Source of the DNA: Glycera tridactyla
Taxonomy: Eukaryota
Assembly: GCA_965644265.1 (NCBI GenBank)
Contig: OZ286477.1
Span: forward strand, 29,202,001-29,266,000
DNA: 64,000 bases
Reading direction: 5' to 3'
The notes under the pieces were generated by a model. That model worked only from the letters and a program-made list of their open reading frames with translations. It ran no database searches and had not been told where the DNA came from. Positions 1 to 64,000 of this stretch are shown piece after piece. Position numbers and translations under genes: made by a program. Each line of letters begins with the position of its first letter. The stretch's first letter is position 1.

Positions 1-439
1 TTGAGTGAGGCAGACTCGGCATATATGTTCATGGTGGTCTTCTAAATTTCAAATCCTATTTTATTATTCAGTAGGTCCTGTGCGAGTTGTGTGACATGAG
101 CTCAGGGTTAATCATGGTGGTCTTGTACATATCGAATATATCACGGGTAGGATCTACCCTATACTCGAAATATGGGAGATTACGGGATCAGCTCAGTTGG
201 TGAGGGGAGTTTTGGAACGTAACGTGGGTCAGTATTCCAGATTATCCGAGTCATGCTCGAAAAGCTTGGCGGCATACAGTAATATGGGAAGTGCTGAAGA
301 TCGGTATCACACATCACACGGGATATGTGTGGTAAGGTTCCACAACATTCCTTCAGTATTTGAATATCAAGATGGAATCCAAAAGGTTTGTTGCAAACGA
401 TATGCATCATTCACGCAACCTCTCTAGATGTGGCGCAAT

Positions 440-463
440 ATTTCTGTCTCTGTCTCTCTCCTC

Positions 464-500
<37 letters not shown>

Positions 501-725
501 CTCACTCTCTCTCACACACATACGCTCCCTCTCCCTCTCTCCCTCCCTCTCGCTCTCTCAGCCCTCTTTCCCACCCACTCTCTCTCACACTCTCCTCCCC
601 CCTCTCTTCCCTGTTCTCACTAACTCTCTCCATCTTTCTCACCCTCTCTTCCCCCTCTCTCTCTTCCTCGCTATTTCTCTCGATCTCACTCCCTCTACCT
701 ATTCCCCCCTAACTTCTCTATATAT
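440..725. repeat. (CT)n-rich microsatellite / polypyrimidine tract
   Basis: Long degenerate tctctc run; explains the S/L-rich spurious ORFs 360-735. Confidence 0.95.
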
Positions 726-3187
726 CTCTCGTTAGCTGATAAGTGGATATACAGAAATACGTTCTGGTGAATCGGCCTCTGTGGCGCCTAACCAAGTATT
801 CAGCCAGTATTTTCCGGCAGAAACATTGATACGGAGAGGATACAAGACCTTCTCCTAGAGAAATAGCTCCTATGGGAATAGTCTTAGCCACACTCAGCAT
901 TGTTGATGGTGGCCGAGTATTTATCAAGTAAAATGTCTTTATCCAAGAGCTCCCCCGGGAGTTCAATCACGCGGAATGAATTGTCATAGACGCAGGCTTG
1001 TTCAAGATGGTTTTCTCGGTTCTATATGCAATGTCGTAGTTGAAGACAAAACCTGTACTGAATACAAGATTCCAAAATGACCATCTCGAGCATTCATTAG
1101 TTATCTATCAAATGCTGCTAAATTTCATTGGTACTCTTCAACTCTCACCTTGCCGTGGCAATGGTATCATCCAATATGATGAATCGTCTCTATCAAAGCC
1201 GGGCGCAATGCAACCACTACATTATCCCATTTATATTTCTTTAATGGATATGTGCATCCCATCGAGCTTAACAATCTGGCGCCGTCACAATTTTCAGTCA
1301 GGCGATGAGGAAAAAATATGTCAGTTGAGGAAAGCTAGGCACTAAAATGATAATTTCTCAATTTGTGAGGCCAAAATGAAAATTGTGGCTGAAGTGTAGT
1401 GATGTGAAGGTACTGATCTTCCCAGTGCTGCTGTTAGCTATTCATGGGTGATCGGTCCAATCTTGGCGAGGCACAACCATCTGCGTGTGATTGAATTTTG
1501 AACCTCCTCTCTTGTGCTTGCATGTGTGTGTGTATGCTGAGGAGGTTTATAATTGAAGCTGGTTTTTGTAGTCACTTATCATAGCACCACTGCTAACCTG
1601 GGAACATTGTTTTCAGATCCCAGATAGGCCCCACACCATCACCCAGCCCTGGTGGTGTGTAGCTCATGCTTCTTCCTGTGTTTTGAGCTCAACAATAGGG
1701 GCCTACACCACTTGTGTAGTCTGTGACGATTTGTGTAGTGTATGGTTCACCCATACCAGTATTGCATCCCCACACCCCAACATGGTCGCTCACCAATATA
1801 TATTGCGCTGACTCTGGCCTATAGAGGCAACTGACCCTTACTCTTTTCGTATTTATAGTAGATATGTCCCACTGACAGATATTCAACCGACTTGAATTTA
1901 ATACGAACAAGATGGCATACGCTGCTCTCGTATTTGGTCATCATGTAAAATACAGCTATCATCGAACACCTACCAGCAATTGTGTAACGGAGATTTCTCA
2001 TAGAGTGTTATCTTTGAATGTGACCAGACTGAAAGTGTGAACTTCTCGTAAGAATCATAAGCAACGGTTGCAGGGTATGTACGGGGAATATGCACATAAT
2101 AAAAAAAGTAACTTTCCTCCCGTTATTCTATATATATTCCTTCTGAAGTCTGCATCCTTCTGATGTAGGGAATATACATGCCGATGAGTCGATGAACAGT
2201 GTAGTATGGAAGTTATTCATCGTGATTGAATGGCATTGCAGACATCTCATAAATTCTGGCGAACTTCCAAACTTCTCAATTTGAGAAGTGGATTCACTTT
2301 CTGATCAGTTCTGCGAGCGGACAATAAATAATCCACCTGGGGACCGATCAATCCTCGTACAAGACAGATGAGCTGGCAGCTTCTGCTTTGATTTGATAAA
2401 CTGCCGGGACTATAGAAAGGCGAAGGGAAAGATGTCTCCTTCCCAGCGTGAATTGGTTCATTAGACTCTCTCTCGCAGCAACCATCTTCATATTTTGAGG
2501 ATGGCTGCTTATCTATTCCTTGATTTGCATATCAATTACCGCAACACGTCATACGTCTATCTCATCGGAACAATATTCAGAAGGATTCAAAAGATGAGAG
2601 ATATCTTCGTATTGATGATTGTCAATCCTGTTCAATGAGAAACTCTACTTTTGGTGAATGCTACCAGTGATTTCAGCTTTATCCATGTACGATAGGTTTA
2701 TCTGTCATGAGTATTGATGCCTGTTGTGAAGTATCTTATGGTTGATTGTGAGACATGTTTTTGTTGTAAGTGATGTGCATCTGTGAGCAGGGATGTGCTA
2801 CGAATACACCTGGATACAGCTATAAAGTATTTTGAAGCATGTTGAAGCTGTGAAACATCATGAACAATATCCCACGAGTTTGTTACGTTGTAAATTAACA
2901 CGAAAGAGGATCGAAGTGCTGATTTCCTGAAAGATGCATGTTCCTTGTAATAAGATTGGGTGATTCCGTTCAGAAGGGCCTTCTTTCTTCGTGATTGACT
3001 AAGGACTAGTCATTTCAGCAATCGAGTTGGATTGGTCAGTCTCTACTCACATACAGCTTCTTATGATTCTGAAGAACTAGTCCTTCAGATCAGCCCATTG
3101 CGTATTCGTTTCAATATGGTCCGGGTCATGAGGATAAACCAAAAATATAACATCACATCTCCTATGATAGTCGCTTCAAAAAAGGCA

Positions 3188-3560
3188 TGCTTCATAAGGC
3201 TTCATAATGTTTATTCGTGGCAATGAGATGTGACATCAATTTTCCATTCCATATTTAAGGTATAAAGAAACATATTATAATAGCCCACAATACATGATAC
3301 TCACATAACATATTTACACAAATACAGTACAAAATATATCAAACTAAGTTGAAAAAAGACAAATCTATACTTCCACCCCTGCTAAACAAGACCGCTACCA
3401 ACATCAAATTCTATGGATGTGACTGTGGATGCTGGAAATATTGTGGTGAGCTGGTAGGCTAACGGTCAACATGCAGCAAGCAATAAAGGCTGAAGGCAAC
3501 TTGATTGTATCTGTCAAAGGTGGCGTGAGAGCGGACTGCAGTCTCATTCACCCAATCCGC
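3188..3560 (-). mobile_element. Old 3'-terminal fragment of a CR1/L2-type LINE
   Basis: Minus strand ends in AATAAA-CATTATGAAG-CCTTATGAAG. Upstream broken frames give DRYNQVAFSLYCL and SLPAHHNISS, resembling the Y..SFF...WN.LP C-terminus of CR1/L2 ORF2. A similar tail (cttcataagtcttcataatgtt) recurs near 28247-28270. Confidence 0.4.
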
Positions 3561-4091
3561 CCACCAGATGATCTATGATGTCCGAAGGCCACGGACTCAC
3601 CAGAGCTGCATAATGTGGTTAGCGGCACAGGCTGAACCATGAATATGACAAGTTACAGTGGAATATTGTGCCTGCGATCGTGTACGCGATAAACGGGGCG
3701 AGGGTGATGATGGGTGATGGTGACGTCATTGTTGATGGAATCATTGATATTGAATTTGTCGTTAGTAGCTATGATGTTGTCAATGGTGCTGATGAGGGTG
3801 ATGTTGATGGTAATGGTGGTACGGACCTACGCAGAAGATGTCGAAGACAAAAGTCTGGCGTGCGTGAAAATTATTGATTTGAGAAAGGATCAGAATAGCA
3901 AGCCTCAGATTCTGTTTCAGCCACAAAACCTCGCCAAACTTTCTCATGACGTGAAAAAATCTCGCTGCTGCCTAGCTCAGCAGGTACATACAATTGTGCA
4001 GTTGTGTAGGATATATTGATGCTGAGGTCAGAATGGTGATAATTGACTGAACAATCGGAACATAATTATGACTTCGAGCACACATGGATCA

Positions 4092-4425
4092 AGACGCGAA
4101 CACACCTGTCCGTTTTTTGATGTCCGAATTCGGATCCGAATTCGTACGGCTATCATAATTCTGATGACAACGAACACACCTTGTCAGTTTTTCACCATGT
4201 CTTCACGCTATTCAAAATCATGTCAGATGCCCTCGTATGATTCACATTTGCTGGATGATAAGCGTCCGAAGTCCGTCAAGATCGCTCACGATTTGAATGG
4301 TTCGGTTGCGGATTCGGATTCGGACAGGTGTATTCGGCAATGGTTCAAACATACGAGAGCGAATTTTACTGATGGCTGTCCGAATTCGGGCGGACGTCCA
4401 AAAACGGATAGCTGTGTTCGCGGCT
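4092..4425. mobile_element. MITE with ~37-bp imperfect TIRs, PIF/Harbinger-like
   Basis: Left end AGACGCGAACACACCTGTCCGTTTTTTGATGTCCG matches the reverse complement of the right end (AGCCGCGAACACAGCTATCCGTTTTTGGACGTCCG). Flanks are TCA (4089-4091) and TTA (4426-4428), consistent with a mutated 3-bp TWA TSD. No coding capacity. Confidence 0.75.
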
Positions 4426-6099
4426 TTAGCCCTCAGCAAAAAACCTAGTGCACACCAGGGAACGGTACAGGGTTGAATTGATGGAATTGTCCTGTTTGGC
4501 CTGACTGCAACCCCTTTATTGGGGCGGTAAAGACATGCTACATTTTGCATTGCTTCGGTGTCTGCAGGCGAGATGCAAGAGGTCAGGTATACCCTTCCTC
4601 GGTTGTTTTCGCGTCAGTCTATCTCTCGCCGGATAGCAGTGAATAGTGAATATTTGTGTGCGGTGGAACCAACAAATTACCACATGAATGGTAAATTCAA
4701 TAATCAAGTATCTTGACCAAAAAATGCCGTTCAATTTAACAGTGAGAATACAAGCAGGAGATGAAGATAACTCCAGCAGTGCAAAATATTAGTATAGCAG
4801 ATATCTGTGTGTGGAGAAATAACAAAATGCCACAAAAATGGGAAATTCAATCATCAAGTGCCATTCAATTTCAGCAGCACTATAGAAGCCGGAGAGAATT
4901 TCATCTTCCCAGTGCTGCTTTTATAGCTATTTCAGGGTGAGAGGTCTAATCCTTTCACTCAAGGACCAGAGATTGCAGTGCCTATTTCTGATTCGAAACT
5001 GCAAGCAATGGTGCATGACAGACGGGTTCGCCTTAATCCGGTCGATATCAGCTTAGCCTTGGTCGGCCTTGGTCGGCGTGAGGTCCTCTAGAGACATATT
5101 AAAGCAATCATAAGTGAGAGATCCAATATGCTCAGGGGTATATTGGCCATAAAACACATTTCTCCTTTAAGTCAACGAGCGTGATATCGCTTGATAGCAT
5201 CGCAAAGACTGCTAAGGTCGATGATCAGATCCAGAGTGGTTGGTATATCGGCATATCAAAAGACTAATGGAGATGTGCATGGCCGATATACGAAGACAAA
5301 TTGCCCAGTTAGATACTAGTCTTGCATCTCCACGACAGCAACGGGACCTGGACAGCCCTAGTTTGGGTAATACCATCGCAAACATCGCCACCACAGCGAA
5401 CAACTCAATACTACTTCTACAACAATGACAACAATAATAACTACTACTACTACTAGAAATACTTCTGGAAATTTGAGAAATGCAATCCACCGGTCATCCA
5501 ATTTTTCATGTTGACTATCGAACACGGCAAATCTAAATAGTATTATCACCCAGACAAAATAATCATCAGATATTTGCACGAATTGCAATACGGTCCATTC
5601 TACTCGGTCTGTTTACAGTCCCGCTGTTCTACCACACATAATGTGGATGAGCCATATTCGTGACATGTTTGTGGTTTAAGGGATCTGGCACTGCCCAATA
5701 GTTCTGGAGGCGCCGTTGTCCAAATCCTTCCTCAGTGAGAGAGTGTGTTATTTGTGAGGTGGGGAAACTAAATCGCCAACATTGAATATGGTTTTTCTGT
5801 GTAAGAATATTGATAATAGGGTGCGGGTAAATTCTTCAAATAACACCTAGGCGCTCTTGAAGGTGATCACTGACATTTATATTGGTGACTATGATTGATG
5901 CTTCATTGCTTCACGAACTCTGACGATTGTGTATGATATTTTGGATTCATTCCATTCTGATTCTTCGATAATTGTCAAGAAAATACCCTATGTCCCATAT
6001 ATCGCAAATGCAAAGTTATATTAGTAGATGCGGGATAGGAGGAAGAATAAGATCCCATGTTCGTATCATATCAAATTATTAGGTGTTGCAGGAAGTGTT

Positions 6100-6500
6100 G
6101 CAGAAGGACTTGCTGAGCATCCAACACAGAATGACTTCAGAGATGATGGAGTTGATTCCTTGAAGGCAGACAAAAGATGACAGTTATCATAGCACACTGT
6201 GCCTGTCACAGACCGGAAGCTAATGGGAGCTGTTACAATGACAAGTGACAGCAGAACGGCATATATCAATCGTCCACGGGGAGGCAATAGCAGAAAGTGG
6301 CAGTAGCTTTCTTGTCTGAGTTATGAATGAGAACGTGCAACATATTTCATTCTACATATGGTGTCACCAGAGACTTAATAGCCATCGAATAATTGCTCCA
6401 TGGTTGATTCTCATATGCAGTGCCACTAATGTTCTCTGAATATTCAGTAGGGTGAGATCGTCATGGACATTGGGGAAAAGATTATATCCCAGCTATTCTC
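6100..6500 (-). pseudogene. Decayed class A GPCR-like fragment (TM3-TM5)
   Basis: Broken frames give LTLLNIQRTLVALHMRINH (ERY-like TM3 end) and RLIYAVLLSLVIVTAPISF..VC (TM4/ECL2 Cys). The paralogous copy at 13581-13763 continues RLIYSIISDVIPCWML (TM5-like). Confidence 0.4.
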
Positions 6501-9248
6501 CCAACTATAACTGTTACTGACCGATGCTTTGAAAAGAAAGTTTGTATTATCGCCCATGCGATTTAGAGAATGTTGCTGTCATTTTGAACCACGAGTCCAA
6601 CACTTCATGTGGATAGACATTATCCCTTTCATCTTTTGCTTCCCCTTCAAACCTTAAAGAATTCCTTCCAACTCTTCCAGTACTTGATTTCATGAGCCTG
6701 TAATGACAATGAGATGGAGATGTCCATACCCCCCTATATGTATCGACATCTCATGAATGTCTCTGTATGTGATTTTTCACTGATCTATCTATCATCAGCT
6801 TGTCCGTATTGATACTCCTGCTTGTCAAATTCATTCGCAGGACACTTCCCTACTAACAACGAGTATTTATCTGCAGGTCATTTATGAACCATGCATGGGG
6901 GTACTGAACTTTCATGTACCATCCTATTACAACCGACCCCTGGTGCAATACACTAGTGATCGAGCAAGTTCATATTGAGTTTCACATTCCCTGACATGTC
7001 ACCTGCATTCCATGTGACCTTGTGGTTCTTGTGAATGACATTTCATGATCTGGCTCACTCACTGCAGTTGTTATGTGGGTAGATGGTGTCTTGTGAGCAC
7101 CGAACGTCCGACACTCACGAAATGATCACGAAATGATCACGAAATTCTCACATACAGTGACAGTTGCAGGTACATCATAGTCAAATACGTAATGCATGTT
7201 GCAAATACTCCCAGAGATCACTCAAGGATCACACTCTCCGATCTATCCCCATACTCGTACATTAGAACGGATGGCTGGCTGGTAGTGTGCACATTCTGAT
7301 CGAGATAGTAACATTGTATCTGCAGTAGCGGGACCATGTTGGCCGTTCATGTGACATGTGGAAATCGACGTGAGTGTCATTTTTTAATCCAAGTAAAAAC
7401 AATTCAATGACTAGGCGTACCAGATCTTGATAAATGCTATCATGCTCATATCATCTCTTGTCTGAAAGTGTATCTGAACGGTATATCCTAGTCTACCGTA
7501 TATTACATATTCAATCGATGCTTACTCCATAGTTAAGTCTCGCCTCTGTTTCACAAGAGAGTCATCAGTCATAAGAATCACATGTGATATACAAAAGCCT
7601 TTCAATCCATATATGAAACAGAATGTGATATGTGTGTTGGAACAAGAGACACTCATTGTGGATTTGGTCACCTGCCTCAAGATGCTGATCACTGGCGTCG
7701 TCTAGGAGAATCGAATTGACCTGATGCCCTGTCAGGCGAGCTCATCTCATGCAGCCAATCACATTCACCGGATCTGAGACCAGTCGAAGGTAGAATACGA
7801 AAGTAGAATTAACATCGTCTCCTCTTGACCTCATCCACTTTGGAAAATTTCAAACTGCTACTAAAATTAGCCCAATCACCCGGCAATCGATGGCGTCCCT
7901 GGAACATATGTCCCATGAGCACATTCTTCATGGTCCCGAAATTGAAGGAATTTGAGGCCAGACCGCGCCCATGAACAGGGTTACAAGATCTGTTTTCTTG
8001 GGTTTTATCTCCTCGTTAGCAAACTCTTGTTTATTCTGGTCCTTAATCGCTGCTGCTACCTACGTCGACAGAGATTCATCATTATGCTGATTCATAAGAA
8101 GGCAGAAATAATGTCATGTCCCGAGTGAGGAAGTATATGATGAAATGAAGAGATTCATAGGCATGATTACTCATGGGACCAAGCTCAACATTGCTGGTAT
8201 GGCCACCTGTATGAAGTTGATGGCTTTGATAATGTACGAATAAACCATCGCTCCAGGAAACAATTTTGATGTCTAACACTTGGTGATGGTTAGTAATCTG
8301 ACTTTCTCCAGCAGTATCCAGAATCAGATCATATGAAGGATTGTCCATATTCATTTAAACTAGGCTTCCCAGGTTGGTAGAAGTTTTGGTGATTGTACAT
8401 TCATGTACAGAATGACATTCACTTTGGGAGTCACCTGTGAATTATGTCCTGATTCACAAAGATAATTACCCGAAAACCTACAGAACAAATACCTAAAATA
8501 CATGAAATACTTGAAAAATGGATCACTTTCAGCATTGTGTGTTTTTTACCTTCTTCGTTGCTTTCCGATTTGACAAGGAATATTCACGAAAGTTTGAAAT
8601 ACGACCATGCAAATGTTTGAAGAAAGACATTCGAACAGAGGCTAATGGACGGAATAAAAATTGGCTGGGTTGCCAAGGAGATTCGGTCTGACACATGACA
8701 GAATATTCACACGTTTCTTGCATTACAGAGTCCTTTCATCTTTCACTCGATACAAATGCCTTGAGCTCCAGTTGCATATCATGAACAGATAGTCGCGACC
8801 AACACTCACATAGAATGCAATAACGTTATTACCCGATCGGGAATCACCACTGCTGCCGGTTCTCAATTGAACACCCAAGTCGACATTGGTGAGCAAAACC
8901 CCTCATCAGATGGGTGGCCAGAATGAACAAGGTTCAATACCAGACGTAGACCATGACAGAAACCTGTAGAATCGGTGCTCCTCACACATGACGCACCTGT
9001 GGGTCGACAAACCTGCGCGAAACCCTCAAACTTCGCAACTATATGTCACGCAATGTGTGAATCACTGGCTACCTGGCTATAGACCACGAACCTAATGCTC
9101 ATATAGACCATTTTGTCTTGTTATTTGAATGTCGCATGAACCTGCTAACAAACCCATAATTCAACCCACTACATTTACAGTTATCTCCTAATGTACAAGC
9201 ATTGTATTCTTGTGCATTCTTGTGTAGGGTCGATGTCTGACTCACTCA

Positions 9249-9435
9249 CGCCAAAGCCTGTCTTGGTGGCTCAGTAGTATCATGCTCGGCCGGCGTGCAA
9301 TGGGTCTGGGGTTCAATCCCCGGTCCTACCATGCAGGAATGTTTCACTCTTCATCTTCGCTCCTCCTTGGCAGGTGGTCTGATTCAGCCTACTCAAGTGC
9401 AGAAAATGGACCTAAAACCTTGACAATTTTTTTTT
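9249..9435 (+). mobile_element. tRNA-derived SINE
   Basis: Pol III A box TGGCTCAGTAG (9267-9277), B box GGTTCAATCCC (9310-9320), terminal T9 run (9427-9435), flanking direct repeat CTCACTCA (9241-9248 / 9436-9443). Absent at the paralogous site in copy B (~18275-18312). Confidence 0.85.
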
Positions 9436-10249
9436 CTCACTCATGCAATGTACACTGATCGACTTGTTATTACATGTATGTGACACTGTCAGAGAAGTGT
9501 CAGGTATCAGGTATTGTGTGTGATACCTCGCACCTGGATGGGATTTATGTCCTGATTCCATGTGAAGAGATACGGTTTAAATTTCGTTAAAATCCGCAGC
9601 TGGTAGGATATCGCGTATCTACGTCACAGGCATGCAATCATCCTATATGACATATTGCCTTTTTGTTCTTGAAGAGATTGGTAGGTGGAAGCATAGTACG
9701 GATTCTTCAACACACCTGCAATGCAAGGCCTACTTGATAAAAGTGGCTCATAATTTTTGTGATTGGACCATTTCACAGCTAACTGCTTGATATTTTTTCA
9801 TTAGATTCTTTCATCGCTCATGGTACTGAAAAAGAGCATATCGGATACTTGAGTTGGATATGGATTGGATTGATTTTGTGAATATAGCATCATGGAATAG
9901 ATGTGAGTTTCCATGGTGAGCATATTGGGATATTCACTTTCGTTATTCATCCGTATTCTTACATACTATTACTTTATTGTGTTAGAAAATTGGTCCTCTG
10001 GTAATGACTGGGAAGAGGAAGGATTCATATTAGATTTCTTGCCTATATACACAGGTCTCTCGTGTTTTCTGCATGTTCAAATTCAATTTGACTGTGAAAA
10101 TTGACAACCATACGGGTAATGGCGAAATACATTATTACAATTTGTTAAGGCTATATGAGGAACTGTTTTCGGGAATTTTCTGGAAAAGAGTGACAGCTCA
10201 CGGGCAGAGTAGTGAGGCATTCGAAATTCAGATTTGACTCCGTGAATGA

Positions 10250-10760
10250 TTCGCCAGGAAGTAGAAGGGAAAACAAATCTGTAGTTCCGTATTGTGTGGT
10301 CGGATGTGGCGGTATTAGTTCTGCTTGAGCAAACAAATAACGCATTATGGAAGCGATTTCTTATGTACATACTAAAGTGCTAGAGAGGCATAATTCCCCT
10401 AGACAATTGTTTTCTCAGCATATTATCTGTACTAATATGTTATAATATGACAATCATAACAGCAAGCTCCCCACCGCAATTTATTGCATGGATCTAGACT
10501 ACCAATCTCGTATGTTCTCGCCTCTCAAGCACGCAATCTGTCTTTCTCTTCAATATGCTGTCATCTCTTTGTTTGTCTCTGTTGGGCCCTCCAAAACATC
10601 CAGCTGCCTCTTGTTGTTCGATCCACACCTGTTATTCTACATACCTTATCCTGATGATATATCTCTGTGTGTTCTCTGCATGCCTGTCCCTCAGAATGTC
10701 ATTATATTGCAATACATGTTTTCTCCTGTAAGATATTTGCTGAACATGACAGATATTCTA
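10250..10760 (+). pseudogene. Decayed class A GPCR-like fragment (TM5-TM7)
   Basis: Broken frames GIIPLDNCFLSILSVLICYNMTII (TM5-like) and HLFVCLCWALQNIQLPLV (CWxP-like TM6); paralog at ~19060-19520. Confidence 0.35.
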
Positions 10761-11229
10761 ATTGTTAACACGACAATATGATGGATATACTTCGAATTCG
10801 GTTGATCTAGCTTGGATGAGGATACTACATGGATCTATTCTGCAGAACACACGTTCAAACACGATAAAACCAACCACTTCTGATGCTCATGAGAAAGATA
10901 ACTCTCGAAAACTAACTTGAGCATGATTCGGTGCTCCGCGTACAGGCTCTGAATGTAGATTCATTGGCAGGCACTAGATCTTCAAATTCACTTGAAAAAT
11001 ATGCAAAGGACGACATACCCTTGTCTCCGTCTCAAATTGCCCTGTTCGAAATCACAAACGATGTGTGAGTTATATGGGCCACGTGAATTTTTTATGTTGA
11101 GATCCTCAAATATCAGATGGGGCCGGGGTCGAAACTCACATCAAGAGGTGCATAGGCATATTCGGATCACATATTGTGCCACTTATCCAGTCACAAGCCA
11201 ATTTGTTTGATAGATGAGCCCTGATCGGA

Positions 11230-11650
11230 CCCCCTGTAGCAGTGGATCAGAAACACAAATTTCAGAGCTGTTGACGGAGTTTGGCCAATATATCCTAACA
11301 GGACCTCTCCTAGACTTCAATATCACCCAACAATTGAAATGTATACATGCTATCCAATAGATGTAGCTACACGGGAAAAGCCAAAATGAGAGGAATGATT
11401 TTCATTCCGTCCTGTCTAGTCGATGAATCCCGAAAGTTATCATATACTGATCAATCAGAAGATTGTCAATATCGTCTGGGCCAGGCACCCATAAAACATG
11501 CTCTATATATGTGTCTGTGACAAGGCTGCAATGCTGCAATATATGTCCTCGTGCCAAACCGGGGTCTATCACTACATTTGCTATTCTGGAATGTCACTGG
11601 TGCTAGGCTCTTCTCTTTGGACATTGGGGATCTTCCAGGTCTATTTGATT
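11230..11650 (-). pseudogene. Decayed class A GPCR-like fragment (TM6-helix 8), copy A
   Basis: Clear nucleotide paralog of 20586-21038, where TM6/TM7/H8 motifs are legible. Confidence 0.35.
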
Positions 11651-11829
11651 TTCTTTGATCAAACTCACACAAGGAATTAATGGGAATTGTCAAAGGAAAC
11701 ATCTTCAGTTAGGTTTGGGAGAAATGGAATTTGAAATTCAAATTTCGGAGTTGGCGATCGGTTCTTTTGTGTCATCATATGGAGGACCCTATGGAGAGCT
11801 TTATGACTTTCAAATATTCCCTTCGCCAC

Positions 11830-11885
11830 AGTATCATATCATATTATATCATATCATATTATATCATATCATATAATATTATACA
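11830..11885. repeat. (ATATC)n-type pentanucleotide microsatellite
   Basis: tatcatatcatattatatcatatcatatt...; absent from the copy B equivalent (~21170). Confidence 0.85.
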
Positions 11886-13764
11886 ATATTTTATTTGGAA
11901 TAAGTTATGTGCCATTTTCGCCTACTCTTGTGAAGCCCCTCTAGTTCCTGCGATCTTCATACGATCTGGATTTTTGGACAGTGTAGTTCATATGGTGGAT
12001 GGATTAAGTAGTCAGGCTTGCATTCCGGTGTCCGGCCACCTTTGGCAGATACCGGGAAGTTGCCTTCAGGCTCCATCGCTACCTTTTGTCATGAGTTCAC
12101 CTACTAGCTCACTGGTATTTTGGGAAGACCGTCCGAGTGGGCAGGATGGTGAAATAATTGATTGCATATTATGTATTTGAGAGTTTAAAGAGAGAGAGAA
12201 GGAGAGAGAGGGAGAGGGGGTGAGAGAGATGAGGAAGGGGATGAGGGTCATTGACCTGATTCTTGTTTATCTGACCCTTACTCTACTGTAATACTATAAT
12301 GAGGTCATACCTGTCCCAACCATGGAGTCTGGGAAGTGAAAAGTGTGTGCTTAGGCCAAACTCATGATTTGAACAGACCAATTATAGTCAGAAATACTCT
12401 GGCGATATGAACCAAAACAAGTTCTCGCTCAGTACAAATCTTACTAAGGACATGAGCGACTGTATGTGAAATCACGTATCACCCTCCACAATGATCAACA
12501 GTTTAATCGTGAGATGGGCGAGAAGGGAGGGGGGGGGACTGGTTGGAGCTAATCTTCTGGGAAACTGTGTAGATCATGATGAAGTTGAGTGGGGCAGACA
12601 TATAGAGAAGGTGGTGGTCATCACGGAGAATTCTGCCTGTCACCGACCGGCTACTGTGTCAGGATATTAGTTTGGCAGCCAACGTCAAAATAACGACGTC
12701 CATTAATCGTCCTCGGACTTGCAAAATCGGAACCACATCTGAGCAATGTGTCGAGTGGATGAGGCCGAAGTTTGTCATGTTCATTCTTATCATGTCGAAA
12801 ATGAACCAGGGCTTAAATTATCATTCAAATTCTACCAATGTACGAGTGTCATGATTACAAATTTGTATGAATATGTATGCCTGTACGAGAGGGAGATGAG
12901 TTGACCATTCATCTCAACAGTAATGTAATTTTGAAGCCTTTCTTTGAATTCTTTTTCCAGGGGTACACAAGTGATGATCTCACATGTTTATATAATACAT
13001 CCCTGTGCATCTACCTCAACTATACTTCACATTCAATGGTTCTTTGTCGTCTCAGAAACACTAACCTGACTGAAGTTATTACAGATAAAAGTCAATTTAG
13101 ATTCAAATTCACTCCATCTCGAGCAAATCGATCAATTGATTGATTATTCCACTTGTTGCCTGCTGAAACTACTGCCTGACTGATATATGGATGAGTGGAC
13201 GAGTAAATCGACTGACTGATTGCATGATTGCTTGAAAAAATGATGCATATTACTACAAGCCATACTGGACTTCAGGGGCGACTGGAGAGAGAGATATATA
13301 TAGGGAGGAAAAAGTGAGAGAGGAGAGGGAATGAGGGAGAGAGAGAGAGTGAAAGGGAGAGAGAGAGAGAGAGAGAGAGAGGAAAAGAAAAGGGGAGAAA
13401 ATGAAAGAGATGGCATCAATCATATGCATACGGAGCAAAGATGTCCGTGAAATCAGATAAAACTCTGACATTTCTGTTCGATTCCTAGAAATCAATAATC
13501 AGTGGAGATATCCACAGCAACGTCGCATACAACTTGATAGCCTGAAACGGGGCATATCAATACAAAAGTTCGACCTTGTTTTAGAATGAGCTGAGCATCC
13601 AGCATGGGATGACATCAGAGATGATGGAGTAGATCAGCCTGAAGGCAGACAAAAGATGAGAGTCATCATAGCACACTGTGCTTGTCACAGACCGGAAGCT
13701 AATGGGAGCTGTCACAATGACAAGTGACAGCAGAACGACGTATATCAATCGTCCATATTGCATT

Positions 13765-14340
13765 TTATATATGGTGTGCTAGGATCTCTACAAAAACTAT
13801 GCTAGCCATCAAATGACTGCTCTGTAGTGGATTCTCACATGCAGATTCTATTTATGGCGCCATGATATCACTACAGAAACTTCGATAGCCATAAAATCAC
13901 TGCTCTGTAGTGGATTCTCATATGCGGATTCTATTCATGGTGCCACAATATCACCACAGAAACTTCGATTGCCATCAAATCACTGCTCTGTAGTGGATTC
14001 CCATATGTTGGTCTATATATGGTGCCATGATATCACCACAGGAACTTTACTAGCCATCGAATCACTGCTCTGTAGTGTATCCTAATATGTTGGTCCATAT
14101 ATGGTGCCATAATTTCACCACAGAAACTTCACTAGCCATCGAATCACTGCTCTGTAGTGGATCCCAATATGTTGGTCTATATATGGTGCCATAATATCAC
14201 CACAGAAACTTTAATATCCATCGAATCACTGCTCTGTAGTGGATCCCAATATGTTGGTTTATATACGGTGCCACGATATCACCGCAGAAACTTTAATAGC
14301 CATCGAATCACTGCTCTGTAGTGGATTCTCATATGTAGTG
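13765..14340. repeat. Tandem array of 7 x ~82-bp units
   Basis: Anchor CTGCTCTGTAGT at 13817, 13900, 13983, 14065, 14147, 14229, 14311 (periods 83,83,82,82,82,82). Only one related unit in copy A (~6350-6425). Confidence 0.95.
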
Positions 14341-16399
14341 CCGCTGATGCTATTCGAGTACCCAGTAGAAGGAGATCGGGGATAAAGATTATATCCCGAC
14401 TATTATGGAGTAACCATTACCAACTGATGCTTTGAGAAGAAAGTTGTTGTTTAGGGAATGCTGCTGCTATTTTGAACCAACACTTCTGAGTCCAACACTT
14501 CTTGCGGATTGACATCATCCTCTTCATAATTTTCCTACCACCTAAACCTGAAAGAATTATTATTGAAACCTTCCAGTACTTGATTATTTGATAGGACTGC
14601 TCTCACTTTTAGATGGAGTTGTCCAATCTCCCCTGTATGTTTCACTGATCTCATGAATGTCCAGGCAGATTATCAGCCACTGATATATCTATCACCAGCT
14701 CGTCGGTATTTATATTCCTGCTTATAGCATATTTTTTGTCAGAACACTTCTCTATTATAAACGAGCTTTCTCTTGGCTGTCTTAAAAAACATGCATGAGG
14801 ATACTCAACTTTCATTTACCATGCTATGAGAACCGACTTCTAGTGGATCACCCAAATTGGATGAGGTCCAGAGGAGACGAGGTTAATTCTACTTTTGTAT
14901 TCTACCTTCGACTGGTCTCTGATCCGGTAGATGTGATTGGCTGCATGAGATGAGCTCGCCTGACAGGGCATCAGGTCAATTCAATTCTCCTAGATGACGC
15001 TCGTAATCAGCATCTTGAGGCAGGTGACGGAATTTATGATGAGTGTCTCTTGTTTCAACACACGTCGTCTGGTTTCATATGTTGCTTGAAAGATTGGACT
15101 ATATCACACTGATTATCATCAACTCATCGAATTGTATTTTACTTGGATTGAAAAAATTACACTAACGATAATGTCCACATGTCACAGAAATGACATATGA
15201 CTATTTCGACTGTCAAGCTCAATCGTGGCTGGTATGTTTTTCGCCCCAGCATCGCGAATTCCCATCGGATTGAAATGAGACTCACCTACAGACGTTGTTG
15301 ACATCTCGGACGACTAGAAATCAAGTGGTCAAGGCGAGCCTCTCTTGTCTATTTCACATTAGAAGGCCAAATATGTCAATTTCACGCAGGTTTAGCGGTA
15401 AGTAGGGCGGCCACTGTTTCACGTACAGATATTCGTTGATAATGCCGGCAGATTCGCTGTAAAAATGCAATGAAATGATAGCGCAATCCTCTTCAAAAGC
15501 ATGCAGATTACCTGAAACCAGGTTCGATAATCGCCGGAAGCCCTGTACAATACATTCATTCCATCAAAACTCATATCAGACGAAAAATGGCAAAATCATC
15601 GTTCGAAATGTACCCGCCAAATTTGGATTTGACAGACTTTAGCCAGTCAGCCATCCTCTAATACGAATATGTACAAAGAATAGATACTGTGATCCATGGG
15701 TGTATTTGCTACATGCAGACTGTCCGCGTATTTGAGCATGAACTCAACCGTCTGGCGTTCACAGGACACCGCCTAAACACCACACAACTGTATCAAGTGA
15801 GCCGTATCATATAATGTCATTTACAACAGCCAATCGACGTTACTGGGAATGCAGGTGACATGTCAAGAAATGAGAAATTCAGTGAATGTGAAATTGTTCG
15901 ATTACTTGTGTGAATCTAACCTGCAACCAAAATCAGCCATACCCGGCAATTGATGGCGTCCCCGGAACGATTGTTCCTGAGATCATTCTTCATAGACCTG
16001 GAATATGAGGAGTTGGGGCCAGACCCTTTGCGTCGCCAGAATAATGACCACAGGAAAGTGATCTGAAGTTATTACCCACTTATATCAACGTCGTGAGATG
16101 GAGTCGAGGGCTGTCAACCAACTTGGTACGACCTATCTATCGTGTGTCCCAAATTGATCTGCTCCACCCGCTGCTACAGATAAACAATTTTCAAGACCCA
16201 TATATCTCAATGAGTTCCATTTACTTTGACAGTGTGAGATCGGATAGGTTATGGGGAACTTTCGTTGAGATATGATGCATGGACGAAAGAAAACATGACC
16301 TGTCACATGGTCGATGGCCGCAGGAGCATTGACAAAACTATGGGAGAACGCAGATTATCATGTGTTATTGGTTGGATCCTTTGCCTGATGTATGAGTGT

Positions 16400-17200
16400 C
16401 ATTCTCTATACATCTGGTGAGGCTTTTTAATTGTCACAATGGTAGATAGGTTTTATGATACATATCATAAGAGGATCTGTAAGCATGTTGACGGATGGAG
16501 CTTATGTCAAAACCACTGCTCACACGGGTGGCTCGAGGTCGCGCTAAAGGAAGAGTCCAGAAATGGTCATATCTATGGCTGGGTAGATCACACCAATGCA
16601 TAGCTGTCATTTAACCTGTACTTCAGTTTTGAGAAATAGTAAGCACATTTTATCATTCCAAAGGTAAGTATATTTGTGAGCGGAGGACCATGGCATCATA
16701 TGTTTGCCGGTGTAGAGCTGCAGATAGAGTACGGCTACTCAGCATGTCTGATCGTCAGAAGAAAGGTTCGAATGAGCTCGACTGGTCTCCATAGATTCTC
16801 AGATCTGCTATCTCAGGTTTAAATGGGTTTCAGTAGATTGAATGTATCATAAGATATTGTAGGATGTCTCGAAGTTTTGATTCAGCAAACTCTCTTGTAG
16901 TCTGGTCTTGATTTGCTGCCGCCACCTATGTCGGCTGTGATTCATCATAATGCTGAGAAGGAAGATATAATGACATGGTTGAGGAAGTATGGAGAGATTT
17001 ATATGCACGATGTCTCTTGGGACCTCGCTCAGCTATATTCCATAGCACTAGCATTGCCACCGGTGTAAAATTGAAAGCTTTATCTATGCACGAGAAGTCA
17101 TTGCTTCCGGAACTAAATTTAATCCTAACACGCGGTGATGATAAGTGATCCAATTTTCTCCAATATCAGAAATTAGATGAGGAGAAGGATTTCTCATTTT
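16400..17200 (-). pseudogene. Decayed peptide-receptor-like GPCR fragment
   Basis: ORF 16926-17153 has HLSSPRVRI (TM4 end) and FNFTPVAMLVLWNIAERGPKRHR (P...N-type TM5 of FMRFamide-receptor-like GPCRs); downstream frames are broken. Confidence 0.35.
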
Positions 17201-20200
17201 CGTTCGAACTTCGTTCGCCAGCTCGTTAAAATCCTGTATAAAATGATACACTGAAGTTTTGAGATGATTTCACATTTTGTACAGAATCACATTCACTTAG
17301 GGAATCACTAGTATCCTGATAAACATAGGCAAGAACCTGAATACATACCAAAAATACCCAAAAATTATCTGAAATACCTACAAAAAGACTAATGTCTGTG
17401 GAAGATAATAAAATGTATCATTTTCAGTTATGTGTAAAGTGTATCACTTCCCTTGCTGCTTTCGGATTTGACAAGGAATATTCAAGAGAGTCTGATATGC
17501 GAATTGCAAATGTTTGAAAGACGGCATTCAAACAGAGTGATCAGACCGAAATGTTCCCCAGAGGCAAACGGACGGAAAAAACAATTGGCAGGGTTGTCAT
17601 GGAGATTCTGTCTAATACATGTCAGAATATTTACACGTTTTGTGCATTACAGTACCTTCATCTTCTACTCGATACAAATGCCCTGAGCTCCAGCTGTTCA
17701 TCATCGCCTATCACTAAACGGATTTAAATGAAGAAATATATCATGAAAAGCTATCATGCAGCCAAAAACTTCGCAAAGTCAATGTTCGACGACCACATAA
17801 TATCACTCTCGTTTATCGTCCACCTGAAAAAGAACACCACTGTTTCGTGTTCAACTGTTGTTTGACGATGAAAAATAAAAGTTTTGAAACAAAACTATTA
17901 CCACGTTTCAACTCAACAGCATAGTTCACAATAGTGACCAATATCAATCCTTGATTGGGTGACTAGACTGAGCTGGGTTCGACATCTAACGTGCATCATG
18001 GCAGACATCTGCAGGATATGTGTTTCTCAAACATGATGCACCTCAGTGTGGATATGATTGAATTCAACCCTCACCACTATAATTCACCCAAGTGTGAATG
18101 GTTAGACTACCTGGCTACTTACGAAATTACACTCATACAGATCAGTTTGTCTTCGGGAAGATAGCAAAGGCACGATCTGAAAAAAATGCCAGGAAATGTG
18201 ATGTCAAATTCACATGCACCTACCAATGATATCAAATTACAATATAATATACAGCCATATAAACGTTAACACGCATTCTTGTGCTATATTCATGTCCGGC
18301 TCCCTGTACACTTACCATCTTGTGATATATCCTCAATTGTTCTAGATAGGATGACCCAGTGAAATAGTGGATGGTTGACTTCAGTACAGATCACCAAAGG
18401 TGACTCGTGCCATGTCATTATTTTCTTTACTTTATGACACTTTCAATGCCAGGTTCACCATTCTCAATCTTAAATTCTCACAGCTGACTGCTGGATTATT
18501 TGTTCATTGGAGTCGCTTATTGCTCGTTGTACTAACATTAATCATTGCGAATAGCTGAGTCAGACATGAATTCCCATTGTGAAAATGTCATCATAAGATA
18601 GAGATGAATTCTGATGGTAAGCATATTGGAATCTATATTTTCGTTCTCCAACTTTGATGATAAATATTCTTACATACTATCGGTTCATTACGTCGAAAGT
18701 TTGTTCTCCCGGTAACGAAACTTAGAAGAAGGATGGACGTTTGCCATCATACACGGATGCTATAGATGAAGTGTTCTTCCACCATGAAAACTGGTGTTCA
18801 TCAATTAGTCCTTCTTTTTGCAAGCTTGGTGCTATAGTTCTAGATGTAGAAAAAGAGTGAATATAATGCACAAATTAAATTTGGCGTGGACAAATGCCCA
18901 CCATACGGGTTATGACGTAAAGCATTCATATGAATTTTTCAAGGCGACATGTGAAGAACCTATTCCAAACAAACTATTATGGAAATCTGTGAAAGCCTCC
19001 AGGCATGATAATATTGCATTTTCAATACAGATTTGACATTCAGCATGATTCACCAGGAAGTAGATGGGTGAACACATTGGTAGTTCAGTATCGTGTGATC
19101 GGATGTGGTGGTATTAGTCCTGCTCAAGCAAACAAATAACGCATTATGGAAGCGATTTCTAATGTACATACTAAAGCACTAGGGAGGCATAATTCCCCGG
19201 GACAATTGTTTTCTCAGCATATTATCTGTACTAATATGTTTCAATATGACAATCATAACAGGCAACTTCCGACCATAATTTATTGCATGGATCTAGACTA
19301 CCAATCTCGTATGTTCTCGTCTCTCAAGCACGCAATCTGTCTTTTTCTTCAATATGCTGTCATCTCTTTGTATGTGTCCTCTCTTTGTTGGTCCATCCAA
19401 ACAATCAGCTGTCTAAACCTATTTGATCTCCTGTTTGAACACCTGTCATTCTATATACCGTATCCTGAACGTATATTTTTGCTTGCTTGTCCCTGAATAT
19501 TTCTGTTTTTTTGCAATAGATTTGTTCTTTTTAAGACATTTGCTAAACAGAATCGATTTTTTGGCACGATTTCATCTCTTTTGTTCACACGGAGAATTTT
19601 GTTTTGGGCTGAAATTCCATTCACATGTATATTATCCTTATTTATTATGGCCACAATATGAAGGATAAGGACCGAATTTTGTTGAATCGGCTTAGACGAT
19701 TATACTTCATGATTAAATTCTGCAGGACGCAAGTTGAAACACGGGGAGCAAATCACTACTGCTGCTAATCACAAAAGATACAGATACAGAATTTTCTATT
19801 GCATGAGATATTATACATTGATAGTATTTACAAAGGACCCTAACGGGTCATATTATATGCTTTCGGGAACAAGTGAAAAATCGGTACACATGAGAACAAT
19901 AACAACTGTTTTTTAACTTAGTATTCACACTATCATACACTCTTTCATTCACACATCCACTTTTCTACCCTTGTGTATATCATGCTTGGTCAGAAGAATA
20001 GTAGAATATGTGATAACCATGATATTATAGTGCCATGAAAATACAAATACAAATACGAGTAAATATCGGGTGCCCGGTAAGGGTTATTCCCGATGTACAT
20101 AATTGAAAAGAGTGTTCGAGACAGTAGTCTAAGCAGAATATAGAGGCTATTGACACATTTTCACCACTGATCATGTAAGGTAGGAGATGTATAGGTATGT

Positions 20201-20585
20201 ACGAGTGATTAACTATCGCTAGGGTGCCTAATTAGGGTTGTTACCGGAGTAAGAAAAGACGCTCTTGTCAATCGACATGACTGGATGGTGTGCTCACAGT
20301 CTCAATTGGCAAATACGATTGCAATCACTGGATCATGGACCCCTGTGAGAGAGAAAGTATTGAGGGAAAATGTGGTGTATGGAATACCCTTGTCCCTCCC
20401 TCAATTTGCCCATATCAAAACTCCAAAACAATGAGCGAGTAATGCAGTATACATGGGATTACTTGGATATCGGTGAGTAGAGGGTTGAATCTCACTTCAG
20501 CAAATGCATTGGCACATTCAGATCACGTGTGGTGCCACTTATCCAATGGCAAGCCAATTTGTTTGATAGATGAGCCCTAATCTGT

Positions 20586-21038
20586 TCACCTGTAGCAACG
20601 CATCGGAAACACCAAATTACAAAGCTGTTGAGAGAGTTTGGCCAATATTTCCTGACAAAACTTCCTACAAGATTTCAATATCACCCAACAATTGAAAATG
20701 GTGTTCAATCGATGAAAGAACATTGACGAAGCCAACATGAGAACAAAATATATTCTCATGGTCCTGTCAGGTTGGTGGATCCCGAAAGTTATCATATACT
20801 GATCAATCAGACGATAGGCAATATCGTCTGGTCCGGGCACCCATAGAACATGCTTCATATGAGCTTGTGACAGGGCTGCGATGCTGCAATATATATTGCC
20901 AAACCGGTGTTTATCACTACATTGGCTTTTCAGGAATGTCACTGGTACTAGACTTTTCTTGTTTGACAGAGGGAATCTTCCAGGCCTATCTGATTCCGAT
21001 TTAGCAAACTCATAGCGGGAGAGATCAGGAAATGTCAT
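20586..21038 (-). pseudogene. Decayed class A GPCR-like fragment (TM6-helix 8), copy B
   Basis: KHVLWVP (CWxP-like) followed by FFHRLNTIFNCWVILKSCRKFCQEILAKL (NSxxNPxIY..FR-like TM7/H8). Confidence 0.45.
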
Positions 21039-21467
21039 CGCCGCTCTGCCCTGTTAATTTCATGTAGGAAATATCTTCATTGAGTGGTAGCCATTATTTC
21101 TATTGCGTCATCATATGATGTAGAAGACCCTTGAAGAGCTCTATGATTTCTATGTCATATCTCCTTCGCCAAGGCCACAAGAAGATAAATTAGGCCAAAT
21201 GATAAGATATTGCGACGTTTTTCCAGTGTTGTGCCATTTTCATCAACTTTTGGGAAGCCCTCCTAGTTTCTGTGATCTTCATACTGTTTGGAATTTGGAC
21301 AGGAGAGTTCAGATCATGGACGGATTGGGTGTTCAAGCTCACAGTACGGTGTAAGGAACCTTCAGGCTTGATTATATTGCAAGCGAACCTACTAGATTAC
21401 TGGTATTTTGAGAAGATTGTCCTTGTGAGGACGATGGTAAAATAATTGAAGGTATATTGCGTGTGTT

Positions 21468-21530
21468 AGTGTGTGTGTGTGTGTGTATGTGTGTGAAAGA
21501 GAGAGGGAGGGAGAGAGAGAGAGAGAGAGG
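21468..21530. repeat. (GT)n(GA)n compound microsatellite
   Basis: Directly visible; GA tracts also at ~12186-12245 and ~13285-13410. Confidence 0.9.
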
Positions 21531-23229
21531 TTGGGATGATGGGTATAGATTTCATTCCACACTGTGGATTCGGAATGATTCGCTACGATTTGATAACGCC
21601 CTTAACTCGATTAGATTCGATTTCAACTTTATTTACATCCGTCATAATAATTAGATGCACACATATAGTGCTCGTTTGCAGAATGACAATAGATTATATA
21701 TACAGTGCATGCAATATGGTATAATGGATAATGAGATGATATATTCACTGATATGAGGAGTGAAATGAATGATGATCTATCTGATACAATACTAAATTAT
21801 ACGTCGGTAATTATACAATGTGGTGAAGGAACGGTAGAGTCATACCTTCAGAAGACATGCAGCACTGGAAGGAATCAGGTGGGGCAGACTCATAAAGAAG
21901 ATGGTGCTTATCATGAAACATTCTGGCTGTCACATACCGGATACTACGGGAGGATATTAGGTTGGCAGCCAACGTCGAAAGAACGACGTCCATTAATCGT
22001 CCTTGGACTTGCAAAATCGGACCCACATCTGAGCAATGTGTCGAGTAGATGAGGTCGAAGTTAACAATGATCATCCTATATTTAATGTGATATACACAAG
22101 TGATGATTTGAGATGTCATGATTAATCATGGTATCTGATACAAATCTCTGCATCTGCCTCAACTGTCGTCAACCTGAAAAATGCCATCTTGATAAGGGTA
22201 ATTGTAATCACTGATGAATAAAATGAAGAAATATACATGCATTCAGAGGTACTTGACCACGGAAAAAAACTTACCTGATTGAATCTATAACAGCTAAGAG
22301 TCAATTTAGATTCGAATTGACTCCATTTCGAGCAGATTGATCAATCGATCAATCGAATGATTATTCAATTTGTTGACGGTTGGAATGACTGACTGACCGA
22401 TATACGGATGAATAGATTGACTGATTGATTGCGCGATTGATTGAAAGAATAGTCTACATTACTTCAAACTATACTGGACTTCCGGGGCAATTAGAGGGTG
22501 TGAGGCAGAGTGTCAGAGAGAAAGATATATCGAGAGGGGCAGAAAGAGGAAGGAAGAAAAAGAGGAGAGGAGGAGAGAATGAGAGTGAACATCCGACATT
22601 TCTATTCCATTTTTAGCAATCAATAATCAGTGGAGACATAGTACCTAAAATGGTGTATATCTTTGTTGATGATATCGGCCTCGAGCGTCAGAATCGGCGA
22701 AGTTAGTGTGCAGGTCGAGCAGCGAGGTGATATCAGAAAGATCATAAAGATCATAAAGGCGGAGATCTCAAAAATCTAAATCTTCATGAACCTGGTATCG
22801 AACAGATAATGATAGATGAAGTTACTTTTGCAACCAATGGCGGGAATACAATATCTATTATCATAACGTGTTATAGAATATACAATGTACATACACGATC
22901 AACTCACAGGAACATGGATCATGAGTCAACCCTTATATCATTTTATGTAGGAATATTTGTCTGGCTCCCTCTCCCTTCCAGCCCCACCCCCTTCTTAGCA
23001 CAAGAGGGACCCCCGATGAACCCATATCAAGCCAGCCGACACTTTCATACTATAACCCGCACTCGATCCAATATTTGTGTATATCTACATAAACCCCTAT
23101 TATGTTGCATTATTCAATATTGGTTTGATTGTGTTGTAGCATTAACATGCCCCATGTCATTTCACCTAATGGGGTGTTTCGAATAAGAATAACCAGGGAA
23201 TCGAATAATCTCATTTCCCCTATTGAGAC

Positions 23230-24250
23230 ATGCTGTCAAAAAGAATGAGCAAAGGGATTCCATGACGCTCAACATGCATGGGATGACAGGTAGGCGGAAA
23301 TGTAAATTAATGCATTGGTCCTGTTGTAGTGGTGGACTTGTGGGGCCAATCTTGATGGAGAGGGTTGTCAACCTGGCTCATATCTGCACACACGCCCCGA
23401 CGTATGCAGGTCACGGAGGGAGACCGAGTGCCCTGCTCGTTTGTTTGACAGGACCACCCTGATCCCACAGCTGTCTACGAGATGATCAGTTCTCTCTCCA
23501 GTGTGACAAGAAGTTATCCACATAAAAAGAAAGTATATCAGAAGTTCTGGCGTCTGGGGGTATGGAATGCCTCTCGCTTCACTCGCAGCTGACAGCATCA
23601 AAATCAATAACATCACTAGCCTAGGTGCGTGCTCCAAAAACTTCGCATACAAATCTCAATTGATGGAATGCATTCATTTTGTGACAAGGGAATTTGGGTT
23701 GATCATCCATGAGGCGGGATCCTACTAACATCGGAGATTCCCACTAGAGGGAGTCCGAATAATTTTTGAACTTAATGTATGCATTTTCGTCTTATAGGAA
23801 GATGTTGAGTGGATAATTCAATGAGAAATCTCGTTACGTCATATCACCTCTCAGTGGGATTACCCTGGTTATGGATGGACATCAATGAAAATAGCCTGGA
23901 AAGATCATTTGGGAAATATTCAGTGTGGGTGGTGCTTCATCCGGTTTGTGCTAGTTATGCATCGTGATGTTTTAATGATAAGACAGGCAACGGTGTGCAA
24001 TGTCAACGATGATGCCCTGTGAGACGAAATCACTCCGGATCCAGCAATAACACAACATCATATCCAGATTATGGGATTTCAATGAGAAAAACCGCTCTTC
24101 CCAATGTGATCAATGGTGTTATGCCAGGCAAAGGTTTTATGATATTCAGTCAGCATTCAGCAAACACAAGCCATGTAGCCTGAGGTGATATGATGTCTAT
24201 GTCAATATAGAATACACAGTTTTGGGATCAGCTTCAATACCGAGCACGTG
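23230..24250 (-). pseudogene. Decayed class A GPCR-like gene (TM3-TM7)
   Basis: Ordered fragments CCVIAGSGVISSHRASSLTLHTVAC (TM3), IYFLFMWIT (TM6), ASWNPFAHSF (NPxxY-like); many stops. Confidence 0.35.
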
Positions 24251-25908
24251 AATAGTGTAGAAATGAGATTAAGATTGCCACCATAGACTTGATAAGAGAG
24301 CGATTCAATCGACAAAATGGGAATGTTATGTCACATCAGACTGCGTGGGTGTCATGTGTGTGTACTCGAACACATGGAACGGGCAGGGCAAGTTAGAACA
24401 ATTCCTCACTGTTATCTGTGGAACTGACTGCAAATCACTATAATGTGACGTTATATGTGGTTTGTCAAATTTGGCGCCAATTTATTCTCTTCTCCTCGGG
24501 TTAGAATAAGGAGAACATGCATTCTTCTCCCATTCAATGAGGGGAGTTGTTTGGGTACATGGCAAGAAATGTGCGCTACATTTTTGAGGATTAGATTTTC
24601 GAGGATTAGGATCTCCAAAAGAGCATTAACAAGATCAAAGCACCTTTTGATGTTCGTCTTCTGCTCTTGCTTCTTTCATCATGCCAAAGCGATTAGGACA
24701 AAAGGCATAGGAAGTTGTCTTCTCAAATATCAGAATAGACTTGACTGAGCGACCTATGACGATAGGTACTTTCTTCCTGACAACCCCATTCAGTATGATT
24801 TTATGTGAACGTTTGATCTGGGATCGGATGTCCTCCTCAAAAGAAATATGATTATGTCGTCCAGAATACAGTTTTCTATAAAAGTGCCTCTACTGGAATG
24901 CATGAAAATAGACCAGATGATGAATATGAGTCCACATGTCTTCATTTAGAGTTGAGATGTTTTTTTTGAGAGAGGATATCCATTTCGGGAAAATCTGAAT
25001 TCCAGGTCGAATGATTCCCGTTCATCTTTATCTGCGCCCCCAGTCATGAACTACTGACAAATATTATGTGAGTGCTGGTGAAAAGAGAAGGATAGAGAGA
25101 GAGCGAGATAGGAAAGGACAGGGAAAAGATGAGGGGAGAGACAAGCAGAGGTAGATAGTGAGAAGAAAAAGAGAAGGAAGAGTGTGATGAGAACTGTCTC
25201 ATGAGCAGAAAGGTTGTACTCTGTGAGGTAATTCTTGGATTGCTTCAGCTCGCTGGTACTTCGATATTGATGAGTTCTATCGTACATCCATATTCCCCAG
25301 TTGGTGCTATCGAATGATCAGTGGTATGCAAACAGATGGATGAGAAGAGTTTACGATCTTAAGAGTTACAAACATGAATTTGCTTTCAGCTGTCTCTCAT
25401 TTATCATTCCATCGCAAACATCTTCACATATCTTCGAGCCTTAAACATCAGCCTGCGTTAGCGTCATCTTTCGAACTTCTCGCAAGTCATTAAGGCAGCT
25501 AGTGGGGATTCCTGGTGTTTCGTATCCGTTCAGTTTAGCTCCATATCACATATAATCCAAAAAATGCACTTCACTCGAATATATAAAATCTTTCGAATAT
25601 ACTCATTCTGTTTCAGTGGCAACAGGTCAAAAATAACAAATACAAACGGAATCACAATTCGAAAATTTAGATAATCTTCAAACCTTCTCGATAATGTATT
25701 GCGTTAAATATTCAATATTGTGCCATGGGATAAATATTCTAGTTCATCCAACTATATATCGACATTCTCAGAGATGAGGTAAAAGGACATTAACTACACG
25801 AGTTCTTAATGTAGGATCCTGCTCTTCCTAGATGTCCGAGAGCAAAAGCAGTTTTTTTTTATTCTATGTTCTTTTTGGTCAAATTCAAGCTGGGTTTGGG
25901 GAGCATCA

Positions 25909-26418
25909 TTATGCGGGACGATTGTCCGGTTGCTTCACGTCTGGTGAAAAAGTAAACATAAAAATGTATTCATTGCCCCAAAACGCATAAGACCACGCAG
26001 GTCTTTTAAGAGACTTTTGCAGGAAACGTGCATATACGAAGCTAGCGTGGAAAGATGAATACACATGCAAAAAGAACATGAGATCACTAACAGTAGCGAT
26101 TGGCGAAACTACCGTATGAGAATAGAAAAATATATCGAGTATTATGCAAGGCAAATATAAAAATAGCAAAGGTCCATCCACCAGATAGTAATGAGCAGGC
26201 TGGAATTTTCCGACAGTAGGATAGCTACTTGCAAAAATCCAGCTTGTATAAGTATTGGTACTTGACCACACTGTATGGGCAATACTGAGTAGCAAATGCA
26301 GTGAGCATGGTTGACTCGTCCGATACATCATCCCCTGATGTCCAATGAAAGCTGGAATCATCCATGAAATACCCTTAGCAAATATCATTTGAAAATCTGT
26401 ATCACCACGCAGAGACAA
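25909..26418 (-). pseudogene. Hydrophobic GPCR-like fragment
   Basis: 169-aa frame with IFAKGISWMIPAFIG (TM4-like) and HYYLVDGPLLFLYLPCIILDIFFYSHTV (TM5-like P...Y). Confidence 0.4.
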
Positions 26419-26639
26419 TGTAGAAAAACATCAAACGTAAAATATCCATCTGAAGAGAGAGCTTGAATAATGCGGAACGACGAACAGAATACGGGGAAAA
26501 ATTAATCTATTTGGGCAATACCGAAGCTCCGTGATGTAGATAATGATATCGTTTGATCTTGATGGTTGATGCACAACAGCGTATTATTTGGTCGATGTCT
26601 ACGATTTTACACCCTTGTATTCCATATATCTTTCGCTGA

Positions 26640-27130
26640 CTTGGGGCCAAGTATTTTTCAGGCAAACAACCTTCATCTTGAATCTTTTTTCATTCCTTCA
26701 TATTGAAAAATATAAGTGTTAGGACGATGATTGGATATTGAATCGAAAGATAGAATCAGGACATGGGCAAAGGCATTGCATTCAGATCAAGGACCAATGG
26801 ACCATATCCATTTGTATGTACCACTCTAACACTTTTCAGGTCGACCCAGCATTTCCTTGGTATCATTTGTTTCAAATCAAATGCGCCTGGCATACCACTT
26901 CTGAAATCGATTGTGAGGCAGGTATGGCTTATATCCAGACATGGATATTTCTGCCTCATATATTCGCCGCACAATCAAGAAGAGTTATACATTGCATTCC
27001 AAAGATGGGCAACTCATGTCGTTCTTGTGACATTCGCTGTCATCATAACCTGCTTTATGCGACAGGCGACCTTCATGATGACAAAGACAGACCGCCACAC
27101 TTCACTCCGTCATGTGTCATGGCAATATCT
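26640..27130 (+). pseudogene. Decayed class A GPCR-like fragment (TM3-TM5)
   Basis: LNLFSFLHIEKY (ERY-like), then in ORF 26763-27377 HGYFCLIY (ECL2 Cys) and LYIAFQRWATHVVLVTFAVIITCFMRQ (TM5-like). Confidence 0.4.
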
Positions 27131-27416
27131 TCCCTCACTGTCATCACTGATGATCGCTATGGATGACGAGGAACATCTCTACCATACTATTGTGAATATC
27201 TTTTTTTTAAATGAACATAGTTTTAAAGTCATTCATGCATCATTGACCCCCCCCCCCTCCCTCTTTCTACTGCTCGATCAATTCAATAGTTCATCCATGA
27301 TTCGGTCTCTCCTCTTCTTTCTCTCTGCTCCACTTCTTGATACTTCATACACTCCAATTATATTGAATTGCACTTGAACGCCCCTGTGAAATTATGATTC
27401 AGAGTCTGGGACAGTG

Positions 27417-27580
27417 NNNNNNNNNNNNNNNNNNNNNNNNNNNNNNNNNNNNNNNNNNNNNNNNNNNNNNNNNNNNNNNNNNNNNNNNNNNNNNNNNNNN
27501 NNNNNNNNNNNNNNNNNNNNNNNNNNNNNNNNNNNNNNNNNNNNNNNNNNNNNNNNNNNNNNNNNNNNNNNNNNNNNNNN
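27417..27580. other. Assembly gap (N run)
   Basis: Run of N. Confidence 1.
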
Positions 27581-28799
27581 GTTTGAGAGGCGTCTGGGGA
27601 GGGCAGCGAGTAGATCATCTACATATATCTATGAATATGATTTCGTCTCTACATATATGTCAGGCGGCCCTGAGATGATCCACCTACTTCACGAGATGGC
27701 GACATTCTGAAAGGAATATATATATGTAGATAAGCCTTGTCTGGATGTGGAATAGCACACTCGCTGCAGAACAACCCGACAAGGAAATCATCATGATTCA
27801 CGACAGCCTGAATATAAGGATTGTGAAAAAAAATGCTATATGAATAAAAAAAATCACTTCCAAGGTCATCATGGAGCTAGGTTTCGAATATAGGGAAGAT
27901 TTGAATATGGGAAAGATGATCAATATATGATGGTTACAGGCTAATAGAGGGTTCATTCCTGTCTAGTCAGAGCATGTGAAACATGTTTGGTTGATGCTTG
28001 TATCAATCCATCAATTCATTATAGTTGGTGTTATGTAAAGATGGTGATGGGGCTGATGAATATCCCCGCCCAATGAATATTTTGAAGTCTTCGTAAAGTC
28101 ATTCTGAGGCTCACTTGCCTCACAAACATATTCGTATTTACTTGCATTATGTAGGGCCCAACCTAAACCTGTGTGATGATCATTCAAGCCCCACCCCACC
28201 CCCACCCACCCTCACCATCGTAACAAATCTCGATTGATTATATTAGTCTTCATAAGTCTTCATAATGTTCATCAAGAGTGAGGTGTATAACATACACATC
28301 TCCCTCGCATCATAAGTATGTTACATTTACAAAAATACATTTGCAGGCCAATAGCATGTTACATTCACTAAAACACATTTGCAGGCCAATAACATCTAGT
28401 GGCACATAACTAAATCAAGCAAATTATAGATTCGAGGTACTCCAGAGAACTGACATCTCTGAAAATAGCCAGCAACAATGACTTATTTATGAGTAATGTT
28501 GGATTATTAGAAAAAAATTGAAATCCAATGATTGTTACTCAAGATAAAGCAACAAATATACTCCCACTACATTTCACCGAAAAGACACAGAACACAGAAT
28601 CACTGATATCCTCTATCCCTATAGGTGGAGAGATGAGTGATAAGTGACAATTTTGAACAGACTGCAGCTGTTTATGTTGAAAATCATGATCCTGATATAG
28701 ATATCATATGACGTACACTAGCGTGCGAAACTCAGTGCTGGCATATGTCAGACTCAAGTCGGCCAGACAAGTCAGAGAACGCTTGTAGTTTCATCTAAT

Positions 28800-29750
28800 G
28801 AGAAGTTTTTTAAGAAGGGTTGTCAGTGCGTCGATGTTGCTCGTCATCTTTATGGACATACCGTACCCAACTCTCGCATGTCATTCATTCACGTGATGTG
28901 CGTGGTGTTGAAGTATACAGCTGCTGCATTGATTTACGATTGATTTCGGTTTCCTGGCTCGCCAATGTTGTCACTACATGTCGCGCTTTTATGTCTTCTC
29001 ACTTCTTGCTTTTCTTGTATTTCAGTTTGCCCTTAGATAGGTTATTATACCATGCTAGTGTGCATTTAGTACGACCTCTGAGCCATTTGCAAACATAATG
29101 ATGGTACCATGAAAACATACATTTTGCATCTGACTTGCTATAGATTTTCATCTAGATTGATTACACACTGCATTTACCTTGCCAACAATTTCACAGATTG
29201 TGGAATTCTTAACATTCCATATCTAATCTTATCTTATCTATTTACCTTCCATGCTGGATTATCACTCTTTTTCGAATCTATAGTATAGGCATCTCAGAAT
29301 AGCACAGGCAACTCTCTGTAACATCACGGGAAGGTGAGACCAATAATGAGGATATGTGAACCCAATAACCATTGACATATTTCAAAATATACCCATTAAG
29401 TCAGTTTCAAAACACCTTCATTTTAATAACTCACGGTTATCGCCCCAAACGTGATCCAATTCTCACCTGCCAAAAAAAAAAAATATTTATGATGTTAAGT
29501 CAACACACATGACATTTGATGCTTGTATTACTCTGTTCATTTAAACATCCGCAGGAGATCGAATTATCTTGACACTGCTAAACAAAGGCAATTGCTTCTG
29601 ATCACAGATGGATGCTTAAACGACCATGTAGCTGTAACAGTAGCTAGGTGCTGCATATCTCCATGTTGGATGTTGAAAGTTACACAATATCCAAAGACGG
29701 CCCTTGTATGCGTGTGGAACGTCTGTTATTGGTTCAGGGACTGATAGGAA
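28800..29750 (+). pseudogene. Decayed aminergic-like class A GPCR
   Basis: Ordered fragments: *FRFPGSPMLSLHVALLCLLTSCFSCISV (ECL1/TM3), SLPLDRLL (DRY-like), IYLPSML / ITLFRIYSIGISE*HRQL (TM5-ICL3), VAVTVARCCISPCWML (TM6-like). Confidence 0.45.
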
Positions 29751-29989
29751 GGATGGTTCCATCCAGCACTTCCACCTTTCAACAGCATATTCCATCGACT
29801 ATGATTATGATTGTGTAGTTAGAAAGTCTTACATTTGAACAATAATACTAAAAGTCCCTTGGTGTCTGTACAGGCTGATGCTATATGAACACATCGTTGC
29901 CCACTGATTCTAACCTGGTACTGGCATTAACATCATGTAGTTGCTCATTAGATATTACCACAAACCACATGTATAGCGTTCACACTGCC

Positions 29990-31200
29990 AATGACACGTG
30001 AGCAGGGCCATGAGACACGTGGAAAGGGAAGCACTTGTGTGTTGCCATGGAGATGGAAATTGCCGTGATTGTCTGACATTAGATGCAAACAGCATAGAAA
30101 ACTTAATCAGTGGAATTCACGATAAAAATCCCACATAAATAAGTGGAAGTTCTCCAACAATATTGATTCATCCGAGGTTGAGTGATGTCTCAGTGACTGC
30201 TATAAAATGCGTTCTTTCTTCTATATCCATCCGTTCTTTTGAGACCGCTGTTCCCCAACATATATAGGAAAACGAGGAGAGACACTGAGAGGGTGTGCTT
30301 GAAAGATTCCTAGAAATGTCGACAGCCTTTTCATGACATCTTATGTTATCACGATGATCATCCATCATTCATGATTGTATTCATCATGGTATTCGAACAC
30401 CAAGTGCATATTATATAGATGCATATTCATATTTGCCAATTGTTTGGACCTCATGCTTGCACCAACAGGTAGAAGTGTCCAAAAAGTATTACTGCAAACC
30501 AAATGAAAGAAAAATTTTAGCAGATGAGCCACTTGTGTGTTGCCATGATGATGGAAATTGCCATAATAGTGATACATTAGATGTAGACTATATTGACACC
30601 TCAATCAGTGGAATTCATGATCATATGTCTGCAAAAATGAGTGGGAGTATTCTAACGGTAGTAAATTATCTCAGGTTGCTTGAAGTTTCAATGGCTTTGA
30701 TAAGAAGCGCTCTTCCTATCATATCCAACCCTGTCTTTCGTATTGAATGGGCACAAAAATATATATGGAGCAGATTTTCGACATTGAGCGGGAGTTCTTG
30801 AGAGGGTTTCAGGGATAATGTCTGCCTTGTTATGACATGCGATATTATCACTCCATCAGCATCATCTTCATTATTCATTATGTTCCTAATTGCGGAATGG
30901 GACAATATTCTTTGACACCTAGCACATGCTATATGAAAGTTCACTCGCTAGTTGCCTTTTGGTTCCATCCGAATAATTGCATGAACATAGTGGAATTATC
31001 TACATAGTATCCCTGCGAACCAGATGTAAAAGTCGGAGGCTGGTGATGATACATGAGTACGAACTCACGTGTTGCCATGGAGATGGAAATTACGATTATT
31101 GTCTGACATTGGATGCAGACTGCATAGAAACCTCAATCAGAGCAAATTCATGATTGAAACGATGCAAAAAATGAGTGGGCGCTCTCTAATGGTATCCATT
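29990..31200 (+). repeat. Three diverged direct repeats with ~500-530 bp period
   Basis: Anchor GTTGCCATG(G/A)(A/T)GATGGAAATT at 30041, 30539, 31071. Confidence 0.85.
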
Positions 31201-31314
31201 CAGCTCACGTTGCGCGTGGTATCATTCGTAGGGTTAATCAGTGAGCAAATAATCTTTCTTTCCTATCCACATCTTTTCCATGCGATCGTCGTACAGGGTC
31301 ATATATAGTACGCA

Positions 31315-31471
31315 NNNNNNNNNNNNNNNNNNNNNNNNNNNNNNNNNNNNNNNNNNNNNNNNNNNNNNNNNNNNNNNNNNNNNNNNNNNNNNNNNNNNNN
31401 NNNNNNNNNNNNNNNNNNNNNNNNNNNNNNNNNNNNNNNNNNNNNNNNNNNNNNNNNNNNNNNNNNNNNNN
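31315..31471. other. Assembly gap (N run)
   Basis: Run of N. Confidence 1.
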
Positions 31472-31769
31472 ACGTAATGGAATAGTGAGCAGAATTATGT
31501 GCAGCCCTTTGGGGTATGGAATCTAATATACTGCAAACATTACACAATTATCTTGCTGCATATAAACGTAACCACACTTCCTGCATACTGTCCCGACACG
31601 AAGAGCAAACTGGTGGGCGGTGTATCCTTTTAGCAAGAAAGCATATTTTTATCCTCGTATGGGAGATCACACAAATACCTGAGCACGCACATTCTTCGCA
31701 TCTTCTTCGCACATGCAATGAGGACCGAGGAAATGATCCTGAGATGCCTGTATTCTCTATGGGCATTGC

Positions 31770-34580
31770 AATGTCAAATATACACACATGTACTAGTTTC
31801 ATCATCATATAAGATGTTGACAGATGATCATTGATTATAGAATGTTACATATGTCCAAAGATTTTGAGCGACATGGCAGGTTATTCCAGTTGCTGGATGT
31901 TTCTATATGAGAAAATGTATGGCTCACTACGTAGCCAAGGTAAAACCAGCTTTCACTAAAGTACATTATTCAGTGGATTTTTTCAATTAAGGGTGTCACC
32001 CTGATTGTTCGACAGGGATATTTAAATTCACCCAGAAAGTTAATTTATCCCACCCTGCAGGACCTTTGGGCGCTCGAAGAGTGACTTTCCTTTTGTTTCT
32101 TGTATGATTCTCATAAACCCCCTGAAAAACACCAGGGTCTTGTGCACTTTTTTCATGATACCTAAAATTGATAGATAATTGAAGGTCATGGCCTTTGCCA
32201 GGCCGCAAACATAGACCCGATCGTATTTCGGTGGATCACACATGAAATTTTGCCTCTGATGCAAAACTACACCACCTCTATTCAGCTCGAAAGGGTGCTG
32301 ATATTTAGTTCCTGCTCCAGTGAGACAAATGCATGGGTCTGTATAAAACATATTCTTGTATTGGAGTGTAAACGTACCACCAGGGTTATATGAAGAGTGT
32401 TGCTGCGATGGATATTGGTATCCATTAGATGAAAGAGAGGCAGATGCTAGCAGAGAAAAATATGTATACGTCAGCGTGTTCAATTAATCTCACCAGTCAC
32501 TTATTCAATGATAAATGTGATTCATTTTCTAGTCTGCAGGCGAATTTCAATCATCACATGGGATGTAAATCAGCGCAAGATTTCGTGTATCGAGACAGGA
32601 AAAATCGAACCCTGTCAGGTAGCGATACTTGTGTCTCATTGGAGAGCATGTTTGTCGAATGCCAAATTTTGATGAAGTTACAAGGATTTACATCTGTAGT
32701 CTCAGAGCAAATCGATGATCAGCATTTGTAGTCTCAGAGTAAATCGGTGATTAGGAGGGCTCAATTGAATAATGATTCGAAATTGCTCAATTGATGTGTG
32801 ACAGACACCTTCATTCTCATTTTAAGTTCCTGCAAATCATGTCCAAACTACAATTGCTCCCTTTGTGCCAATTGTTGTGTTTTCTAGGGCAACATTGCAT
32901 ATGGCAGGATTGTATTTCAGACAGCCATACTTTTCGAATCTCTCAGAGAACAACTGTGTATCCGATGAATAACAGAATGGTGTCAAACAGTGGCACTGGA
33001 CACGTAGGATATACATAATACTTATACTACATTTAACCATCCTCGATAAAACAGGCAAATGGTGAGTTTGTCATTGTAGATAACACACTGAGAATCTAGT
33101 CACTCATGTCCCAGGAATTCTAAATCTCACAGCATCATCATTAGGCATGGAGTATTCGTGCATGCTATCAACCAAAAAGCACACTGCATGACAATTGAGA
33201 TGTTGGCATCAGTATTATTATTCCCATGATATGCTCATGCAAGCATATCATTGATCGCACGTGCGACAGGGATATAGTGATGCTGGGATGGCAGTGTTCT
33301 ATGTGGGAGTTTCAATGTCAAATAAACATGTGTGTACTGCTTTTAAGATAAGTTAAAACAATTTTGATGGGTAATGATCAACTATAGGATGTGATGGAGG
33401 TTGGCTTATGTTGAGCTACATGGCAGGTTATTTCATTTGCTGTATATTACATATGTAGGACAGTATTTTCTCCCTAAATTAGTTCTGGTGAACCCAGCTA
33501 TCACAGAAGTACATGCTTCAGCTCCATCATCTAGGGGATCCCTCACATTCTCCTCAATGAGGGAATCAGCCAGATGTTTTGCTGTGCATATTACAGTTAA
33601 CCCTGTGGATTAATTTATCCCACCCTGCAGAACTGTCGGTGGTTCACATGCAAAATTCTACATGTCACATAATATCATACCACCTCCAGCCATCTTGAAG
33701 AGTTTTGATAAGAGGTCTCTGCTCCAATGAAACCAATGCATGTGTGTGTCTCACATATTTTTGTATTGGAATGCAAATATACCATCAAGGTTATATGAAG
33801 ATGGTGCAATATATGATAGCCAGGTTGCTCGTCTGCGATGGATATTGGTATCCATTAGATAGAAAAGCGGCAGATGCTAGCAGACAAAAATATCTATGCG
33901 TCAGCGTGTGTTCAATTAATCTCACCAGTCACTTATCCAATGATAGATGTGATTCATTTTCACAGGCTTGAAGGCGAATTTCACTCATCACATGAAATGC
34001 ACATCAGCGCAAGATTTCGTGTATCGAGACATGGATAATCAAAAGCTGTCAGTTAGCGATACTGGTGTCTCATTGCAGCATGTTTGTCAAATGCCAACAT
34101 TTTAATGAAGTTACAAGTATCTACATCTGTAGTCATCCAGAGCCGATCGAACATTGTGAGGGCTCGAGTTAATGATATTTGAAATCACTCAATAGATGAG
34201 TGATGGATACCTCAATTTTCTTGCAGTTCTTGTTACTTCAAATCACATCCGAACCACAATTGTTCTCATAGGGTCATTTGTTGTGATTTATCATACGATA
34301 GGCTTATTGCAGGTTTTGCTCTCCGAAAGCATTTTCGAATTTGATTGAAAGCACTTCCTGTGTGTTCAAACTGCGTATTCAATGAATCATATGCTGATGT
34401 CGAACATTGATACTGGACATACATATACGCTCATCATACATTAAACCATCCTCAATTAGAACTGTCTTCCTAGTAAACTCACTGAGAATCTATCCACTCA
34501 TGACCATGAGAGTCTAAATCCCACAGCATCATCAGTAGGCGTGGAGTATCTGTGCATGCTATCAACAGAAAGGCTTACTG
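31770..34580. repeat. Diverged tandem duplication, ~1.43-1.57 kb period
   Basis: TTAATTTATCCCACCCTGCAG at 32040/33610; TGCGATGGATATTGGTATCCATTAGAT at 32404/33834; collinear similarity to ~33150/34580. Confidence 0.9.
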
Positions 34581-34789
34581 TATGACAACATGTTTGCATC
34601 AGTATTATTATGCCGATGAAGATGAATAACCTGTCAATCTGTTGACTCAGCTGACACCATGTGTGTACTACAAAAGCCTGTGATGCCTTCCACTATCCAG
34701 ACAACCCCAAGATGGCTGTCTAGCTACATTCTTGGTTCACTCTTACTGCCTGACGTGTTTGGGCGTTACATGATTCTTCGCAATCATTA

Positions 34790-35560
34790 TCATTGCAGAC
34801 CTTTCTGTTGGAGCAAATTTACACTGACATGGATTTCAGATGTTGCAATATATGATCTACTTTGCTGGGAAACTTTCTTATGTCGAACACAATCGATCCT
34901 GTCAGATAGGGGTGGCGCAAGCAAAAAGGCAACAATTTCAAACACAATTGTGTGTGGAATAGAAGGGTTCGGACAGGCAGGCAGGTGAACATACTGACAG
35001 AAATACAGACATATGGACAGATAGATATAATGACAGACAGACTGACAGCCAGGCACACAGACACACGGGCATACATACACCCAGACACACAGATAAGAGA
35101 CACACAGACAGCTAACCAAAGACAGACGCACAGACGGACAGAGAGAGTATACTGTAGTCAATAGAGGGCGTACGTGATTACCTCTTCGACGCAGAAGTGC
35201 ACATTGGTAATTATGTACAAGAATCATTGCCACGCACACCACCCAGGCATAGTTGTCCCCAAGATCTGGGAACTTGGCCCATCTATTATCATAGTTTAAC
35301 GATTAGTCCACTTTACAATCAATCACTTCGAACTCGACTCTTCAACCACATGGTCTCCACACTATATGAGCATCGATGCTGATGTTGACTTGTGAGTTTC
35401 AAGTTACAAATCTCTAGTCTAGCATAAGGAAAACATAATCGGGCCACCACTGTGATCCATATATCGACTTGCTTCTATTTGAATGACGAACGCTAGCTGT
35501 TATCCCTATCGAATCTGAGCTTGTATTTGTCGAAAGTGCTGTTGAACGGCGAATGTCTCC
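34790..35560 (-). pseudogene. Decayed Cys-loop ligand-gated ion channel fragment (LBD to M1-M2)
   Basis: QWWPDYVF (WxPD loop A), QVNISIDAHIVWRP (..DG.V.W.P), CKVD (Cys-loop start), and PSIPHTIVFEIVAFLLAPPLSDRI (M1 end, FxLPPxSGEKI-like). Interrupted by a (CAGA)n tract at ~34980-35140. Confidence 0.55.
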
Positions 35561-35578
35561 CATCTTTCCATCCATCGA

Positions 35579-35947
35579 NNNNNNNNNNNNNNNNNNNNNN
35601 NNNNNNNNNNNNNNNNNNNNNNNNNNNNNNNNNNNNNNNNNNNNNNNNNNNNNNNNNNNNNNNNNNNNNNNNNNNNNNNNNNNNNNNNNNNNNNNNNNNN
35701 NNNNNNNNNNNNNNNNNNNNNNNNNNNNNNNNNNNNNNNNNNNNNNNNNNNNNNNNNNNNNNNNNNNNNNNNNNNNNNNNNNNNNNNNNNNNNNNNNNNN
35801 NNNNNNNNNNNNNNNNNNNNNNNNNNNNNNNNNNNNNNNNNNNNNNNNNNNNNNNNNNNNNNNNNNNNNNNNNNNNNNNNNNNNNNNNNNNNNNNNNNNN
35901 NNNNNNNNNNNNNNNNNNNNNNNNNNNNNNNNNNNNNNNNNNNNNNN
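35579..35947. other. Assembly gap (N run)
   Basis: Run of N. Confidence 1.
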
Positions 35948-36399
35948 CCCTGACCTGATAACCGAAGTCGGAGCATGAATTATCAATAAGGTATTTTTGC
36001 ATATGTTCTCAGAAGATTGACACTGCATTACGAGTGATAAAATTGATGAATTTAAGTGTGGTCCAATGCGATGGTTTGTGATATTATATGGTATGAGAAG
36101 GTGTGGATGAGTGTTTAGTGAATGTATTGCAATGTGTGGTGTGGTGTGACGTGGTATTGATTTGTGGTGTGGCGTGGAATGAAGTAGTGTGGTTTGTGAA
36201 GGAGTGAAGTCTCCTGGTGTATATTGCGCTGCGGTGTGATTGGGCGCAAAATGATGTTGTGTGATGAGGTCTAAAATGACTTGATATTGTGTATCACACA
36301 ACAGATGAAATACATGATGGATGATAAGGTACACATATAATGATGTATGATGTATGCTATGTGACGTCAAGTATGCACAGTATTGCTCTCAGTTTTATG

Positions 36400-37400
36400 A
36401 AGATGCAGCAAATATCACATTTCTTTCAAAACTTGCGATGATTAGCAATTCTCTGGTATCGATTTGGCCATCTGCTCGAGTCTCTATGACAAATTCTCAA
36501 CTCTTGGAATCTTCGTATGAGTTTGAAATCAATATCTAATTAGAATCAGGAAATTGTGTTGGCAGGACATGTCTATCTAGTCAGATGATTCGAGGATGCT
36601 TCCTAGTATTGGCAAAATGGAGAATTTTTACTAGCCAACAAATCATTAATTTACACACACTTTTATCGAGTACGAAAACAGTTCTCAACCGTCATAAGAA
36701 GGGGCTATGTCATATAATGTATGGTGAATTGAAAAAAAAGGGATTCATACAAGAATGTCACACCGAGTGTATTGATTATATTATAGGTCTGTTGGATAGC
36801 AATAAATTGTATTTTATGTCACATCATGTTCAAGTGTTAGACAGCAAAAAGTGGACGGCTGTTGATCTGTTAATGTATCAAAAGAAGGGCGCAGTCTTCA
36901 TTCATCTCTGATGGACTATGTTGATTAGCTTTGGTTCAAGTCGAGATTATTTACTCAGGCGACAAATTGCAGTAAATATTGACTCTGAATACAATGCGGT
37001 GTAGTGAAGTCTACCAAGTTGAGTTGATGCTCGGATAAAAATGGAAGTCTGTACAGGGATGATATTTCTGACTCCACTGATGTCCGTTCTCTGCTGAATG
37101 ATCCGTGGTCATTTTGATTTGTGGGGAATTTTCGATACCTGTCCATTATTGGATGATGCCGCTGCACATGGAGTAGTGCTCCATCATGCCTTGTCATTAT
37201 TGCTGACAATCTGGTGTTAGAAAAAGTTGATAATCACCAGGAGAACCACGATCAATCAAAGACCATGTCACATCAGCAGATGCTGAGGGCAGAGCACCAT
37301 TGTGCCTTAAGCTATTTGCATATAATGGATAGATAGATAGGTTAGAAGTTTAACCCATCACATCAAACGTCAAACCGGCAGGAACGGCTCGAATAATCCT
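36400..37400 (+). pseudogene. Decayed class A GPCR-like gene
   Basis: FLSKLAMISNSLVSIW (GN-like TM1); 37195-37310 is a nucleotide paralog of the TM5-TM6 region of the GPCR-like remnant at 49461-49570 (minus strand). Confidence 0.35.
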
Positions 37401-37781
37401 GGTTTGGTTGAAAACATGTCAAGCCCCACTGAATCAAGCGGTCTCTTATGGGAACATGAAAAAACTTCAGGCATGATATACTCAGTCCCGTCTCTCCTGC
37501 CTTTTTGATTCTCTACCAATTAGCCTCACTAGTCATTCGTCTCAGTGATATATAATATCTGAGTGCTAGTTCTTATTCCACCCCCGCACTAACAATGCAT
37601 GATAGGCTATGGAAGAAACTCCATGAAGCAGATGAGACTAGACCAAACATTCATGCAAATTTGGGACCCGTAAACCTACCTTCGTGCACCAGTTTTCATT
37701 GCACCAAATCCAATCTGATTAATTGCGCATTGTCTCTTTTCAGTGCAACTTATCAGTTTGAATTGGATCATATTCACATTC

Positions 37782-37817
37782 TTCAATTCAATTCAATTCA
37801 ATTCAATAAACTTTATT
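37782..37817 (-). repeat. LINE 3' end: AATAAA plus (TTGAA)5 tail
   Basis: Minus strand reads AATAAAGTTTA TTGAA x5; short tandem-repeat tails are typical of CR1/L2 elements. Confidence 0.9.
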
Positions 37818-38298
37818 TTTTCTCGTAACTGAATATATATACAGATGTGCAATTATCCTGGTGGATTTCTACAGCACACATGAGAATTAAATTTAACAAC
37901 GCAACACAAACACAAATATACATATATTTTACAGTAGACATTCATTCCAGATTCATCCTTCACCCAGTTATATCCACGACAATAAACATTCACACTCATA
38001 TATACATCCTCGCATATCCTCAAAAATAGACATGCACACACACATTTACTCATGCATTTTTTCACTTCCTTACTATTTACAAACTGAATTCCTGTAGGGT
38101 GTACCAGATAGTAACTTTACAATGTGGGTCTGGGATTTGATGGGATGCTTATTAGATAAGCATTTATATAGTGGACCAGGGGAACATGGTCCATTTAAGG
38201 CTTCTTATATAAGGTACATAAAGGAAAGAGGGGGGGGGGCGGCCTGCTGTCATACCCAAATAACCAAACATTCTTTACAACTATTGCCACAATTTTGG

Positions 38299-41200
38299 CT
38301 AAGTTATACTACCCAGTTCCCATGGGTTCAAATGTTGTGTAATAGAGCATTTGAACACTTGCATTGAACAGGATTCCTTTAGACTGGTGGACAAGCTATT
38401 CCAAAGTTTGGCTCCCCTAAGGGCAAAATTACCCTTTGACTTTACCAAACGAGTTCGCGGTATATGTAAATGGTTTCGTGATGTTGCTCTAGTCGATCTG
38501 CTATTATGGGATGTTAGGGGCACGAATAGTTGTCTGATCCCATGTGGTGTTGCTTTATTTATAATAGTTTTATACATGAAAACTGATCCATGCTTCTGTC
38601 TACGAATTTGGAGGGGATCTAATTTTAGATCCCTCTGTAGACTTTCGCTTGGGGTACTTCGATCTTTCAATAAGATAGTTCTGACCGCACAGTTTTGAAC
38701 TCTTTGCAGCATAGCACTATCACGTTGGCTCAGATTATCATAAACGATATCACAATAGTCAAATATGGGAGTAACAAGGCTTTTGTACAGCATTAGCGCG
38801 GTATCTTGATTTAAAATCGGCCTAAGTCTACCAAGTATCTTCACCTTCTCAATGGTCTTTTTCTTTACATGATCTGCGTGAGCATTGAACTTCAGCTTGT
38901 CATCAAGATATACTCCTAGATATTTGAAAGTATTTACTCTTGATATTTGTTTACCCCCATATTTGACTACTACATTTTGGAATCTTCTCAACATGGCATG
39001 TGTTCCAAAGAGCATCAGTTTCGTTTTTTCAATATTCAACATGAGCTTGTTCTCCTTTAACCAATCTGCTACTAGGGAAAGATTACGATTTAAGATATCG
39101 TGCATTGAATTTGGATCTGCGCTGGTGCATGAAATCGCGGTGTCATCCGCATACAGGTGTACACTTACATTATTGAAGATCGTTGGCATGTCGTTGATAT
39201 ACAACGTAAAGAGTAAGGGTCCTAAAATGGAGCCTTGTGGGACTCCGCATTTAACGTTAAGTGGATCAGAGACTGTACTGTTAGCTTTTGTACTGCATTT
39301 ACGGTCTGTCAGATATGATGTGATCCATTGACTTGCTTTAGGCCCAATGCCTAGTCCCTTTAATTTTGACACTAGAATATTATGGTTTACAGTGTCGAAG
39401 GCCTTGCGTAGGTCCAAGAAGAGCACCCCACTGGGATTCCCCCCCTCCAGTCCCTGATAGATTTTATCCAGGAACTGGAGGAGGCAAGTCACAGTCGAGT
39501 GACCCTCCCTGAACCCCGCTTGTTCACTACATAGAATATCAAATCTGCTTAGGAAATCACTAAGCTGGTTGTGCGTGATACGTTCGAGTATTTCACTCAT
39601 AGGACTTAGTACGGTGATCGGCCTGTAGTTAGAGGGGTTAGATCTAGCACCCTCCTTATATAGTGGGGTGATAAGACCAGTTTTCCATTTGTGAGGGAAA
39701 ATCGAGTTTGACAAGCTCAAGTCAAAAATGTGTTTCAGTAAAGGTCCTATCGATGGTAGGATCCACTTCAGGATAGTTGGTGGTAGACCGTCATCACCAC
39801 AACTTCTAGTGCTAGACATCTTGTTAACCACATTGCAGATGTTTTCAATGGTTACAGAAGAGAATTCAAAATTGAGTCGACTGAACTGTGTCTCTACTGG
39901 CTCATATGGCTCGTTTTGTGGGAAATTATTATTTATGTTTTCTCCAATTGTACTAAAGTACTCATTTAGTTGGGTGGCAATCATAGTTGCATCAGTCTCG
40001 CTACCAATCTTATTTATAATGTTTGCAGCCTTACTATTCGGCCAGAATTCCCGTATGAGTTTCCATAGCTTTTTGGGATTTCCCTCCGATTCAGATAGCC
40101 GCGTACTGATATAAGATCGTTGTAAAGATCTTTTTAGACGATTAGTGGTTAGTTGGGCTTGTTTTTTCCTATCTGCATGTTCTTCGCTGGGTGACAATCT
40201 GTATTTCTTACTCCAGTATTTGCGAGAGTCTATATGGCTAAGGTAATCTCCATTTATCCATCCCGGACTCACATCTCTAAAACGTGTTTTTTTCCAGGGA
40301 ACGTGTTTGTCACATATTTGTAAGATTTTTGTATAGAAAATATCTACTACTACATTTACATCTGTAGTTTCCAATAGATCTTCCCAATTAGAATTTGTTA
40401 TATCATAGTTTAGTTTGGGTACATCAACGTGCCTGTAATTTCTTATCTTTACGGAATGGCCTTTTTTAGTGATTTTCTTCTTTTTACGACTGACAAAAAT
40501 GAGTGAGTGGTCACTGAGGCCAAGATCATAAACATCTGCAATTTTACATAATTCAGGGCGATTCGTCAAAATGTGGTCGATTAAGGTACTCGATGTCGTC
40601 GTTACTCTAGTTGGATTTTTTATCATTTGATCAAGGTGATAGATTTTAAGAAGGTTTTTATACTTTTTCACAATATTATTGTTCTGTAATAAATCTATAT
40701 TGATATCACCTAGTATCCAGATATCAGCAACACGGTCAGTATAAACATCAGCTAAGCGAAGTTCGAGCAATTCAAGGGCGTTTGTAATATCACCAGAGGG
40801 GGGTCGGTAAATAGTGCAGACATATGTTGGCCTTGTATGCGGTAGAGTAAGTCTCACCCATACCATTTCAATGTCCTTCGATACTAGATCCCAGTCTTGT
40901 ATGACTGAGAAACTGTAGTGATCCCTGAGGTACATGCAGATCCCACCACCAGTTTTCTTGAGATTTGGGCCACTTCTATCTAAGCGATGTAGAGTATAAT
41001 TTGGTATTTGTAGTATATCACTTGGAGTTATTGGTGACAAAAAGGTTTCAACCAGGCCAAAACAATCTATCCGTGTTTGTTGTAAAAAGATCTTCAGTTC
41101 ATCTATATTCTTGAGTAAGCTCCTGATATTCAGACAAGCAAAGATAATGCCATTCCATTTAGAAATATCAATTGCGCATTGTGTAGGTGAATTGGGTATG

Positions 41201-41427
41201 ACAGCAGTCTCAGAGGGGAAATAATCAAGTATAGACAAAGTGATGAGTTTTTGTGAACAGACAGTTGTCAGAAAGATGGGGAGTTCATTTTTAAGATTTT
41301 CTTGTAGTGGCTGGCATTTGCAAGATATCAATTTGAATCGCAGATTGTGAGAACAGCAAAATTGGTCATAACTTAGAAGTTCAGTTCCATTACACAATTG
41401 TCATATGGCAAACTGAAATACCATCAT
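38299..41427 (-). CDS. LINE ORF2: apurinic endonuclease + reverse transcriptase (1032-aa open frame 41397-38299; probable ATG at 41427/41424 separated by one TGA at 41403-41401)
   Basis: APE motifs LNIRSL, VETFL, GGGICMY, IYRPP, GDINID, LIDHILTN, LSDH; RT motifs NYRPITVL, QAGFR, FLDLRKAFDTVNH, GVPQGSILGPLLF, YADDT, FKYLGV. Confidence 0.97.
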
Positions 41428-42041
41428 CCTAATACAGCTGTGTCAATTTCTTTTACACAAGTGATTGATTTCTTGCAAACTGAAAAATACCATTAGTGTC
41501 AACAGTTCCAATTATAACAAACTGGTTGAGTATGTACAGCACATTCTGTGGGTGGCTAAAGTGTCACATGACTTATTCAAAGCAACGAGGTATATGTAGC
41601 GGCTTACACTAGGCATATCCAGTTAGCTATGTAATACAATTTAATTCTTGACTACATGTTACGTCACTTGGGTACTATTCCATAAAATGATAAAGGAGAG
41701 TTGGAAAATCAAGCGCCAAAGTATTGCCCCGAGTCGCAAGCGGCTTAAAAGCTACTAGAACAAGGCGCCATCAGAGTCACTTGGGTTCCCAACTATCACT
41801 GGTACTGATTGTATGAACATATGGGTAGTCCTATACGCGTAGTCCATGTTGTTATATATAGTTTCCAAAGATCACGACAGACAATCAAGTGGGGCTGATC
41901 ATGACTCAAGGATGGTTTAGCCTAAGCAGCAAGATAGCGACTAGTACCCTCCCAAACCAGAATTCATGGTCAGTCCCAGGCGATTTACTTACTGATTATG
42001 CCAGAAAAGGGCCACTAAGGGGGACAGATCACTTAGATTTC

Positions 42042-43080
42042 TTAGTTTTTGATAAGGTTGGCCCATATGTCAAGAATCTGGCCTATGATACTAAGGCAAA
42101 AGGCCACATTTCCAGTGTCGTTTAAGTGAGTACGGTCTAGCAGCATCATTCCAGGCAAGATCGCTCCGTAGTTGTTAGGTTTCTTCTTTTGCATACTATC
42201 TAGGGAATACATGTTTTCAAAAAGCCTGAAGGTGTGGAGAAGTTTCACTGTATGAAACTTGTCGTTTCTAAGCACTCGAGTCACATACTTATCTAGTTGC
42301 ATTGCAAACGATTTCGTATGAGGTGACCAGTAAGGCCTCCAGATGATAGGTACATAACATATCTTTACGCTGGGGAAGTACATCCTTGTGTCATTTAACA
42401 GACCATTGATCTCATACATTAAAGTTTGCAGTCTAGTATTCTTTTCTCGCATAATGAGGATAGTAGCTGTCCGAGTATGGCCATGTCAACGGTATGTTCG
42501 TTGCACCCATGTTTCAAAGTTTCCAACATCATTCGATCCCAAGACCCATACTACTATAGCCGGTCGTATATCACTATTTATGAGACGAAACCACGTATCA
42601 CCATACAATACCATTTTGCGTTTGTCCTTGAAGTTACCACACATTTCTTTGCATATTGTGCCAAACTTAGCACCGCTTATCCCCTTGGTATGCCAGTTAC
42701 GTGTAGCCGTATAGAGTGTAGTAGTGGGATTTAACCTGCTGAGGGTATCACCTAATCTAGACACATGGCTGGAACCCAGAAATAGAACCTGGGGAAATCC
42801 ATGTCGGGCAAACGATCTTTGCCGTGTGAGTATCGGATGGTGTTTCCGGTCGATTTCATTTCTTCGTTCCGCGTCTCTTTCCGCTTGCAGTCGACTCACC
42901 TGTAACACAGGCGTATGAGTCCTAAGATATTGTTTTCTTAAGGATTGCCAAGTTTCAATAAATACATATGACTTAGTAGTTCACGTGTTATAATATTATT
43001 TAGTATGAAAACATTTTGCTTACCGAGTTGATTGATTGTCGGCTATGATAAATTTCACTAGAGCGTAGTATATATGCCAT
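42042..43080 (-). CDS. SGNH/GDSL hydrolase (esterase) ORF within the LINE; predicted exons 43080-43024 and 42899-42042; one premature TGA at 42488-42486
   Basis: One frame 42899-42042 carries all four SGNH blocks: FLGSSHV (42776-42765), KGISGAK, VLGSNDV (42539-42528), LDRTHLN (42137-42126). Track ORFs 42486-42908 and 42042-42452 are in the same frame. SGNH identity is strong; the exon 1 model is inferred. Confidence 0.85.
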
Positions 43081-45174
43081 CTTTCGAAGCAGTGACTTCG
43101 GCCGAGCCCAGTGTACTAAGCGTTTTGAAATAATTTTTGAGTGGCAGCGTGCCGGGGGGGGGCTTGTTTGCGACCCGCGGCGTCATTCAGTTTGCGAGCT
43201 TTGCAGTTTGCCATGCATTCGTATGCAAGGTCGGACTTGCAGCATCAATTTTATTTTCCAACGATCGCAGTTTTTCTTCTGAGGCTTTGGCTGACTTGGG
43301 TGTAGTTGTGTCCATGTCAACCCCTTCACTCTCATTTTTATTTATCGGTTTGGGAAGGTTTTGCTTTACCGGGGAGGGTTTGGTAGGTAATGGGGCAGCC
43401 AGCCGTGTTGGCCATTCCGTTGACAAAGATTCTTTGACCTGTACTTGCGTATTGTCAATGACTGATTTGTTGTATGTTCTACTATGCCCTTTGGTCGGTG
43501 TTTTGGGGATACTATCATTTAGCTTACGTATTTCATTATACTTGCTAATTGTCAGGCGTCAACTGTCAGGTGAGGTTGTGGCATGAACAGATCCATCTTG
43601 TGTCCAAGTGTTGTGCAGTAGGTTTTTTCGTTTTGCTGACCGTGCCTGGAAGAAGATACTGCTATTATATTCCGTGAGATGTTCACGTAGGAACCATTCA
43701 GTCCCACGTAGTAGGCCTTTAGCTTTGACAATCTCACGTCTAATCCCGGGGTTAGTGAACCTGACCAGGACAGGTTTGGGTTTACCATCTTTCTTGTCGG
43801 GGCCAAAACGTGAGCATTGCAGTATATCTCCTGGTTTGATAACAAGTTGAGCCTTTCCTTGATAAAGTTCGAGATTATTTGGGGTAAATGGACACCTTTA
43901 CTGTGAGCGATGCCTTCAATTATCAACACACTGAGTCTGTCATTACGTTCTAGTTGCTCAATTTTCGTATCAAAAATAAACATGTGCTGACCATGGATCC
44001 CGACCATTTCTTTGGTCTGGGCTAGCTCAGCTTTGCACTCACATTCCACCTTGAGCTTTGACAGTTTGTCATTTATTCGCTTCTCTACAATATTATCAAT
44101 ATTATTTTCAATTTCGGAGATTCTGAGTTCATGTCTATTGGCGATGGTAGCAGATTCATCCATATGATTTTCTATGGTTTGAATTTTGGCTCTAAATGGT
44201 TCAACACTCTTTTTCACCTCAACAGCAGTAGCCACTTGAACCATGTCTGGTACTTCATGTTGGAAAGCGCGAGCAATTTCATCTTTGATAATGTTCTTCA
44301 TCGATGACTGTACCTGTTGGGCATTCAGTTCAAGTTGCAGTTTCATTTCATTACGTAGCATGGACATTGTTTGTGATATAGACGTTGTCATTTCTTTTAG
44401 GCTATTTTGGGTAGATATACTGAGTCGGTTTGCAATAGTATGCATTTTCGCTACTGGATCATATTGGGTTAGCGGAGTTGGTTTCGTATTCAACTGGGCG
44501 GGTTTACTGTTATTGAAAATGCGCCACTGGTCGGAATCAAGTTTGTCGTCACAGTTGAAGGGTAGAGAGCTGTTCAGTGGGGCGTGGGGTGTATCGGCTA
44601 TACCCGCCGGGTCTAGGCTCACATTCACTAAGTTCATATATTGATGCGCCTTTGCCATTGTGCTCGTTGTATAGCTAGGAGAAAGTGCTGAAAGGGCCCC
44701 CATGTCTATCACACCTTCACTGGCAGCTCGTGCTGGCGAGGTTTTCGGTTCGAAACCCGGTTTCATGCCTTCGTCTAAACTAAGCCCCGATAGTCTTAAT
44801 GGCGAGTACATTTGTATACTGGATTCATCAATTTCAACACTGTCACTTAAGAAAGAAATATTGCTATTGAGAGGGTTGTTGAGTGTAGTAAGTGACTTAT
44901 CTTCGGTTATTGGCATGTCCAGAAGGTCCGGTGTATTTTGTTTTCCTCGCTTTTGGTCCTCTATGTTGATCGGGGTATTTCGTTCCACCCTTTTCTCATT
45001 TTGATCGTTTGGTGTAGTAGCCATCTTGGATTCGATATCCTCGCCCGGTTTAGCTAGGAATAAATCCGCTGGTGTGACTAGGGTATTTTGTCCTCCCTTC
45101 AGAGCTCTTCTCGTGGGGGTGCTTGGTGGTTTCCCATACTCGTTCGTGCCTGTATCCAACTTTTGCGTAGCCAT
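43058..45174 (-). CDS. LINE ORF1, L1-type (disordered N-term, coiled coil, RRM, CTD), disrupted by a 1-nt deletion (~43845) and TGAs at 43561-43559 and 43189-43187
   Basis: Heptad-rich region then EQLERNDRLSVLIIEGI (RRM start). After a -1 shift the frame reads IKPGDILQCSRFGPDKKDGKPKPVLVRF...FLREHLT...NTWTQDG, the canonical RRM-CTD motifs. That frame continues through ORF 43187-43426 to TAG 43060-43058. Confidence 0.9.
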
Positions 45175-45199
45175 AATCGTTCATAAATCAATGGTTAAT

Positions 45200-45243
45200 C
45201 TCCCCGCGATCCGCTCGACGTCTATTCACTCATCACGTGACGG
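45200..45243 (-). promoter_or_regulatory. Candidate internal promoter at the LINE 5' end
   Basis: CpG cluster with E-box GTCACGTGA (CACGTG 45234-45239) and GACGTC (45217-45222), 40-70 nt upstream of the ORF1 ATG. Function is inferred only. Confidence 0.3.
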
Positions 45244-45589
45244 TTGATCCGTGAAAGGAAAATTGGAGTTGATTGATTGTCCCTCCACTATTGAGACAGC
45301 TACCAAATTGTATTTGGGGAAAGAACAAGAGGTGAAACACAGTTGCCTGATGGATGGGCGAATCTTGATTTTTTTTGAGAGCCGGGACTACTTTTGCCAA
45401 ATCATAGCTCTCTCTCTCTACACAAGTAGCACAGCGTATTGTGGCTGAATAACCACTTTGCCAGGTTTCATGGATCACTCCGCCCTTTCATGAATGAAGT
45501 TGTAGATAGCGTGTGTAAAACCAGCCAATCAGAGATCAGCTCATGGGCCATAACGCTATGAGACAAATCCACGGGTGGCTTGCTCATGA

Positions 45590-45598
45590 CTCTCGCTC

Positions 45599-45637
<39 letters not shown>
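45590..45637. repeat. (CT)n microsatellite
   Basis: Directly visible. Confidence 0.95.
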
Positions 45638-45640
<3 letters not shown>

Positions 45641-48040
45641 ATCTCTCGGCGCACGTGGGTGCTCTTGTTCTCTCTCTAATGCTGGAATATGACTTTTGTT
45701 CTTGAGCCAGGTATTTGAAACCTGTGTAATGTGTCAGGATGTGCGGATGGTAAAATGATTTCACAATAGGAGTAACTATACAGATTCAGCTATCACAGAA
45801 CTCGAGTGTCATTGTGTGAGAAAATTCGATACGAAATGCACTGAGAAAATATTCACCTATCCGTGCTTGGAGATATTTCAATCAGCAAAAGGAAGAATAA
45901 TTACGTGCTTGACCAAGGGGCAGATTTGTTGAGGGAAGGAGTGGCTGGTCCGATGGGATTGAATCATGGTGACTTGAGACTTGGCTGGAAAAGGCATCAT
46001 TCTTATCCGTGGTCGCGTACACACTATCCATCACTGTGTTAGAGACAATGGACAATTGAGTAGGACACCAGACCACCATTGATGTCATTTGCAGCAAAAA
46101 AGGAATGATTAATTCAGCCGATCCATCAATCTATTCACGCCTGCTCTCTTGGAACACCCTTCCTCCAAAGTCCTTGATCAACTCAAGGACATGGGATTGA
46201 TCTTTTTGAACTATAGAATGGAAAATTCATATGTATTTCACCTACTGTCACTCGGCTATGATCAATTTGAACAATCGGAATACCATTTGTACCCAAAGTA
46301 CTCGATCAATATCATATCATCGGATCGGTGACTATGGGGACAGAAATTTCCTAGAGAAAAGATTATGAAAGCACACCATGCATGGCGAATTTGGCTAAAT
46401 ATTTGTGAAAGCTCAATTTCTTCTCGGAGACTCCGATATAATGAGTTCTAGTGAATGAAAGACAAGTTGCACCAACAATACTCATGCTGTCGGGATAAAC
46501 GCATCAGATCGAGCATATATGAAATCCCCCCAAAAAATATCTTCTCTAAAATATAGAGTACACCAGCCTATACATGCAACAGTGGGGGTTCAACAGTGTG
46601 GACGTGATCAGGTGTTACATTTCGTGCAGCCTAAAAAATCACTCGAGTCATCAAATCATTCAATCATCAGAATCTCATCTCATTGATTGATACTCGAATA
46701 ATGCCTCCTTCTACCATCAAAGGGTCTTACTGGTCACCAATAATATGAGAGAGATAGTCCTTGAATTGATGAATGCAATTTCACAGTCCGACATCTACAC
46801 TGAAGCTTAATTTAGATATTGCCCATATATTCGCACCTTTATACCACTCTTCTATCTTACCTCTTGCGAATATGTTCAGAACTTTCCACATTGCTGGCCA
46901 CACCACATAGTCCTCAACTTGTTGTGCATCTACTTGATTACTTAATGCAGACCCCTGAGATCCTATTAAGGACAGATGAGACCCTCGGCGACATGCTTCT
47001 CGAATATCTGGCAAATAGCTCATCACATTTCTAACGGAACTCAGATTCGAGCACGATAGCAATGCATTGTGAGCCAAAACTAAAAAGAAATAGAATTCAA
47101 GGGTGAAGCCAAGCCGTGATTTCATCTATCCAAATATTGACTTCTTCGAAAGAAATTCTTATGTCAATAAAACGTTCGGCTCTATACTGTATCTCATCTA
47201 TGAGATCTTTTTCGTCATGATCTGAGAATATCCGACTGATATCTGATGATATATTTACCTAGAATGAAACCTATGATTCAAGCCTGACAGCATGGTATGA
47301 TAAGCAAGTCAAGAAGCGAACATTCAGGAACAGAAAGTGCATGATTGTAGCAGAGTGAGCATAGTGTTATCTTCATCCAGCTGACACTACTAGAATCATT
47401 AGTCCATACAGGCAGCAACAAAAATCCCATTCCACTGTAGATAATGACGGAGTGTTGGCCGGGGTCATCCTAGGGTGTTTATGTGGGCTTTGATAGATGG
47501 TTAGATGAGGGCGATGGGAGGGCTATTTGTGATGAATGATGGGCCCACAGCTAGAACTCTATCTTTCCTCTGGACATCCCATCCACAATGGATTGATCAA
47601 TAACCACATTATACATCCCTGAATGTCGAATCACTAATTGGATTCGGTTCCCATTGGATATTCGGATGCTGATTATATAGTACCCATACTAAATACGTTG
47701 TTTGATGTGTATCTGAAATGCTGGGTATCCTGACACCTTTCTGGCTACCTACTCATCGAAGGAATAATTTCATCAATAGGAGCAACAACGTATTGAACTG
47801 TTAGACCAAATCTTACATCAAGCGAATGAAACTATTGGCTCAATGAATTCCACTGGTGAAGTTTTATTCAATCTCGACTCTGTCACTACGAGCTTTGAGC
47901 CGTTAGTAATCAGTTAGAACCGTGAACATAATATTGATAGTAATACAGATCGAAGAATTGAGAAGAGTGAGATGGAATGTCGAATACCTGTATCCAAGAA
48001 TGCATGCGTGGTGTTCAGTAAAAGAGTTGAATTCATAATA

Positions 48041-48581
48041 NNNNNNNNNNNNNNNNNNNNNNNNNNNNNNNNNNNNNNNNNNNNNNNNNNNNNNNNNNNN
48101 NNNNNNNNNNNNNNNNNNNNNNNNNNNNNNNNNNNNNNNNNNNNNNNNNNNNNNNNNNNNNNNNNNNNNNNNNNNNNNNNNNNNNNNNNNNNNNNNNNNN
48201 NNNNNNNNNNNNNNNNNNNNNNNNNNNNNNNNNNNNNNNNNNNNNNNNNNNNNNNNNNNNNNNNNNNNNNNNNNNNNNNNNNNNNNNNNNNNNNNNNNNN
48301 NNNNNNNNNNNNNNNNNNNNNNNNNNNNNNNNNNNNNNNNNNNNNNNNNNNNNNNNNNNNNNNNNNNNNNNNNNNNNNNNNNNNNNNNNNNNNNNNNNNN
48401 NNNNNNNNNNNNNNNNNNNNNNNNNNNNNNNNNNNNNNNNNNNNNNNNNNNNNNNNNNNNNNNNNNNNNNNNNNNNNNNNNNNNNNNNNNNNNNNNNNNN
48501 NNNNNNNNNNNNNNNNNNNNNNNNNNNNNNNNNNNNNNNNNNNNNNNNNNNNNNNNNNNNNNNNNNNNNNNNNNNNNNNNN
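48041..48581. other. Assembly gap (N run)
   Basis: Run of N. Confidence 1.
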
Positions 48582-49429
48582 GGCGCATTTATCCACATGT
48601 GTGCGCATGTTAGCGTGTGTTTGACTACGGATGTGTGTGATTACTTCATCTGGAATTCTCCGCTCACGAAATCATTCAAAGTGAGACAGAGTATGAGTCC
48701 CTTGCCAGCAGCACACTATCTTCAATCGCATGCGAATCCGCATATGACTCCCAGCATAATCATACAGTGCAGACTCACATTGTGTCCCCATGCACCTCCT
48801 CTCTTCGATATTACTGTGCGAGGCTACAATAACACTGATCTTTATGGAGAGAAGCACTCTTCATGAACAGATCACTCTTATATCAAATGCGGCCAAACAT
48901 GTCTAGAACGATATCGTAAGTATGAGATCTGAGATGGTTATCATGTGAAGAAATCCAGGTCATTTCTGACATATCCACAAAATATAATGCCCCCTGCTGA
49001 GCAGTATAGTACTCTTTGATAGACACCGCATCTATATATCATGGTATATAACCCACTAACATTAGAATTGCGAGACATTCAAGAAATAATTCAGCCCATT
49101 GCATGAGCGTCATAATATAGCCAAGATGGTGCTGAGGTGACGTTACATCTGAACCAACCAACCAACCACAAATAATTCAACATATACGAGAGCTCGCCAC
49201 GAGATGATAATACCAGTTATGTAGTTCTCTCCAAAGCAAACTGCGGCTGAATATTCAAATATCAAGCATGAATGTCCTTCCATGAATCTCCTGAGTGTCA
49301 GGGCCATGCGATGCTGTATACCAAATGTAATGGGTCAACATCAGCGCATATATCTCATGAAATAATGACGTGGACATTTCGACAGTCATATTACAAACTT
49401 ACCTTCAGTGTAATGGAATGAACTTCTCA

Positions 49430-50420
49430 TCTTTTGATCCACTATCTGCAAGGATTGATGACACTATGGTGATATGCCTAAGGCATCTGTTGATGTGACA
49501 GGGTCTTTGATTGATCGTAATTCTCGTGGCGATCATCAACATCTCCTAACACAAGATTGTCAGCACTGATGACAATTCATGATAGAGTACCATCACTGAG
49601 CAGCCTCTTTGAAACAAGCAGACTGTCACTGCTGAGGTGGCATCGAAAATTTCGTGGATGATGTATGCGATATTTTCCTGAACTCTGACGGCGGTATTCT
49701 CAGGTCTCTGCAGTCAACTAAGATGCAGTCATTGAACACTATATGGTGCGGAAACCAACCAGAAAGGTTGTCAAGCGGAATTACCTGATGAGGAGGTGAC
49801 AGTGTGATATAGTAGAACCTGTCCAAGTCATATACTTTATGACATCCACTGGGAAATCTGTTCTTCAGTGATAGCATTGCTGAGCAAATCACTTGTGCCA
49901 GAAGTAAACTCTCGATGGGATAAGATCTGTCAGGTGGACAGGCATATGCGTCCAGCATACTTAGGTGTATATATACAAATGCTGATGAAGCAATCATCCA
50001 AGGACTAGTACCTTTGTCAAACAAGTCATTCATAATATCCTATGTGATGCCCATATGGTCCATGATGCTGTCGACCTACACTCCGTCTCTCGACTATATA
50101 TAATGTTCAAAACGAGGAGGTGAATTGGAAGATGACGACTAAGAAAAAGGAAAAGAAAGAAGAAGAAGAGTAGGAGAAAGTTGAAGAATATAATGAAAAG
50201 AAAGAAGAATGAGATGAGAGAAAGCAGAGGGCGGAACAGGAGAGTGGTTGGAGGAGCAATAAGTAGCAAGCTAAGGAAATTTGGGATGTATAACCATGAA
50301 ATCCATCATTGTGGCCAAATGTATTCGTGGAGTCATTCAGGACAATCGGACAAGAAACACAGTGGCCAACTGGCAGGATGCATTTGCATATTCTAGCATG
50401 CTTAGTATGTCTCAAGAGGC
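49430..50420 (-). pseudogene. Decayed class A GPCR (N-term to TM6)
   Basis: NDST sequon and hydrophobic TM1 (ORF 50107-50415); AFVYIHLSMLD (LxxxD TM2), VICSAML and LDRFYYITLSP (DRF at 49823-49815) in ORF 49626-50033. Confidence 0.55.
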
Positions 50421-50429
50421 TGGAGCATT

Positions 50430-50950
50430 TGCGGATCTACTACTCGTCTGTGATTATATGTACAATCAATAGATATATGCTAATGTCCAGCAATTGATGA
50501 AATTGATGACAAATGAAAAATAACTGTGTCCCTGTTGGCTAGCTGAACAATGACGATCAGTCATATAGAGAATATCATCAGGAAAACCAGTATGATGAGG
50601 CATCATGATAACAGTGATAGATGATAGATGCCAACACTCCAAGTAGCTGACTTATCATGTTTTCCTCTCATGAGACCGCACTCTCAGGCTCTCTCCCATG
50701 AATTATCATCATAATTCCCCGATTCGGCCTATTGTAGTATGTATTTGATCAAGTTTTCAGGCTCAAATTTGATGATGGATGCTATTAGCGGAGCATGAAA
50801 ATAAGTCATCCATGGCCTTTGTGTGACGTCGAACTGACTCATCCATAAACCATCACACAAGGTCAGAATCGATGCAAGACCATTCCCTGGGATTCTGATA
50901 AGCTCAGCTGTCACCAGATAAGGAGCCTGCCCAATGTTTTCTCCTGTTTG
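50430..50950 (-). pseudogene. Decayed class A GPCR-like fragment (TM5-TM7)
   Basis: MTYFHAPLIASII (TM5), HERK..ISQLLGVLASII (ICL3/TM6), FVINFINCWTLAYIY (TM7-like). Confidence 0.4.
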
Positions 50951-51159
50951 TTCTGTTGTGATAAAGAAGTCTAATCTTCCCTCTTGTTGATTCAGCTGAC
51001 GCCATGTTTACACTACCCAGGAAGGCACCGACTCAATGTTCCATTCTAAGCCATGAATGGTCTGAAATCTGCCTATGTCTGTGTCTCTCTCTGATCATTT
51101 CTCAGTCCATGTTAATATGGCTGTCCTAGTCCCTTCGCTCAAGCCGCCTCTTTATTCAA

Positions 51160-51250
51160 TTGATTGTCTGTCTGTCCGTTGGCAGTTTGACTGTCAGTTG
51201 ATCTGGCTGTTTGTCTGTCTGTTTGTTTGACTGTCTGTCTGTCTGATTGC
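51160..51250. repeat. Degenerate (CTGT)n microsatellite
   Basis: Directly visible; a related (CAGA)n run lies at ~55785-55815. Confidence 0.8.
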
Positions 51251-53284
51251 CTACCAGTATGTCTACCACCCTGTTTGTACTATAGTCCACCAGTCCATTT
51301 GCCTTCCTTTCTCCGTCCTTTTCGCATGCCTTGTTGTCTTTTCTGTCTCGCATTTCGTTCGTTTTTATGTGTGTGAATCTCATAGCTTATCTCATTGAAC
51401 AAGCAGGCGTCTTCGAAGACCCTAATTATTTGGGGACATATGAATGTATGCCTTGCTGGCGAGAAGGAGAGCAACCAATCACTGTTCCAAGCAATCTATT
51501 TGTCAATGATGCCATCATTTATAAGGCAGATGTTGAATTCTTGTGATCGTGAACACATCAATAATCGTACAGACCTATGCACACATAAACATGGCACTAA
51601 CGAGATCGACTCCTTTGCTGAGGCTTGTCAAAGGTAGTGTGAGATGTTCTTCCTATCGATTTCGAGCCAAGGTGATAACTGTTAACCCAACCCAGGACAA
51701 CATATGGTCTGGAATAGAAGATTCTCTGAATATTGTAGTGAGATGTTCAAATCACCTCTATGATCGTGCAATACGGAATGTACTTTAGGCCCGATTTCAG
51801 AAATGAACTCCTGAATTGGCAAACCATGAACAAGTGACGTTTTTGAGTGACAGGCACCAAGCAACAGGAAAGAAGAACATAACAGCTCCGACAAATCGAA
51901 TGCATTCTTTGTACGTTCTTTGGTGTTATGGTTCAGTGTCTCACCAGAATATCACTTTCTATATAATGAAAGCCATACTATAGGATAGGTGGGATCACCC
52001 AATATCAATCTTGAAATTCTATGATAAGAGGTTGAAATGAACGTGTCAGCACCATCCAATATGTACATTCTATAACAAGACAAAACCAGATGAAATTGAG
52101 TAGAACAAAACAACCACGAAAGCACTACTGAAGTGCTACCTCGTATGCAGTGCGTTGCTAGTCATGGGTCAGCAAAGTTCCATGATTTTTTTCGAATATG
52201 GCAGTGGTATTGAAGAAGTGCGGCTCACTAATAGGTATATGTATTGGTATACGGGTAAATATCAGGAAGATTGATATCGTTCTCCAAAGATCATGTTCAA
52301 AATCATCTGAATGCTGAATAAGAGCGCCGAGTGCTCACCTGATTTTGAGCTTATCGGGGAACCATTACAGCTAACTCAGTGTCATGGAAGTGGGATGTCG
52401 AATGACAGGCTTATGGATCCAACTATGAACAGCCATCATTTCAGGGAGCTGGTATATTGTTCTGGTCAAGCATGCAGATGGATCATTGATTACATGCTCT
52501 ACCTTTGGATTCTGGTTGAGGCGTATAGAATGGAAATCAAGCAGCTTTTGAATGAATTTGTAAAATGGTCACCTCCAATACCTGTCGAATAGATGCTTCT
52601 TGCTATCTACGGAGCAGGTTTGTTCCGAAAAAATCGGATATACTTCTGATATGACATATGTTCCTGTCCCAAAATATTCTTGAGTAAGCACAAGGTTCAA
52701 TTGACTGAGGAATGACAATGAAATCTTGAACCAGAATTCGTCATTAATGAACGACTTTCTACCAGGTAGTTTGTTTTGTCCTACGGGTCTTTTTGGGATA
52801 TGCTCACAAAGTGACTTCGGGAATGACTAGGCAGTGAAGGGGTTCATTGGACGAGTTGATGATGTTGGAAAAGAGAGGTAATATGTAGAGCGGAACAGGT
52901 ACAATGTGACATTTATGGCCCATATGTCTACTCACCTCAGCTGCTGAATTAGAGGGGGCTGCTGGTTCTCTCCTTCCGGGGTCCATATTGAGTGACCTGT
53001 CAGCAGCAATCTAGTAGAAATGTCATGTATGTCAGTATATGGCTCCCGGTACAATCATATATAGCTATCTGACTTCATGAATCTGCAATAAAATCGGGGC
53101 GAGGGGAGCACTTGGTTCTAACAGATGTCATAGACCAATGTTAATCTGTTTCTTTACCAGTACTCCACTCCTAACCCGAATCAAGCAGGCAATTCAAAGA
53201 ATATGCAAAATGCTACATGTGGGGAGAGAGAGAGAGCTGAAAGATTGAGGCATGAATTGGTGCCTGGGTGTTCAATTTGTTGAG

Positions 53285-64000: not shown

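Follow-up and report, generated by a model that had tools for sequence, protein, structure and literature searches.

In this study, we analysed a 64,000-nucleotide window of the Glycera tridactyla genome (contig OZ286477.1), which contains a LINE encoding an L1-type ORF1, an SGNH esterase in an ORF of its own and an APE-RT ORF2, three ORFs in all. The esterase ORF is divided by a 124-nt segment that is almost certainly a real spliceosomal intron. Our preferred reading, to which we give a probability of roughly 0.6, is that the intron-split esterase is made from spliced RNA only, that most new copies arise from unspliced RNA, and that the intron limits the esterase. The features of the window copy were as follows.

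37781..45240, minus strand: decayed full-length non-LTR retrotransposon (LINE) of about 7.5 kb, with ends common to other copies
43058..45174, minus strand: ORF1 of L1 type (coiled coil, RRM, CTD), disrupted here by stops and frame breaks
43024..43080, minus strand: esterase exon 1, 57 nt, 19 codons, with a strong-context ATG, a phase-0 frame and purifying selection
42900..43023, minus strand: U2-type spliceosomal intron, phase 0, 124 nt, with conserved GT/YAG ends and precise losses in 8 copies
42923..42926, minus strand: candidate branch-point motif, CTNA at -27..-24, a column kept within the window's subfamily
42042..42899, minus strand: esterase exon 2, 285 codons, with SGNH blocks I, II, III and V, identified by alignment, Pfam and predicted fold
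41890..41975, minus strand: conserved non-coding block 1 of the esterase-ORF2 spacer, with a core motif in common with block 2
41697..41795, minus strand: conserved non-coding block 2, a predicted long hairpin with some covarying pairs
38299..41238, minus strand: ORF2, APE endonuclease and reverse transcriptase, identified by Pfam, with a likely near-cognate start (TTG at 41238 here)

The 5' motif of the LINE lies near 45240, and its 3' end carries AATAAA and an (ATTGA)n tail. The last codons of ORF1 overlap the esterase ATG in the window, with the ORF1 stop at 43060-43058, and the esterase (43080-42042) has one internal TGA at 42488-42486. In Pfam, ORF2 matched RVT_1 (E 5e-39), and the APE domain preceding the RT matched Exo_endo_phos_2 (E 2.4e-5, just below the curated cut-off). 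Besides the APE and RT domains, the traits of an APE-type LINE included the AATAAA plus (ATTGA)n-type tails and the occurrence of 5'-truncated copies (L095, L182 and L183). The element resembles the CR1 group (Crack/Daphne/L2-2) and may belong near it, an assignment by resemblance rather than from a reference tree. The three ORFs were intact together in 29 copies, and the intron was present in all 29. A Rfam scan of 37500-46500 gave a single match, at chance level.

The original prediction had placed the intron between GTAAGC and TTACAG, with a 57-nt exon joined in frame to the esterase by its removal. We recovered exactly these values: the segment at 43023..42900 on the minus strand has 124 nt and 37 G+C (0.30), and exon 1 reads in frame into exon 2 from 42899 onward. 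The stops reported inside the segment are also there, five of them in the exon-1 frame. We searched the 2.04 Gb of the same genome with the window DNA and obtained 19 other matches at 68-81% identity. Both exon 1 and the acceptor were placeable in 15 close copies. Of these, 13 retain the donor GT and 14 the acceptor CAG, and their interiors measure 74 to 150 nt. Interior identity was 0.55 against 0.49 for shuffled sequence in 55 pairs from 11 close copies, and in the same pairs exon codon positions 1 and 2 were 0.76 and 0.81 identical. The comparison across copies that had been put forward as a check therefore came out in favour of the intron, with GT/AG and the exon-1 frame kept and the interior drifting. 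Beyond the splice signals, the close-copy comparison found no conserved element in the interior.

To widen the sample, we used the exon-2 protein of an intact copy as a search query, and 136 of 3,576 candidates were scored. We took 100 of the scored matches and later 38 more loci, and 157 loci were analysed in all. The exon-2 anchor was found in 150 loci and the exon-1 peptide as well in 126, both placed by protein similarity and not by GT or AG. The results showed that 8 of the 126 two-exon copies were intronless and 118 had intervening sequence. At the homology-fixed phase-0 sites, GT was found at the donor in 113/118 and YAG at the acceptor in 113/118. The introns were 65-482 nt long (median 105) with a GC content of 0.34; their lengths fell in all three classes modulo 3, and 114 of the 118 contained an in-frame stop. 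Near-identical duplicates, tandem or segmental, are present among the loci, so that clusters give a fairer count: the 126 copies formed 63 clusters at 85% identity, of which 58 had a GT..AG member. In the unbiased set, 99 copies bear the intron; of these, 94 had GT, 94 had YAG and 90 had both. The background frequency per position within intron interiors was 0.033 for GT and 0.019 for YAG, and the splice-site signal is far beyond chance.

The segment had the GT-AG ends, GTRAG donor, pyrimidine tract and branch motif of a U2-type intron. Among 58 cluster representatives, the commonest donors were GTAAGA (18), GTAAGT (15) and GTGAGT (8). CTRAY occurred at -14..-45 in 22/58 representatives, against a mean of 8.6 and a maximum of 17 in 500 shuffles, and the conserved branch-like column was CTNA at about -27..-24 from the acceptor. 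The TACTAA motifs previously proposed as branch-like are ruled out as branch points: their distances from the acceptor are about 75 and 100 nt, and the other copies do not retain them. The polypyrimidine tract, described earlier as weak, is ordinary for the family, with a pyrimidine fraction of 0.70 in the window and a family mean of 0.71. A further caveat concerned a donor-like GTGAGT just after the acceptor. It is present in the window, but GTRAG stood immediately 3' of the acceptor in only 6/58 representatives, so that it represents Val-Ser codons of the window's subfamily and is no general second donor; recursive splicing as a family feature is ruled out on this count. In L240-L242 and L252, the intron was enlarged to 224-299 nt by a repeated insert, and the same subfamily yielded a four-copy intronless group. 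L022 and L025 had tandem duplications within the esterase ORF, and the L025 duplicate takes in the acceptor.

Further evidence for splicing came from the eight intronless copies, which represent five separate events and lack exactly the GT..AG segment. L095 is without exactly the 116-nt GT..AG segment of L093 at 98% identity, and L179 differs from L117 and its kin only in the absence of the 82-nt intron, at 98% identity along the whole element. L181-L184 are without the intron that spans 224-299 nt in L240-L242 and L252 (97-99% identity), L185 lacks the intron of L248 and its kin, and L085 lacks the one carried by L086 and L090. Terminal redundancy at the five exact removals was 0-1 nt, which points to splicing followed by reverse transcription. 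These copies are retrotransposed spliced RNAs, so that splicing is shown at the DNA level. The claims that the intron supplies the esterase start codon and that most retrotransposition uses unspliced RNA are supported both by conservation and by these precisely intronless copies. L179, L181, L184 and L185 reach the 5' end of the element and keep ORF1 sequence, which argues that the spliced RNA is full-length. No further segment was missing where the relative was 97-98% identical (L095, L179 and the L181 group), indicating that the element has only one intron. A second intron linking exon 1 or the esterase to ORF2 is unsupported, since the full-length intronless copies lack a single segment only. 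The search for precisely intronless copies suggested earlier was thus successful in the family, but none was found in the window's own subfamily, where a degenerate junction pattern gave one match, unrelated to the element. For the window copy itself, splicing would therefore follow from homology. Imprecise deletions also occurred in L091 and L027, taking the donor and not the whole intron; the L091 deletion carries a short microhomology and resembles a slip at the DNA or RT level.

To place the losses in the history of the family, we built a protein tree from the exon-2 sequences of 113 copies; the other 13 of the 126 had broken frames and were left out, among them L179, which was counted as the fifth loss event. 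The intronless state required four separate changes in this tree, all forced by starred branches. The losses were all at or near the tips of a tree with a root-to-tip depth of 0.59-1.38 substitutions per site and 9.6 on internal branches, and there was no deep intronless clade. Six of the eight intronless copies came from searches aimed at such copies, and the rate in the unbiased set was 2/101. With a loss of 2% per round and an assumed step size of 0.03 per round, rough arithmetic gives about 7 expected internal losses, and one shallow loss was seen. Because losses are rare and shallow, selection likely keeps the intron, a conclusion that leans on the assumed step size. L181-L184 were mutually 98.9-99.4% alike and grouped together with support of 91/96 and 91/91 (not starred), and the esterase and ORF2 frames of L181 and L182 were still open. 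The group suggests a short-lived intronless sublineage, or may come from repeated splicing of one unsampled master. In either case, one intronless group reached four copies, and the intron is not strictly required. The distances of L085 and L185 to their nearest intron-bearing relatives (0.21 and 0.10 substitutions per site) count against our model, as they allow some life without the intron.

The same data bear on an unlikely alternative, in which the intron is real but passive, either because it is rarely spliced or because spliced RNA is rarely reverse-transcribed, and intronless elements are equally fit. The low rate of loss in the unbiased set and the growth of one intronless group to four copies are what such a passive intron would give. 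It fits poorly with five losses at or near the tips and the absence of any deep intronless clade from the 113-row tree, with the shortfall of internal losses (subject to the assumed per-round figure), and with the strength of the donors listed above.

We then examined what the intron interrupts. The AAG-ATG-G context that had been called strong at 43080 is a family feature, since 99% of the 126 copies have a purine at -3 and 81% have G at +4. In 88 pairs, pN/pS of exon 1 was 0.24 in the esterase frame and 1.68 and 1.36 in the other two, and by this measure exon 1 codes under purifying selection solely in the esterase frame. The downstream protein contains SGNH blocks I (G-x-S), II (G), III (GxND) and V (DxxH), and the block residues S62, N142, D274 and H277 were invariant in 36/36 aligned copies. 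Pfam Lipase_GDSL gave weak matches in 19/36 members, and a PDB sequence search with the esterase gave no match. The structural model had a pLDDT of 86 and matched PAF-AH (E 1.5e-5) and other SGNH hydrolases, with a VIA Z of 13.8, an rmsd of 3.8 and 188 aligned residues; exon 1 formed the low-confidence start of a long N-terminal helix. By blocks and modelled fold, the third ORF is a predicted SGNH hydrolase. The ZfL2-1 esterase was absent among the fold matches listed, which were cellular SGNH proteins.

ORF1 was intact in 49 copies. Sequence-level searches with ORF1, including PDB, gave no match. The family ORF1 model had a pLDDT above 70 over most of 250-550, and its ten top Foldseek matches were L1 ORF1p; against human L1 ORF1p (2yko), the Foldseek E value was 1.6e-7 and the VIA Z 9.7, so that ORF1 is predicted to fold like human L1 ORF1p. 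Where a long upstream frame was present (102 copies), ORF1 mostly stopped at -17 to +32 nt of the esterase ATG and in all three frames, indicating that the esterase is separate and not an ORF1 fusion. This arrangement suggests that the esterase may start by termination-reinitiation after ORF1. Termination-reinitiation is documented at a LINE ORF1-ORF2 junction in PMC3708506. In the subfamily of L168, L173, L176, L186 and L193, ORF1 does not stop until within the intron, at +71/+74 relative to the ATG, and splicing would also alter the last few ORF1 codons; this subfamily fits simple stop-start coupling less well.

Our preferred model combines these observations in a single full-length transcript with two putative fates. 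The unspliced RNA would give ORF1p and ORF2p and serve as the usual retrotransposition template, with the short exon-1 frame running into the intron stops. On the spliced RNA, ribosomes leaving ORF1 would reinitiate at the adjoining ATG and produce the 300-residue esterase. Its targets are probably membranes or lipids, as has been suggested for the esterases of other retrotransposons. In this way the intron would set a limit on the amount or timing of the esterase, and intronless copies would spread briefly before being outcompeted. The retrovirus-like pair of RNAs imagined in the original prediction is retained here in that unspliced RNA would serve most retrotransposition, but the spliced RNA is full-length with ORF1 and not subgenomic. 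Similarly, unspliced RNA had been thought a requirement for retrotransposition; it would be used for most copies, but spliced RNA is retrotransposed as well, at a low rate, and one intronless group has four copies.

The spacer and the start of ORF2 were also examined. In 17 copies, block 2 is predicted to fold as a long hairpin, some of whose pairs covary, and the core motif of blocks 1 and 2 was found in 52/150 spacers and 0/150 ORF2 control stretches. Block 1 is likely a structured RNA, and the spacer blocks, which had no Rfam match, may be an IRES-like or packaging element. No ATG was fixed across 46 intact ORF2 copies; one column some 36 codons upstream of the APE motif held GTG, TTG, CTG, GCG or ATG in many of them, which suggests near-cognate initiation of ORF2.

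It is also possible, though improbable, that the intron is kept for something other than esterase dosage, such as packaging, ORF2 translation in cis, or decay or RNP exclusion of spliced RNA. In most copies the exon junction lies 25-75 nt past the ORF1 stop, which is close to the usual distance limit for nonsense-mediated decay, and translation of an ORF2 that lacks a fixed ATG and follows structured blocks may feel upstream ribosome traffic. Against such a role, full-length spliced RNAs were retrotransposed at least four times, L181 and L182 retain open esterase and ORF2 frames, and the interior shows no conserved element besides its splice signals. That the segment is not an intron at all, with the intronless copies being DNA deletions (imprecise ones do exist in L027 and L091) and the esterase starting elsewhere or fused to ORF1 by frameshifting, is extremely improbable and largely refuted by the precise losses, because the termini of five independent deletions would have had to fall precisely on GT and AG, leaving 0-1 nt of redundancy. 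The free intron length modulo 3, the nearly constant internal stops, the confinement of purifying selection on exon 1 to the esterase frame and the fact that ORF1 stops in any of the three frames with respect to the ATG also speak against it.

LINEs copy through RNA and are expected to shed introns, and keeping them is regarded as peculiar to Penelope-like elements. In the open literature searched, no LINE turned up in which a functional intron is conserved; a prior description, in Repbase or in closed papers, is possible. We compared the element with the known systems closest to it. ZfL2-1, CR1 and RTEX (ORF1 type IV) likewise carry an SGNH esterase with conserved active-site residues (PMC3905857, PMC4120745); there it forms part of ORF1p itself, following a coiled coil, and the proteins have no structured RNA-binding domains. 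Here, in contrast, a separate intron-split esterase ORF follows a complete L1-type ORF1, and 29 copies have three separate intact ORFs rather than an esterase domain within ORF1p. The strings 'intron' and 'splic' have no occurrence in the main text of PMC3905857 and PMC4120745. Penelope-like elements keep introns through retrotransposition, which PMC8557442 calls highly unusual and of unknown significance; this retention is ascribed to their unusual mechanism, and they have a telomerase-related RT, a GIY-YIG endonuclease and pseudo-LTRs. The present element is an APE-RT LINE with occasional precise intron loss, and an APE domain before the RT takes the place of GIY-YIG with a telomerase-related RT.

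Human L1 SpIREs are genomic copies derived from spliced LINE RNA (PMC5860796); in L1, splicing strips promoter or ORF1 sequence and yields dead ends. Here, by contrast, splicing creates an ORF, even deep subfamilies share the conserved splice sites, and one intronless group has expanded. For retroviral env, splicing sets the protein ratio and the unspliced RNA is the template. Conserved splicing likewise sets the protein ratio in plant Ty1/Copia GAG, with unspliced RNA as template, as described in PMC5580714; Ty1/Copia and retroviruses are LTR elements with subgenomic spliced RNA, whereas this is a LINE with a full-length, retrotransposable spliced RNA. Daphne, Crack and L2-2 of the CR1 group share the APE-RT ORF2, the short-repeat tail and a transposase-22-like ORF1, and in the sections available of PMC13343379 and PMC10294476, compared by their descriptions, they have at most two ORFs, against three here. 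None of the type IV esterase ORF1s, Penelope introns, SpIREs and Copia GAG splicing matches this case.

To look beyond this genome, we searched for homologues of the esterase. A single-sequence search found none; of the profile searches, one gave 1 match and another gave 131 distant homologues, and the 10 of these looked up had no protein names. The block I motif was present in 71 homologues, 32 of which extend far enough upstream. In 13/32, a Gln lay exactly 42 residues before the block I Gly, compared with 0-2 at 13 neighbouring offsets. This fits an acceptor CAG read through in phase 0 by an intron-blind gene caller, and may alternatively be a conserved Gln. Another 13/32 (P0002, P0004, P0010, P0017, P0022, P0027, P0028, P0030, P0044, P0046, P0049, P0077 and P0099) had an N-terminal segment uninterrupted at the intron position. 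This suggests that lineages without the intron have lasted long elsewhere, a point against our model. The long homologues P0002 and P0129 had low-complexity C-terminal tails. In metagenome locus L258, on a contig too short to show a LINE, the esterase was 25% identical; an upstream ORF stop was followed 21 nt further on by an ATG, an 81-nt exon and a 511-nt GT..AG segment, with the esterase in frame at the 42-residue offset. The nearest Atlas cluster was unnamed, mostly eukaryotic and commonest in molluscs among 29 members with a phylum. At even odds, these elements would form an old, widespread and undescribed three-ORF LINE lineage in which a selected intron regulates the esterase and spliced and unspliced RNAs are sorted in a retrovirus-like two-RNA strategy; the same reading includes an intron position common to esterase homologues of about 25% identity in other organisms.

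One intron has thus been kept by an APE-RT LINE across about 60 diverged subfamilies despite a loss of about 2% per insertion, and this intronless fraction offers a natural measure of the loss rate against selection. The system lets one ask how a LINE picks the RNA isoform to copy, and an esterase in a separate, switchable gene offers a way into retrotransposon esterase function. ORF-based repeat annotation will miss or truncate such split genes. Esterase-bearing copies also occurred in tandem or clustered arrays with regular spacing (G000 C83, 30.5-37.6 kb; C13, 15.69-15.71 Mb; C29, 54.95-54.97 Mb; C28, 73.62-73.70 Mb).
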